Shown one piece after another: positions 1 to 64,000 of a stretch of 64,000 bases of DNA; the first letter of the stretch is position 1; every line of letters begins with the position of its first letter. The DNA is taken from the NCBI GenBank assembly GCA_039811685.1, contig JBDHZC010000002.1, forward strand, positions 320,001 through 384,000, read 5' to 3'. This DNA comes from Armatimonadota bacterium (lineage in GTDB: Bacteria; Armatimonadota; UBA5829; DSUL01). Position numbers and translations under genes: made by a program. Below the pieces are notes generated by a model. It ran no database searches. It saw only the letters and a list, made by a program, of their open reading frames with translations, and was not told the origin of the DNA.

Positions 1-338
1 AGAGCTTGCGCGGGCGTCACCTTCGCGTGAGTCAGACCGGTGGACCGTGCGGACCGTGCAGACTTGATCAACCTTAGCGAGCGCTGAGCCGCCAGTGTAC
101 CCTCAAAGCGAGCCACTCTGTCTGTAACGAGCGCGTGGGCCGCGGGCGCGGAATACAAGCCATCCGGCACGCTGACAGCAAACTCCAGAGACCCCTCAAT
201 GGGAGTGTCATGGTTGTTGCGGATGGTGAGCACGGGCTCAGCAGTTGCCGAGTTCGCCGGTGGAAGCACGGCAGCGCCAGTTGCGCTGAACACAACAGCG
301 GCGGCGAAGAGCTGTATAGAACGGTGTGAGAAAAGCAT
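1..338 (-). CDS. Secreted hypothetical protein, N-terminal part (runs off window start)
   Basis: Not in the ORF track. Read manually from ATG at 338: MLFSHRSIQLFAAAVVFSATGAAVLPPANSATAEPVLTIRNNHDTPIEGSLEF..., open to base 1. Signal-peptide-like N-terminus; sigma70 promoter directly upstream. Confidence 0.75.
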   Translation of the reverse strand, partial: MLFSHRSIQLFAAAVVFSATGAAVLPPANSATAEPVLTIRNNHDTPIEGSLEFAVSVPDGLYSAPAAHALVTDRVARFEGTLAAQRSLRLIKSARSARSTGLTHAKVTPAQA

Positions 339-354
339 GGTTGCTCGTGTAACC
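339..354. promoter_or_regulatory. Putative LacI-family operator, copy 1 (GGTTACACGAGCAACC on - strand)
   Basis: Imperfect palindrome with central CG, between the -10 box and the start codon; matches three other copies in the locus. Confidence 0.7.
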
Positions 355-364
355 TCGTGCGCTC

Positions 365-393
365 ATCGTAATGGTTGGGAGCCAAACTGTCAA
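365..393 (-). promoter_or_regulatory. Sigma70-type promoter TTGACA-17-TACGAT
   Basis: -35 at 393-388, -10 at 370-365, 17-nt spacer, upstream of the partial CDS. Confidence 0.7.
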
Positions 394-459
394 GGGTTTC
401 TGCGCTGCGCTCGGAGCTTCCTTGTTCAAAGATGAATCTGTGTCGCCTCTGACAGACAC

Positions 460-490
460 GAGGCCCTCCGAGATGAACTCGGAGGGCCTC
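460..490 (-). terminator. Stem-loop after the PEP-CTERM gene (probable terminator)
   Basis: GAGGCCCTCCGAG-atgaa-CTCGGAGGGCCTC, perfect 13-bp stem about 65 nt past the stop; no strong U-tract. Confidence 0.55.
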
Positions 491-554
491 GCATTAGTGT
501 AGCTCAACTGCGGCACGCAGTCTCACTGTTCTCGAAGGAGTATGAGAAGCAACA

Positions 555-1433
555 CTACTTTCGCCTGACGCGCAGCCTCAAGAGACCGCCAAGGCCGAGC
601 GCCAGGACTGTGAGAGAAGTCGGCTCCGGTACGATGGTGTTGCTCCACTCAGGATGCTCACCAGGGCCGTAGCCGATCCAGTCAAGATAAAACTCGCCCA
701 TCGACAACCGCGGAGACGAACCGATGGTGAGCCCATCCAGTCCGGGAGTGCCACCCAGAGCGCTTTCCGTCGCAGAGTTGTTGGACGCGTTGTTGATGAT
801 CAACGTACCGTCGCGATAGACGTCGAATTTGTATCCGTAGTCGCGCGCAACGATAGTGTAGATATGGTAACCGGTATTATCCAGTCCGGTGACTTCCGCT
901 CCTGGTCCGGTGACCAGGCCGACGGTCGTCGTGACAACCGCGAGTTTGTCTGGCCTAATGGCAAAACCAATACCGCGGCGTGCGCGAGAGCCGTCCTGCG
1001 CGAAGCTGAGGATGACACTGCGCGTATATTTGGTGTCCGCAAAGCCGGGTGCGCTGGCATCTCCTGTGCGCATACGAAACACAGCAGTCGCAGTTCCAGC
1101 GGTCTCGTTGGGATCAGAGCGAAAGTCACCCGCAGCCGTCGTTGTGCGCAGCCAGGCGCTATTGCCGACAGAATCGTCAGTAGGATCCTCATCAAGAATC
1201 TGAAGCGCCTGCCCCATGCTGGCGCTGGCATCCGCCACGGGGCCGGATGCTGCGTCCACCACCGTGCCGGAGCCCGTTTTGTCCACCCAGTCAGACGAGG
1301 CTTTGATGTCTTCACCCTGAATGACGTACGGCGCAGCTTGGACACGCGAAGAAAGCAGTACACCGCTAAAAGCAGTGTAGAGCAGCCCGAGACTCATCAG
1401 GCCGCGGAAAACTCCTTTGTTCATCTTTTTCAC
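555..1433 (-). CDS. PEP-CTERM sorting domain protein, ConA/LamG-like beta-sandwich
   Basis: Signal peptide; C-terminal VPEPTSLTVLALGLGGLLRLRVRRK (PEP, TM helix, basic tail); lectin-like pattern YHIYTIV...FDVYRDG...LTIGS...FYLDWI. Confidence 0.9.
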   Translation of the reverse strand: MKKMNKGVFRGLMSLGLLYTAFSGVLLSSRVQAAPYVIQGEDIKASSDWVDKTGSGTVVDAASGPVADASASMGQALQILDEDPTDDSVGNSAWLRTTTAAGDFRSDPNETAGTATAVFRMRTGDASAPGFADTKYTRSVILSFAQDGSRARRGIGFAIRPDKLAVVTTTVGLVTGPGAEVTGLDNTGYHIYTIVARDYGYKFDVYRDGTLIINNASNNSATESALGGTPGLDGLTIGSSPRLSMGEFYLDWIGYGPGEHPEWSNTIVPEPTSLTVLALGLGGLLRLRVRRK

Positions 1434-1557
1434 CTTCCAGAATAGATTGGCATTGCACTCCTCTTTAGCCGGGAGCCTGACAACACCGCGACAGTGTGGA
1501 TCGAGCCTACCTCACAGCGGCCTTCCAGCATCGCGTGCAACCGGGAGCAGAGCGCCA

Positions 1558-1573
1558 AGTTACACGTGTCACT
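1558..1573. promoter_or_regulatory. Putative LacI-family operator, copy 2 (AGTTACACGTGTCACT)
   Basis: Near-perfect 16-bp palindrome in the divergent intergenic region upstream of the PEP-CTERM gene. Confidence 0.7.
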
Positions 1574-1667
1574 GAATTAGAATAACACGTCGAGTAAAAT
1601 TCTACAACTGGTAATTTTGCTAAAACGAAAATCTGAAGCCAGACACTTTGCCTGTGAAAGAAGATGC

Positions 1668-1697
1668 TTGACATGGCCCTCATCTGAATGGCACTAT
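1668..1697 (+). promoter_or_regulatory. Sigma70-type promoter TTGACA-18-CACTAT (TG extension)
   Basis: -35 at 1668-1673, -10 at 1692-1697; operator copy 3 follows immediately. Confidence 0.55.
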
Positions 1698-1699
1698 TG

Positions 1700-1715
1700 G
1701 CTTACACGAGTAACC
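1700..1715. promoter_or_regulatory. Putative LacI-family operator, copy 3 (GCTTACACGAGTAACC)
   Basis: Overlaps the predicted transcription start of the glycoside hydrolase operon. Confidence 0.7.
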
Positions 1716-1923
1716 TGCAAGGCAGGCGAACACCGCTGCGCCGATTGTAGAGGTCGGCTTATGGCGTCGGTAGCGCCACGCAATCCTGACCACGGCGACA
1801 CTGTTGGAAATCTGGCCGCAGGTTGGTGATGGGAAGGCAGGGGCAAATGGTGGAGGAATTGTGTTTGCCCAGGCGCATAAGCGCTCTGAGGGAGATGGTC
1901 TTGACAGAGAGGGAGACGTGCAA

Positions 1924-3738
1924 ATGATGACGTGGAGCGCACTGGTTGTGCTGGGGGTTTTGCTCATGAGTTCTGCCGCGCTGGGGCTACCCGAGATTGA
2001 CGGCTACCCGGGCATGTTGCCGGACGGGCGTCCGTTCATCGCGACGATGTATTACGAGCGCTTCTACGACTACCCTGCCGAGGACGACCTGCTGGATAGA
2101 GACATTGCGGACGTCGCAGACAGGGGATGGACAGTAGCCTTCACTGACTACATTCACCTGTCGCTGGGACCGGTCTGGGACCGCTACTATCAGCAGGCTG
2201 GCAAGAATCACCTCTACGTCCTGCCCAATCAATGGAACGCCGCCTTCCACGCCGGAGGAGACTTCTTCTCACGTGTCACCCTGCCAGTGACGGAGACCGG
2301 AGAAGGGCCCACCGGTTTTTGTATCGGCTGCAATCTGCGCTACAACGACTCCACGTTCTCGCGTGTCATGGTCGAGTACCAGTCGCAGGTGCTGGATCGC
2401 TATATCAAAGATCCGGCCTACACGCGCATTATGGGACGCGATGGCAAGCTGCATCCGGTGATGATCGTTATTTATGAAACGGGGATGACAGACTACGATG
2501 GGCACTGGATAGACTACTCCGAAGGCTCAAAAGAGGCCTGGCGGCGCTACCAGAAGGACACTCTCGGGGAAGTCAAGTGGCAGGAACCGCCAAAGAGTAC
2601 GGACACGGGCCAGCTCGACGCGCTGATAAGCTGGAACGATTTCCGGGCTGAAGACCTGAGCACCGGTTGGAGCCGCGTGTCGCGCGGCCTGAAACAGCGC
2701 TACCCGGACCTCTATACTATGGTCATCTTCCGCCAGCATGGCCTGCTGGAAGGATCAAAAAGCGGCGTGGATGCGGGCGGCATCGGACACAGAGCCATTC
2801 GCCCGGAGCTGTGGGACTCTTTTGACATCATTGGGAGCGAGCACGACGGCGACGACGGCATAGAATACGTGCTGGCCGAAGCCGACCTCATCAAGTCCGC
2901 TGCGGGGGGCCGGATGGGCGCACTGGATTACTACCTGGACTCCGGCTACAAGGCTTACACGGCCAGGCCCGTTGAGTTCCACCGTCCGTGGGGGCAGTCT
3001 GAGATGTTGGGCGTTGTGGCGCTGCGGGGGCTTCTCGCGATGCATTACGGATATAACGAGCGCGACGACCGGGCGGGAATTGCCGCAACTGGAAGGCGTG
3101 AAAGAGGCGCGGAGTTGTGGCAGAAGGCAGCCTGCGAAGAAGCCAAAGAGGCCAACTTCGAGTTTCAGAAGGTCGCCTCATACGTGTACGCCGCTTCGCC
3201 TGCCCCGAGAAAAGCCGCTATCGTTATGCCTTATGAAGCCTACTCTGTGTGCGCTAACGACGAGTTGCCCCTCGACAAAAAGCTGGTAGCGCTGCACCAG
3301 ATCTTTCAGAAGGCAGATGTGCCGGTGGACTGGGTTTTTTCCAGCGCAAAAAAGCTGGAGGATTACAAGCTTCTGATTGTCCCGCAGGCCCGCTATTCGC
3401 CCCGGTTCCAAGGGCTGTTAGAACAGGCAAAGGCGGGCGGAATGAAAATAGTCACAGTTCCGTTTCCCGCACAGCCCGAGGACGGTCTGGCACAGGTGCG
3501 AAAGGCCGTGCAGAGCCTGTGTGGCCAGCTGCGCACGAGTGAGTTTGCCCCCACAGCAGACGTGGAAAGCGGTACACTGGAAGGGATAGACTACACGGTT
3601 ACGGTAGTTGTCAACCACGGTGCGAAACCGGTTAGCTACGATGTGGACAATGCGACAGTCTTTCCTGCGCACTGGCTGAAGGGCAGGCAGCTGTCGGTTC
3701 CGGCGCATCGAAGCGCCTATTTGATTCGACGAAAGTGA
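1924..3738 (+). CDS. Secreted glycoside hydrolase-like protein (GH-A/GH42-like TIM barrel plus GATase-like trimerisation domain)
   Basis: Signal peptide MMTWSALVVLGVLLMSSAALG after a GAGGGAG RBS; GH42-like segments W.RY...WNDFR; C-terminal KAAIVMP...VPVDWV...LEDYKLLIVP pattern. Confidence 0.6.
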   Translation: MMTWSALVVLGVLLMSSAALGLPEIDGYPGMLPDGRPFIATMYYERFYDYPAEDDLLDRDIADVADRGWTVAFTDYIHLSLGPVWDRYYQQAGKNHLYVLPNQWNAAFHAGGDFFSRVTLPVTETGEGPTGFCIGCNLRYNDSTFSRVMVEYQSQVLDRYIKDPAYTRIMGRDGKLHPVMIVIYETGMTDYDGHWIDYSEGSKEAWRRYQKDTLGEVKWQEPPKSTDTGQLDALISWNDFRAEDLSTGWSRVSRGLKQRYPDLYTMVIFRQHGLLEGSKSGVDAGGIGHRAIRPELWDSFDIIGSEHDGDDGIEYVLAEADLIKSAAGGRMGALDYYLDSGYKAYTARPVEFHRPWGQSEMLGVVALRGLLAMHYGYNERDDRAGIAATGRRERGAELWQKAACEEAKEANFEFQKVASYVYAASPAPRKAAIVMPYEAYSVCANDELPLDKKLVALHQIFQKADVPVDWVFSSAKKLEDYKLLIVPQARYSPRFQGLLEQAKAGGMKIVTVPFPAQPEDGLAQVRKAVQSLCGQLRTSEFAPTADVESGTLEGIDYTVTVVVNHGAKPVSYDVDNATVFPAHWLKGRQLSVPAHRSAYLIRRK

Positions 3739-3745
3739 GACGGGA

Positions 3746-5299
3746 ATGAAGACGGTTTTTCGAACAGCGCTGCTAGGTCTGGCAACACTGGTTATAGCCA
3801 CGGCCTCCGGCGTGGCTCTGGCCGCGCCTCAACCGCTCCGAATCAACCTGACGGATAGCGACGGCAATCCCATCTCGAAGGAAAACATCCGCCGATTTCA
3901 CTGTCGCGACATGTCCGATGAACCGATCGTCACGCGTGTGACACTCAAAAATGGACAGGCTGTCATCGAGTTACCTGCTGAGCCGATACAGGTGTGCACG
4001 CTGTTCGTGGTCCCTGGCTTTGGCGAAGTGGACGTCTATGCAGACAACAGCGGCAAAGGATTCTCCACAGCCAACACAGTGGATTTTGTCGCAGAGGCGG
4101 CAAAGACACGGCGAGAACGAGTCATCAAAGCGGTAAAGGAGGCGAAGCGGGAGCTGTGTCCCATCCCTTCGGCGGTAGAGAAGGCGATCAGCGAATCTGA
4201 AAAACTGGAGCCGTACCCGGCGCTGGCCAGACTGCTCACTGCGGGGGAAGAGATGACGCTTGCCCGGGCCAGATATCGGATTTCGAGGTACGATGGGCCG
4301 AGACAGGGCTTTCTCTTCGGGGCAAACGCTTTCGGCTATCCGGGGCGCGGCCCTGAATATGAGCGGCGGTTCAAAGAGCTGTTCAACTACGGCACTGCCA
4401 ATCTCTACCTCACCGACTACGCTCCCAGCCCGGATAAGCGCAACTTCTCGCTGGCCGACGCGCAGGTTGAGTGGCTCAGATCGAACGCAATGGCAGCCAA
4501 GACCTGTCCGCCGCTTTACTTCGCCCGCTCAGTCAGCCCGGAGTGGATGAAAAACAAGCAGTGGGCCCAGACTGAGAAAACGTGTCACGATCTGATGCTG
4601 GAGGTTACAGAGCGCTACAAAGGCAGGGTTGTGACGTGTGAGATCGTGAATGAGGCCCACGACCTTTCAAATGGTTTGAACCTGACGCAGGACCAGCTTG
4701 TGCGTCTTGCAGACGTGTCCGCCAGAGCGGTTCGTGAAGCCGATCCGAACGTATTGCGCGTCATCAACTGCACCCATCTCTGGGCGGACTACGCATCGAG
4801 GCTTACGAGCGCAGGGCTGAAACGCCGGTCCCCGTACCGCTATCTCAAGGAGTGCATAGACGCAGGCGTGAAATTTGAGATCGTCGGGTTGCAGATGTAC
4901 TATCCACAGTTTGATCTACTGGAGATCGACAGGATGCTGGAGCGCTACGCCTCACTGGGCAAACCCATTCACATCACAGAGATGGCGTGCTCCTCAGCGC
5001 CAGGACTGGACCCGAACGCCCAGCGCCAGGCGGCGACTGCCGGCTGGCACGGGCCGTGGACGGAGGACATGCAGGCAGACTGGATTGTCGCGGCCTACAC
5101 TCTTTTCTACAGCAAGCCCTATATCGGCGCGGTCTCTTACTGGGATCTGCCGGACATCGGCTGCTTCTGGCCTTACGGCGGCATGCTCAGAGGCGATCTC
5201 TCGCCAAAGCCGTCCTATACGCGGCTTCAGAGCTTAATCCGCAGTTGGGGCTATCATTACCTCGACCCGAAGAAAAGCACCTCGACTCCGGCGCAATAA
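3746..5299 (+). CDS. Secreted GH10-family (endo-xylanase-like) glycoside hydrolase with an extra N-terminal domain
   Basis: Signal peptide; acid/base motif EIVNEA; nucleophile motif PIHITEM; C-terminal YWD...GMLRGDLSPKPSY. Confidence 0.8.
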   Translation: MKTVFRTALLGLATLVIATASGVALAAPQPLRINLTDSDGNPISKENIRRFHCRDMSDEPIVTRVTLKNGQAVIELPAEPIQVCTLFVVPGFGEVDVYADNSGKGFSTANTVDFVAEAAKTRRERVIKAVKEAKRELCPIPSAVEKAISESEKLEPYPALARLLTAGEEMTLARARYRISRYDGPRQGFLFGANAFGYPGRGPEYERRFKELFNYGTANLYLTDYAPSPDKRNFSLADAQVEWLRSNAMAAKTCPPLYFARSVSPEWMKNKQWAQTEKTCHDLMLEVTERYKGRVVTCEIVNEAHDLSNGLNLTQDQLVRLADVSARAVREADPNVLRVINCTHLWADYASRLTSAGLKRRSPYRYLKECIDAGVKFEIVGLQMYYPQFDLLEIDRMLERYASLGKPIHITEMACSSAPGLDPNAQRQAATAGWHGPWTEDMQADWIVAAYTLFYSKPYIGAVSYWDLPDIGCFWPYGGMLRGDLSPKPSYTRLQSLIRSWGYHYLDPKKSTSTPAQ

Positions 5300-5323
5300 C
5301 AGTCAGAAAAATTGCGATTTTGA

Positions 5324-5354
5324 TTGACAATCAGCGGGGCGAATGGTATAAAAT
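5324..5354 (+). promoter_or_regulatory. Strong sigma70-type promoter TTGACA-17-(TG)TATAAA(AT)
   Basis: -35 at 5324-5329; extended -10 at 5344-5352. Confidence 0.7.
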
Positions 5355-5474
5355 GGATAAGGCTAGGTGCCAGCGCGGGCGATGACAGAGACGTTAGTCC
5401 TCTGCTCCCGCGAAACCCACAAGACTGTTGAGACCATCGACGAAAACTTGGACGATTTTCTGGTTTGTCTCGTA

Positions 5475-5490
5475 AGTTACACGAGTAACC
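5475..5490. promoter_or_regulatory. Putative LacI-family operator, copy 4 (AGTTACACGAGTAACC)
   Basis: 14-nt core identical to copy 3; lies in the leader of the 900-aa secreted protein. Confidence 0.7.
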
Positions 5491-5632
5491 ATAGAGTTGA
5501 CTAAGCTGGAAGCTAGCTAAATTGTGGCTCGAAGGTTCCTGGCGTCGTGAATATAACTGAGATCGGAGCGCCACCGCAGAGTGTGCGTCCGCAGCCTGGT
5601 GACAAATGTTGGCCTCGAGAGGAGGATTCGCT

Positions 5633-8308
5633 TTGAAAAGGAGATTTGTTGGAGCAATGACCGCAGCGCTCGTTACAGGCGCTGTTGTCGGAAGCGCAGG
5701 CGTCAGCTTTGCGCTGGGAACTGCAAATTTGGAGTGGTTCGCACAGCTCAATTTGCAGGGTGACACCGGCTCTTACGTGACAAGAGGCATGGACGTGGAT
5801 CAGACCAACGGTGACGTCTATGCGACCATCGAGATGGGGACGACGCGCCAGATCGTGAAGATCCCGTGGACCGGAAATCCCGGCGGGTCACTGGCGCCGG
5901 AGCAACTTACGCGCTTTGGTCCTAACTTCAAGGACAGCGGAGGCAATACGCAGCTCAGCCTCAGCGGCGGACTCTGGGGCGTCGCTATTGACCCGAAGAC
6001 CAAGAACATGTACGTGTCCTGCAGCATCGGCTCTCCCGCTGTGGGGGAAGTTCATGTTGTGAGTCCGTCAGGAGTCTGGCTGAGCAAGTTTGTCACAGAC
6101 GGCATTACAGCGCGTGGCTGCGCTTTCAGTGACGACGGAATGAAATTTGCGGTATCGTGGAACAAAGCTGCGCACCCTTATGATAGCGGCGCCAAGCTCT
6201 ACACTCGGAACCTCAATGGAACCCCCTCTGATTTCAGCGACGACACATGGGACTTCGCGGCTGACCTGGTGGGATTTGGCGATTACGCAGGGATTGGAGA
6301 CAACTACGAGTTTACGTCATCTCCGCGCGATGTCGCATTCGACCGAAACGGAGATGTACTCGTCTGCGGAGCGGACTACTGGATACTGCGCTACTCCGGA
6401 AGCGCGCCGTACAAACTCGCCGCACAGTACAACATCTCAGACAAGCGCGTCACCAGCCGCTACGCTGTGGACACAGACTCCCAGAACCGCATGTTTGTCG
6501 TAGCTAATACGGATGGAGACGGCGTGCGCCGCGTGTGGGCAGTGAACCGGGACAGCGTGCCCGAGCTGAAGTTTTCTACTGTCGATCTCGGCAGCAATAT
6601 TGATACCGGCTACAGCCTTGCCTACGACAGGCTGCATGACCGGGTGATTGTCACTGGCAAAGACTCCACAAGTCTCTATGCGGTGGCCGCAAGCTTCTCC
6701 TTTACCCTGGAGACTCCACAGCTCACACATATCACTGGCAGAATCACTGACGCTTCGACAGGCAACCCGATTGCGGGCGCGGGCGTTGGCTACATTGAGT
6801 ACAACCTGCCCAGCACTTATCTGACGCGGATATTCCGGGGCGCCAAGGAGTTCTCCGGTGTGACCAATGCCAATGGTGAGTATTCACTCGCAGTGCCCCC
6901 GCTTGACACCAGCGGCGCGGACATTCCTGAGGCGTGCATCGTCAGCGTCAACGCAAACGGTTATCTTTCGAAGCGCGTACACCTGCAACCTCTCGCTGGC
7001 GATACAGTTGTCAATGCGACGTTGAGCGCGATTGGATCGAACACCCTCACATGGAACAGCCTGGCGCCGATGCCTGGGGACACGACCGGCCGGTACAGAG
7101 TCGGTGAAGAGAGTGGCCTGTTCAACCAGTTCAACCGCTACGGCGGGCGCGTGACACCTATGCCCGACCCTAATGGCGGAGCTTTCAATGTTACGCAGAT
7201 TGGCGCCAGCAACAACACGAGTGTCTCGGGCCCCAGCGGCAACAATATGCGCAGCGCAGACCGGTCGCTGGACAACTATCTGAACTTCAATGTGGATGAC
7301 AACTGGCTCTACCGCGGGTCACCTACCGACACGGTCTGGATCACTGTTGAGTATCTGGACACCTCCACCGCCGCGGCGGGATGGGACGCGCTCGGTGTGC
7401 ATGGAGATTTCACCTTGCAGGATGCGTCACTGTGGGCAAGCCCTATCGGTGACATCTACAAGAGCGCTCCGCAGTCCAACAGCTACAAGACGCGCACTTT
7501 CAAAGCGACAAAGGTCAGCTTCGCAAATGCGATGGGTGACAGTCTGCTTGGTAAGTCCGACATTGATGCTGATTTCCGAGTCACTGCCTACAAGCAGTAT
7601 GACTATACGAACAATCTCTACCCGCCGGAAGTCGGTCCTGACTGGATCAAGAGCGTAAAAGTCTCCAAGACAGAGCCTGCGCCGGAAGCCGGAAGCTACA
7701 GCAGCATTGCAGCCGCCAAAGCGGCGTCCGGGGACGTGATTCTGAGCGGAAAGGTCATTACAGCTCAGTGGGGCGCCGATACACCAAACAAAATCCAGAA
7801 TGGCAACCGGCTGTACCTTGAAGAGCAGGATCGCAGCTCCGGTGTGCAGGTGAGGCTCTTCCAGCCCTGGACGTCACTGGATCTCCGCGTGAACCGCTTT
7901 GCCAAGATCTACGGATCGATGATGACGGACCCTGCAACGGGAGAAAAGTACATCCAGGCGAACTCCTGGAGTGACGACCCGTTCACACTTCCAGATCCGC
8001 TGATGGCGCTGTGGGCTAACGGACGAGACGCAAGCCGTGTGGATGTGGGACTGAGTATGACAGCCCACAAAGTGGCCATTGCAGGCACGGTGAGACAGGT
8101 TGACAGTGGATCCTTCACTGTCGATGACGGATCTGACATCGTCAAAGTGGTGATTGACCCGTCCCTGACCGTTATCTACCCCGGAGTGGGAGACGTGGTA
8201 TCGGTAGAAGGCATCGCCACACTTGAAGGCTCTTCGCCGGCCAACGCGGTTCGCATAGTCAAACCGTGGAGCGCCAGCAACATCGTTACAATCGTGGACA
8301 ACCCGTAA
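5633..8308 (+). CDS. Large secreted modular protein: beta-propeller, carboxypeptidase-regulatory-like Ig domain, CBM-like domain, C-terminal OB-fold-like pair
   Basis: TTG start after AGGAGG; signal peptide; propeller repeats (GMDVDQTNGDVY, GVAIDPKTKNMYV, DVAFDRNGDVLV, AVDTDSQNRMFV); ITGRITDASTGNPIAGA...TNANGEYSL; tail YLEEQDRSSGVQV...FTVDDGS...VGDVVSVEG. Confidence 0.8.
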   Translation: MKRRFVGAMTAALVTGAVVGSAGVSFALGTANLEWFAQLNLQGDTGSYVTRGMDVDQTNGDVYATIEMGTTRQIVKIPWTGNPGGSLAPEQLTRFGPNFKDSGGNTQLSLSGGLWGVAIDPKTKNMYVSCSIGSPAVGEVHVVSPSGVWLSKFVTDGITARGCAFSDDGMKFAVSWNKAAHPYDSGAKLYTRNLNGTPSDFSDDTWDFAADLVGFGDYAGIGDNYEFTSSPRDVAFDRNGDVLVCGADYWILRYSGSAPYKLAAQYNISDKRVTSRYAVDTDSQNRMFVVANTDGDGVRRVWAVNRDSVPELKFSTVDLGSNIDTGYSLAYDRLHDRVIVTGKDSTSLYAVAASFSFTLETPQLTHITGRITDASTGNPIAGAGVGYIEYNLPSTYLTRIFRGAKEFSGVTNANGEYSLAVPPLDTSGADIPEACIVSVNANGYLSKRVHLQPLAGDTVVNATLSAIGSNTLTWNSLAPMPGDTTGRYRVGEESGLFNQFNRYGGRVTPMPDPNGGAFNVTQIGASNNTSVSGPSGNNMRSADRSLDNYLNFNVDDNWLYRGSPTDTVWITVEYLDTSTAAAGWDALGVHGDFTLQDASLWASPIGDIYKSAPQSNSYKTRTFKATKVSFANAMGDSLLGKSDIDADFRVTAYKQYDYTNNLYPPEVGPDWIKSVKVSKTEPAPEAGSYSSIAAAKAASGDVILSGKVITAQWGADTPNKIQNGNRLYLEEQDRSSGVQVRLFQPWTSLDLRVNRFAKIYGSMMTDPATGEKYIQANSWSDDPFTLPDPLMALWANGRDASRVDVGLSMTAHKVAIAGTVRQVDSGSFTVDDGSDIVKVVIDPSLTVIYPGVGDVVSVEGIATLEGSSPANAVRIVKPWSASNIVTIVDNP

Positions 8309-8321
8309 ACGCCAGAGCAAA

Positions 8322-8361
8322 GGAGGGAGACACTGCGTGGCGGTGTCTCCCTCCACCTTTT
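8322..8361 (+). terminator. Rho-independent terminator
   Basis: GGAGGGAGACAC-tgcgtggcg-GTGTCTCCCTCC followed by ACCTTTT. Confidence 0.75.
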
Positions 8362-8614
8362 GCATTACGGAAGTAAAACACCAGGCCTTAGTTGAATTGC
8401 TACGAATAGACTGAAACGGGCACATTGACCTGAGTTTTTTGAATTTTGAGAACTCGACCAATGCAGATTGGAGTTCTATTGGCGACGTGGTGGACGCAGT
8501 GCGTGAAAGCTCACCCGTCGGAAGTTCTTCGGCAACAAAACTGGTGAGGTTATTGCGAAAATGATACGGTCAATCCAAAGTCGGATCGCCTCCACAGAAG
8601 GAGACGAACACACA

Positions 8615-9364
8615 GTGAGAAAGCAGTCAGGCTTTACCCTGATCGAGCTTCTGGTCGTCATTGCGATCATTGCCATTCTTGCGGCTATTCTCTTTCCAGT
8701 CTTTGCGATGGCCAGAAACAAGGCCAAAGAAACCCGCTGCATCAACAATCTCAAACAGATTGGTCTGGCAATGGGGATGTACACGGACGACTACAAAGGT
8801 AAGTATCCGGATGCGCCCGGATGCCAGCCCTACGTCGGTACTCCGCCGCTTGGAGTACAACTTGAATCCTACTCCACTGAGGCCTCTGGAAACGCATCCA
8901 TCGCAGGTCTGATTGTGCTTCTTGGACCCTATACAAAGAACGACCAGATATTCACCTGTCCGCTCGGTGCGAAAAGAGCGCTAAACCAGGCTAAGTGCTC
9001 TTATCCCGGGAAGGGCAACGGCACTATCGTGGGCTGGGTCAAGAACTCCAGTGGGCAGTGGGTGTCCAGCAACTACGTGTCTTACGCGCTGCAGGTTGGC
9101 AAGAACGCTGACGGGACAGTCGGCCTGGGGTATGTGCGCGGTTGGACTCCAGAGCAGGCAATGGATGCGTGGGGACAGCTTTATACCCCGCCAAATGGAC
9201 AGATGTGGCTGCAGGGCCATCACCAGCCCCTGTGGAACAACCGCTTCATTTACGATGGGTACTTGCCGGGCAGCTCCTGGCACGCACATCGCGGCGGAAT
9301 GACGATCCTGTATTTTGACCTGCACGTGAAATACGTTAAGGACTACAGACCAGAGCCGGGTTAA
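8615..9364 (+). CDS. Prepilin-type N-terminal cleavage/methylation (DUF1559-like) protein 1
   Basis: GTG start after [46 protein letters not shown]-terminal H-X9-DL ([15 protein letters not shown]). Confidence 0.9.
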
Positions 9365-9479
9365 AGGCCGCTAAGAGTGCCAGCTGCGCGATGACGAACA
9401 GTACAGTGCGTCGGCGTTTTCTTTTTCACGTACCGCAAAGGCACGGAAACTGTCGGAATGGAAAGGTAATGTTGTGAGG

Positions 9480-10355
9480 ATGGTTCGTTTGACTCAAGGT
9501 TGGACTTCGTCACGAAGACGGACTCTATCTGCGGCGCGTGAGTTTGACGTGCCCTCTGAGCTTCGCCCGGGCGACGGTGTCACCAGAAAGCCTTCAGCAA
9601 GTCTGCCAGAGACCACTGCCGGGTTCACCCTTATAGAGCTTCTGGTCGTCATCGCGATTATTGCGATTCTGGCGGCCATTCTCTTCCCCGTCTTCGTAAC
9701 AGCAAGAAACAAAGCCAAAGAGAGCCAGTGCATCAACAATCTGAAGCAGATTGGCACCGCAATGGCGCTGTACACAGACGACTACAAGGGCAAGTATCCG
9801 GACGCGCCAGGCTGCCAGCCGTTCGTTGGCACGCCGCCACTTGGCACACAGCAGGAGACCTACTCGACGTACGCATCCGGCAACGTTACGGTCGCGGGGT
9901 TGATCGTCCTGCTGAATCCCTACACCAAGAACGACCGCATTTTTACCTGCCCTCTCGGCGCGAAAAGAACATTGAACCAGGCGAAATGCTCTTTTCCAGG
10001 CAATGGGAATCCAGGGATTGTAGGCTGGGTCAAGAACACCAGTGGCCAGTGGGTCTCCAGCAACTATGTGTCCTACCCGCTGCAGATGGGCAAGAACGCC
10101 GACGGCTCCCCCGGACTGGAATATGTGCGCGGCTGGACGCAGGAGCAGGCGATAGACGCCTGGGGCAATGTATTCTCGCCACCCGATGGCGCTATGTGGC
10201 TAAAGGGCTACCACCAGCCAGAGTGGAACAACCGCTTCATTCAGGATGGATATCTGGTGAGTCAGTCGTGGCGGCCGCACCGCAACGCAACAGTCATCCT
10301 GTTCTACGATTTGCACGTCAAGTACGTGAAAGACTACAGGCCTGAAGGGAGCTAG
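9480..10355 (+). CDS. Prepilin-type (DUF1559-like) protein 2, close paralog of protein 1
   Basis: [26 protein letters not shown]-terminal [15 protein letters not shown]. Start uncertain (9474, 9480 or 9549). Confidence 0.88.
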
Positions 10356-10392
10356 ACTAAGAATCGAATCAGGCTTGAATAGTTGTGCCGGA

Positions 10393-11151
10393 ATGAGTCT
10401 GCGAGTGGATAGATCACGAGCTGGGTTTACTCTTATAGAGTTGCTGGTTGTCATCGCGATTATTGCTATTCTGGCAGCCATTCTCTTTCCAGTGTTTGCG
10501 CGGGCCAAGGCAAAAGCCCTGGAGTCGTCCTGCCTGTCCAATCTGAAGCAGATTGGCACAGCGATGGAGATGTATACTCAGGACAGCAAGGACAAATACC
10601 CGCCGTACATGGCCTATCGCGGCAAACCCGCAAACCAGCTCAAGCTCGGTGAGCTCGACTCTGCGCCCTATAGCGTTGCGGGACTCATTCCTGTTCTCCA
10701 GCCCTACACCAAGGACGCGCGCATCTGGATGTGTCCCGCCGGGGCCAAACGCGACAGGAACAAAAACCCGGCGCCTGGCACCTATCCCAAAGCTATCGTT
10801 GGATGGGTGCGAATGGAAGATGGCAGCTATGCCAGCACCAACTACATATCCTTTCCGCTGAACCCAACGGGCACAGCACCGGGTGTTGATTATCCTCAGG
10901 AGCAATCAGACAACAGCGCTCTTGGACGCACCGCAGCGCAGTGTATGGATATGATGGGTGGCTTCTTCTCACCAGGCGGCCGGATGTACGATGAATACCC
11001 GAACCCGAAGTGGAACAACCGCTTTATTCAGGATGGATACACAAAGCACTACGGACCCAGCAAAGATGGAGTCTGGCAACCTCACAGCGAGTCCAACGTT
11101 ATCCTCTATTTCGACTGCCACGCCGCGATTGTAAGAGATCCGAGAGCTTAG
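10393..11151 (+). CDS. Prepilin-type (DUF1559-like) protein 3
   Basis: [38 protein letters not shown]-terminal [15 protein letters not shown]. Start approximate. Confidence 0.88.
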
Positions 11152-11238
11152 CGCAGGAAACAACGCCTCGCGGACGACACGCCCGGCTCCACATCGCGCA
11201 GCATGTACGCGGGTGTGAAAGCTGGCAGAAGTGGCGCT

Positions 11239-12276
11239 TTACAGAGACCTGAGCGCAGGCGCTGTGGACCCGCGAATGATCAGCTCCCCGGGGATAAGAA
11301 TAACTTCGGGCGGGGCGGCCGGGTCGCGCCGCCGCCGAACGATCAGATCAAGCGCCTGCGTTGCGACGCGGTCCGGTGAGAGGGCGAAGGTTGTGATAGG
11401 AGGCTGCCAGTACGCGGACTCCGGAAAAGCGCCGTAGCCAACAATGGAGATGTCTTCCGGGCAACGCCGGCCACACTCGCGCGCCGCGGTAATAGCGCCG
11501 ATGGCCATGGGGTCGTTTATGCAGAAGATCGCCGTGGTCTCAGGCTGCTTCTCCAGCAGAAGCGGCAGCGCATGGTACCCGGCGTCAAACCCAAACTCGG
11601 AAACGCTCTCAATGTCTTCATCCGTGACAGACAGGCCTGCCGACTCAAGAGCCCTCCTGCAACCGGCCAGCTTGCTCATAGAAGTCTTTGCGCGGGAGGC
11701 AAAATCTCCAATGAACCCGATGTGGCGATGCCCCAGGCTCAGTAAGTACGACGCAATCTGAAAACCTGCGTCTTCCCTGTCGGTCGCCACAAGGGATATG
11801 CCTTCAGGGCTGCCTGGCAACAGGTCCACTACGGGCAGACCTTCGGAGGCGAGCTGCGCCAGGGAGCTGTCACTCATAGCCGGAGAATCCCACAATACAA
11901 GAATGCCGCCAGTGTTGTGCAGCATTCTCCGCCGGAGGAATGCGTCCGCATCGTGATCTGTATCCGCAACATGCACGGTGGCCTCAAGTTCGCGGTCCGC
12001 GGCCGCGCGGCTGATGGCCATAGCCGTAGCGGCGTGGGAGATCGCCAGATTCCACGTGACTACCAGGACCGTGACCTGATTCGTGTAGCCGCGCTTCAGA
12101 TCCCGACCGACAGAGTTGAACTTGTAGCCAAGCTTGTGGACGGCGCTCCAGACACGGGCTTTGGTCTCGTCGGAGATGCGCTCAGCGTGCCAGTTGTTAT
12201 TCAGAATATACGAGACAGTCGCGTGAGAGACTTTGGCTTCTCGCGCAACATCCTTGATGGTTGGCCTGGGCGCCAT
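11239..12276 (-). CDS. LacI-family transcriptional regulator
   Basis: ATG after GGAGG; HTH PTIKDVAREAKVSHATVSYILN; sugar-binding domain motifs GHRHIGFI, TAIFCINDPMAIG, PEDISIVG, LIIRGST. Confidence 0.95.
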   Translation of the reverse strand: MAPRPTIKDVAREAKVSHATVSYILNNNWHAERISDETKARVWSAVHKLGYKFNSVGRDLKRGYTNQVTVLVVTWNLAISHAATAMAISRAAADRELEATVHVADTDHDADAFLRRRMLHNTGGILVLWDSPAMSDSSLAQLASEGLPVVDLLPGSPEGISLVATDREDAGFQIASYLLSLGHRHIGFIGDFASRAKTSMSKLAGCRRALESAGLSVTDEDIESVSEFGFDAGYHALPLLLEKQPETTAIFCINDPMAIGAITAARECGRRCPEDISIVGYGAFPESAYWQPPITTFALSPDRVATQALDLIVRRRRDPAAPPEVILIPGELIIRGSTAPALRSL

Positions 12277-12628
12277 AGAATCCTCCGAGACCTGCGTTGC
12301 CGGGACGAAGTGCGATGGAATACCGCCACTTTCGAATGCTGGAGCAGCAGATGACCTGTCCACAGCCGCTGTCTGTTTTCCCGATTACGCGCAGAATGAG
12401 TCCATTTTTCGGGAAAGTACGCCAGAGAGTGAGACAGCGCTCTGCAGCCGGCTGCAGGTAGTCTCTTCTTCTGGCCTGCCAATTATTCCTGCTACCAGAA
12501 GAAAGCAGGCCAGAGGCTCGGACATGGAATGACTGCATGAGTGCACCAGCACATCACGTGCGTCCCGGCGGGCCGCCAGGGCAACTGGTATGGCCCGCAC
12601 CGCCTATGCTAGAATACCTGCTACGCCT

Positions 12629-14116
12629 GTGACAAAGTATGTACCCGACAAACCTGAATTTATTGAGCGCGCGCGCCGTGGGAATCTGATCCCGGTTTAT
12701 CGCGAGATTCTAGCAGACATGGAGACCCCGGTCTCGGCTTTCCGCAAAGTTGGGCCCGGACACGCCTCTTTTCTGCTGGAGTCTGTGGAAGGCGGCGAGC
12801 GAATCGCGCGTTACTCCTTCATCGGAAGCGATCCCTTCTGCATCCTCAAGACTAAGGGGAAAGAAGCTTTCATCACAGAAGATGGCATCGAGCGGCAGGT
12901 GGGAATGGGAGCAGGTAGTGATCCACTGCACCTGCTCAAGGACCTTCTCAGCAGATATACGTGGGTTGGCGGAGAAGAGCTGCCCCCTTTCAGTGGGGGA
13001 GCAGTCGGCTATATCGGCTACGACACTATCCGTTTCTTTGAAGACATTCCGGATACAGTAACAGACGATCAGCGGTTCTACGACTGTGTATTTCTACTCA
13101 CGGATTCTCTGTTGATTTTCGACCACGTCCAGCACCGGCTGAAGGTACTGGTCAATGCGCGAGTAGATGGAGACCCTGAAGAAGCCTACGCGAGAGCGAC
13201 TGCGAAGATTGAGGAGATTATCGCCCTGCTGAAGCGTCCCGCGCCGCTTTCGGATTCAACTTCAGGTTCACAGCGAGACATTCAGATGACCCCGAATGTG
13301 CCCAGACACGAGTTTGAGGCGGCAGTCGAGCGTTGCAAGGAGTACATCAGGGCGGGGGACGTCATTCAGGTGGTGTTGTCTCAGCGGTTGTCGGCGCCAG
13401 TTAAGGCGCACCCCTTCGACATTTATCGCGCCCTGCGTTCTCTCAACCCCTCGCCTTACATGTATTATCTGTCGCTGGGTGATATGGACATCGTTGGGAG
13501 CTCCCCGGAAATTCTGGTGCGTGAGCAGCAGGGCACGGTCACTGTGCGCCCGATTGCCGGAACGCGCCCGCGCGGCCGCAGCACGGAAGAAGACCACGCC
13601 CTGGAGACAGAGTTGCTGGCGGATGAGAAAGAGCTCGCTGAGCATATCATGCTCGTTGATCTCGGGCGCAACGACATTGGGCGAGTGTGTCACTTCGGCA
13701 GCGTACAGGTTGACAATCTGATGACGATTGAGCGCTACTCTCACGTTATGCATATTGTCAGCAATGTCATTGGGCAGCTCCGATCCAGCAATGACAGCTT
13801 TGATGTTCTGCGCGCCACGTTCCCTGCGGGTACGGTGTCCGGAGCGCCAAAAATCCGTGCGATGGAGATCATAGACGAACTCGAAACTACGCGGCGCGGC
13901 CCCTACGCGGGCGCGCTGGGGTACATCAGCTTTTCGGGTGATATGGACATGGCCATTACAATCCGAACAATATTAATCAAAGACGGTGTGGCTACTGTCC
14001 AGGCTGGCGCGGGTATCGTGGCGGACTCCGTGCCGGAGCGCGAACATCAGGAATGCATGAACAAAGCTCGTGCGCTTCTAAGAGCGCTGGAGGTGGCGGA
14101 AGCGGGACTGGAATAG
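12629..14116 (+). CDS. trpE: Anthranilate synthase component I
   Basis: LLESVEGGERIARYSF, NPSPYM, GSSPE, PIAGTRPRG, EHIMLVDLGRND, GAPKIRAM, QAGAGIVADS. Start approximate. Confidence 0.97.
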   Translation: MTKYVPDKPEFIERARRGNLIPVYREILADMETPVSAFRKVGPGHASFLLESVEGGERIARYSFIGSDPFCILKTKGKEAFITEDGIERQVGMGAGSDPLHLLKDLLSRYTWVGGEELPPFSGGAVGYIGYDTIRFFEDIPDTVTDDQRFYDCVFLLTDSLLIFDHVQHRLKVLVNARVDGDPEEAYARATAKIEEIIALLKRPAPLSDSTSGSQRDIQMTPNVPRHEFEAAVERCKEYIRAGDVIQVVLSQRLSAPVKAHPFDIYRALRSLNPSPYMYYLSLGDMDIVGSSPEILVREQQGTVTVRPIAGTRPRGRSTEEDHALETELLADEKELAEHIMLVDLGRNDIGRVCHFGSVQVDNLMTIERYSHVMHIVSNVIGQLRSSNDSFDVLRATFPAGTVSGAPKIRAMEIIDELETTRRGPYAGALGYISFSGDMDMAITIRTILIKDGVATVQAGAGIVADSVPEREHQECMNKARALLRALEVAEAGLE

Positions 14117-14246
14117 ACGCCTCTCTGAGCAGGCGCTGCCCCGAGCATCTCAGCGGCGCGCAGGGCGTGACGGGCTGCCAGACTTTCACATTCAGCAAAC
14201 CTGACTCATCCGGAGCAGGCTCGACAAACTCCGCGGACTGACAACA

Positions 14247-14834
14247 ATGATACTTGTCATCGACAACTACGACAGCTTCACATACAACCTCGTGCAGTAT
14301 CTCGGCGAAATGGGCGAACAGCTTGTTGTCAAGCGCAACGACGAGATTGGCGTGGCGGACATTCACGATCTGAAGCCGGACCGAATCGTCATCTCGCCCG
14401 GGCCCTGTACGCCGAAGGAGGCTGGCATATCCGTGGACACGGTTCAAGAGTTTGCCGGGAAGATTCCGCTGCTGGGAGTGTGTCTGGGTCATCAGTCCAT
14501 CGGGGCTGCTTTCGGTGCGCAGATCGTCCGGGCGGCCAGGCCAATGCACGGGAAAACATCTCTGATCTATCACGACGGAAAGGGGCTGTTCAAGTCTCTG
14601 GACAACCCTTTCGTAGCGACGCGCTACCATTCTCTGATCATTCAGCGTGACAGCCTGCCGGACTGCCTGACCGTAAGCGCCTGGACGGAAGAAGGCGAGA
14701 TCATGGGGCTGCGGCACAAGACGCTGCAACTGGAAGGCGTGCAGTTTCATCCGGAGTCTATCCTCACGCGCGACGGAAAGACCTTGCTGCGCAACTTTGT
14801 TACGGGTGAGTGGGCGCCTGAGGAAGCCGCTTAG
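14247..14834 (+). CDS. trpG: Anthranilate synthase component II (glutamine amidotransferase)
   Basis: [30 protein letters not shown]. Confidence 0.97.
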
Positions 14835-14862
14835 TGCGCACTCTGAAACGGAATCTCCGCCA

Positions 14863-15891
14863 ATGGTGACCGAAGCCATAAAGAAAGTGCTCTCCCGGGA
14901 GAACCTCACAGAGCGGGAATCGGCGGCTGTGATGGCTTCGATTATGGAGGGCGAAGTCTCACCGGCGCAGTTCGGCGCTCTGGTCGTAGGTTTGAGGATG
15001 AAGGGGGAGACGAGTGAGGAGATCACCGGTTTCGCCCGAGCCATGCGTGAGAAATCCATCAAAGTCCGCACGAATCGCCCGATCGTCGTAGATACGTGCG
15101 GCACAGGTGGCGACCGGCTGAACACTTTTAACATCTCCACAACTGCGGCCTTCATTGTCGCCGGAGCAGGCGCGGCGGTGGCCAAGCACGGCAACCGCGC
15201 CGCCAGCAGCAAGTGCGGCAGCGCTGACGTTCTTGAAGCTCTCGGTGTTAACATTTCGCTCTCAGCGGAACAGGTAGGCAGCCTCATTGACGAGGTGGGT
15301 ATCGGATTTCTCTTCGCCGCCTCACTGCATCCCGCTATGAAGCATGCCGCGATTCCACGCCGTGAGATTGGCGTTCGCACAGTGTTCAACATACTTGGCC
15401 CCCTCACAAATCCCGCCGGAGCGAGGAGGCAGGTGCTGGGAGTCTTTGAGGACTGGGGATGTGAGCTGCTGGCGGGAGCGCTGGCAAGGCTCGGCAGTGA
15501 ACGGGCAATGGTCGTTCACGGTCTGCGGGGGATTGATGAGCTGGCGACATTTGGCGAAACGCACGTGTGTGAGGTGAGGGACGCAGAGGTGAGCCAGTGG
15601 GTGTTCCGGCCGCAGGACGTCGGACTGAGGGCGTGCAGTCCAGAAGATATCGCTGGCGGAGAAGCAGCCCACAACGCGGAGGTCTTTATGCAGGTATTGT
15701 CCGGCGGGGCGCCTCGCGCGCGTGAAATAGCAGCTCTCAACGCTGGCGCGGCACTCTTTGTGTCCGGCCTGGCGGAGTCTTTGCAGCACGGACTGGAATT
15801 AGCGGATGCCACCATTGCGGAAGGCGCGGCGCTGGACGTTTTCCGGCGCTACAAAGACAGGTCACAGGCTCTTGGAGCGCAGCAGACGTAG
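14863..15891 (+). CDS. trpD: Anthranilate phosphoribosyltransferase
   Basis: DTCGTGGD, FNIST, KHGNRAASSKCGSAD, GPLTNPA. Confidence 0.97.
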   Translation: MVTEAIKKVLSRENLTERESAAVMASIMEGEVSPAQFGALVVGLRMKGETSEEITGFARAMREKSIKVRTNRPIVVDTCGTGGDRLNTFNISTTAAFIVAGAGAAVAKHGNRAASSKCGSADVLEALGVNISLSAEQVGSLIDEVGIGFLFAASLHPAMKHAAIPRREIGVRTVFNILGPLTNPAGARRQVLGVFEDWGCELLAGALARLGSERAMVVHGLRGIDELATFGETHVCEVRDAEVSQWVFRPQDVGLRACSPEDIAGGEAAHNAEVFMQVLSGGAPRAREIAALNAGAALFVSGLAESLQHGLELADATIAEGAALDVFRRYKDRSQALGAQQT

Positions 15892-15932
15892 CGAATGTGC
15901 CCCGCAAACCGGGCACACTCCCTGATAAAATC

Positions 15933-16772
15933 ATGATACTGGATGAAATAATCGAGTACAAGCGAACGGAGATTGACGGGCGCAAGCAGACTGTGCCGCT
16001 TGCTGAGATGCAGGAGAGGATACAGCAAGCGCCCCCAGCGCGTCCTTTCGCCGAGACCCTGCGCCGTAGCAGTCAGGGAAAGCGCCGGGCAGCGCGCGCG
16101 GCAGGCGAGCAGGCCCTCCCCCGCCCTGCACCTCCTGCGCTTATCGCGGAGATCAAGGGCAAGTCTCCAAGCAAAGGCTCCATCCGGGAGAACGTCAATG
16201 CGCTGGAGATTGCGAAAGTCTATGAAGCTGGTGGAGCGGCGTGTCTTTCCATCCTCACAGACTCGCGTTTTTTTGGCGGCGCGCTTGAACGCATTCCAAC
16301 AGTGCGGGAGCATGTCCGGCTGCCAATTCTCCAGAAGGACTTCATCGTGGAGCCCTATCAGGTGTTTGAAGCGCGGGCACACGGCGCGGACTGCGTTCTG
16401 CTGATTGTTGCGGCGCTGGAGGCGGATGTTTTGAAGAGCCTCTACGGCCAGGCGCGAGAGCTGGGAATGGATGCGCTGGTGGAGGCGCACACGATGGCTG
16501 AGCTGGACTTTGCCGTAGCCAGCGGCTTTGAGCTGATCGGCATTAACAATCGCAACCTTGCCACCTTCGATGTGACGCTGGAGACAACTGAGAAGCTGGC
16601 GGCGTCGGTTCCCTCTGAGCGCATCCTGGTCGGAGAGAGCGGGATATTCGAAAAATGCGACGTTGACAGGCTGGCGCAAGCGGGAGTTGACGCTGTGCTG
16701 GTGGGTGAGGCGCTGATGGCTTCTGAGGATATCGAAGCCAAGGTGCGCGAGCTTGCCGGAGTGTCTGGTTGA
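15933..16772 (+). CDS. trpC: Indole-3-glycerol phosphate synthase
   Basis: IAEIKGKSPSKG, LSILTD, KDFI, GINNRNL, ESGI. Confidence 0.96.
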   Translation: MILDEIIEYKRTEIDGRKQTVPLAEMQERIQQAPPARPFAETLRRSSQGKRRAARAAGEQALPRPAPPALIAEIKGKSPSKGSIRENVNALEIAKVYEAGGAACLSILTDSRFFGGALERIPTVREHVRLPILQKDFIVEPYQVFEARAHGADCVLLIVAALEADVLKSLYGQARELGMDALVEAHTMAELDFAVASGFELIGINNRNLATFDVTLETTEKLAASVPSERILVGESGIFEKCDVDRLAQAGVDAVLVGEALMASEDIEAKVRELAGVSG

Positions 16773-17392
16773 CCCGTGTAAAGATTTGTGGTATCACGAA
16801 TCTACAGGACGCTCAGGCGGCTGTTGAGGCTGGAGCGGACGCCCTGGGGTTTGTTTTCGCGGAGAGCCCTCGCCGTATCTCCCCCGAAAGCGCCCGCGAT
16901 ATCATCCGCCGGCTGCCTCCATTTGTGCAGGCCGTGGGTGTGTTTGTGGGCGAGGACCCGGACGCTTCCACGATTGCGGCTGCATGCTCTCTGGATGCTG
17001 TTCAGCTTCACTCGGGCTACTCACTGCCGTATGTCCGGAGAATCGCGGACAGGCGCATTGTCCTTGGGATTCGCGTGAAAAACGAAGCGTCTCTGCAGGA
17101 CGTGCCAGGTGTGGAGCATGCGTGTGCGATTCTGCTGGACGCTTTTGTGCCGGAGGCTGCCGGAGGAAGTGGAAAAACCTTCGACTGGGAGCTTGCCAGG
17201 CAGGCGGATAGACTGGGAAAGCCGGTTATCGTCTCCGGTGGACTTACGGTGGACAACGTCGAGTCTGCCGTGAGACAAATGCGCCCCTACGCGGTGGACG
17301 TCTCCAGCGGTGTCGAATCCAGGCCGGGCGTGAAAGATCCGGAAAAGGTCAGGCTATTTATTGAGCGCGCAAAAGCTACACCAGATTTCTGA
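16769..17392 (+). CDS. trpF: Phosphoribosylanthranilate isomerase
   Basis: [27 protein letters not shown]. Confidence 0.96.
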
Positions 17393-18599
17393 ACCCCCCT
17401 CACGGTGGCATTTTGGCCCGTACGGCGGCCGCTTTGTGCCAGAGACACTGATCCCCGCGCTGGATGAGTTGGCGGCGATTTACGAAGACAGCCGGGAGTC
17501 CAAAGAGTTCCAGGAAGAGCTGAACCACTACCTGCGGACCTACGTCGGACGCCCGACGGGTCTGTACTTCGCCCGGCGTCTAACGGAAAAGCTCGGAGGC
17601 GCCCGGATTTACCTGAAGCGGGAAGACCTCTGTCACACGGGCGCCCACAAACTCAACAACGTCATGGGGCAGATTTTGCTGGCCCGCAAGATGGGCAAGC
17701 CCCGAATCATTGCCGAGACTGGCGCGGGGCAGCATGGCGTTGCGACCGCAACCGTGTGCGCACTGTTTGGCTTTAAGTGTGACGTTTATATGGGCGAAGA
17801 GGACATCCATCGGCAGGCTCTCAATGTCTTCCGGATGGAGCTGCTGGGGGCGCGCGTCATTCCGGTCACATCGGGTACGCGCACTCTCAAGGACGCCACC
17901 AACGAGGCGCTGCGCGACTGGGTCACAAATGTCGCCGATACCCATTACGTGATTGGCTCGGTCGTCGGCCCCTACCCCTATCCGCTGATGGTGCGGGACT
18001 TCCAGTCAGTCATCGGAAAAGAGGCGCGCCAGCAGATTCTGGAGCTTGAGGGACGCCTGCCGGACTACGTGATGGCCTGCGTCGGCGGTGGTTCAAACGC
18101 CATTGGCATCTTCTATCCGTTCATTGAAGACAAAGAGGTAAAGCTGATAGGCGTGGAGGCAGCGGGCCACGGCATTGAAAGCAAGGACACGGCAGCCACG
18201 CTTGTAGCGGGAAGGCCGGGAGTCCTGCATGGCTCCTACAGCTATCTCTTGCAGGATGAGAGCGGGCAGGTTGCGCAGACGCACTCGGTGTCCGCGGGGC
18301 TGGACTATCCGGGCGTCGGGCCGGAACATAGCTGGCTGCGGGACAGTGGCCGGGCGCAGTATGTGGGTATTACTGATTCAGAAGCTCTGCAGGGATTTGA
18401 GGAGTTGACGCGACTGGAGGGCATTATTCCAGCGCTTGAGCCGTCACACGCAATCGCGCAGTGTATCAAGCTGGCGCCGACGCTTTCGAAGGATAGAATT
18501 GTTATTGTCAACCTCTCGGGCAGGGGAGACAAGGATGTGGAGACTGTTGCCCGCCTGATGGAGAAGCAAAGTGAGCCGGATCAGCCGTCGCTTTTCTGA
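17361..18599 (+). CDS. trpB: Tryptophan synthase beta chain
   Basis: [46 protein letters not shown]. Confidence 0.98.
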
Positions 18600-19383
18600 G
18601 TTACGACAAACGGGCGGGCACGCGCTGGTGCCTTTTATCGCTGGCGGAGACCCCGGGATTTTCGCAACCGATCCGCTGGTGCTGGAGCTGGAAGCTGCGG
18701 GCGCGGACGTTGTCGAGATCGGTGTGCCTTTCTCCGACCCGATGGCGGACGGCCCCAGCAATCAGGCGGCTTTTTTCCGGGCGCTCCAGCGTGGCGTGAG
18801 CCTGCAGGATGTGCTGGACGCTGTCGAACGGATTCGTCAGGTCTCCCAGACGCCAATTGTGCTGATGACCTACAGCAACCCCGTATTCAGCTTCGGGTTG
18901 GAGAAATTTGCAACGGAAGCAGAGCGCGCCGGAGTGGACGGCGTGATTATGACCGATCTGACGCCTGAAGAATCCGGAAAGTGGATTAGCTCGGCGCGTG
19001 AGCACAATCTGGACACTATTTTTCTGCTTGCCCCAACAAGCACAGATGAGCGAATTGAACTCGTTGCCAGCATCAGCACTGGCTTTATTTACTGCGTCTC
19101 CCGCACTGGAATCACCGGAGCGCGCCAGGCGCTGCCGCCGGAGTTAGGTGATTTACTGCGGAAAATACGGAATCATACCGATAAGCCTGTTGTTGTCGGG
19201 TTTGGAATTTCAACCCGGGAGCACGTGCAGGAGGTTTGCCGGATTGCCGACGGAGCCGTTGTCGGCAGCGCGCTTGTGGATTTTATTCACGCGAAACACC
19301 GGCAGGACGATTTCCTGCCCAGGGTTCGGGAGTTTGTGCGAGATTTGAAAGAGGGGACGGGCGTTCTCGCTCCATCCCACTGA
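18571..19383 (+). CDS. trpA: Tryptophan synthase alpha chain
   Basis: [40 protein letters not shown]. Confidence 0.97.
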
Positions 19384-19536
19384 CCTTTTCCGGGTCTGAC
19401 ACATTCCCCCGCAGCGAAGCAGCAGCCGCAGCTAAAATGCCAGTAGCGCCTGCGCTGATGGGCTCTGTCATCGAAAATTGATGCACAGACCTCGCAGGGC
19501 GGCACTTCAGTGCGCAGCTTCGAACGAAGGCGTGCG

Positions 19537-20271
19537 ATGTACACCAGAGAACAGTTCGCGAAAATGATGGACTACACGCTCTTGCGGGCGACCTCAACCC
19601 GCGATGACGTGATCCGGATCTGCTCCGAAGCAAGAGACTACCATTTTGCAAGCGTATGCGTGCTCCCGTGCTGGGTCAATACGGCGGCGCGCCAGCTCGA
19701 AGGCTCGGATGTCAAAGTTGGAACGGTTGTCAGCTTCCCCTACGGAGCTACCAGCCGCGCTGTTAAGGTGGCCGAGGCCAAAGCTGCCCTTGCGAAAGGG
19801 GCTGAAGAGCTGGATGTGGTGATGAATATCTCCGCTTTCAAGAGCGGGGAATACGAGATTGTCGAGCGCGAAGTGAACGATCTGGTTGACGTCCTGCGCA
19901 TGAACGAGATGATCTCTGATGACAAGCGCGCCCAGATTAAGTTTATCATCGAGACTTGCTTCCTCACAGACCCGGAGAAAAAGCTCGCCTGCGAGATTAT
20001 CCGCGACGCGGGAGCGGACTTCATAAAGACTTCCACCGGCACCGCGCAGCGTGGGGCGACAGTGGATGACATTCGCTTCATCCGGCGCATTGTTGGTCCG
20101 GGAATGGGCGTGAAAGCGGCCGGAGGTATCCGCACCGTTCAACAGACGCTTGAGCTTCTGGACGCTGGAGCAAACCGCATCGGCACCAGCGCAGCGGTCT
20201 ATCTGTATCAGAACTACAATCCCGAACAGATAGCCCGGGAGAGTCACGCTGCAGTGGACAAAGCCAGCTAG
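19537..20271 (+). CDS. deoC: Deoxyribose-phosphate aldolase
   Basis: D.TLL, VSFPYG, ELDVV, KFIIET, GADFIKTSTG, VKAAGGIR, RIGTS. Confidence 0.93.
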   Translation: MYTREQFAKMMDYTLLRATSTRDDVIRICSEARDYHFASVCVLPCWVNTAARQLEGSDVKVGTVVSFPYGATSRAVKVAEAKAALAKGAEELDVVMNISAFKSGEYEIVEREVNDLVDVLRMNEMISDDKRAQIKFIIETCFLTDPEKKLACEIIRDAGADFIKTSTGTAQRGATVDDIRFIRRIVGPGMGVKAAGGIRTVQQTLELLDAGANRIGTSAAVYLYQNYNPEQIARESHAAVDKAS

Positions 20272-20335
20272 CCCCGTCCTTTGCGCGCGTGACATACCGC
20301 GCCCTTTCTGACAGGACGCCCAGAGGCGTGGAACC

Positions 20336-21427
20336 CTATTTCACGAGAATATCTGCCCGCTGACGCCACCCGGAAGGAGTCTGCACATCCACGATCGGCC
20401 ACTCCGGCGTCACAGTCAGCACATCTGGCCACGGTTCACTTGCCAGCACCGTATCCTCTGACTTTGCGCCCGTGATGGAGGGATTCCAGGCAAACGGCTG
20501 AAGTGGAGCGATGCGCTGCGGACTGCTCTGAGTGGCCCGGAACTCGCGCCCCTTGTAGCCGGTTGGCCCACCCTGGTGGTGCAGCTTCCACTCTTCAGGA
20601 TAGCCTCTGGCCGCATAAGCCTCAAAGCCTGCCTTCACGGCGTCTCCGATTGTCTCACCAGGAAGGGTGTGTGATAGAAAAGCCGCATCAACTTCGCAGA
20701 CGGCCTGATGCTTTCTTGCCAACTCCTCCGGCAGCTTTCCAAAGTGGACAATGCGGGTGCATGAGCAGATCAGGCCTTTCCAGCGCGCGCCGACAACCAG
20801 CATGCAGGCCTTTTCGATGCGTTTGGCGGTGGGAACAGGATGGCGGTAGAGACTTATGCGCTCATCGGCAGCCACGAGAATGACACTTGCGATGACGCCT
20901 TTGGAGTAAAGAGCGCCTGCGAGCTTTCCCGCGATTTCATGCTCGGACTGGCCAACCTCAACACTTTCCCCAACACGCTGCAGAGCAAGACCCGTTATCC
21001 GCCCGAGCTCCCGGTACGACTGCACCTCCTGCACGGTCAGCTCCGCGCGCAACCGATACATGAGAGGCTCCACGTCCGGCTGTCCCGGTGTGTGCATGTC
21101 TGAAGCCCACCTTTGACTTTGAAGCCTCTGTGTGACAGCACCGGTCAGATCCGGCTCCCACCAGGGAAACTCCACCACTTCAAGCCCCAGACTCACTGTC
21201 TCTTCATCACGCAATCTCGGCGCTTCGATGTTGTCGGTCACGACAAAGACTTCTGAGGGAGTCACGACTGCCGCCGCGTTGCCGTTGTCCGAGGTTATCC
21301 CAACGTGGTTGTCCGCACCGCCGGTAAGCCAGGCGAAGTTGGCCACTGTGCCGAACACCGCGCCATCCAACCCCTGCTCCTGCAGCAGCGCCCTGACGCG
21401 AGCCAGCTTCTGCTCGAAGTCCGTCAC
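20336..21427 (-). CDS. M24 (Xaa-Pro peptidase/creatinase-like) family protein
   Basis: Creatinase-type N-domain (NFAWLTGG) plus pita-bread domain (RHP, TR, HHQGG.TGY..RE, WNPS...KSEDT). Confidence 0.8.
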   Translation of the reverse strand: MTDFEQKLARVRALLQEQGLDGAVFGTVANFAWLTGGADNHVGITSDNGNAAAVVTPSEVFVVTDNIEAPRLRDEETVSLGLEVVEFPWWEPDLTGAVTQRLQSQRWASDMHTPGQPDVEPLMYRLRAELTVQEVQSYRELGRITGLALQRVGESVEVGQSEHEIAGKLAGALYSKGVIASVILVAADERISLYRHPVPTAKRIEKACMLVVGARWKGLICSCTRIVHFGKLPEELARKHQAVCEVDAAFLSHTLPGETIGDAVKAGFEAYAARGYPEEWKLHHQGGPTGYKGREFRATQSSPQRIAPLQPFAWNPSITGAKSEDTVLASEPWPDVLTVTPEWPIVDVQTPSGWRQRADILVK

Positions 21428-22350
21428 GGCTTGTCTGAGCTCGGACTCTGACGTTTCATTTCATACAGAGGCGCGGGAAGCTGCTCTGAAGTCAGCAGCA
21501 GCGCATCGCCATCACTTGAGTAACAGATCGCTTCAGCCTGCCGCATCACCGGCCCGGCGATTGGCTGCGGCTTGCTCTTCCAGATATCGTCAAAGCTCTT
21601 TGCCCCGTCCGGCAGGGTGAACTCAAGAATTCCGAGATATGTCTTGACAGCTACGTGTTTGCCGTCCGGAGAAATGTCAGCGCCAGTTATCAGGTCTGGA
21701 GCGACGTCAATCTGACCCACCCGTGTGAGCACCTTCGCCTCCCACCAGTGCTCCGTCTCTCGTGGAAGCTTATAGACTGTCGAGGGGTCCTTTGGCTCTT
21801 TTGTGATGATGTAGATGTCTCCTGTCTGGGGATGCACGGCCATGGCTTCGGAGTTGTGCGGATGATCCGGGTAAGAAAAGGTGCGATAGATGGTGGGTTC
21901 CTGGCTGAGATGAGGCGCTTCTTTGGTACCGGGGTCCGAAAGCAGCTTCGGTTCAGGAATCCGATAGACCGTCCGCTGGCAGCGATCCAGATCGTTGTTG
22001 CCAATATCTCCCAGATAAAGATAGCTTCCCTTCCCGTCCGGCCCCGGCCCCCAGGCGATGTCCTCCCAGTCCACAGCTCCCGCTGAGCGAACGAGGAACA
22101 CGCCCTTGACCTCGCCACTCGTGGAAATGGCGTAGACATAGGCGCCGTCTCCCGAATCGTTATGGACCCAGTAGATGCCCGGGTTGTTCCGGGATGCGGC
22201 GATGCCTGAAATCTCTGCGAGGAAGGGAGCGGTGATATCCGCCAGCTTTTTGGAGTCGCCGTATGGTTGGCTGAAAACTGCCTGAGCGCCCGGCAAACCT
22301 ATCAGCACACATAAGACAAAGCTCTTCAAAATACGTTGCGGCAATCTCAT
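21424..22350 (-). CDS. Secreted beta-propeller-like protein
   Basis: Signal peptide; EISGIAAS, WVHNDSG, DWEDIA, LYLGDIGNN, ITGADISPDG, QAEAI motifs. Confidence 0.7.
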   Translation of the reverse strand: MRLPQRILKSFVLCVLIGLPGAQAVFSQPYGDSKKLADITAPFLAEISGIAASRNNPGIYWVHNDSGDGAYVYAISTSGEVKGVFLVRSAGAVDWEDIAWGPGPDGKGSYLYLGDIGNNDLDRCQRTVYRIPEPKLLSDPGTKEAPHLSQEPTIYRTFSYPDHPHNSEAMAVHPQTGDIYIITKEPKDPSTVYKLPRETEHWWEAKVLTRVGQIDVAPDLITGADISPDGKHVAVKTYLGILEFTLPDGAKSFDDIWKSKPQPIAGPVMRQAEAICYSSDGDALLLTSEQLPAPLYEMKRQSPSSDKP

Positions 22351-22503
22351 ATCAGACCCTTTCGGCGCTCACCAGCGTCCGTCCTGCTCTCGGCCAGGCG
22401 GGAAATGCGCCTTCGCGTTGACGCCACAGCCATCCAGCGTCTATGATTGGGAAGCTGGCTTCGCGCAGGCAGCCGGCTTCCACGGAGGGAATCGCCCGAG
22501 CAC

Positions 22504-22980
22504 ATGTCAGAAAGCATGAAACGCTGGCTTGCAGTCGTCCGGATTGTCACCGGCGCGCTTTTCATCAACAACGCGCTGCCAAAGCTGGCGGCGCCGTATC
22601 TGCTGCACTTTCATCAGGAAGTCGCAGCGTGGGCGAAAGACAACCCGTTCCCCTGGTTCAAAGCGTTCTTACAGCAGGTTATCCTGCCCCACAGCCAGAC
22701 AGCGGCGCTGTCCATCGGAGTGGCAGAGTTTCTGGTGGGAGTCTGTCTTTTAGCCGGCTTTCTCAGCGGGCTGGCCGCACTCATCGGTACAGTTCACGGC
22801 GTGGCTATGATGCTGGCGACTTCCCACCTGACGCACGCGCCTGCGCCCGGCATCTCGCATGTCTTAGACGCAAACAATGTATTCGCAGTGCTCGTGCTGA
22901 TTTTACTGTTTGCGGGCCGCGCAGGGCGAACGTGGGGGTTCGGAGCAAAACTGGGAGGGTCCAGGAGTATCCTGTGGTAA
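22504..22980 (+). CDS. DoxX-family membrane protein
   Basis: LAVVRIVTGALF..A..K; P.PWFKAFL..VI.P; EFLVG..L..G; four hydrophobic segments; AGRTWG. Confidence 0.75.
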   Translation: MSESMKRWLAVVRIVTGALFINNALPKLAAPYLLHFHQEVAAWAKDNPFPWFKAFLQQVILPHSQTAALSIGVAEFLVGVCLLAGFLSGLAALIGTVHGVAMMLATSHLTHAPAPGISHVLDANNVFAVLVLILLFAGRAGRTWGFGAKLGGSRSILW

Positions 22981-22982
22981 AG

Positions 22983-23450
22983 ATGAGAAGATTTTGGCTG
23001 ACGAGCTGTCCGGATGAGGGCGCTGCGGCCTTCGAGGCTGTGGCGACGCGCATGTCCCGCGAGATGCCACGTGTAGTGTTCTGCAGCGAACACCCGCACA
23101 GCTATCACCTTGCGAGTGAGATAGCGAAGACACAGGATGTCCGTCTTCGCGCGCGCAGACGCTTGAACCTGCCGACGGTGGAAGGCGAACAGCCAGAAAC
23201 GGCTATGGCTGAAATAGACTCCATCGCCCGGCAGCCTGGGCCCCGCACGGTTGCTGTTGTGGTGGAGACTGCGCTCATCCAGATGATTCTGTGTCACCTG
23301 CTCAGCCTGCCGGCTTCCCAGCGCCACCGGATGGGACAGCAGCCCGGAGCCGTAAACCTCCTGCTCAATGAGAGCGGATTGTGGATGATTGACAGTGTGA
23401 ACGACATCGGACACCTGCAGGCGCGGTGTGCGGGCTCCGCCCAGCCATAA
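22983..23450 (+). CDS. Histidine phosphatase (phosphoglycerate mutase)-like protein, degenerate
   Basis: C-terminal pattern GE...TVAVV....I..ILCHLL.LP......QQPGAVNLL....W.IDSVNDIGHL; no N-terminal RHG motif. Confidence 0.55.
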   Translation: MRRFWLTSCPDEGAAAFEAVATRMSREMPRVVFCSEHPHSYHLASEIAKTQDVRLRARRRLNLPTVEGEQPETAMAEIDSIARQPGPRTVAVVVETALIQMILCHLLSLPASQRHRMGQQPGAVNLLLNESGLWMIDSVNDIGHLQARCAGSAQP

Positions 23451-23488
23451 ACGAGCTGCGATGTCGCAAATAACCCGATAAGCTGAAT

Positions 23489-24526
23489 ATGGACATTACA
23501 TCGAGTCAACTCTTCGACAGAATTCTCGGCTGCTTTGCGGGTCTGGCTGCGGGTGATGCGCTGGGGCAGACCTACCGCGGGCTCACATGGCAGCAAGTCG
23601 CTGAGCTGTTCGAGCGAGTCGAGAGCTTTCAGAAATGGAGCGACAGCGACGGACACAGACATCCGGCCGGCGAGGTTTCAGAAACCCTCAGGCTGGCCGC
23701 TGACGCCGCGCTGCTGGGGCTTTCACACGAGAATGTGCCCGCATCCGGGGACATTCTGACGGCTGCTGAGAAGATGGGAAATATCTCAAGTCTGGCGCTG
23801 AGACTTGCCGTCGAAAGGTCGCACGCGCGCCCGGTGACGCCTGTTCGGGGACTTCCGGAGGTGCCCGGGGCAGAACCGCTGTACCTGGGAGCGGTACTCG
23901 GAGCCTTAAGCCCGGGGGATCCGGAAGCGGCATTCCTGCGGACAGGTGCGGCATGCGGGTTTCTGGCGGAGGGTCCCTCCCTGGAAGCAGGACAGACTCT
24001 GGCCGCTGCCGTAGCGTCGGCGTTTTTTCCTGAGAGCGAGCCTTCCACAGTGCTTGACACGGCGCTGGAATACGCTCCCCCGGCAGTTTCCCGCGTCCTG
24101 CAGCGGGCGGCTCTGTTTGCGCGCGAGCATCTCGCGCACCCGCTCTCGCTCATTACTCCGGCCATTGACAGCCATCTGACAGCGTCGCCCGGCGTGCGAA
24201 ACTCACCACTGGAAGCCCTGGCGGTCGGTCTGGTGTGCGTCTATGCCAGCGATGGACGCCCACAGGCGGCCATAACGGCTGCAGCGGCGTATGGAGGATT
24301 GAGTCACGCGACCGCAGCCGCCTCTGGCGCACTCACAGGCGCGCTTCGGGGGGCATCAGCGTTGCCGGCGCAGTGGACTCAGGCTCTGAAGCAGTCCAAC
24401 CCGAACCTGCAGCTTGAGAAGATTGCGAGCGCAGTCTGCAAGCTTGTTCTCAATCAAGTGGACGAGGCGACCAGAAGAACTCAGATGTTGAACGCGATGA
24501 CATCGGCCCCTGTTTCGCCGGACTAG
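23489..24526 (+). CDS. ADP-ribosylglycohydrolase-fold protein, probably degenerate
   Basis: DRILGCFAGLAAGDALG at the N-terminus and AAASGALTGALRGASALPAQW at the C-terminus; acidic metal ligands missing. Confidence 0.75.
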   Translation: MDITSSQLFDRILGCFAGLAAGDALGQTYRGLTWQQVAELFERVESFQKWSDSDGHRHPAGEVSETLRLAADAALLGLSHENVPASGDILTAAEKMGNISSLALRLAVERSHARPVTPVRGLPEVPGAEPLYLGAVLGALSPGDPEAAFLRTGAACGFLAEGPSLEAGQTLAAAVASAFFPESEPSTVLDTALEYAPPAVSRVLQRAALFAREHLAHPLSLITPAIDSHLTASPGVRNSPLEALAVGLVCVYASDGRPQAAITAAAAYGGLSHATAAASGALTGALRGASALPAQWTQALKQSNPNLQLEKIASAVCKLVLNQVDEATRRTQMLNAMTSAPVSPD

Positions 24527-24656
24527 AGAACGCGTATCCGGAAAGAACCCATTGGCTGCCGCCCAGTTTGCATGTGAGCGGCCTCTTCAGAGCGGCGAAT
24601 CACTTCGAGCTGACAAACATGCTAGAATACCGCCGTTGCAGCAGGAGGCTTGAGTA

Positions 24657-25727
24657 TTGCAGGTTCATAGCGTCGCCGAAAGTGACCGGGGCGCATTCCA
24701 CGAATTTATCCGCCAGAGCCCTTACGGCGATGTTCTTCAGACGGCGGCCTGGGCGCGCCTGAAATCCGCGTCCGGCTGGAAAGCTCACTATCTGCGCGTC
24801 GGAGACGAAGCAGACACGGTGGCGGCGTGTGTTGCTCTGGAGCGACGGCTCCCCAGAGTGCCTTTTACTCTCCTGTACTGTCCGCGAGGACCCGTGCTGA
24901 ACTGGAATACGCCGGATGCGCTTGTTGCGCTGACAGACGCACTGAAAGGCCTGGCCCGCAAGCGGCGCGCTATCCTGGTGAAGATTGACCCGCCTGTTCC
25001 TGCGGACACTCCCGGAGTGCGTGAGGCGCTGAGGAGGGCTGGTTTCAGGCATATTGAGTCCGCGGGATTCGGCGGGACACAGCCACGATGCGTGATGAAG
25101 CTGGATCTTTCTGCGGGGCTGGATCAAGTCTTCGAATCCTTCAAACCGAAGTGGCGCTACAACGTGCGCCTGGCGGAGCGCAAGGGGGTTGTTGTTCGCG
25201 AGGGCGGCGCACAGGACGTGGACACGTTCTATGACATCCTGCTGGAGACCGCAAAGCGAGACCGCTTTCTGGTGCGTGGGCGCGAGTATTTTCACTCTAT
25301 GTGGAGAGAGCTCAGCGCCGACCGCCTCATCCGTGTCTTCCTCGCAGAGTACGAGGGCCAGACAATTTCCGGCGCGTTGCTGTACGTGCTTGGAAAACAG
25401 GCGTGGTACACCTACGGCGCCAGCTCCAACGAACACCGCAACGTCATGCCAAACCACCTCATGCAGTGGCGTATGATGCAGGCGGCGGCCGAGGCGGGAT
25501 GCGCGGTTTATGATTTCCGGGGCGTATCGTGCAATCAGGAAGCCGCCGAAGACGATCATCTTCAGGGCCTCAACCGATTCAAGGCAGGCTTTAACGCCCA
25601 GTTTGTCGAGTACGTCGGCGAGTATGATTTGCCTGTCTCACGCGCAATGTACACGGCCTGGACTAAAGTGGCGCCCGTAGCGCTTGGAATGCTGAAGAAA
25701 CGGGCAGCCGCGTCGGAGATAGAATAA
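24657..25727 (+). CDS. FemABX-family peptidoglycan bridge aminoacyltransferase
   Basis: LQTAAWARLK..GW, YCPRGP, KIDP, RYNVRLAERKGV, YTYGAS, PNHLMQW, YDFRG, GLNRFK.GF. Confidence 0.9.
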   Translation: MQVHSVAESDRGAFHEFIRQSPYGDVLQTAAWARLKSASGWKAHYLRVGDEADTVAACVALERRLPRVPFTLLYCPRGPVLNWNTPDALVALTDALKGLARKRRAILVKIDPPVPADTPGVREALRRAGFRHIESAGFGGTQPRCVMKLDLSAGLDQVFESFKPKWRYNVRLAERKGVVVREGGAQDVDTFYDILLETAKRDRFLVRGREYFHSMWRELSADRLIRVFLAEYEGQTISGALLYVLGKQAWYTYGASSNEHRNVMPNHLMQWRMMQAAAEAGCAVYDFRGVSCNQEAAEDDHLQGLNRFKAGFNAQFVEYVGEYDLPVSRAMYTAWTKVAPVALGMLKKRAAASEIE

Positions 25728-25730
25728 GCC

Positions 25731-26834
25731 GTGTCTCATGCCTGGATTGAAGTCGATCTCAGCGCGCTGAAAGACAACTTCCGGCAGTTGTCCACGGCCT
25801 TCGGAAATTGCCGAGTGATCCCTGTAGTCAAGAGCGATGCGTACGGCCACGGCGCGAACGCAACCGCACTGGCCCTGCAGCAGGTGGGAGCAGATACGCT
25901 GGCGGTCACCTTTGTGGAAGAAGCCGCGGCGCTGCGCGAAGCCGGGTACTCCGGAAGAATCTGGCTGCTGGCGCCTGTGCGCGGCGCTGACATCCAGCAC
26001 GCCGTAGAGCTTGATCTGACAGCCTGTATCACAGACATCCAGGCGGCTCAGGAGTTGAGCGACGCGGCAAGCCAGCAGCAAAAACTCATCGAAGCTCAGA
26101 TCAAGATTGACTCGGGTATGGGCAGGCTGGGAGTGCGTCCGGATGAAGCAGTGGAGTTGGCAAAGGCTTTGATGGCGCAACAGTCTCTGAGATTGGTGGG
26201 AGTGTATTCTCACTGCGCCAATGGGGCCAGCGCAGCGGCCGTCGCAAGGCAACTGCAGCTGTTTCAACGCTGCTGCGCCGAGATTGAAGCCGAAGGCATC
26301 GCTATTCCTATGCGCCACATCGCGGCCAGCGCCGCCTCCCTTGCTCTGCCGGAATCGAGACTGGACGCCGTACGCATCGGCACGCTACTGTACGGTCAGT
26401 TTCCGGCGGCTCACCTGCGGCAGACTCCGGCCGGCAGAGAGCTCAATCTAAAGCAGACCTGGGCATTCAAAGCGCGCATTCTGCAGATTCGCTCTATGCC
26501 GCCCGGCGCCTCAATTGGTTACAGCTCCGAGTATCAGACGTCGCGTGTGTCGCGCATCGCGGTCGTCAGTGCAGGGTTGGCAGAAGGGCTTGGCATGCAG
26601 CCAGCCAGCCTTTCACGCGCGGGCTTGAAAGGTATCGTGCGCTCGTTAGCGCCGAAGCATCTCTATGCGACAGTGCGCAATCAGAAGGCGCCCATTGTAG
26701 GTCGCGTAGGAATGCAGCTTTGCTCGATAGATGTAACAGACATTCAGGAAGCGCAGATCGGCGATGAAGTCCTCTTACCCGTTCGGCGTATCGCTTCCAA
26801 CGCTGCCCTTCCCCGCGTTTACCTCTCCAGTTAG
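25731..26834 (+). CDS. alr: Alanine racemase-family PLP racemase
   Basis: VVKSDAYGHG (PLP Lys), KIDSGMGRLG, YSH, VRIG.LLYG, IGY (catalytic Tyr). Confidence 0.88.
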   Translation: MSHAWIEVDLSALKDNFRQLSTAFGNCRVIPVVKSDAYGHGANATALALQQVGADTLAVTFVEEAAALREAGYSGRIWLLAPVRGADIQHAVELDLTACITDIQAAQELSDAASQQQKLIEAQIKIDSGMGRLGVRPDEAVELAKALMAQQSLRLVGVYSHCANGASAAAVARQLQLFQRCCAEIEAEGIAIPMRHIAASAASLALPESRLDAVRIGTLLYGQFPAAHLRQTPAGRELNLKQTWAFKARILQIRSMPPGASIGYSSEYQTSRVSRIAVVSAGLAEGLGMQPASLSRAGLKGIVRSLAPKHLYATVRNQKAPIVGRVGMQLCSIDVTDIQEAQIGDEVLLPVRRIASNAALPRVYLSS

Positions 26835-28013
26835 CGGCTCGCCGGTCGCCGGCGTAGCATCGGCCAGCTTCTCCTCATGGCCGAGTTTGGTTTCAGATTG
26901 CGCCGCTCGCTTCTCCGGGGGCACGTGGGCGTAGTCTGGAATAGGCTCGGAAAGGCGAGGATATAGCGTGGAGGCGACAATGGCGATGCTGGCCGCTACA
27001 GGCACACCGATGATGAAACCAACCAGCCCGAAAAGCTGGCTTCCCGCCATCAGAGCGAACAGACTGATCAGCGGATGCAGGCCAGTGGATTTCCCCAGAA
27101 TCTTTGGAGTGAGAAAGCTGTCAAACACCTGATTGAGAGCCAGCACAACCAGCATCACGACGCCAGCAAACTGCAGATCCCCGCCAGACCCAACCAGAGC
27201 CACCGTACCTGAGAGGACGATAAGACTGATAGAACCAACGTACGGGACTGCGTACAGCAGAGAAGCCGCAAGCCCAAGCACCAGCACATACTGCACACCA
27301 AGCAGTGACAATGCGACGGTAATGGAAATGCCATAGAGCCCGCAAAGTGTCACCAGCCCTCGCAAGTACCCCAGAAACACCGCGCCTACACGATCCATCA
27401 CGTCAACGACCTGATCGCGAAACTGCGGCGGGATTACGTAGTGAACACGCCTGCGCAGCTTCGGCCAGTCGTTGAGCAGATAGAAGGTGGCCAGGAGGAT
27501 AATGACAATGTTGACCAGGTATCCGGCTGTGCCTATTACCCCGCCAAGTGTGTTCTGGAGCGCGCGCGGGCCAACCGTGTTGATGTAGTGTGAAAGCTGC
27601 GATGTGAGCTCGGTGTAAGTCTGAGGAACCTCCAGCGGCAGCCGGCGAATCAGCGGGCTGTGGGACAAATGCGTCCATGAGTCTTTGAACTGAGCCAGAT
27701 AGCCGGGCCAGTTGGACACCAGCGACTGCACCTCTCCCCACGTCAACGGCACAATCCACGTCAGGAATGCGCCAAATGCGACAAAAAAGAGGAGATAGAC
27801 GATTATCACACTCCAGACACGGCGCAGCCCCCGAACCTGGAGCCTCTCCATAAGCGGGTCCAGAAGCGCCGCAATGGCTACCGCAATCAGAAACGGCGCC
27901 AGTACGCGGCGCACCAGATACAACAGGAGCAAAAACAGCAGAAGAAGAAGGGCCGCGGCAGCCAGCCCCCGGCCTCTGACAGGAAGCTCATCCTGCGTTG
28001 GCGTCAGACTCAC
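26775..28013 (-). CDS. AI-2E family transporter
   Basis: PFLIAVAIAALLDP, FYLL.D, GYLRG, VPYVG, P..LG...GLHP, G..LFG.VG.IIGVP. Confidence 0.9.
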   Translation of the reverse strand: MSLTPTQDELPVRGRGLAAAALLLLLFLLLLYLVRRVLAPFLIAVAIAALLDPLMERLQVRGLRRVWSVIIVYLLFFVAFGAFLTWIVPLTWGEVQSLVSNWPGYLAQFKDSWTHLSHSPLIRRLPLEVPQTYTELTSQLSHYINTVGPRALQNTLGGVIGTAGYLVNIVIILLATFYLLNDWPKLRRRVHYVIPPQFRDQVVDVMDRVGAVFLGYLRGLVTLCGLYGISITVALSLLGVQYVLVLGLAASLLYAVPYVGSISLIVLSGTVALVGSGGDLQFAGVVMLVVLALNQVFDSFLTPKILGKSTGLHPLISLFALMAGSQLFGLVGFIIGVPVAASIAIVASTLYPRLSEPIPDYAHVPPEKRAAQSETKLGHEEKLADATPATGEPLTGEVNAGKGSVGSDTPNG

Positions 28014-28777
28014 TTTGTCAGAAGTTGCTTGAGCCGTTTGAGCGCCTTGCTTTGCAGACGCGACACGTGCATCTGAGAGATGTTCAGCCGTTTCGCCACC
28101 TCAGTCTGTGACATATCGTTAAAGAATCTGTAATACAGAATACTTCTCTCGCGATCACCGAGACTCTCCAGCGCTCGCGTCAGATCGTCGTAGGCTTCGA
28201 GCTTCCCAAGCGACTCATCCTCCGATCCGATCGTGTCCCCGGGAGTGGTTGAGGAACCGTCAGCGCCAGACTGCGGCGCGTCTATGGACACTGTTTCATA
28301 GGCGTTGGCCAGTTCAAGAGCCGCTAGAGTATCCTCTTCAGATGCTTGAATTTCCTGCGCCAGCTCAGCAATGGTTGGAGCGCGTCCCAGCTTTTGCAGA
28401 AGCCGCGCGGAGGCGCGCGAGGCCGTCTGGTTCAGCTCCTGCAGCCGCCGAGGAACCTTCAGGCTCCAGGCTTTGTCGCGGAAGTAGCGGCGGATCTCAC
28501 CGACAATAGTGGGCGTGGCAAAAGTGGAAAATTTGATCCCACGATTCGGATCAAATCGATCAACGGCGTTAACCAGCCCTATGTTGCCCACGGAGATGAG
28601 GTCTTCCAGCGGCTCTCCCCGGTTGGCAAATTTTGCGGCCAGATAGTGCACAAGATTCTGGTGAGCGTTGACCAGCTCCGCGCGCAGCTCCGGGTCTTTA
28701 GTCTGTGCGAACTGCTTGAAGAGATACTCAGAATGCTCACGCACTCTCGACGCCGCGGGTTTACCGCTTTCGCTCAT
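28010..28777 (-). CDS. sigB: SigB/SigF/SigG-family RNA polymerase sigma factor
   Basis: EDLISVGNIGLVNAVDRFDP, FATPTIVGEIRRYFRD, VPRRLQEL, SQTEVA..L.ISQMHVSRL; in operon with rsbV/rsbW homologs. Confidence 0.88.
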   Translation of the reverse strand: MSESGKPAASRVREHSEYLFKQFAQTKDPELRAELVNAHQNLVHYLAAKFANRGEPLEDLISVGNIGLVNAVDRFDPNRGIKFSTFATPTIVGEIRRYFRDKAWSLKVPRRLQELNQTASRASARLLQKLGRAPTIAELAQEIQASEEDTLAALELANAYETVSIDAPQSGADGSSTTPGDTIGSEDESLGKLEAYDDLTRALESLGDRERSILYYRFFNDMSQTEVAKRLNISQMHVSRLQSKALKRLKQLLTK

Positions 28778-29205
28778 CCATTCAACTCACAGTTTTTGAC
28801 GAGGCGCACAATCTGACCGCCGCCTTCAGCCTCACCAATCTCAACAGAATCTACCAGAAGCTGCATCAAAGAGACGCGAAACTGCTGGTTGTCGAAATCC
28901 GCTTCCAGCCCGCTGTCTTCCTCCGTTGATTCGGTCTCCGGCGCCAGCGGCACATCGTCCCGTATCTCCAGCACAATACGTGCGGAATCTACTGCGCCCA
29001 CAACCTGAATGTGAGCATTGTTGCTGTCCACCTGCGACGCTCTGTACACGGATGACGCGCACGCCTCGCCAACCGCCAGCCGCAGATCCTCAACCTCGTC
29101 GTACGACAGCGGAATACGTCCGCAAAGCCCCAGCACGGCCAGGCGAACCACTGAAACGTATTCGGGGCTGCACGGGACCCTAAGCTCAATAATTGGAGTG
29201 GTCAT
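28774..29205 (-). CDS. rsbW: RsbW-like anti-sigma factor with degenerate ATP-binding boxes
   Basis: L.VP..PEYVSVVRLAV.G...EDLRLAVGEAC; LMQLLVD.V; lies between the STAS protein and the sigma factor. Confidence 0.8.
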   Translation of the reverse strand: MTTPIIELRVPCSPEYVSVVRLAVLGLCGRIPLSYDEVEDLRLAVGEACASSVYRASQVDSNNAHIQVVGAVDSARIVLEIRDDVPLAPETESTEEDSGLEADFDNQQFRVSLMQLLVDSVEIGEAEGGGQIVRLVKNCELNG

Positions 29206-29220
29206 CACCTGCAAGCCGGC

Positions 29221-29571
29221 CTACTTCCTTTCGGTTTTTTGTAGCGCTTCATCCATTGTCGCGGAAATGTTGAACACTTTGTCCAGCCCCGTGACCTCAA
29301 GAACACGCATAATACGAGGTTTGGTCGTCACCAGAAGCACCTCGCCACCGAGTTCGCGCGCCCGCTTGAGACCCGCAACAAGAATCCCCAGGCCGCTGGA
29401 ATCGAGATAGTCCACACTGGACAGATCTACGACCAGCGATGTACAACCGGCCTCAAAGTGCTCCAGCATTGCCGAGCGCACGCGCGGGGACGTGTAGACG
29501 TCAATCTCTCCCGTCACGGAGACAAGCCCAATCGCCGGAGAGGGGCGCTCCGAGGAAACCCCAAAGTCCAT
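29221..29571 (-). CDS. rsbV: STAS-domain anti-sigma factor antagonist
   Basis: GEIDVYTSP, VDLSSVDYLDSSGLG (phospho-Ser motif), LEVTGL. Confidence 0.9.
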   Translation of the reverse strand: MDFGVSSERPSPAIGLVSVTGEIDVYTSPRVRSAMLEHFEAGCTSLVVDLSSVDYLDSSGLGILVAGLKRARELGGEVLLVTTKPRIMRVLEVTGLDKVFNISATMDEALQKTERK

Positions 29572-29777
29572 CGTCGTCCCGCCCCTGGATGCCTGTGTTT
29601 CGTCCATAATTTCTGACTCTTTCACCAGTGATAGAAATGCCCGCCGATGGATTACGACGGGCAGTTGTGAATTCTTGCAGACGAGCCTCTACAGCTTGAT
29701 GACAGCGCAACGCTGACGGAAGGAACCGCCGGCTAATTCACAGCGCAAGCTGGCTGGCAGAGTCGAGTCGTCTACCC

Positions 29778-30107
29778 TCAGCCGACCTCTTCCAGATTCT
29801 GATCAGCTTCGTTGCGCGCCTGATCCATCGCTTCTCGGCCTGCACTGATAGCTTCGCTGAGTCGTCCCTTTGTAGTATCCACAATCTCCCGGCCTTTTGA
29901 AACCATCTCCTCGCCCTTGACCGCCAGGTCGCCGGCGACTTTCTCAGCCTTGGCCTTGAGGTCGTCCAGAGTACTCTTGAGGTCGTCGCGCATCTCCGAA
30001 CCGGTTTTGGGGGCAAGCACCAGCGCTACCGCCGCCCCAACAATGGCGCCAAGACCGATCCCTGCAAGCAGATTTAACAGCGTATTTTGATCGTTGCGAT
30101 CATCCAT
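29778..30107 (-). CDS. YtxH-domain protein
   Basis: GIGLGAIVGAAVALVLAPKTGSEMRDDL followed by a coiled coil. Confidence 0.85.
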   Translation of the reverse strand: MDDRNDQNTLLNLLAGIGLGAIVGAAVALVLAPKTGSEMRDDLKSTLDDLKAKAEKVAGDLAVKGEEMVSKGREIVDTTKGRLSEAISAGREAMDQARNEADQNLEEVG

Positions 30108-30507
30108 CTTTGTTACCTCTTCCGTTAGTCCGGGGACGGAGCAGTGTGTCCATCCCTGCCCGGATGCCCAGCAGAACAGAGCCGGCAATATCCGCAGAGT
30201 TTTTGGCTAAGCTTCGGGCTGAGTGAGCGACCCGCGCGCCAACAAGCGCGCTGCCCACGCCCGAAACAATCTTCTCAACCTGTTCAATCTTTCCGGTGAC
30301 GCTGCCTACCGTCTTCTGAGTCTGGTCGATGACGGCGTGCGCCTTGTCACAGACTTCCTTGACCTGCGTCTGAATCTGCGTGCCGACGGCGCCGACCTTC
30401 TTGGCCACTACGATCGCCGCCACAGCTATGGCAATGGCCATCACGCCGAACAAAACGGCGATAATTGTCAGATCAATCGCTATCCACAAACCCTGGCCTG
30501 CTGTCAC
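30100..30507 (-). CDS. DUF948/YtxG-like membrane-anchored coiled-coil protein
   Basis: N-terminal TM helix then amphipathic coiled coil; overlaps the ytxH-like start. Confidence 0.6.
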   Translation of the reverse strand: MTAGQGLWIAIDLTIIAVLFGVMAIAIAVAAIVVAKKVGAVGTQIQTQVKEVCDKAHAVIDQTQKTVGSVTGKIEQVEKIVSGVGSALVGARVAHSARSLAKNSADIAGSVLLGIRAGMDTLLRPRTNGRGNKDG

Positions 30508-30533
30508 GCCACTTACCCCTCTGCGCCGAAGAT

Positions 30534-31643
30534 CTAATCACGTAAGACGCTGTCGATAGTGCCACCGCCGATGACCTGGTCCACATCGTAAAAGACTGCC
30601 GCCTGCCCCGGAGTGGGCGCTCGCTCCGGCGTCTGAAACTCCAACTCCCAAAGGGAATCACCCTCGCCAGCGCTCTCTGAGACGTGCGGGCGAATGACGG
30701 CCGGAATGGCTGGCATATTGTACCTGACTTTGCAGGTGACAGCCATTTCAGCGGGCGGCGGTGACCCCGCTACCCAGTGCAGCTTGTTTACCATGACCGA
30801 CCGGATCATAAGCGCTGCCGACGGGCCAAGCACAACGCGATTAGCTGCCGGATCCACATCCACCACATAAAGCGGCTCAGCTGCGGCTACCCCCAGCCCT
30901 TTTCGCTGCCCGATGGTGTAGCCGGCCGCTCCAGTGTGCGCACCCAGCACCTTGCCATCCATATCCACAATTTCGCCTTCACGAGCAAGCTCCGGACGCC
31001 GCTCAGCCAGAAAGGCCCGGTGACCGAGCTTGCCGATAAAACAGATTTCCTGGCTATCCGGCTTCTTCCACACCTTCAGGCCTAACTCACGCGCTGTCTC
31101 CCGGGTCGCGTCTTTCGTGAAACCTCCAAGTGGAAAGATCGTGTGCGCCAGTTCATGCTGGCCAAGCATGTACAACACATATGACTGGTCTTTGATGACA
31201 TTCGGCGATCTCTTCAGCCGAAACACTCCGTCTTCTGAGCGATCAATCAAGGCGTAGTGCCCTGTGGCGAGATAGTCCGCGCCGATAGCCATTGCCCGCT
31301 CCATCAGCGTGTGAAACTTGACGCGCTCATTGCACTTTACGCATGGGTTTGGCGTGCGTCCCTGAGCATATTCATTGATGAAATCCTCAATAACCGCATG
31401 CTCAAACTCTTCACGCATGTTCATCACATAGTGTGGGATATCCAGCTCGTTGGCGACGCGGCGGGCGTCTTCAACGGCGTCCAGCGAGCAGCAGCCCTGA
31501 CCGTCGGACTCAGCCCCTTCAGGCCACACTTGAAGGGTAATACCGATAACGTTGTAACCCTGCTGCTTCAGCAGAGCAGCCGCGACAGAGGAATCAACAC
31601 CCCCTGACATTGCAGCGACGACTGTTTTTGATGTAGATGACAA
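30534..31643 (-). CDS. mnmA: tRNA 2-thiouridine(34) synthase
   Basis: AMSGGVDSS, TPNPCV.CN..VKF, ATGHYA, KDQSY, DSQEICF, TIGQRKG, PGQAAVFY. Confidence 0.97.
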   Translation of the reverse strand: MSSTSKTVVAAMSGGVDSSVAAALLKQQGYNVIGITLQVWPEGAESDGQGCCSLDAVEDARRVANELDIPHYVMNMREEFEHAVIEDFINEYAQGRTPNPCVKCNERVKFHTLMERAMAIGADYLATGHYALIDRSEDGVFRLKRSPNVIKDQSYVLYMLGQHELAHTIFPLGGFTKDATRETARELGLKVWKKPDSQEICFIGKLGHRAFLAERRPELAREGEIVDMDGKVLGAHTGAAGYTIGQRKGLGVAAAEPLYVVDVDPAANRVVLGPSAALMIRSVMVNKLHWVAGSPPPAEMAVTCKVRYNMPAIPAVIRPHVSESAGEGDSLWELEFQTPERAPTPGQAAVFYDVDQVIGGGTIDSVLRD

Positions 31644-31815
31644 GAGTAACTCAATCAGCCTTTCAGAAACTTTACCTGGAGATTAAAGGGTTTCAGGCGG
31701 ACGAGATAAACCGCCACGCCAATCAATACCTGACGAGTGAGAGTCCCTGCGTTATTTCAGATTGCGCGGACGATACAGCGCAGGCGGAAGGCATCGCATC
31801 GCGTCTGTGATGCTC

Positions 31816-33213
31816 TTATCCGGCGTCCTCTGGCTTTGCGGGCACACTCTTTGAGCCCTTGCTCCCGGAGCGCCTGCTTCGGGCATTTAGCTCCTGCCGC
31901 CACGCCGCCAGCCTCTCTGCTATCTTCTTTTCATACCCGTTCTGAGTCGGCGTGTAGTACTGACTAGATTTTGCTCCAGGCGGAAGGTAGTCTTGCTCGG
32001 CGATGTGCCCCGGGTGGTCGTGCGGATAGACATAGCCTATGCCGCGCCCCAAACTCTGAGCGCCGCGGTATCCGCTACTTTTCAAATGAGGGGGCACCTC
32101 AGCGGGTGGCCGGTTCCGGACGTCGTCCATCGCCGCCCCGATCGCTTTGTAGCTGGCGTTGGATTTGTGCGCGCACGCAAGATAAATGACCGCCTGCGCC
32201 AGAGGAATCTGAGCTTCAGGCAGACCGACATAATCCACAGCCTGAGCTGCGGAAGTTGCCACTACCAGCGCCATAGGGTCTGCATTGCCGACATCCTCAG
32301 CAGCCAGAATGACCATACGCCGCGCGATGTACTTCGGGTCTTCTCCGGCGGTTATCATTTTCGCCAGCCAGTAAAGCGCCGCGTCCGGGTCTGACCCGCG
32401 CATACTCTTGATGAAGGCGGAGACTGTGTCGTAGCGGGCGTCACCGGCCTTATCGTAGTCCAGTATCCTCTGGCGCAACGCATCTTCCACCAGCCTGGCC
32501 GTGATGACCCGCTCGTTCTCTTTGTCGTCCACCGCTCGGGGCGCAGCCATCTCCAGAGCGTTCAGCGCCGCGCGCGCATCCCCTCCAGCGACGTCCAGCA
32601 GATGCGCCAGCGCGTCCTCTTCGATCGTAACGCTCAAAGCTCCCAGCCCGCGCTCCACGTCTGTCAGCGCGCGCATTACAAGCTCCCTGACGTCGTCCTG
32701 TGTCAGCGGCTCAAACTGATAAATCCGGCAGCGTGACAGAAGTGGAGAGTTGACTTCAAAGTACGGGTTCTCCGTGGTCGCCCCTATCAGGACAATCAGC
32801 CCCTGCTCCACATGCGGCAGAAATCCGTCCTGCTGCGTACGGTTGAAGCGGTGAATCTCATCCACAAACAGGATGGTCTGCCGGCCGGATAAAGCCATCT
32901 CTTCAGCGGCTCGCGCAACTACTTTCCGCAGATCAGGCAGGCCGGAGGTTACGGCATTGAACGTTTCAAAAGCGGCGCCAGTGCTCTGTTCGATGACTGA
33001 AGCGAGTGTGGTCTTTCCACAACCCGGCGGTCCATAGAAGATCATTGAGGGAATCCGGCCCTGCTCGATCGCGCTGCGCAGCAGAGTGCCCGGCCCCGCA
33101 ATATGCTGCTGGCCAATAAACTCACTCAGGCTGCGCGGGCGCATACGTGTCGCAAGCGGGGCTTTTTGCTCCAGCATCTCCCGCCGGCCGGTATGCTCAA
33201 ACAGATCGGACAT
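31816..33213 (-). CDS. rarA: Replication-associated recombination protein A (AAA+)
   Basis: [58 protein letters not shown]. Confidence 0.95.
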
Positions 33214-33413
33214 CTTATGGGCATGTTTGCTGATTTGCGCAGCAATCGCAAGGATGTTCGGTCTCCGGCTTACCACACTCAGCACCTCTCGTGAAGCGGC
33301 GGGCATGCAGTTGCCACCTGGTGTTATGACAAACCCGGTATACATCGTCTGTAGAATGCAGCGCGGCGTATGAGCATCAGTCGCGGCTTTTGCGTCCGGC
33401 GAGGATGAGATCG

Positions 33414-34766
33414 ATGATGGATACTTCAGAGAAGAAAATCGCGCATTTACTGCGTAGAGCGGGTTTTGGCGCCAGCCGCGATCAGCTTGACTACTACGTC
33501 TCAAAGGGGCTGGCGGCCACAGTCACGGAGTTGGTGGACTATCAGCAGACGCCCAATCCGTTTGACAAGCCTCAACCAACGCCGCTGGGCAAGGAACTGC
33601 GCCCACAGGACGTGCGAAGCTGGTGGATCGAGCGCATGCTCTACACAACGCGCCCGCTGGAAGAGAAGATGACTCTGTTCTGGCACAACCACTTCGCCAC
33701 CGCTGTCTCAAAGGTGCGCAACGCCGGGTACATCCTCCAGCAGAATCAGCTTTTTCGGAAACATGCGCTCGGCAACTTCCGCACGCTGCTCAAGCAGGTC
33801 AGCCGCGATCCGGCCATGGTCGTGTGGCTGGACAACAACCGCAATCGCAAAGCCAGCCCCAATGAAAACTATGCCCGGGAGTTGATGGAGCTTTTCACTC
33901 TCGGGATAGGACACTACACCGAGCAGGATGTCAAACAGGCGGCGCGCGCCTTTACCGGCTGGTTTGCTGCTCCTAGAGGGGACGGCTTCCATTTTCTGCC
34001 CCGTGCGCATGACTTCGGCCAGAAGACGTTTCTCGGCAGACAGGGCGCCTTTGACGGCGACGACATTGTCGATATCATTCTGGAACAGGAGCAGGCGCCG
34101 AAGTTTCTGGCGCGCAAGCTGGTGAAGTTTTTCATCACTGACGATCCTTCTGAGGCATTGATTACCATGTTCGCCGCGCTCATCCGCGAGAACGACTATG
34201 AAATCAAGCCTGTGGTGGAGCGGATTCTGCGCTCAGAGGCGTTCTACGCACCGGAGCATCGCTATGCCAAAGTGAAAAGCCCCGCTGAGTATGTCATCGG
34301 GAGCGCGCGCATGCTCTGCGGCCCGATCCCTTCAGCAGCTATGCCCGCTGTAACCCGGACGCTGGGGACTTTTATGCGCCAGATGGGTCAGGACCTGTTG
34401 AACCCGCCGAATGTCAAAGGCTGGGACGGCGGGCGCACGTGGATTACCACCAGCGCTATGCTCAGCCGGGCCAATCTTGCGGCAGCTTTTCTGGGTGGCC
34501 GCCGGGGTCTGTCAGCAGGCCGCAGGCGCTCACTTCAGGGCGCACAGGCGCCGCTGGTTGACGTGGAGGCTTTGCTCGGGTCTTCCAATGGCGGGGCTGC
34601 CGCAGCGCCAGCGGAGATCGTTGGCCGCCTTGGGTCAGCGATGGGCGCAATGGACATCTCTGCGGGCGCCAGGACCGTTCTCAACGAGTATCTCGCATCC
34701 AGCGGAGGCTCGGCGAGAGTGGCGCTTCAGATGCTCATGGCCTCCGCAGAGTTTCAACTGTCTTGA
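33414..34766 (+). CDS. DUF1800 family protein
   Basis: HLLRRAGFG, EKMTLFWHNHF, YLDN-like WLDN, PNENYARELMELFTLG, PPNVKGW. Confidence 0.92.
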   Translation: MMDTSEKKIAHLLRRAGFGASRDQLDYYVSKGLAATVTELVDYQQTPNPFDKPQPTPLGKELRPQDVRSWWIERMLYTTRPLEEKMTLFWHNHFATAVSKVRNAGYILQQNQLFRKHALGNFRTLLKQVSRDPAMVVWLDNNRNRKASPNENYARELMELFTLGIGHYTEQDVKQAARAFTGWFAAPRGDGFHFLPRAHDFGQKTFLGRQGAFDGDDIVDIILEQEQAPKFLARKLVKFFITDDPSEALITMFAALIRENDYEIKPVVERILRSEAFYAPEHRYAKVKSPAEYVIGSARMLCGPIPSAAMPAVTRTLGTFMRQMGQDLLNPPNVKGWDGGRTWITTSAMLSRANLAAAFLGGRRGLSAGRRRSLQGAQAPLVDVEALLGSSNGGAAAAPAEIVGRLGSAMGAMDISAGARTVLNEYLASSGGSARVALQMLMASAEFQLS

Positions 34767-34782
34767 AGAAAGAGCGACGCAC

Positions 34783-35994
34783 ATGGCTTTGACACGAAGA
34801 CAATTTCTGAAGAGTGGCACAATCGCAGTTTCAGGGGCGGTGTTCCTTCCCCCGTGGCTGCAGGCCGTGGCAGAAGCGGCCGATCAGAGTCCTTCCAGCA
34901 GCAAAATCCTCGTCGTCGTGGAGTTGGCGGGCGGAAATGACGGCCTGAATACGGTCATTCCTTACAAGGATGGCAAGTACCGGGACTTGCGCAAAGTCAT
35001 CGGCATTGACCAGAGTAAAGCCCTGCCGATTACTGCGGAGCTTGCGCTGCATCCGGCTATGAGCAGGATGCAGGCTTTGTTCCAAGCGAGGAAGCTGGCA
35101 GTTATTGAGGGCGCGGGCTATCCCAATCCAAACCGCTCGCACTTTCGTTCCATGGAGATATGGCAGACGGCAAATCCCACATCTGTTGAATACTATGGGT
35201 GGCTGGGACGCTATCTCGACGAGGACGGACACCCGCGCAACCCTTTACAGGCCGTAATGCTGGGGGATCAGCTTGCGCAGTCGCTTCTGGCCCAAGACGC
35301 TGATGTGCCTCTGATTGAGGACATCCAGAGTTACAGCTTTGTAGCGGCCGACGGACCCAGGGACAAGGCTCTTGCGTTGCTGAAGCGCCTCCACTCTCAG
35401 GCCGCCCCTAAAAACTCCGCACGGGAGCACATTCAGACGGTCAGCCTGGAGGCGATAAGCTCGTCCGAAGAACTGCGAGCCAGGGTCAAAGAATCTGCGG
35501 CAGGCTACCCGGACACAGCGTTTGCTAACCAACTGAAGGAGATCGCACAGATCATCGGCGGCAACGTAGGCACGGCTGTCGCCTACGCCAGACTCGGCGG
35601 CTTCGACACCCATGCCAACCAGGCGACGCGCCAGCAACAGCTCCTGACGAGCCTTTCTGAGGGGCTGGATGCTTTCTGGAAAGACGTCACCTCGCGCGGG
35701 CTGGCGGATCGCGTGCTGCTTTTCACCTTCAGTGAGTTTGGCCGGCGTGCCCGGGAGAACGGAGGCGCGGGGACGGATCACGGGACCGCCGGTCCCATGT
35801 TTGTGCTTGGTGGCGCGGTGAAGGGGGGACAGGTTTACGGCGACCCGCCGGATCTGCGAAATCTGGACGGCAATGGCGACCTGAAGTATCAGATTGATTT
35901 CCGCCGGGTTTACTCCTCTGTTCTCTCACGCTGGCTCGGCGCTGACCCCGAAAAAGTGCTCGGCGCGAGGTATGAGCCACTCGCGTTTATCTAA
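34783..35994 (+). CDS. DUF1501 family protein with Tat signal
   Basis: TRRQFLK; L.GGNDGLN, NRSHF, GGFDTHANQ, SEFGRR, GTDHG, DFR.VY. Confidence 0.92.
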   Translation: MALTRRQFLKSGTIAVSGAVFLPPWLQAVAEAADQSPSSSKILVVVELAGGNDGLNTVIPYKDGKYRDLRKVIGIDQSKALPITAELALHPAMSRMQALFQARKLAVIEGAGYPNPNRSHFRSMEIWQTANPTSVEYYGWLGRYLDEDGHPRNPLQAVMLGDQLAQSLLAQDADVPLIEDIQSYSFVAADGPRDKALALLKRLHSQAAPKNSAREHIQTVSLEAISSSEELRARVKESAAGYPDTAFANQLKEIAQIIGGNVGTAVAYARLGGFDTHANQATRQQQLLTSLSEGLDAFWKDVTSRGLADRVLLFTFSEFGRRARENGGAGTDHGTAGPMFVLGGAVKGGQVYGDPPDLRNLDGNGDLKYQIDFRRVYSSVLSRWLGADPEKVLGARYEPLAFI

Positions 35995-36217
35995 CGCGTC
36001 CTTCTCCGGGTAGTGAACAGAGAAACACTGAACGGCGGTTCAGTGCGCCTGCGGCTGCGCGCATGGTACAATCGCCTGCCGCACCGCCTGAGAGCATAAC
36101 CCGCCAGCTTTGGCCCGGCGCGTTCTTCGCGCCGGGTATTGCCGTGCGTACGGCAATGTGATCTTGTGCTTGTTTCGCGAACTGGGGCGGCCATTTGCAC
36201 GTTAGATTACAGGACAT

Positions 36218-39200
36218 ATGTCACTGAAACTTCTCAAGAATATCCTCTGCCAGAAAGAGCCTCTTCGCCAGATACGAAAGCTACTCGACGGCGACGCGGG
36301 CCCGATTGCCGTTGAAGAGATCGCGTCGGAAGTCAAACCGCTGCTTGCTTCCTGCGTTGCCACAGATCAGAAAAGCGTCACTGCTATTGTCGCGTATTCC
36401 GAAGAAGAGGCGGAGCGTCTCTGGGAGGGATTGCTGGCGTATGGCCTTGAAGAGGAGCGGCTGTTTCTGATTCCAGCCGCTGAGAGTCTGCTGTTCTGCG
36501 ACGGCGCTCCGGACTGGAATATCGTTGGCGCCAGAGTCAGAGCGCTGACGCAGCTTGCGCTCGGGCGCGGTGGCGTGCTGATCCTGCCTCTGAGCGCAGC
36601 GCTTATGCGCACCTGTCTGAAAAGTGACTTTGCGGCGGCGATTCAGCAGGTTGAAGTCGGCGCGCAGCTAGACATTCACAAGCTGGCGACAACGCTGGCC
36701 ATCACCGGCTACCGGCGCGCTGATCTGGTCACTGAGACGGGGCAATTCGCCATTCGTGGCGGTCTGCTGGACATCTGGCCGCCTACTGAAAACTCACCCG
36801 TACGTATCGAGCTCTTTGACGATGAGGTCGAATCTATTCGCCCGTTTGATCCCGAGACGCAGCGCTCTGGTGGCTCATTGCCGGAGGTGGTTGTGCCACC
36901 CGGGCGGGAAGTCCTCATCGGAGAAAGAGGTGAGCGGGCGGCTGATTTGTGTCAGGAGCGCCTTGATGAGCAGATTGAGAAGCTGCGCAATGAGGGACGC
37001 GCACCGGATGCGGAAGCCCTGGAGTTGCGCGTCAGCGAGCACATTTCGTCGCTCCGACAGGGCGCCTCTTTTGATGGTCTGGAGTACTACCTTCCGTTCC
37101 TGGTCTCAGAGGAAAGCTGCCTGCTTGACTGGCTGCCGGCGAATGCGGTGATTCTGTGGGATGAGCCGGGACTGTCCGAGAGTGGCTGGGACCGGCTGAG
37201 AGAAGAGCTCACGGAAATCTACTTCAGCCGCGCCGAACGCGGGCAGGCGCTGGCCGCCGAACACGAGCGTCACGTAAGTCTCGAGCACGCGCGGCAGAGC
37301 ATGCTGAAGCGGCGCTGCGTTGTCATGTCCAGCCTGCCAAACGAAGCCCGATGGCTGAGCGCGGCACAGCGCATCTCCCTGCCTTCTTCTGGAATGGAGA
37401 CCTTTGGCGCTCAGGTGGGAGTCTTTGCGGAGAACGCCAAAAAATGGATCAGCCACGATCTTGGCGTTGTTGTAGTTACCCCACAGGTCTTGCGGGTTGG
37501 GCAGATGCTCTTGGAGCTGGATGTGCGGCCTGTTCACGGAGAGTTGCGCGGTGAAGTAGAAACAGGTGTCACGGTCATAGAAGGCTCTCTTCCCGCAGGC
37601 TACAGGCTGCCGGGCGCCGGCGTTGTTGTGGTTGCCGATGCGGATATTTTCGAGGCTGCCGTTGTGCGACGTCCGCGGATGAGCCGGCGCGACGCCCGGC
37701 CGATTGCAAGTATCTCTGATATCAAAGCGGGCGACTATATCGTCCACGTCCATCACGGCATTGGCGTTTACCGCGGCATGGCCAACCTCAACGGACGGGA
37801 CTTTCTTTTTCTGGAGTACGCGGGCGGCGACAAGCTCTACGTCCCCGCAGACCAGATGGATCGGGTGCAGAAATACTCCTCTGCTGAAGCCATTCCCCCA
37901 ACTGTTCACCGCCTGGGCGGCAGCGACTGGGCGAGAACCAAAAAGAAGGTCAAAGCTTCTGTAAGGGAGATGGCCAAAGAGTTGCTGCAGGTGTACGCGG
38001 CGCGTGAAGCGCTGGGAGGCTACGGCTTTCCGCCGGATACACCGTGGCAGCGGGAGATGGAGCAGGCGTTTCCGTTTACGGAGACTGGAGACCAGGAACG
38101 GGCAATTGAGGATGTAAAGCGCGACCTTCAGGAAACCAGACCCATGGACCGCCTGATCTGTGGGGATGTCGGGTTCGGCAAGACGGAAGTGGCCATGCGC
38201 GCGGCCTTCAAGGTGGTGCTGGACGGCAAGCAGGTGGCCGTGCTGTGTCCCACGACTGTCCTGGCGCAGCAGCATTTCAATGTCTTTTCAGAGCGGCTGG
38301 CCGCTTTTCCCTTGAAGGTGGAGATGCTCTCACGCTTCCGCTCCGCTAAGGAGCAGCAGGCGATTCTGGAAGATCTGCGAGCTGGCAACGTGGACATTGT
38401 AATCGGCACACACCGGCTGCTGTCCAAAGATGTCGAGTTCAAGAATCTGGGTCTGGTAGTCGTTGATGAAGAGCAGCGCTTCGGGGTCAGCCACAAGGAG
38501 CGCTTGAAGCAGATGCGCCTGTCGGTGGATGTGCTGACGCTCACAGCGACGCCTATTCCCAGAACTCTTCACATGTCGCTGGCAGGTATCCGGGACATGA
38601 GCGTTGTAAACGAAGCGCCCGAAGGGCGCATCCCGGTCCGGACGTATGTGCGCGAGTTTGACGACAATCTGGTGCGCGAAGCGATTGTGCGAGAACTGGA
38701 CAGAGACGGCCAGATATTTGTAGTGCACAACCGCGTAGAGTCAATCGGCCAGCTTGCCGATCGCATCGCCAGGCTCGTGCCTCACGCGCGAATTGCTATC
38801 GGGCATGGACAGATGAGCGAACATGAGCTCGAGAGAGTGATGCTCGACTTCTACCACAACAAGTTTGACGTGCTTGTGTCCACAACGATTATTGAGAGTG
38901 GACTGGATATTCCAAACGCAAACACTATCATCGTCAACAACGCGGATAAGTTCGGGCTGGCTCAGCTTTACCAGCTGCGCGGGCGTGTTGGCCGCAGTCC
39001 ACGCCAGGCTTACGCCTACCTGCTGTACAAATCCGATCTGGTTCTTTCTGAAGTCGCCGAAAAACGCCTGGCGGCCATTCGTGAGTTCGCGGACCTGGGC
39101 TCTGGATTCAAGATCGCGATGCGGGATCTGGAGATCCGCGGAGCGGGTAACATTCTGGGAGCCGAGCAGCACGGTCAGATGCTCTCCGTCGGCTTTGACA

Positions 39201-39742
39201 TGTACTGTCACCTGCTGGCGCAGGCTGTGAAGGAGCTGAAAGGGGAAGAGCTACCAGAAGAAAAAGCTCTGCCGCCAGCCGACATCTCAGTAGAGGCGTT
39301 TATTCCGACTGACTACGTCTCCAACGAAGGCATGCGTATTTCACTGTACCGCAGGATGAGCTCTTTGGTCACTGAAGAAGCGGCTGTGAAGCTGGAAGAG
39401 GAGCTGGCCGACCGGTTCGGGGCGCTGCCAGATCCGGTTCGCAACGCGCTGGCGCTTCTGAAGCTGCGCATAGAGTGCGACCGCGTCGGTGTACAGTCCG
39501 TCCGCGAAGACAACGGGCGCATTGTCGTGTCTCTCGGCGCAGGAGTGAGCCTGCCGCCAGAAGCGATACGGCAACTCAAAAAGGCTTTCCCGGAGCACAT
39601 CTGGGAACCGAGACAGGTGCGCTTGCTCGCAGGAAAGAGCAGTCCCCTTGACATGGTCAGCGAGTTTCTGCGCCTGGCGAGAAAAGCTCTCAACCCATCT
39701 TCAGAAACCCCAAAAAGACGCCCGCTGACCGCGAGAGTGTGA
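36218..39742 (+). CDS. mfd: Transcription-repair coupling factor
   Basis: UvrB-like N-terminus (RGG.LDIWP, FDPETQRS), VHVHHGIG, GDVGFGKTE, DEEQRFG, QLRGRVGR, DLEIRGAG. Confidence 0.97.
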   Translation: MSLKLLKNILCQKEPLRQIRKLLDGDAGPIAVEEIASEVKPLLASCVATDQKSVTAIVAYSEEEAERLWEGLLAYGLEEERLFLIPAAESLLFCDGAPDWNIVGARVRALTQLALGRGGVLILPLSAALMRTCLKSDFAAAIQQVEVGAQLDIHKLATTLAITGYRRADLVTETGQFAIRGGLLDIWPPTENSPVRIELFDDEVESIRPFDPETQRSGGSLPEVVVPPGREVLIGERGERAADLCQERLDEQIEKLRNEGRAPDAEALELRVSEHISSLRQGASFDGLEYYLPFLVSEESCLLDWLPANAVILWDEPGLSESGWDRLREELTEIYFSRAERGQALAAEHERHVSLEHARQSMLKRRCVVMSSLPNEARWLSAAQRISLPSSGMETFGAQVGVFAENAKKWISHDLGVVVVTPQVLRVGQMLLELDVRPVHGELRGEVETGVTVIEGSLPAGYRLPGAGVVVVADADIFEAAVVRRPRMSRRDARPIASISDIKAGDYIVHVHHGIGVYRGMANLNGRDFLFLEYAGGDKLYVPADQMDRVQKYSSAEAIPPTVHRLGGSDWARTKKKVKASVREMAKELLQVYAAREALGGYGFPPDTPWQREMEQAFPFTETGDQERAIEDVKRDLQETRPMDRLICGDVGFGKTEVAMRAAFKVVLDGKQVAVLCPTTVLAQQHFNVFSERLAAFPLKVEMLSRFRSAKEQQAILEDLRAGNVDIVIGTHRLLSKDVEFKNLGLVVVDEEQRFGVSHKERLKQMRLSVDVLTLTATPIPRTLHMSLAGIRDMSVVNEAPEGRIPVRTYVREFDDNLVREAIVRELDRDGQIFVVHNRVESIGQLADRIARLVPHARIAIGHGQMSEHELERVMLDFYHNKFDVLVSTTIIESGLDIPNANTIIVNNADKFGLAQLYQLRGRVGRSPRQAYAYLLYKSDLVLSEVAEKRLAAIREFADLGSGFKIAMRDLEIRGAGNILGAEQHGQMLSVGFDMYCHLLAQAVKELKGEELPEEKALPPADISVEAFIPTDYVSNEGMRISLYRRMSSLVTEEAAVKLEEELADRFGALPDPVRNALALLKLRIECDRVGVQSVREDNGRIVVSLGAGVSLPPEAIRQLKKAFPEHIWEPRQVRLLAGKSSPLDMVSEFLRLARKALNPSSETPKRRPLTARV

Positions 39743-40031
39743 GGCAGGATAGCAGACTCCGGTGGTCAGCCCAGACAAGCCGGACGATCCTGATTCAGGC
39801 GGCTTCCCAGACAAAAGCGCAACGGTGCATGAATCTGTTTGTCCACTTACGCCAGAGAGATATTTGAGCGCAAGGCGCAACCTTCCCGCATCTCCGGCTC
39901 TCTGAAGCTGTGCGATGTTTTGGGTAGAATCGCGGTAATGAGCTGCGTTGACGCTTCATTGCCGGCTGGCTGCGGCAGTCTTTGGAGGACGATGGATGTT
40001 GACGCAAACTCGTAAGCACTGGAGGAGATAC

Positions 40032-40523
40032 ATGATCAGTAAAATTCTTAGCTTGGATACCAGGCGCGCCTTGATGGGCGTACTAGCGGCTGGGGCTGCG
40101 CTTATCATGACCACAGCGGGCACTCTCGTCGCCCAGGGAGCGGCCGGGAACGCGGACTGGAGCGATCCGCAGGCGCGTGAGGCGGCAGGTCTTTGCGCAC
40201 AGCCCGCGCAGGTATCGCTGGCCGGGCAGGTAGTCCTGCGTATTCACGCACCGGCCGCCGGCAAGACCTGCCAGCAGAGAGCGGATATCGTCCAGCAAAG
40301 GATCGTGGACGCTCTGAGCATTGGTGTGCTCTATCCGAAAGATATTCACGTGCAGAAGCAGCGCGGTGAGTGGGCGATATTTGTGAAAGACATCCTTATC
40401 ATCACCGCTGACGCCACCTCCGCCAAAGTCAACCACACAACAGCGCCAAAGCTGGCGGAGATGTGGGCCAACAACCTGCGTAAGACCCTCCCGGAATCTA
40501 CACCTCAAAAACCTGGACTCTAG
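40032..40523 (+). CDS. Secreted hypothetical protein
   Basis: GGAGGAG RBS; signal peptide; compact domain ending ...LAEMWANNLRK. Confidence 0.7.
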   Translation: MISKILSLDTRRALMGVLAAGAALIMTTAGTLVAQGAAGNADWSDPQAREAAGLCAQPAQVSLAGQVVLRIHAPAAGKTCQQRADIVQQRIVDALSIGVLYPKDIHVQKQRGEWAIFVKDILIITADATSAKVNHTTAPKLAEMWANNLRKTLPESTPQKPGL

Positions 40524-40693
40524 GAGCAAGCCCGGTTGGACTTTAGCGCCTTGGCCAGTAGCCTGGCGCTGAATAGCCTTTGAGAGGGGAGCAGTGAAAT
40601 TTGCGCGCTGCTCCCTTTGTTCTGTGTGGCCGGTATTTTCGAACAGGTGTTCACGGCTGAGACGCAGACGTGGTATACTGTGCGGCGTCTGCT

Positions 40694-43000
40694 ATGCAAA
40701 GGACTGCTACAAAGAGACGCTCTTCCTCGCACCCTCCCACGCCCCTTGCCGGTGACCTGGCGGGCATAGCGGTCATCGCCATTGGCGTGGTGAGTCTGGT
40801 CAGCGTCGCCTCTCCTCAGGAGGCCGGTGAGTTTGGCCGCGACATCAACTCGGTATTGCGGCTTCTCGCGGGAATCGGCGCCTATCTGTTTCCGCTGCTG
40901 GCGATTGGCGCTGGCGTGACGCTGTTGTTTGGCCAACTGCGCGTTCCGCTGACACGCCGCCTGTTTGCCGCCGCAGGACTGTGGGTCGTCGTCATCAGTT
41001 GGCTGCATGTGTCTATCTCCGGGGGCAATCCGAGGCCAGATGTTTACTTCCAGCCGGCTCTGATGCGCCTCGGCGGAGGGTATATCGGCGCGGGCGTCTC
41101 GTACTTCCTGCTGGTTGCTCTTGGCAAAGTGTCAACGCTGGTGGTTCTGGGCGCTCTGGCGCTGGCGCTGGCTATGGTGACAGTCGATGTAGCGCTGTTT
41201 TCCCAGATTGCGGGGTTTGTTCGCAATCTGCGTACGCAGCAGCCAGAAGATCCGGCGGCGCGAAAGCCGCGGACTGATCCCCGAGCCGCATCCAAAACAT
41301 CCGGTGACGACGAGGACGAAAGCTCCTCTGCGGAGCCAAAAGTGGACCGGCGCAGTATGATTGCGCGCGCCATTGAGGCGCGCAAGCGCCAGAGCGAGGA
41401 GCAACAGACTGACTCACCGGCAGGCCCTGAGCGTCAGATCTCCGTCAACGGACACGCAAAGAATGGCGCTCAGCAGCCTGCCCTCTCACTGGAAGACATT
41501 CCGCCACAGGACAAAGAGTTCGTCCTTCCACCCCTCGAGATTCTGGAAGAGCCACCGCCCACTCCGGAGCGCAGCGCGGATGAGCTGAACGAAAACGTTG
41601 AGATCATAGAGCGCACGCTCAGCGACTTCAAGATTGAAGCCAACGTGGTGGAGATTGCTCACGGGCCGACCGTCACGCGCTACGAAATCGAGCTTGCGCC
41701 AGGCATCCGAGTCAACAAAATTGTCAGCCTGGCCGACAACATCGCCATGTCTCTGTCGGCGATTAATGTCCGCGTGGAAGCGCCGATTCCCGGAAAGGCG
41801 GCCATCGGCGTGGAGGTGCCAAATCGCCACCGGGGTATGGTCGGGCTCAAAGACCTGCTGCGCAGCCCTGACATGGTCAATCACCCGTCCAAACTCGCCT
41901 TCCCGCTGGGCTTTGACGTCTCGGGGCAGCCGATTATTGCGGACCTGGCGGAGATGCCGCATCTGCTGGTGGCGGGTGCGACAGGCATGGGCAAGAGCGT
42001 GATGCTCAACGCACTCATCAGCAGCCTGCTGTTCCGCTCGACACCCGGCGAAGTGCGCATGGTTATGATCGATCCAAAGCGGGTCGAGTTGAGTCTTTTT
42101 GACGGCGTAGCGCACCTCTGCTCACCCGTCATTCGCAACGTGCGCGGCGCGGCTGGCATCTTCAAGGCGGCCGTGCAGGAGATGGACCGCCGCTACGACC
42201 GACTGGAGCAGAAAGGCACCCGCAACATCCACAACTTCAACACTCAGGTGGAGCCTTCCGAACGCATGCCCTACATTGTGATTGTGGTGGATGAGCTGGC
42301 GGATTTGATGATGCAGGCGGCACAGGAAGTGGAAGGGAGCATCGTTCGTCTGGCGCAGCTTGCGCGCGCCGTGGGCATCCATCTTGTGCTCGCGACCCAG
42401 CGCCCAAGTGTGGACGTGGTGACGGGTCTCATCAAAGCCAATATCGCCAGCCGCGTCGCCTTTGCGGTGTCATCCCACATTGACAGCCGAACAATTCTGG
42501 ACGTCAACGGCGCTGAGAGGCTGATTGGCAAAGGAGACATGCTTTTCCGGCCGATGGACGCGCCCAAGCCTATGCGCATCCAGGGGGCCTTTATCTCGGA
42601 GGGCGAGGTCAAGAAGCTGGTGGAGCACCTCAAAGGGCAGCGCAAGCCCGAATATACGCTCACACCCGTTGAAACGGGAGCTGCGGGAGAGGGCGGCGCA
42701 AGAGGCGCTGGAGACGATCCTGCTCTGGCGGATGAGTTCTATCTACCCGCTGTGGAGATGGTGATCCGGCAGGGAAGAGCCTCAACGTCAATGATCCAGC
42801 GCCGATTCAGAATTGGGTATACCCGGGCGGCGAGACTCGTGGATGCTATGGAGCAGCAGGGGCTGGTCGGCGCAGCGGACGGGGCAAATCCACGGGAAGT
42901 TCTGGTCTCACCGGAGCGAATAGACGAGATTCTCGGCCTGCCGCCCTCGGGCTCCCCGTCCGACGACGATTACGAACCCGAAGAAGACGACGCATTCTAA
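40694..43000 (+). CDS. ftsK: DNA translocase FtsK/SpoIIIE
   Basis: N-terminal TM segments; GPTVTRYE, MPHLLVAGATGMGKS, IDPKRVEL, DELADLM, ATQRPS; gamma domain QRRFRIGY.RA. Confidence 0.96.
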   Translation: MQRTATKRRSSSHPPTPLAGDLAGIAVIAIGVVSLVSVASPQEAGEFGRDINSVLRLLAGIGAYLFPLLAIGAGVTLLFGQLRVPLTRRLFAAAGLWVVVISWLHVSISGGNPRPDVYFQPALMRLGGGYIGAGVSYFLLVALGKVSTLVVLGALALALAMVTVDVALFSQIAGFVRNLRTQQPEDPAARKPRTDPRAASKTSGDDEDESSSAEPKVDRRSMIARAIEARKRQSEEQQTDSPAGPERQISVNGHAKNGAQQPALSLEDIPPQDKEFVLPPLEILEEPPPTPERSADELNENVEIIERTLSDFKIEANVVEIAHGPTVTRYEIELAPGIRVNKIVSLADNIAMSLSAINVRVEAPIPGKAAIGVEVPNRHRGMVGLKDLLRSPDMVNHPSKLAFPLGFDVSGQPIIADLAEMPHLLVAGATGMGKSVMLNALISSLLFRSTPGEVRMVMIDPKRVELSLFDGVAHLCSPVIRNVRGAAGIFKAAVQEMDRRYDRLEQKGTRNIHNFNTQVEPSERMPYIVIVVDELADLMMQAAQEVEGSIVRLAQLARAVGIHLVLATQRPSVDVVTGLIKANIASRVAFAVSSHIDSRTILDVNGAERLIGKGDMLFRPMDAPKPMRIQGAFISEGEVKKLVEHLKGQRKPEYTLTPVETGAAGEGGARGAGDDPALADEFYLPAVEMVIRQGRASTSMIQRRFRIGYTRAARLVDAMEQQGLVGAADGANPREVLVSPERIDEILGLPPSGSPSDDDYEPEEDDAF

Positions 43001-43098
43001 ACCTGCCCAGTGTGGCGCGCGTTGCCAAATCTCGCTGTTCGCGGCATACTTGTAAGCTGAGCAGTTGACACGACTTCACCGACTTCGGAGGACCTATT

Positions 43099-44937
43099 TT
43101 GGCCAAGAAATCAGCGGACGCAGCCACAATGCGCAGCGACACAGAGCACTTCGCCCTGACCATTCTCCAGGACAAGCTCTACGAACAGATTCAGTCTTCT
43201 GGACCCAGAAAGACCGGCGAGCTGGTCTCCGGAATCGGGCACCCGGCAGTGAACCTGAGCCTCGCCAAATACGCGCTTCGCTCCTCCAGCCGGTTTGTTC
43301 AGACGCAGAGAAAATGGGACATCTCCGCTCGATGGGAGTCTCCGGAGCTTCCCTTCGAAAAGCTGCTGGAAGGTTTTTTTACCGGATATGGCAGGCCGTT
43401 GACCGCTCAGCAGATTGGCGCCGGCATGGCGACCATCACAGAGCGCGACGAAGAGACCATGACTGCGGTGGCTACCAAGTTTCTGCAGGATTTTGATGCG
43501 TTCACGGCTATTGGCAATGAGTCGTACGGGCTGAAGAGCTGGCTGGTTGACGGGGACTATGAAACGACATCAGACGTCCTTTTCTACAATTTTATGGAGC
43601 CTGAAGACGTGGAGCCGTTCCAGAGCGCCGCAGACAAAGCGGACTGGAAAACAGATCCCGCCGCGGCTGCGCGAGAAGTCGTTCAGAAAGCCAAAGAACC
43701 TGTCAGCATCAAGGCTCTGCAGTTTTTCGCCTGGGAGCACTTCGGGCCAGATATCGATCAGAGTCAGTTGTACGCAGCGATTCTGGCGGATGAGGAGCTG
43801 GGTGTCTCTTCAGACCAGATGGTCTATCCGAAATCAGGCGAGAAGAAGCTTCTTGATGGGCTGAAGACTCTGGCCGCTTCTGTGCAGAACGAGGTGGAAG
43901 AGGAGGAAGACGCTGAGGAGACTCCGCCTACCATCACCGATCAGGACATTGAAGAGTTTGGGCGCATTATTCAGGCCAACGGCGCCGAGACAACTCAGCT
44001 TTCAGACGCTGTACTGAAGATATTTGAGCTTGAGGAAGATGAGCGCGCCTACGAGCCGACTGCCGAGACTCTGACAGAGAGACTGCGGCACGATCCGCGC
44101 TTCACATGGCTGGGGGCAGGGCGTTTCCGCCCGGCCGGAACAGTCCCGGAAGAGTTCCACCAGACCCCGGAGACTCTGCTCATCCCCAAGTACGACTTTG
44201 CGACACCAGATGGTGAGCATTTTGATATCGAAATGGAGACCGCCGGGCTGGAGAGCGGGCTAAGCAAAGAGATTCACGAGCTTTTGGTTCAGGACGTGGG
44301 CGATGAAGACCCGGAAGAGCATCCCGCGAAGCCACCCACGCAAGTGGATCTGGTCTTGAAGTACCACCACAAACAGGAGGGAACCTATCCCCTGGCGCAG
44401 CTTGCGGACGGCTTCTTCGCACTGGAGCCGCAGATACAGGAGATCGTCCTCCGCTACGATGGATCGTCCTATACAGTCTGGCTGAACCGCGAGTCAAGGC
44501 TGCTTTACGGCTTTGGCGAGATTTACGCACTGCTGGACATGCCCATTTCCGGCGGACTGTTCCACCTGAAAGCCACCGACCGCTCGGATGTCTTTGATCT
44601 TGAGTACTCTCAGGAGACGGATGAGACGGCTTCAGTGCAACCGGGACGCCTGCTTGAGCTTCTGCAACTCAAAGAGGAGGCGGACACAGAAAACCTGCCG
44701 ACGTTCGAAGTTGTGTGCAGAATGCTGGAGAGGCAAAGCGGGGGCCTGAGCTATCCGAGATTGTTTGTGGAGCTCAACCTAATCCGCCGCGTGAACCGGT
44801 TGCTGGTCGCCAGCCTTCTGAGCGCCTATCCCTGTTTCTCGCGCCAGGCGACTACCGGGCTGTGGGTGTTTGACGCCAAGAAGAAGTCTCAGGGACTGCA
44901 GAAGTCGAAGCGCAAGTACGTGGTCAGGGAGTACTAA
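43099..44937 (+). CDS. Acidic hypothetical protein with several RNAP-delta/HARE-HTH-like winged-helix repeats
   Basis: GGAGGA RBS plus TTG; repeated wing motifs RFVQTQRKWDI, FTAIGNESYGLKSW, DPRFTWLGAGRF, CFSRQATTGLW. Confidence 0.6.
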   Translation: MAKKSADAATMRSDTEHFALTILQDKLYEQIQSSGPRKTGELVSGIGHPAVNLSLAKYALRSSSRFVQTQRKWDISARWESPELPFEKLLEGFFTGYGRPLTAQQIGAGMATITERDEETMTAVATKFLQDFDAFTAIGNESYGLKSWLVDGDYETTSDVLFYNFMEPEDVEPFQSAADKADWKTDPAAAAREVVQKAKEPVSIKALQFFAWEHFGPDIDQSQLYAAILADEELGVSSDQMVYPKSGEKKLLDGLKTLAASVQNEVEEEEDAEETPPTITDQDIEEFGRIIQANGAETTQLSDAVLKIFELEEDERAYEPTAETLTERLRHDPRFTWLGAGRFRPAGTVPEEFHQTPETLLIPKYDFATPDGEHFDIEMETAGLESGLSKEIHELLVQDVGDEDPEEHPAKPPTQVDLVLKYHHKQEGTYPLAQLADGFFALEPQIQEIVLRYDGSSYTVWLNRESRLLYGFGEIYALLDMPISGGLFHLKATDRSDVFDLEYSQETDETASVQPGRLLELLQLKEEADTENLPTFEVVCRMLERQSGGLSYPRLFVELNLIRRVNRLLVASLLSAYPCFSRQATTGLWVFDAKKKSQGLQKSKRKYVVREY

Positions 44938-45019
44938 AGCTGAACTGTCCTGAGACTACACACGGCCTGAAAAGCTCTCTCTGTAACCTGCCAGTGCCTG
45001 GCCTGAAGGCAGGCGCGCT

Positions 45020-46525
45020 GTGAACGTGCGAACTCGTTTTGCGCCCAGCCCAACCGGCAGCATGCACATTGGAAACGTCCGGAATGCCGCCTTCTCCTGG
45101 CTTCTGGCGCGTCATTTTGAGGGCGAGTTCGTGCTGCGCATTGAGGATACCGACCGCACTCGCTACGTCCCCGGAGCAGTTGAAGAGATAATAGAGGGGC
45201 TGCGCTGGCTCGGTACAGACTGGGATGAAGGCCCGATCTATCAATCCTCGCGCTTGAAACACTACCAGGAGTACGCGCAAAAGCTCCTGGACGGGGGCCA
45301 TGCGTACTGCTGCTGGTGTTCACCAGAACGGCTGGCTGAAATGCGCGAAGAGCAGCAGAAAGCCGGACGGCCGACCGGATACGACCGATATTGCCGGGAA
45401 GACAGCCACGGCAGAAGTCTCGATGAGCCGCACGTCATTCGCTTTGCAATGCCCACACAGGGTACGACCGTGTTTACGGACGCTGTTCGCGGAGAGTTCT
45501 CCTTTGACAACGTACTGCAGGACGATTTTGTGATGCTAAAGGCGGACGGCTACCCGACCTATCATCTGGCCAGCGTCGTGGACGACTACCTGATGAATAT
45601 CACCCACGTTGTGCGCTCGGAAGAGTGGATTTCCAGCACGCCCAAACACCTGCAGCTCTACCACGCGCTCGGGTGGCAGGCTCCAACGCTGGTTCACCCG
45701 CCGCTGATTCTCGGACCGGATCGATCCAAGCTCTCAAAGCGTCATGGCTCAGTTGCTTTCAAGGACTATATCGAGCACGGCTACCTTCCGGACGCCGTTC
45801 TGAACTTTATGGCGCTGCTCGGCTGGTCGCCTGGCGACAACCGCGAAGTGATGACCCGTGAGGAGCTGACCGAAGCGTTCAGTATCGAAGGGATCGTGAA
45901 ACATCCCGCCATCTTCGACATCCAGAAGCTGGACTGGATCAACCAACAGCATACTAACCGTTTGTCCAACGAGGACTACGAAGCGGAAGTCCGCCGCCAC
46001 ATTCGCCTTTGCGAGACTCACGCAGACAAACTGCCAGAGAACGAGCGCGAAGAGAAGTTGTCTGTTCTGAAGCGGTTTGAGGAGATGTTCGACGGGGTGG
46101 ACCCCGACTACCGCTCTGAGGTTATCGCGCTTATGCAGTCTCGCTCCACGCCCGTAGCCGACTTCATAGATTACTCGTGGAACTATTTCGCAACTGATTT
46201 CGACTACGAAGAGAAGGGTTTGAAGTGGTTGCGGGACGAAACTGCGCCAGGCTACTACGAGAAGCTGGAGGCAGCGCTGGAGGCAACCGACTGGGCTTCA
46301 CCGGCGCGCGAGGAGCTGCATGCGCTGCTTGAGGAGCAGATCCGCAGTGTGGGAGCCAGTGTCGGACGCGAGGGAGGCGCTGTGATTCACCCCGTTCGCA
46401 TAGCCAGCACCGGGCGCACCGTTGGACCGTCTCTTTTTGAAGCGCTTGCCGTCCTGGGCAAAGACCGCGTCATCGAACGTCTGCGAAAAGCCCGACAGAA
46501 ATCCCGGGAGCTGAGCGCATCCTGA
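45020..46525 (+). CDS. gltX: Glutamate--tRNA ligase
   Basis: RTRFAPSPTG.MHIGN, LRIEDTD, PTYHLA.VVDD, KLSKR. Confidence 0.97.
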   Translation: MNVRTRFAPSPTGSMHIGNVRNAAFSWLLARHFEGEFVLRIEDTDRTRYVPGAVEEIIEGLRWLGTDWDEGPIYQSSRLKHYQEYAQKLLDGGHAYCCWCSPERLAEMREEQQKAGRPTGYDRYCREDSHGRSLDEPHVIRFAMPTQGTTVFTDAVRGEFSFDNVLQDDFVMLKADGYPTYHLASVVDDYLMNITHVVRSEEWISSTPKHLQLYHALGWQAPTLVHPPLILGPDRSKLSKRHGSVAFKDYIEHGYLPDAVLNFMALLGWSPGDNREVMTREELTEAFSIEGIVKHPAIFDIQKLDWINQQHTNRLSNEDYEAEVRRHIRLCETHADKLPENEREEKLSVLKRFEEMFDGVDPDYRSEVIALMQSRSTPVADFIDYSWNYFATDFDYEEKGLKWLRDETAPGYYEKLEAALEATDWASPAREELHALLEEQIRSVGASVGREGGAVIHPVRIASTGRTVGPSLFEALAVLGKDRVIERLRKARQKSRELSAS

Positions 46526-46526
46526 T

Positions 46527-47264
46527 ATGCCAGTAATTGACACCTACACCATTTTTGGCGCCTGGCCGGCCGGCGGCGCAGACCTTTCGCTGGAGCGGCT
46601 GAAGGCGGCTCTCGACGGGCGCGAGGTTACCGGGGCCATTGCGCACACAACGGACAGCGTTTTTGAGACCACCGCTGAAACACTGCGCAGCTCTTATCAT
46701 CAGGTGAAATCTGCTGGAGGACTCTCACCTGCGGCGGTCATCAACCCCGTGAGCATGGCTCGGCCGTGGGAATACGCCGACGCGATCGCGAAGCAGCCCT
46801 GGGCGTGTGTGCGCTTCTTTCCCAGTCTGCACCGGTGGCCGATCTCGAGATACACGCCGTTTGACAAATGCCTGGAGGCTATCAAACCGTCTGGGATTCC
46901 TGTGAGTGTCGCCATCAACGAGCCAGGACAGATTACAGCGCTGTCGCGAGTCGCGCTAACCCGGGAGATGACAATCATCCTGGTTCACATTCCGACAGAG
47001 TGCGTCTCAGAGATGGAAGCTGTGCTGCCGCTGATGGAAAACTGGCTGGTATCTACTGACGGGCTAACACACCTGGGACTGCTGGAAGAGATGGTGAATG
47101 TCGTCGGTGTGGATAGAATTCTGTTTGGATCGGCCACTCCGCGCGGCAGTATCGAAGGCGCGCTGCGCTATGTGCGCCAGTCGCATGTACCCGAAGCCGC
47201 CAAGGAAGCCATTTTGTTGACTAACGCCCAGCGAGTATTTGGAGATCGTCTTGCCACTGATTGA
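46527..47264 (+). CDS. Amidohydrolase_2-fold protein, metal ligands absent
   Basis: IDTYT in place of ID.H.H; GVDRILFGSATP; KEAILLTNAQRVF. Confidence 0.7.
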   Translation: MPVIDTYTIFGAWPAGGADLSLERLKAALDGREVTGAIAHTTDSVFETTAETLRSSYHQVKSAGGLSPAAVINPVSMARPWEYADAIAKQPWACVRFFPSLHRWPISRYTPFDKCLEAIKPSGIPVSVAINEPGQITALSRVALTREMTIILVHIPTECVSEMEAVLPLMENWLVSTDGLTHLGLLEEMVNVVGVDRILFGSATPRGSIEGALRYVRQSHVPEAAKEAILLTNAQRVFGDRLATD

Positions 47265-47976
47265 TTCCTTCGCAATCCTCGGGCCCGCCGCCCCAGTGCC
47301 TGGAGACTTCGGACGCGAAGAGTTGCTGCGCCGGATGGACGAGCTGGAGATCACACATGCTATCGTCATCAGCGCGCTCGCCATGGATTGCGATTTTGAG
47401 GTTGGCAACGCGTGGCTGGCAAAAGAGATCGAGAATGAACGGCGGCTGCTGGGATATGCGGTGGTCAACACCAATCACCCACCGCAGGCGATTGAAGACA
47501 TGCGCCGCTATATGTCCCGCAAGAACTTCGTCGGCATGATGCTCGTTCAGGGCAACGGCAACACTCCGGTTTCAAACGCGGATTCAGAAGAGATACTCAA
47601 CGCTTACCGGCGCTACGGAAAGCCGCTCCTGATTAGCGCCCCCAACCGCGAATGCGTCTATGCGGCCTCGGCGCTGGCTGCAAAGTTCGACCAGATGAAG
47701 TTCGTTCTGATGGGAATGGGCGGCGAAGACTGGCGATCGGCAATCTCAGCGGCCACTGCCTATCTCAACATCTATCTGTCAACGACAGGAGAGATATCCC
47801 CGGATAAGGTTCGGCAGGCCTGGCCGGCGGTGAACGGACACAGGATCCTTTTCGGGAGCGGAGCGCCGCTGGTGGACCCCGCTATCGTGCTGGGGATGAT
47901 CGAAGAGGTGGAGTTAGCCGGCCGTGAGAAGGACCTGCTCCTGCAGGGCAATGCTTACAGGACGTTTGCTGGCTGA
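47251..47976 (+). CDS. Amidohydrolase_2-fold protein, metal ligands absent
   Basis: TTG after GGAG; IDSFA; MDELEI..A...GN.W; RILFGSGAP; LLQGNAYR.F. Confidence 0.7.
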   Translation: MPLIDSFAILGPAAPVPGDFGREELLRRMDELEITHAIVISALAMDCDFEVGNAWLAKEIENERRLLGYAVVNTNHPPQAIEDMRRYMSRKNFVGMMLVQGNGNTPVSNADSEEILNAYRRYGKPLLISAPNRECVYAASALAAKFDQMKFVLMGMGGEDWRSAISAATAYLNIYLSTTGEISPDKVRQAWPAVNGHRILFGSGAPLVDPAIVLGMIEEVELAGREKDLLLQGNAYRTFAG

Positions 47977-48183
47977 AAAAGCGCTTCTAACACACACGGA
48001 AAGCTGACAGATCAAGCAGTCTGCGCATGGCTATTCCAGCCAGCGCCGTAGCCTCTTTTGCGCGCGCCAGCCAGGTGGACGCGACAGGAACGCTGGGCAC
48101 AACTCCGGACCCTGAGCGCCAGATTGGCGGCGCGACAGCCGTGATTGGCATGACCCGGACGACGCCGACACCGCCGGGACCTG

Positions 48184-48221
48184 AAAAACGAACTGCGGGA
48201 CAGGAAACTCTGTCCCGCAGT
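48184..48221 (-). terminator. Rho-independent terminator
   Basis: ACTGCGGGACAG-agtttc-CTGTCCCGCAGT (12-bp stem) followed by TCGTTTTT on the - strand. Confidence 0.8.
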
Positions 48222-48352
48222 CACATAACCTGATAAACTGAACCCCGCTGCAGCTTACCAGGTTCGGTTTGGTCGCCTTGCGTCTTGTTGCTGTGTCAGC
48301 GGCCACTGGCGTGACCGCTCTTGTGTTGTAACCTTCTCTGATGCTCCTCACA
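48184..48352 (-). ncRNA. Candidate small RNA (~170 nt) behind a SigB-type promoter
   Basis: Promoter at 48383-48359, internal hairpins, strong terminator at 48221-48184; no credible ORF contained within. Confidence 0.5.
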
Positions 48353-48358
48353 CTTGAT

Positions 48359-48383
48359 TTACCCGCGCGCGGCTGAACCAAAC
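48359..48383 (-). promoter_or_regulatory. SigB-type promoter GTTTGG-13-GGGTAA
   Basis: Matches the B. subtilis SigB / mycobacterial SigF consensus GTTT-N15-GGGWAW. Confidence 0.55.
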
Positions 48384-48938
48384 GTAGCCACTAAAGGTGT
48401 TTTTCAACAAATTTCCCCGTACCTCTACTCGTTTTCGCTCCGTGTGCGCCTACTGCGCCCTTCCTTGCGGAATAAACACAGTGAGCGGGGGAATGGATGC
48501 CTCCGAGGGCTATCTGGTCTGGAGTCTGACGGAAGCAAACAGCGCACATCGGACAGCAAGAGATCCTATACTCTGTCGCCGCAACGAAGCTGCTTCGAGG
48601 CGCGCTGGCTGACTTACCAGCAGACTACCGTGTGACCGGTCGCCCGAATCCGCACTTTTCGACCGGATTGGCGTATGAGATATCCCGCGCGCGGCAACCC
48701 CGCCGGGATAGCTGTGCTCGCGGCCTGCAAGGATGCAGACCTGAGCGCGGGAGGAGCAGCGGGAGAAGATTGGACACCCATCTGGATTGGCCAGATGGGT
48801 GTTTTTTTTGCGTACGATTGCCGCTCGGCCGCTAACGGTCATGAGCATTCACGCTGGATAGTCATCAACGCTCCTGAGAAGGAGAAAGACAGGGTCTTTC
48901 TGAGTAGCCGCGCAGTAGCGATTCGAGCGCAAATTACG

Positions 48939-48967
48939 TTGCCTGAAAGGGGACAGCATGCTATAAT
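48939..48967 (+). promoter_or_regulatory. gyrB promoter TTGCCT-17-(TG)TATAAT
   Basis: Extended -10 followed by AGGAGG RBS and the gyrB ATG. Confidence 0.75.
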
Positions 48968-48984
48968 TACTAGGAGGAAAGTGA

Positions 48985-51090
<2,106 letters not shown>

Positions 51091-51114
51091 TTGGCAACCC
51101 GGCAGCCACACCTT

Positions 51115-51148
51115 CAGCGGCGCGGCCTTGGCCGGGCCGCTGTGTTTT
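51115..51148 (+). terminator. Probable terminator after gyrB
   Basis: CAGCGGC-g-CGGCC-tt-GGCCG-g-GCCGCTG then TGTTTT. Confidence 0.65.
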
Positions 51149-51157
51149 CTCTGAGCC

Positions 51158-51748
51158 TTGAAGCAGCCTGCAAGAACCTCGATCTGCGTCTTCGCCTCAT
51201 CCAGCAACTACGTTGCGCCGCACTTCTTCGAAGCAGCCGCTGAGCTCGGACGCCTGATTGCCGAGCGTTCCTACCGCCTTGTCTATGGGGGTGGAGGACT
51301 CGGGCTAATGGGAGAGATTGCGCGAAGCGTTCAAAGCCGGGGTGGACAGGTGGTAAGCGTAACCCCGAAATACCTTAAGATTCCCGGCGTGTACTACGAA
51401 GAGGCGGACGAAGTGATCGTCACGGAAACGTTGCGGGAGAGACAGGCGGTTATGCAGAAGCTGGCCAGCGCATTCATCGCGCTACCGGGCGGCTTCGGGA
51501 CACTGGAAGAGCTGCTGGAAATCATTGCGCTCAAGCAGCTTCGCGTTCACAACATGCCTGTTGTGCTCTTGAACACGCACGGATTCTACGATGCGCTGTC
51601 CCTTGTTTTTGAGCAGATTTACAAGCTGCGCTTTGCGAAGAGTGAGTACCGTAACTACTACTTCCTCGCAAAGAGTCCGGAGGAGGCGCTGGCGCACATC
51701 GAGTCGTACTCACCGCAACCTGAACCGGCTGGGGGAAAGTGGTTCTGA
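51158..51748 (+). CDS. LOG family (TIGR00730-type) nucleotide phosphoribohydrolase
   Basis: ICVF.SS, LVYGGG..GLMG, PGGFGTLEE, P.VLLN..GFYD. Confidence 0.9.
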   Translation: MKQPARTSICVFASSSNYVAPHFFEAAAELGRLIAERSYRLVYGGGGLGLMGEIARSVQSRGGQVVSVTPKYLKIPGVYYEEADEVIVTETLRERQAVMQKLASAFIALPGGFGTLEELLEIIALKQLRVHNMPVVLLNTHGFYDALSLVFEQIYKLRFAKSEYRNYYFLAKSPEEALAHIESYSPQPEPAGGKWF

Positions 51749-51781
51749 CAACGCTGACTATCACTCCCTGGTCCTAACTCC

Positions 51782-52390
51782 TCAGGCGCTCTCCCACCGC
51801 ACCTTCTCCTCAAGCGGACGTCTGACTGATTGGGGCACTGGCTCAGCAGGCCAGCCGAGGAAAAAGAAGCCCAGAAGCCGCTCGTGAGCCTGCAGTCCCA
51901 GCATCTGCGCCACGACAGGATGAGTTGCGAACTCGTTGGTGGTCCATTTGCCTGCAAGTCCGAGCGCACAGGCCATGATGTGCAGATTCTCCACAGCGCC
52001 GGCAACCGCCATCAGCTCTTCGTGCTCCGGCATCTTCAGTGCGCCATCGGGTTTGAGTAACGGCGACATCGCCACAGATATCCACACCGGCGCGCCCCAG
52101 ACGCGGTCGCGCTGCTTCTCGAAAGCCGCCTGATGAAAGGTCTGGGCGCAGGTCTGGCGATAGGCTTCTCCAAAGGCCTCTGACAGCCTGCGCCGGCCAT
52201 CCCCTGTAAAGACCGTAAAGCGCCAGGGTTCGGTCTTGCCGTGACTCGGCGCCCAGTCAGCCGCCCGCAACACTGTTTCCAGAACCTCCCTCGGGACCTC
52301 CCGATCCGAGTGAAGTTGCTCAACTTTCATACTGCGCCGGTTGGCGATAGCGTCAAAAACCGTCTGAGAGGTGTCAGTTAGAGTGGACAT
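51782..52390 (-). CDS. Nitroreductase family protein
   Basis: IANRRS, WAPSHGKTEPWRF, AVENL...A.ALGL...W.T. Confidence 0.88.
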   Translation of the reverse strand: MSTLTDTSQTVFDAIANRRSMKVEQLHSDREVPREVLETVLRAADWAPSHGKTEPWRFTVFTGDGRRRLSEAFGEAYRQTCAQTFHQAAFEKQRDRVWGAPVWISVAMSPLLKPDGALKMPEHEELMAVAGAVENLHIMACALGLAGKWTTNEFATHPVVAQMLGLQAHERLLGFFFLGWPAEPVPQSVRRPLEEKVRWESA

Positions 52391-52493
52391 ACTTCAGAGA
52401 TGGTGACCGCTTTGGCTTCGGCCGTCAAGAGCGGATAGCGGCAGAAGAGCCTCGGACAACGGCGGGCATTCCAGACGGCGGGAGCAGTTCGAT

Positions 52494-53402
52494 TCAGCGG
52501 AAATGACGGGCGATTTCGTTGTGGTAGCGTGCGCCAACCACACCGGCGTTTGCCGCCAGCCAGTCACTCAGCAGCGTGCGTCCGAGACTCGGCTGGCCGG
52601 AAATAAGGAGATTGTCCATCAGCCCGAGCACTTCTTCGCGCGTCAGAACGACGTCCCGTACCAGCAACCCGATAATGCGGGAGAGGCCGAGCGCGAGATC
52701 CGCAGAGAGGTGGAGCAGGACCGTCTTTCTGCCCGTGACTCTGGCAATAGTCCGAATGAGATCATCAAACGTGAAGACTTCCGGACCCGCCGCGTCCTGA
52801 ACAAAGCTGTCTTCGCGTTGACCTGCTTCCAGCATGAGCTGGGCCATATCCTCTACGAAGATGGGCTGGAGGGCGTAGTGGCCGTCTCCGGGAACCGCAA
52901 ACACCGGAAAGCGCCTCACAATCCAGGCGATGTTGTTGATAAGCACGTCTTCGGCGCCGAAAATCACTGTGGGGCGCAGGATGGCACAGGAAACTCCAGA
53001 TGACATCAACGCCTCTTCCAACTGCGCCTTACCGCGGTAATAGGGCAGCGGCGAGTCCAGGGAGGGATTGGCGATGCTCACATAGACCACCCGGCGAACT
53101 CCCGCATCCTTCGCAGCCCGAAAGAGCATTTTCGTGTTCTCTACGGCCTTCTCGTAGGTGGTTTCGCCGTGGGGATAGCGCACCCAGTAGGTGATGTAAA
53201 ATGTCGAAGCGCCTCGCAGAGACTCCAGCAAGGCCTCGTAATCGTCAAAGTTGTAAGGATAGATTTCAACCGGCACATCGAGCTCTCGGTGCTCGACTCT
53301 TCTGCCCGTGAGCGTACGCACGCAATGCCCCGCCGTGAGCAGCCGCTTTGTCAGGTAACGCCCTGTGTAGCTGAAAGCGCCGGTGACCACGTCAAGAGGC
53401 AT
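52494..53402 (-). CDS. NAD(P)-dependent epimerase/dehydratase (atypical SDR)
   Basis: VVTGAFSYTG, YYRGK, ILRPTVIFG, QPIFVED. Confidence 0.85.
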   Translation of the reverse strand: MPLDVVTGAFSYTGRYLTKRLLTAGHCVRTLTGRRVEHRELDVPVEIYPYNFDDYEALLESLRGASTFYITYWVRYPHGETTYEKAVENTKMLFRAAKDAGVRRVVYVSIANPSLDSPLPYYRGKAQLEEALMSSGVSCAILRPTVIFGAEDVLINNIAWIVRRFPVFAVPGDGHYALQPIFVEDMAQLMLEAGQREDSFVQDAAGPEVFTFDDLIRTIARVTGRKTVLLHLSADLALGLSRIIGLLVRDVVLTREEVLGLMDNLLISGQPSLGRTLLSDWLAANAGVVGARYHNEIARHFR

Positions 53403-53503
53403 AGCGCAGACTCACTAAGCGGGCCGATGAGGGTGAGCGAGCTGAGCGCATCAAACTGGACCGCCGGACAAAAGACGCCAGAATCGCCCGCCGCGTCCTT
53501 CGA

Positions 53504-53980
53504 TCAGAGCTGTGCGCTTTCGACCTTGCGAATCTCCATCTCCTGAGGACCGGCGGGCGCTTGAAAGGTGACTGTATCGCCCACTTTCCCGCCCATCAGC
53601 GCTTCGCCAATAGGCGATTGATCACTGATCTTGTCCTGCGTGGGATCGGCGTCCACCATAGTCACGATGTTGTAGACAATCTCCTCGTCCCACGTCTTGT
53701 TATAAACAGTCACCCTGCTGCCAAGCTGGACCTGCCCGGAGTTGTTGCTGTCGTGCTCCACAACTATCGCCCGGCTCAGCACCGCTCGCAATTCGCGAAT
53801 GCGTGCCTCAAGCAAACCTTGCTCCTCTTTGGCAGAATGGTATTCGTAGTTCTCGCTCAGATCGCCGTATCCGCGCGCGTGCTTAATGCGCTCGGCGATC
53901 CGGGGGCGCTCCGTTTTCTCAAGCGTTTCCAGTTCATCTTTGAGCTTCTCGATAGCGGCCCGGGTCAGGTTAATCTGCAT
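53504..53980 (-). CDS. greA: Transcription elongation factor GreA
   Basis: GDLSENYEY, IS..SPIG.AL.G, AP.G. Confidence 0.95.
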   Translation of the reverse strand: MQINLTRAAIEKLKDELETLEKTERPRIAERIKHARGYGDLSENYEYHSAKEEQGLLEARIRELRAVLSRAIVVEHDSNNSGQVQLGSRVTVYNKTWDEEIVYNIVTMVDADPTQDKISDQSPIGEALMGGKVGDTVTFQAPAGPQEMEIRKVESAQL

Positions 53981-54209
53981 AGAATGTGCCTCGAATGCGA
54001 AACGGCGTCAAAAAGCGGGAGATTTCCGCGCGCCGCGCGGCGTACTAGACGCATAGCCTCTGATTCTAATCGAACTCCCATTGCATCGTCAACTGCAACC
54101 TGCCGGCTTCGACCTGCGCTGGAGCCTTGACGGACGGCGGCGGTCGGGGTAGCATCCAACGGACTCGCGCTCGCCACAGGGCGCTGCGACGTAGAAAGGT
54201 ATTATTCAG

Positions 54210-55058
54210 ATGTTCCGCAACCTCAGCCCCGGCGCCATTGGTGTCAACCCGGCAGATATAGACGTGTTTCAGGCAGCCAGTTCTGCCGGATTTGAAGGGC
54301 TGGACCCGGACTTCGCTCCCCTTCTGGCTGGAGGTAGCGCTGCGGAGTTCAAAGCGCGCTTTGAGGAGCACGGGCTGAAAATCGGCGGTTGGGGACTACC
54401 GGTTGCGGTGTACGGCTCTGACGAGGAGTATGATGCGGCTCTCTCGCGGCTGAGCGCCGTAGCCGAAGCGGCCGCATCTGTGGGCGCCGTGCGCTCGGCA
54501 ACGTGGATATTGCCATGCTCGGACACTCTGCCCTACGAAGAGAATTTCGATTTTCATGTCAGGCGCCTGAAGCCCTGCGCCGATGTGCTGGATCGGTTCG
54601 GGTGCCGCCTGGGTCTGGAGTTCATCGGGCCCAGGACGTTTCGCGAGACCAAACCGCACGCCTTCATTCACACGCAGGATGAGATGCTTGCGCTCGCGCG
54701 CGCGGTCGGGCCGAATGTGGGCCTGCTGTTTGACTCATGGCACTGGTACACATCGCACGGAACACTGGAAGATATCGAAGGCCTGACAGATGATGACATT
54801 GTTCAGGTGCATATTAACGACGCCCCCGCAGGAGTGGACGTGGACGAGCAGATTGACAACGTGCGGGCGCTTCCAGGTGAGACCGGCGTCATTGACCTCA
54901 CAGGTTTTCTGCGCACGCTGAACAAGATCGGCTATAGCGGCCCGGTAACGCCGGAGCCTTTCAGCGCCAGGCTCAAAGAGATGTCCGCGGAGCGCGCCCT
55001 CAAGGCTGCGGGTGAGGCGCTGGAGTTGACCTGGGTGAAGGCGCTGGGCGTGCGCTGA
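54210..55058 (+). CDS. Sugar phosphate isomerase/epimerase (xylose isomerase-like TIM barrel)
   Basis: LGLEF, D.WH, VHIND, R.LPGE.G.ID, GYSGPVTPE. Confidence 0.85.
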   Translation: MFRNLSPGAIGVNPADIDVFQAASSAGFEGLDPDFAPLLAGGSAAEFKARFEEHGLKIGGWGLPVAVYGSDEEYDAALSRLSAVAEAAASVGAVRSATWILPCSDTLPYEENFDFHVRRLKPCADVLDRFGCRLGLEFIGPRTFRETKPHAFIHTQDEMLALARAVGPNVGLLFDSWHWYTSHGTLEDIEGLTDDDIVQVHINDAPAGVDVDEQIDNVRALPGETGVIDLTGFLRTLNKIGYSGPVTPEPFSARLKEMSAERALKAAGEALELTWVKALGVR

Positions 55059-55184
55059 CGCGTGTAACCTCCGGTAACTTCTCCTGACGCCGCAGGCCGT
55101 CTCACGTCGAAATGTCTACTTGCGCAAAACCAGATGCAGAAAGGGGATACCCTCGAGTGTAACGGCATCGCGCTGTGCGCCAGC

Positions 55185-56231
55185 TCAGCCGGCCTCCCAC
55201 AGCTTCCTGGCCTGCGCAAGCTGTGAGATAGCCCGAAGGTGATCCTGGCGCACTTCTTCCAGCGTCGGCCGCCACGGAGCCGTCATAAATCCGGATATCC
55301 GGTTCACGTCCAGGTTCTCACGGCAGAAGCGTACGGTCCCTTCAGAGTTGGTGTCGTCTGAGTAGTTGCTGAAGGTCGGAACCTGCTCATAGCCGCGCGA
55401 ATCCAGCTCCAGATACGCGCCCACTTCTTTGATGTCGCTGCGGAACTCCGGGTTGTAGTACCAGTTGCTCTGCAGGACGGAGCGCGGCATCCTCTCCCAG
55501 AACATTTCGGGATATTCCCAAACGTAGTCCGACCAGATCCAGCCACGCACGCCCTTCTTCTCCACCTCGTTCAGTAGAAAGAAAAAGTCGTTCCACCACA
55601 GATCAAACTGGCGGATTACAACGTACCCCTGATGCGCCTGATGCTTGTAGCTCTCCTCATCCATCCCCAGATGGAACAGCCTTGGCGTGTCAAAAATCTC
55701 AATCACTTCGCGGATCAGATCACGGCAGACGTCATAGTAGGCAGGGGTCGAGATCATCCGGGCGTAAGGCCCAAGCCAGATATCGTGAGTTGCGGAGAAA
55801 TTCAGCTTTGGAATCGGCTCCAGGCCCATCTCCCGCATCTTCTGGAGCTCCGAGCGAAGCTCTTCAACACTCCACGCGTTTTCCACCGCGATTTCAGGAT
55901 GGCTGTCGTATCTGACGCCGTCTCCCAGATCTATAATGATCATGTTGATTCCGGCATCACGGCTCGCCGTGAGCAAATCATCCCACAGGGAACGATCGAA
56001 ACGCAGATATGGCTTATACGAGACATACCGGCTCTTCGGAAGCTCCGGCGCTTCGCGATCGAGCCACATGTTGTAGCTGAGGTGCAAGAGATTTGCCCAG
56101 ATCAATGGTGCCTCCAGACGCCGCGTTGTGTCTTCCGGCGACAGTATGGATTTCTGCTTATGAGTCACTCTTCCTGCCAGATGAGCGGCTCTGTCGCGAA
56201 AAGTAGCGATAGAAGTTGAATCTTTTGCCAA
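55185..56231 (-). CDS. GH20-like TIM-barrel protein
   Basis: G..Y.SHPE, IPKLNFS..H, FHLGMDEE (H-x-G-x-D-E), IWSD, W.Y. Confidence 0.65.
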   Translation of the reverse strand: MAKDSTSIATFRDRAAHLAGRVTHKQKSILSPEDTTRRLEAPLIWANLLHLSYNMWLDREAPELPKSRYVSYKPYLRFDRSLWDDLLTASRDAGINMIIIDLGDGVRYDSHPEIAVENAWSVEELRSELQKMREMGLEPIPKLNFSATHDIWLGPYARMISTPAYYDVCRDLIREVIEIFDTPRLFHLGMDEESYKHQAHQGYVVIRQFDLWWNDFFFLLNEVEKKGVRGWIWSDYVWEYPEMFWERMPRSVLQSNWYYNPEFRSDIKEVGAYLELDSRGYEQVPTFSNYSDDTNSEGTVRFCRENLDVNRISGFMTAPWRPTLEEVRQDHLRAISQLAQARKLWEAG

Positions 56232-56346
56232 TCATTGTAACAACGCTCCCAGCGCGGCTCGGCGGGGTGTACAATGTAAACGGTAACTTAAAGGAGAAGG
56301 GCCACGGGCACATTCCTTTCGAATGTGACAGCCTCGACGATTAGAA

Positions 56347-57324
56347 GTGAGTTCGCCTGGCAAAGAAAAACAACAGCCTCTGCGAAAAGCAGCCCGAAAA
56401 ACAATTGTCCGGCATGCTCGCTCTCTGCTGCGGCAGTCCGCCTGCTACAAAGCAAAGAGCGACGACACGGAGCCAGTGCACCAGATGCGCGTAGCTTCCA
56501 GACGGCTGCGGGCTGCGCTGGAGATTTTCGGGTTTTGCTATGCGCGCAGTGAAACTAAGGCTCTGCGGCGTGAAGTCAAGCAGGTGACGGCGGCTCTGGG
56601 TCCAGCCCGCGATCTGGATGTGTTGATCGGGTTTCTGACGGAGTACACACGTCAGAGCCGCGCCGAAGATTTGGACGCGCTCGAGTTGTTGACCCACCAC
56701 AAGATAGACGAGCGACGCAGACTGGACTGCCGTGTGCGGAGGACTGTCAAGGATTTGAAGAAGCGCAAGCTCCTGCGTCGCGTGAAAGAGTTTACCGTGT
56801 TTGCCAGCAACGGGCACGCCTTCAAAGCCCGCAAGCCCGAAGAGATCGATCTGCCTCCTCTGGACTCTCCTTTGCGGGACTTCGCCCGTCCACTTCTGTA
56901 TCCACGTCTTGAGACGCTGCTCTCCTGGCTTCCACAGGTCAGAGCATCGGGTGAATCGGAAGCGTTGCACAGCATGCGCATTGACGCCAAGCGCCTTCGC
57001 TACGCGATGGAGCCCTTTGAAGGATGTCTGGAGCGCAACTTCGGAGCAGTCCTGCGAGATGTGCAGAAGGTGCAGGAAGTGCTGGGGGAAGTTCACGACT
57101 GCGATGTGTGGTCTGAGATGGCGACGGAGTTTCGCGAGCGCTACCGCACGGGGCATGACGCCTACCAAAGGCTCATAGACCATCTGCATACGCGCCGGAG
57201 TGAGCTGTATCAGAGCTTCATCGAGTGGTGGTCTCCGGGCGCTGAGCTGGAGTTTCGCCGGCGATTTCTCGACGCCATGCCTCTGAAAACAGGCTTTCCG
57301 GAACGGAGAGAGACCGGCAGTTGA
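56347..57324 (+). CDS. CHAD domain protein (polyphosphate-binding)
   Basis: VHQMRVASRRLR, LG.ARDLDV, LHSMRIDAKRLRYAME, Q..LG..HD..V. Confidence 0.9.
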   Translation: MSSPGKEKQQPLRKAARKTIVRHARSLLRQSACYKAKSDDTEPVHQMRVASRRLRAALEIFGFCYARSETKALRREVKQVTAALGPARDLDVLIGFLTEYTRQSRAEDLDALELLTHHKIDERRRLDCRVRRTVKDLKKRKLLRRVKEFTVFASNGHAFKARKPEEIDLPPLDSPLRDFARPLLYPRLETLLSWLPQVRASGESEALHSMRIDAKRLRYAMEPFEGCLERNFGAVLRDVQKVQEVLGEVHDCDVWSEMATEFRERYRTGHDAYQRLIDHLHTRRSELYQSFIEWWSPGAELEFRRRFLDAMPLKTGFPERRETGS

Positions 57325-58256
57325 CGATGGCACTGCGCCGGGTTGCGGCTATTGACGCCGGTACAAACTCGGTTCTGTTGCTGGTAGCGGATGTAGATGT
57401 GGCGACCGGGAAGATTGAGCCGGTTGCCGATGAGTCTGTCATTGCGCGCCTCGGAAAAGGTGTGGACGCATCAGGACAGCTCGACGCCAGCGCGATTCAG
57501 CGCTCACTGGAGGCGGTGGAGAGATTTTGTGAGACAGCTCGCAGCCTCGGGGTGCAGCAGATCGCGCTTGTGGGAACCAGCGCTCTGAGGGATGCCAGCA
57601 ACGCCGCAGCTTTTCTGGAACCGGCGCAGGCTTTGTGCCAGACTCGTTGTCACGTGATCTCAGGAGACCTCGAAGCCAGAATGTCCTGGGTCTCTGTAAC
57701 TTCAGACTGCTCACTTGGGGCCCGGTATCCTCTGGCAATCGCAGACGTGGGCGGCGGGAGCACGGAGTTCGCGTCTGGAGTGGGACCATCGCCTGATTAT
57801 ATTCAGAGCGTAGATGTAGGCGCTGTGCGCCTCACAGAGCGCCATCTGCAAGGGGATCCTCCGGAACCCGGCGAGCTGGAGGCGGCACGAACGCACGCCC
57901 GAACCGAGCTGAGCCACGCCCTTTCGAAGCGCAAAGCTGCAACTCTGGTGGGAATCGGCGGCACAGTTGTCAACCTCGGGTGCGTCGCCTTCGGTGCGCT
58001 CAACTACGAACAGGTTCACGGCCACCGGCTGAGCCTTAAGACTATCTCTGAGCTCATTGTTTCCCTCGCCAGCAAGACTCTCCACGAGCGCCGGCTGACG
58101 CCCGGGCTGGAGCCTGAACGAGCAGACGTCATCGTCGGAGGGGCTGTTATTTTCGAGGCGCTTCTGACGGGGATGAAGCTCAGCGAAGTTACAATCAGTG
58201 TCCGTGGAGCCCGCTACGGCATAGCGATGGAGTTGGCTGCAGGGCGATGGAACTGA
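57321..58256 (+). CDS. Short-form Ppx/GppA phosphatase
   Basis: AIDAGTNS, RLG.G, TSALRDA.N, ISG..EA, DVGGGSTE, G.GGT, RADVI. Confidence 0.9.
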   Translation: MTMALRRVAAIDAGTNSVLLLVADVDVATGKIEPVADESVIARLGKGVDASGQLDASAIQRSLEAVERFCETARSLGVQQIALVGTSALRDASNAAAFLEPAQALCQTRCHVISGDLEARMSWVSVTSDCSLGARYPLAIADVGGGSTEFASGVGPSPDYIQSVDVGAVRLTERHLQGDPPEPGELEAARTHARTELSHALSKRKAATLVGIGGTVVNLGCVAFGALNYEQVHGHRLSLKTISELIVSLASKTLHERRLTPGLEPERADVIVGGAVIFEALLTGMKLSEVTISVRGARYGIAMELAAGRWN

Positions 58257-58855
58257 GCAAGCTCCACGTTGAGGCGCCGCCTGAGCTACTGCGGCTTGCG
58301 GAGCGCTGCCGCTATGAAGAAGGCCACACCTTGCAGGTCCTGCGCCTTGCCCTGGCCTTGTTTGATGAGCTGCAGAAACTGCACAGGATGCCACCGGAAG
58401 CAAGACGTATTCTGATGGAAGGCGCACTGCTGCACGACATAGGCTGGTGTAAAGGGCGCAAAGGGCACCACAAGAGCTCCTACAGCATCGCCGTGAGCGC
58501 TGAGTTGGAAAGCGTTCCATCGCATGAACTGGACATGGCCGCTCAGGTCGGGCGCTACCATAGAAAATCTGCCCCATCGCTGGAGCATGCGCCTTTTGCG
58601 CGTCTCGGCCCACAGGACAGAGATACGGTCACGCGACTCAGCGCCATCCTGCGTGTGGCAGACGGGCTGGATCGGGGACATCAAAACATCGTCACAGCGT
58701 TACGGTGCGAGGTGACTGACAGGGAAGTGACAGTGCATCTGGAATGCGCAGGGAACGCAGAGCTTGAGATCTGGGGCGCGCAGCGCAAGGCGGGACTCTT
58801 TGAGAGGGTCTTTCAGCGCAGACTTGTCTTTGTGGCAGTTCGACGGCTAGAGTAG
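58247..58855 (+). CDS. Stand-alone HD-domain protein (Ppx C-terminal-like)
   Basis: H...V..LAL.LFD, ALLHDIG, HHKSS, RYHRK, LRVADGLDR.H. Confidence 0.88.
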   Translation: MELSKLHVEAPPELLRLAERCRYEEGHTLQVLRLALALFDELQKLHRMPPEARRILMEGALLHDIGWCKGRKGHHKSSYSIAVSAELESVPSHELDMAAQVGRYHRKSAPSLEHAPFARLGPQDRDTVTRLSAILRVADGLDRGHQNIVTALRCEVTDREVTVHLECAGNAELEIWGAQRKAGLFERVFQRRLVFVAVRRLE

Positions 58856-58859
58856 ATAT

Positions 58860-60509
58860 GTGACAGTGACAAAATTCGGCGCAATTGACGTCGGCACCAA
58901 CTCCATCCGGCTCCTGGTTGTCGCGATTGACGCACGCGATCACTCCTTCACCGTTATCCACGACATCAAAGAGACTGCGCGTCTGGGCGAAGGGGAGTTT
59001 CTACACAATAGAATCACACCCGAAGCTATGGATCGCGCCGTCACCGTGATCAGCCACTTTGTCGAAGTCGCCAGAGGCTATGAGGTGGGGGAAATCCGCG
59101 TCGTAGCCACATCCGCCGTGCGCGAAGCAGACAACCAGCAGGAGTTCCTGGACTGCGTCCGTGAATCCTGCGGCCTCGAGGTCGAGGTCATCTCGGGCAA
59201 AGAGGAGGCGCGTCTGATCTACCTGGGAGTTCTGGCCGGAGCGACGCTGCAGGGCAAGCAGGCGCTCTTCATTGACGTGGGAGGTGGCTCTACAGAGCTG
59301 GTCATCGGAGACCGGCAGCAGTACTATCTGCTCGAAAGTCTCAAACTGGGGACAATCCGCCTTACGAATCGCTTTCTGGGCGACGGGCGTGCGGCGGTCT
59401 CCAGGAAAAAATACGCACAACTGCAGGAATACATCCGCGGGGTAGCCGTGCACGCAGCGCGCAAGATCCACAATCTGGGCTTTGAGCTGGTTCTGTGCAG
59501 CTCGGGCACGGCGATAAATCTGGGAGAGATGGTCGCGGCCATGCTCGGTGAAAAACCCACCTCCATCCGCCAGTATCCAGTCCGCCTGGACGATATTACC
59601 AGAGTGCGTGAAATGCTGTGCAAAGCGCCCTATGACGAGCGGCGAAAGCTGCCGGGAATCAAGCCTGAGCGCGCAGATATAATGGTGGCCGGCGTTGCGG
59701 TCATCGAGACAATTCTGGAGCAGGTTGGAGCGCAGCAGATGCATGTGGCTGACTATGCTTTGCGGGAAGGTCTGGTCGTTGACCACATTATCCGCGATGA
59801 ACAGGCGAGAGAACACTTCACGGCTGTATCGCCGCGGAAGCGCAGCGTGCTGCAGCTTGCGCGAAGCTGTGGGTACGAGGCCGAACACGCAGAGCAAATC
59901 CGCCATCTCTGCCTGTCTCTGTTCGATCAGCTCTGGGAGCTGGGGCTGCACCGGATGAACCGTCACGACCGGGAACTGCTGGAGTACGGCGCTTATCTCC
60001 ACGACGTGGGTTTTTTTATCTCCCATACCAACCACCACCAGCACGCCTACTACCTGATTCGCCACAGCGAGCTGCTGGGGTTCAACGACCGTGAACAGGC
60101 GATTCTGGCCAATCTTGCGCTGTACCACCGCAAGTCCACTCCAAAGAAGAAGCACGCCGGTTTTATGGCTCTGGACAGCCAGGCTCGATCTCTTGTCGAA
60201 AAGCTCTCCTGCCTGCTGCGCATTGCCGAAGGGCTGGACAGAAGCCACCTGTCACTGGTCAGAAATATAACGCTGGAGCGGGATGACAATGGCGTGAAGA
60301 TGACGATAGACAGCGCGTCGGACTGTCAGCTTGAATTGTGGGGAGTGGAAAGCCAGCTTGGGGTATTCCGGTCCGTTTTCGGAGCGGCGATGTCGGTTTC
60401 GGTCCATCACGAAGCGGACTCGGGCGCGTCGGATAGCCGCACAGAGGATGTAACGGGCCGGGAGGCAGACAAGGTTAGCCTGACACTGCCAGAGCGATCC
60501 AGTGAGTGA
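58860..60509 (+). CDS. ppx: Full-length Ppx/GppA exopolyphosphatase with HD domain
   Basis: AIDVGTNS, ATSAVREA, ISGKEEARL, DVGGGSTE, LREG; HD part LHDVG...YHRK...LRIAEGLDR. Confidence 0.9.
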   Translation: MTVTKFGAIDVGTNSIRLLVVAIDARDHSFTVIHDIKETARLGEGEFLHNRITPEAMDRAVTVISHFVEVARGYEVGEIRVVATSAVREADNQQEFLDCVRESCGLEVEVISGKEEARLIYLGVLAGATLQGKQALFIDVGGGSTELVIGDRQQYYLLESLKLGTIRLTNRFLGDGRAAVSRKKYAQLQEYIRGVAVHAARKIHNLGFELVLCSSGTAINLGEMVAAMLGEKPTSIRQYPVRLDDITRVREMLCKAPYDERRKLPGIKPERADIMVAGVAVIETILEQVGAQQMHVADYALREGLVVDHIIRDEQAREHFTAVSPRKRSVLQLARSCGYEAEHAEQIRHLCLSLFDQLWELGLHRMNRHDRELLEYGAYLHDVGFFISHTNHHQHAYYLIRHSELLGFNDREQAILANLALYHRKSTPKKKHAGFMALDSQARSLVEKLSCLLRIAEGLDRSHLSLVRNITLERDDNGVKMTIDSASDCQLELWGVESQLGVFRSVFGAAMSVSVHHEADSGASDSRTEDVTGREADKVSLTLPERSSE

Positions 60510-61413
60510 AAGCGCAGCGGCTTACAGAACGGGCATATGGTCGCGCGTTGCGGCCGTGCGCGGCCCTGCAGCTATCATTGTCGGAGCAATCAGCTTCAGC
60601 GTCATGGCTATTGCAGTACGCTTTCTGACGCGCGCCGGTATTCCAGCCGGTGAGCTGGTTATGATCCGCTTCTCGATGGGGCTGGCCATGCTGGAAGCGC
60701 TGAGGATTGCCGGTGTCATCAACATCTCGCACCGGCGGTGGCAGGCTCTCTGGGGACGGGGCATCACCGGCGCGCTAGCAATTCTGTTTTACTTCCTCAG
60801 CATCCAGTACACCACACTCACCAAAGCTACGCTGCTCTCAAATGCCTATCCGGTCTTCGCAGCGCTTATGGCAGTGCTGGCGCTGGAGGAGAAAATTCAG
60901 TGGCCGACAGCCATCTCATTCGCACTGTCAGGGCTGGGAATGTGGATGGTTGCCCGTCCAGGCCCGGGTTGGGCGGTGGGAGACGGCTACGGCATACTGG
61001 GGGCTTTGACGGCGGGTATGGCCATCGTGTTTATCCGCCACCTGCGCAGAACTGAAAACCCGTTCTCCATCTTCTGGTATCTGTGCGCGTTCGGCTCGGC
61101 TCTGGGTGCGCTGACGTGCGCGCGCAACTTCGTTGTACCGTCTGGTGATCTCTTTGTTCTGATACTCGTCATGGGTATCACGAGCACACTGGGACAGCTT
61201 CTGATTACCTATGGCTTCGGCTACATTCGCGCCGGCGAAGGCTCCCTCATCAGTATGTCCACCGTCGCCTACAGCGGCCTGTTTGCGTGGTTTTTTCTGG
61301 GTGAGCGCCTGCCGGTGTCGGGCATGATTGGCGCGGGTCTGATTCTGGCCTGCGCAGCTTATCTGACTCTGCGCCCGCAGTCCGCAGCAGACGATTTCAT
61401 CCCGCGAGGATAG
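60502..61413 (+). CDS. EamA/DMT family transporter
   Basis: About ten hydrophobic segments in two repeats; RF, L.EK, LGE motifs. Confidence 0.88.
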   Translation: MSESAAAYRTGIWSRVAAVRGPAAIIVGAISFSVMAIAVRFLTRAGIPAGELVMIRFSMGLAMLEALRIAGVINISHRRWQALWGRGITGALAILFYFLSIQYTTLTKATLLSNAYPVFAALMAVLALEEKIQWPTAISFALSGLGMWMVARPGPGWAVGDGYGILGALTAGMAIVFIRHLRRTENPFSIFWYLCAFGSALGALTCARNFVVPSGDLFVLILVMGITSTLGQLLITYGFGYIRAGEGSLISMSTVAYSGLFAWFFLGERLPVSGMIGAGLILACAAYLTLRPQSAADDFIPRG

Positions 61414-61554
61414 TAGAGGCCGCGTCGCCCTCGCTCCTCACCACCGATGCTCACCTCACCTGCTCTGACGCTCTCTGCTCTGATATAGGGTCAGGTCGGC
61501 TACCCTGAAGAGTAGTACGCGCTGCTGGTAGTTTCGTGAAAAAGGGTTGACGAT

Positions 61555-61588
61555 GAAAAGGAGCGCAACTGAAGAAATTCAGCCGCGC
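61555..61588 (-). terminator. Probable terminator of the candidate sRNA
   Basis: GCGCGGCTGAA-tttc-TTCAGTTGCGC then TCCTTTTC on the - strand. Confidence 0.6.
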
Positions 61589-61797
61589 CGCTGCGACCAG
61601 CGATTGGAGTCCGCCCGGCTTCGGGCAGTCCAGAGTGAGGATGGCGAGGGCGGCGCCACCCTGACAAAATACGGCGGGCAGGGAAAGGAGAATGGAAAGC
61701 CTGCCCGCGAACCGCACAACCAATTGCAGCGCAATCCTGGGACTTATCGCGTAGCAACCGACCGTTCGGCGCGCCCCTGCGGACGCTTTGCGCGGCT
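61555..61797 (-). ncRNA. Candidate multi-hairpin small RNA (~240 nt) with C/U-rich loops
   Basis: Near-consensus promoter at 61832-61804, at least five consecutive hairpins, terminator at 61588-61555; no SD-supported ORF. Confidence 0.55.
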
Positions 61798-61803
61798 CAC
61801 GTA

Positions 61804-61832
61804 ATTATGCACATACTGCCAACGCGTGTCAA
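61804..61832 (-). promoter_or_regulatory. Sigma70-type promoter TTGACA-17-CATAAT
   Basis: Immediately after the response regulator stop, firing into the intergenic region. Confidence 0.7.
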
Positions 61833-61836
61833 GCCA

Positions 61837-62220
61837 TCAGTGCGACTTTTTTTCACGCTCACGCGTGTTATTGATGATGCGTTTCAATTCCTCTAGTTGG
61901 AACGGTTTGTAGAGGTACGTGTCCACACCCTGGCCTTCCGCAGCGGTCTCTGTCTCTTCCGTTGGATAGGCGGTCATCAGGACCACCGTCGCCTCTGGCG
62001 AGAACAGTTTTGCGGCACGCAGAAACTGAAGGCCGTCCATTCGTGGCATTCTCAAGTCCGCCAGGATCAGATCGAACGGCTGCTGACGGACTATGCCCAT
62101 TGCAGTAAAGGGTGAATCAGCGGCATCTACTCTACACCCTTCGATCTCCAGCAGCGTGAGCAACACCTGCAGCAGACTCCTGTCATCATCAACTACCAGA
62201 ACTTTTAGATCTTCGGGCAA
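61837..62220 (-). CDS. Single-domain response regulator
   Basis: VLVVDDD, DLILADLRMPRMDG, MTA, YLYKPF. Confidence 0.92.
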   Translation of the reverse strand: MPEDLKVLVVDDDRSLLQVLLTLLEIEGCRVDAADSPFTAMGIVRQQPFDLILADLRMPRMDGLQFLRAAKLFSPEATVVLMTAYPTEETETAAEGQGVDTYLYKPFQLEELKRIINNTREREKKSH

Positions 62221-62477
62221 AGGGTCACGGGCCTTTCTTCGGCTGGACTATCCCGCTGCGGCCACGGATAGCCGATCCATTTGACACAGTTATCGGCAGA
62301 TTACAAAAGTCCTCTTTACGTCACAGACTTACCAGCAATTGACAGCAAAAACTACCCATACGGGTAATTATCAGCCAATTCTCTTGCCCTGCAGCGCGGC
62401 GGACTTGCTAATCCGAGCCCCGGAGCTTAGACTGCAGTCAGGCTCTAAACGGTGACAGACCGTGAGTTATTTCAAGT

Positions 62478-63143
62478 ATGCACAGAACGGCCGCTCCCGC
62501 ACAATCGCAGCGTCATTCTATAGCGCGCTCCAGTCCCCGGCGAGCCAGAGCCAGGCCCCGTGGTGTTATGCGCCGACTTGGCCAACCGGTTCTGGCCGGT
62601 GTTCTGCTTTATGTCTTGATTATAGCCGCTCGCATAGGCTACGCCGGAGCAACTGACGGCCGGAGAAAGTCTGATGTTATTGTCGTTCTAGGCGCGGCGC
62701 AGTTCAACGGCCGGCCGTCTCCGGTCTATCAGGCGCGGCTGGATCACGCTATTGACCTCTACAGGCAGGGCTATGCTCCGCTACTTCTGTTCACAGGCGG
62801 CAAGCGCCCCGGTGACACCTACACCGAAGCCAGCGCGGGACGGCTTTACGCGCTGCGCAAAGGGGTGCCAGACTCCGCCATTATGGAAGAACGCCAGGGG
62901 CGCACGACGAGTCAGAGCATGCGCTCAGCCGCTTCTATCCTGAGGCAGAATCATCTGCGTACGGCGCTACTCGTCAGCGATCCGTTCCACGCTCTGCGGC
63001 TGGCCCGGATGGCGAAAGACCTTCATATAGATGCCCGCGTCAGCCCTGCGAGAAACACACGCATCCAAAGCTTCTCTCTGAGGGCGCGCTACACCATGCG
63101 CGAGGTCTCTGTGTACACCGCGTACCGGCTGTTTGGTGAATAG
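62478..63143 (+). CDS. YdcF/DUF218 family protein
   Basis: TM helix; IVVLGA, RLD.A..LY, TGG, EA, E....TT, VSDPFH..R. Start uncertain. Confidence 0.88.
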   Translation: MHRTAAPAQSQRHSIARSSPRRARARPRGVMRRLGQPVLAGVLLYVLIIAARIGYAGATDGRRKSDVIVVLGAAQFNGRPSPVYQARLDHAIDLYRQGYAPLLLFTGGKRPGDTYTEASAGRLYALRKGVPDSAIMEERQGRTTSQSMRSAASILRQNHLRTALLVSDPFHALRLARMAKDLHIDARVSPARNTRIQSFSLRARYTMREVSVYTAYRLFGE

Positions 63144-63305
63144 GGCACACACCGCTCAGAATACCCAAACCCGCTTGACTCCAGCGCAGCGCGACGTGTG
63201 CCACAATGGTGAAGGTATGCTAACATTCATCAATTCTGCAATGCACAGCCTGCACGGGCTGCCGGGTGGGCGGCGCCGGGAAAATCTTTGGGAGGAGTGC
63301 GAGTA

Positions 63306-63758
63306 ATGATTGACGGCGTGTTGATTAAGCCATTGAAGCGCAACGCCGATGAGCGCGGCTTTCTGATGGAGATGCTCAGGGCAGACGACGAAGAGTTCTT
63401 CGAGCGCTATCAACAGTCATACATCTCTTTGAATTATCCCGGGGTCATCCGGGCCTGGCACTATCACCTCAAGCAGAAAGACATCTGGGTCGTGCCGCAG
63501 GGTATGGTCAAGGCGGTGCTCTACGACGTACGCGAAGGCTCCCCGACAAAAGGGGAGGTTCAGGAAGTGCACATGGGGGTCAACAACATGGTCATGCTCA
63601 AAATCCCCATCGGCGTGTATCACGGATACAAAACCACCGGCCTTCAGCCTTCCCTTCTAATCAACTATCCTGATCAATTCTATGATCCGGCGGACGAATA
63701 CCGCGCGCCATACGACTCACCAGACATCCCCTACAACTGGGATATAAAGATGACCTGA
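63306..63758 (+). CDS. rfbC: dTDP-4-dehydrorhamnose 3,5-epimerase family
   Basis: DERGF, PGVIRAWHYH, D.REGSPT, IP.GVYHG. Confidence 0.88.
   Translation: MIDGVLIKPLKRNADERGFLMEMLRADDEEFFERYQQSYISLNYPGVIRAWHYHLKQKDIWVVPQGMVKAVLYDVREGSPTKGEVQEVHMGVNNMVMLKIPIGVYHGYKTTGLQPSLLINYPDQFYDPADEYRAPYDSPDIPYNWDIKMT

Positions 63759-64000
<242 letters not shown>

Follow-up and report, generated by a model that had tools for sequence, protein, structure and literature searches.

The intergenic region described here lies in a window of 64,000 nucleotides (the whole stretch of DNA that was analysed), between a gene for a receiver-only response regulator (61837-62220; Pfam Response_reg, E = 3e-26) and a gene for an EamA transporter (60502-61413) that follows a Ppx/GppA gene, as identified by Pfam. 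On the minus strand, a promoter scan identifies a -35 box TTGACA (61832-61827) and, after a spacer of 17 nt, a -10 box CATAAT (61809-61804), which together match 11 out of 12 consensus positions and bear out the promoter of the original prediction. This is the only promoter-like site between 61000 and 62400, shuffled sequences giving 0.6 sites on average, and from its spacing the start of transcription is predicted near position 61797. The -35 box starts 4 nt past the stop codon of the response regulator gene, and no terminator could be found between the two with the terminator scan. The EamA gene is convergent with the putative transcription unit, which therefore has no same-strand gene downstream.

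The promoter is conserved in all 15 homologous loci examined, as TTGACA, a spacer of 16-18 nt with diverging sequence, and a -10 box, located 80-110 nt upstream of the hairpin H1 described below. The -10 box reads CATAAT in 13 of 13 loci from family f1, which includes the present genome (G000, the sole genome of its genus), and TATAAA or TATATA in family f5. In the f1 loci examined the transcription unit converges with EamA/ppx, in f5 with a comF-like gene, and its upstream neighbour differs between genera. A response regulator is found directly upstream only in G000; the location downstream of a response regulator, as first noted, is thus correct as a position, but the link is particular to this genome. 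A regulated gene on the same strand downstream, as expected for a riboswitch or another cis-regulatory leader, is absent from the f1 and f5 loci examined.

Minimum free energy (MFE) folding of the segment 61800-61550 (minus strand) yields -120.4 kcal/mol, compared to -100.6 +/- 4.9 kcal/mol for 200 shuffled sequences, none of which folds as well (z = -4.09). All hairpins that had been listed from inspection of the sequence are reproduced in this fold at the same positions, as is the terminator at the distal end, which is also found by the terminator scan. The 5' part (61798-61709) is a structured multi-helix junction in the consensus fold of nine f1 sequences. Helix P1, formed by 61795-61788 (CCGCGCAA) and 61719-61712 (UUGUGCGG), is present both in the MFE fold and in the covariation-supported consensus, and the consensus contains helices P2 (61786-61781 with 61776-61771), P3 (61770-61768 with 61763-61761) and P4 (61760-61746 with 61735-61721). 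The closing helix of this domain had originally been described as GCGCAA/TTGCGC; in the fold GCGCAA pairs with UUGUGC at 61719-61714, and TTGCGC (61734-61729) is the 3' strand of an inner helix. Conserved unpaired stretches in the domain are CAAAACGCU, GUGCCAAAAGGUCGG and the P4 loop GGGUCCCAGGAU, which contains GGA.

The junction is followed by hairpin H1, with a G+C-rich stem of 9 bp (61708-61700 with 61682-61674) and a loop of 17 nt, CUUUCCAUUCUCCUUUC (61699-61683), which is the proposed seed of the RNA and a putative anti-Shine-Dalgarno mimic. The U-rich tail CGUAUUUUGU (61673-61664) is the likely 3' end of a conserved short form. The remaining 3' extension (61665-61552), identified by folding and terminator scan, has no counterpart in relatives and consists of hairpin H2 (61662-61654 with 61646-61638), a short hairpin (61632-61605, around 61626-61613), another short hairpin (61602-61589), and the second terminator (61589-61562, followed by CCUUUUCAUC). 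The tail of this second terminator reads GCGCUCCUUUUCAUC (61566-61552, minus strand), so that a possible long form would again end in an anti-Shine-Dalgarno-like stretch, CUCCUUUU.

The consensus fold of the nine f1 sequences comprises 41 pairs, forming the junction P1-P4 and then H1. On this consensus 96.7% of the cells are paired, as compared to 34-44% in slid controls, and none of 500 shuffles is as good. Thirteen consensus pairs have changed on both sides, the type of covariation in relatives that had been suggested as a check of the RNA, and indels of 11 nt and 1 nt occur inside the 5' domain. P3 and H1 are invariant within f1, and therefore receive no support from covariation there. The locus is thus non-coding in character, with a structure kept by compensatory change.

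Sequence similarity to relatives (BLAST) begins at the -35 box and ends just after H1; beyond base 184 of the query, a part which covers four hairpins down to 61555, no similarity could be detected in relatives. The architecture of about 240 nt with five hairpins, as initially proposed, is therefore not a conserved one. As similarity ends after H1 and its U-rich tail, the conserved RNA would be about 133 nt long, running from 61797 to approximately 61665, with both ends deduced from sequence features. H1 and its tail are likely to be the terminator of this conserved RNA: the G+C-rich stem is followed by a U-rich tail in all f1 homologues that reach that far, and the convergent ppx frame of genus g3 seems to stop some tens of bases past H1. 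H1 was not called by the terminator scan because its 17-nt loop exceeds the limit of 3-8 nt used in the scan. In family f5 the tail is not U-rich, and H1 may not terminate transcription there.

Metatranscriptome contigs from two studies cover positions 61482-61784 and 61531-61753 at low depth (8.5 and 4.9); they carry no information on strand, start, end or level, and may include DNA carry-over. In G000 these contigs run past H1, and since they run through both terminators, albeit without strand, a longer form is conceivable; an additional form of about 245 nt is possibly made in this genome. The regulator gene is covered by separate contigs, starting at 61823 and 61864. In the runs examined, contig cover is missing over parts of 61200-61481 and 61785-61822, which is no proof of absence.

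Homologues of the region were found by BLAST in all five other genomes of family f1, together with a 37-nt match to H1 in the second family, f5, to which a pattern scan adds a second genome. Covariance model R1, searched against 53 genomes of the class, recovers six out of six f1 genomes (E = 1e-30 to 1e-38) and both f5 genomes (E = 5.5e-9 and 2.2e-7), the best match in any other genome having E = 0.046. The small RNA gene is thus present in all eight genomes of two families in one class of Armatimonadota, and a pattern scan of metagenomes yielded 14 matching contigs, 11 of which are homologues. All 12 aligned homologues have the same H1 stem and the same loop core UUCUCCUUUCC, and the 5' domains of f1 and f5 barely align. 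Within f1, the 35 nt of H1 are without any substitution, except for two loop bases in G002. In G000 the gene is present as a single copy. In G003 (C73; L002:1627-1850) a second copy of H1 follows directly behind the first, across 100 N, and most likely reflects a duplication in scaffolding or assembly and not a real tandem.

A variant of H1 occurs in G008, a member of family f4 (G008:C66:52654-52699; L132:287-330), in which the stem carrying an identical 16-nt loop differs by two compensatory pairs and one G-U change (R2, E = 1.2e-9). This variant provides support for the H1 stem, which is invariant in f1 and f5. The G008 hairpin, with loop UUCCAUUCUCCUUUCC, lies between two genes on the same strand, with a stop codon about 25 nt upstream and an AAGGUGA ribosome-binding site 4 nt downstream, is not followed by a U-tract, and is present in one of the five genomes of that genus. 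It may be a cis-acting version of the H1 module.

Thirteen further loci of the class were read for an H1-type hairpin, and only the one in G008 qualifies. Pattern hits with up to 3 mismatches in G040, G022 and G047, from the scan of the class, are coding-like and without hairpin, and were dropped as chance matches. The loop motif by itself matches 82 of 401 genomes of the phylum, and in 30 loci retrieved from outside the class no closing stem of at least 6 bp was seen around it. Weak R1 and R2 matches (E = 0.007 to 1) were read individually. Some of the loci in other families of the class, i.e. G023:C1:3298118-3298162 (L190), G014:C47:2306-2353 (L193) and G017/G013 (L088, L089), are terminator-like hairpins with large loops containing the related CU-rich words CUUCUCCUUUCC, UUCCCCUUUCC and CUCCCCUU, with E-values (0.007 to 0.16) that are not significant alone. 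A hairpin pattern scan of wider genome contigs gave 42 stretches, comprising 6 Armatimonadota homologues, 8 stretches from a Chloroflexota/Dehalococcoidia element, and 28 scattered stretches that were set aside, many of which resemble the antisense strand of ribosome-binding sites. The Chloroflexota/Dehalococcoidia repeat (L024, L025, L033, L040, L044, L053, L055, L058; two copies in each of three MAGs) has a hairpin with UUCUCCUUUCCC in its loop; it was rejected as a homologue, being probably a chance match and probably coding, as its opposite strand is an open frame in a by-eye translation.

Taken together, the locus has its own promoter, a 3' hairpin and, in f1 and f5, no same-strand gene downstream, and we consider it very probable that it is a conserved stand-alone gene for a non-coding small RNA.

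The most conserved part, the loop of H1, is predicted to be unpaired with a probability of 0.93-1.00 in 11 of 11 homologues. The 3' end of the 16S rRNA of G000 reads ...GGAUCACCUCCUUUCUAAAG, and the loop shares 8 contiguous letters with this tail, CUCCUUUC. The loop is therefore complementary to ribosome-binding sites of the GAAAGGAG type. An exposed C/U-rich loop facing Shine-Dalgarno-type sequences had been postulated in the original prediction, and its conservation (core 12/12) and accessibility agree with this. The loop had further been viewed as the complement of a Shine-Dalgarno sequence plus AUG start codon; the Shine-Dalgarno part holds, since UUCUCCUUUCC is invariant, but the AUG part does not, as the CAU triplet is replaced in 3 of the 12 aligned homologues (by GUA, UCC and ACC).

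Since the loop copies part of the sequence with which the ribosome docks on mRNA, its most likely action is to block the ribosome-binding sites of other genes. We propose that a sigma-70-type promoter drives synthesis of an RNA of about 133 nt, and perhaps also one of about 245 nt in G000, in which the covarying 5' multi-helix domain would serve as a scaffold. The working part would be the 17-nt loop of H1, with its core UUCUCCUUUCC mimicking the anti-Shine-Dalgarno tail of 16S rRNA. This loop could base-pair in trans with GGAAAGGAGA-type purine-rich ribosome-binding sites; the paired sites would be kept free of 30S subunits, and translation would be lowered. H1 and its U-rich tail may double as the intrinsic terminator and a plausible 3' end for Hfq binding; the G000 genome encodes both Hfq and CsrA. 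That the RNA is such a trans-acting regulator, its loop occluding the ribosome-binding sites of other genes, is in our estimate somewhat better than an even chance; the trans action, the occlusion and any target are putative. One observation speaks against occlusion: the H1 stem is invariant in both f1 and f5, beyond the needs of a terminator or of seed display, and this could point to recognition by a protein.

No specific target emerged from in silico searches of G000. Of 122 occurrences of GAAAGGAG in the genome, 25 precede the start of an open reading frame of at least 100 aa by 4-11 nt. Duplex energies of the loop with start regions average -9.8 kcal/mol, compared to -8.4 kcal/mol for internal coding windows and -7.9 to -10.8 kcal/mol for ten shuffled loops, and hence fail to separate the loop from shuffled loops on the start regions of G000, a crude set of 6842 open reading frames in a genome of 3.4 Mb. 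The top start-region matches belong to genes for unrelated proteins: an HlyIII-family protein, two PEP-CTERM proteins, a hexapeptide transferase, an HD-OB protein, a PIG-L protein and a protein with a purple-acid-phosphatase N-terminal domain. The HlyIII-family gene was rejected as a target, since relatives lack the site. The best complementary sites in G000 are mainly the antisense strands of the sibling RNA genes described below, and so are no targets.

One candidate target is suggestive, namely the gene at G000:C2:153562 for a secreted protein of 219 aa without a Pfam family. The sequence GGAAAGGAGAG is kept in its 5' leader in three genera, and would form 11 bp with the loop (counted by eye) in a duplex of about -19 kcal/mol. 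The leader (G000:C2:153500-153565; L209, L210, L211) is near-invariant over approximately 40-45 nt, the encoded proteins being 55-58% identical; as it is conserved as a whole, the conservation of GGAAAGGAGAG is not specific to pairing. A different kind of match is found on the plus strand at G000:C7:13910-13930 (L138:611-631), in the form of an unpaired purine stretch, GGGAGAGGGGAAUGGAAAGCG, complementary to the H1 loop over about 20 nt (-37 kcal/mol including G-U pairs). A 12-bp intrinsic terminator follows it immediately, a gene for an M14 peptidase lies about 120 nt upstream, and no conservation within the family was detected by BLAST. This stretch could be a partner or sponge RNA, or a 3' UTR.

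A second RNA family with a related seed was identified. Its units are about 65 nt long, with the seed at the start, followed by a G+C-rich hairpin and, in most of them, a T-run (16 copies read; loci L139, L160-L166, L170). The seed GCUUCCCACCCUCCUUUC, allowing up to 2 mismatches, has 5 to 11 matches per f1 genome, many of which are in tandem arrays of up to 4 copies. Each unit has the invariant seed GAAAGCUUCCCACCCUCCUUUCUC. G000 contains seven copies, all outside the window (C2:135609, C2:135818, C2:477172, C7:9414, C9:23310, C3:6506 and C5:184536). At the same mismatch limit the seed is found in 32 of the 53 genomes of the class, with a variant, CCUUCCCACCCUCUUUUC, in f2, f4 and f5, and in most copies from three genera it is invariant over 18-22 nt. 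Ten letters of the seed, CCUCCUUUCU, also occur in the 16S tail, and an ungapped comparison with the H1 loop region gives 16 identities in 21 positions. In 13 of the 16 copies read, GGAAC is present 39-42 nt upstream of the seed, which we take to resemble promoters of ECF sigma factors. The enterobacterial RNAs RybB and MicA, which depend on sigma-E, are likewise short (about 65-80 nt), carry their seed at the 5' end, and have a terminator and a GGAAC-type promoter. Their likeness concerns the sibling family only, in length, 5' seed, terminator and GGAAC promoter, presumed ECF-like from its consensus, and the sibling units differ from them in the seed; the RybB model gives a weak score of 24.1 bits, compared to a cutoff of 40. 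Matches of Rfam models to sibling and partner loci are all sub-threshold, the best being P15 with 27.8 bits against a cutoff of 70.

The existence of these siblings bears on a different explanation, in which the H1 loop and the sibling seeds are decoys of the 16S 3' tail, acting as global competitors of the ribosome for Shine-Dalgarno sequences or titrating a protein that recognizes the 16S tail (e.g. a factor for maturation or hibernation, or a nuclease). The stretches shared with the cell's own 16S tail, 8 letters in the loop and 10 in the sibling seed, are in line with this, as are the invariance of the sibling seed over a length greater than that of ordinary seeds, the lack of a specific target in our searches, and the invariant stem of H1 in f1 and f5. 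However, a single-copy RNA of modest apparent abundance would be a poor global competitor, no candidate binding protein was found, and the anti-Shine-Dalgarno motifs of NfeR1 and LhrC act on defined mRNAs (PMC10746234, PMC4132741). We regard the decoy explanation as unlikely. Its more far-reaching form, in which the small RNA and its siblings with ECF-like promoters constitute a network of 16S-tail mimics that floods the cell upon stress, competing for Shine-Dalgarno sites genome-wide or titrating a 16S-tail factor, we rate a shade lower. If true, such a network would globally reprogram the choice of translated mRNAs, instead of silencing a few targets.

Equally unlikely, in our judgement, is that the 5' multi-helix domain is the functional part, e.g. 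as a protein- or ligand-binding module, with H1 merely as its terminator. The junction is strongly backed by covariation, contains the conserved unpaired stretches mentioned above, including the GGA in the P4 loop, and CsrA is encoded in the genome. Yet this GGA motif is the only one, and CsrA sponges, by contrast, carry more than one; also, no riboswitch or protein-binding family of Rfam matches the domain. Moreover, it is the H1 loop core that is identical between f1 and f5, whose 5' domains hardly align, an invariant loop of 17 nt would be superfluous for termination, and the same loop recurs in G008 on a different stem and in a different context.

A role in cis, either as an antisense or 3'-end element for the convergent EamA/ppx genes, as the 3'-UTR tail of the response regulator mRNA or as a leader for a gene downstream, is distinctly less probable. 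It would fit the convergent synteny with ppx/EamA in the f1 loci examined, the lack of a terminator behind the regulator gene with the -35 box only 4 nt past its stop codon, and the position of the G008 hairpin between same-strand genes, just before a ribosome-binding site. But the convergent partner is a different gene in f5, the upstream gene changes from genus to genus, every copy examined has its own promoter, and neither f1 nor f5 has a same-strand gene behind the unit; in addition, the contigs over regulator and RNA in run X1 are separate, with a gap at the promoter, which is a weak hint in the same direction. Finally, that the region encodes a small protein is highly improbable: both candidate frames are open (61723-61451 on the minus strand, 90 aa; 61547-61804 on the plus strand, 85 aa), but neither has a Pfam match, H1 shows no third-position wobble and the neighbouring helices change by compensatory pairs, similarity ends right after H1 inside the 90-aa frame, and the plus-strand frame contains the indels of 11 nt and 1 nt.

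The preferred interpretation thus remains a trans-acting RNA that would occlude ribosome-binding sites through the loop of H1. A search with the models of Rfam 15, including RsaE/RoxS, 6C, alpha-r14 and RybB, gave no match at gathering score in the 64-kb window and none at E <= 10 in 61350-61900, in agreement with the proposal that the RNA is an undescribed one. In a full-text search of the literature no paper on small RNAs of Armatimonadota was found. Given the absence of both such a paper and an Rfam family, the present locus provides a well-bounded first regulatory RNA for the phylum, backed by covariation and with a testable seed. It adds one more independent lineage with a loop-displayed anti-Shine-Dalgarno motif and, together with its multi-copy siblings, suggests that these bacteria have a post-transcriptional layer of regulation, perhaps connected with envelope stress. 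As the mechanism would be of a known kind, the value lies in cataloguing and in an entry point, and not in a new principle.

Several systems in other bacteria are comparable in mechanism. In LhrC of Listeria monocytogenes, a CU-rich site in the terminator loop is functional and binds to the target's Shine-Dalgarno region (PMC4132741), and the RNA found here likewise has its CU-rich motif in a 3' hairpin loop. LhrC has three redundant UCCC sites as opposed to the single CU-rich site found here, and several near-identical copies per genome, as in LhrC, were not found for the present small RNA. The latter is single-copy, possesses a large covarying 5' junction, originates from another phylum, and has no relationship to LhrC in sequence or in Rfam. 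The sibling family is more like LhrC in this respect, being multi-copy, partly tandem and maybe driven by envelope stress, as LhrC is (PMC4132741).

NfeR1/alpha-r14 RNAs of rhizobia present ultraconserved anti-Shine-Dalgarno motifs in single-stranded form on variable stems, and are proposed to occlude ribosome-binding sites (PMC10746234). The display of an unpaired anti-Shine-Dalgarno motif in an otherwise diverging RNA is common to both. NfeR1 has three hairpins, each with CCUCCUCCC, whereas the present RNA has one loop with UUCUCCUUUCC, on a stem that is conserved in f1 and f5. The 6C RNAs of Actinobacteria and RoxS/RsaE of Firmicutes use C-rich loops that pair with G-rich ribosome-binding sites (PMC6486639, PMC8216469). 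They have C-runs in several loops, in contrast to the mixture of U and C here that copies the 16S tail itself, and their covariance models do not match. The RNA described here is a new small RNA family, of a mechanistic kind already known from other bacteria, and its resemblance to these precedents is one of mechanism.
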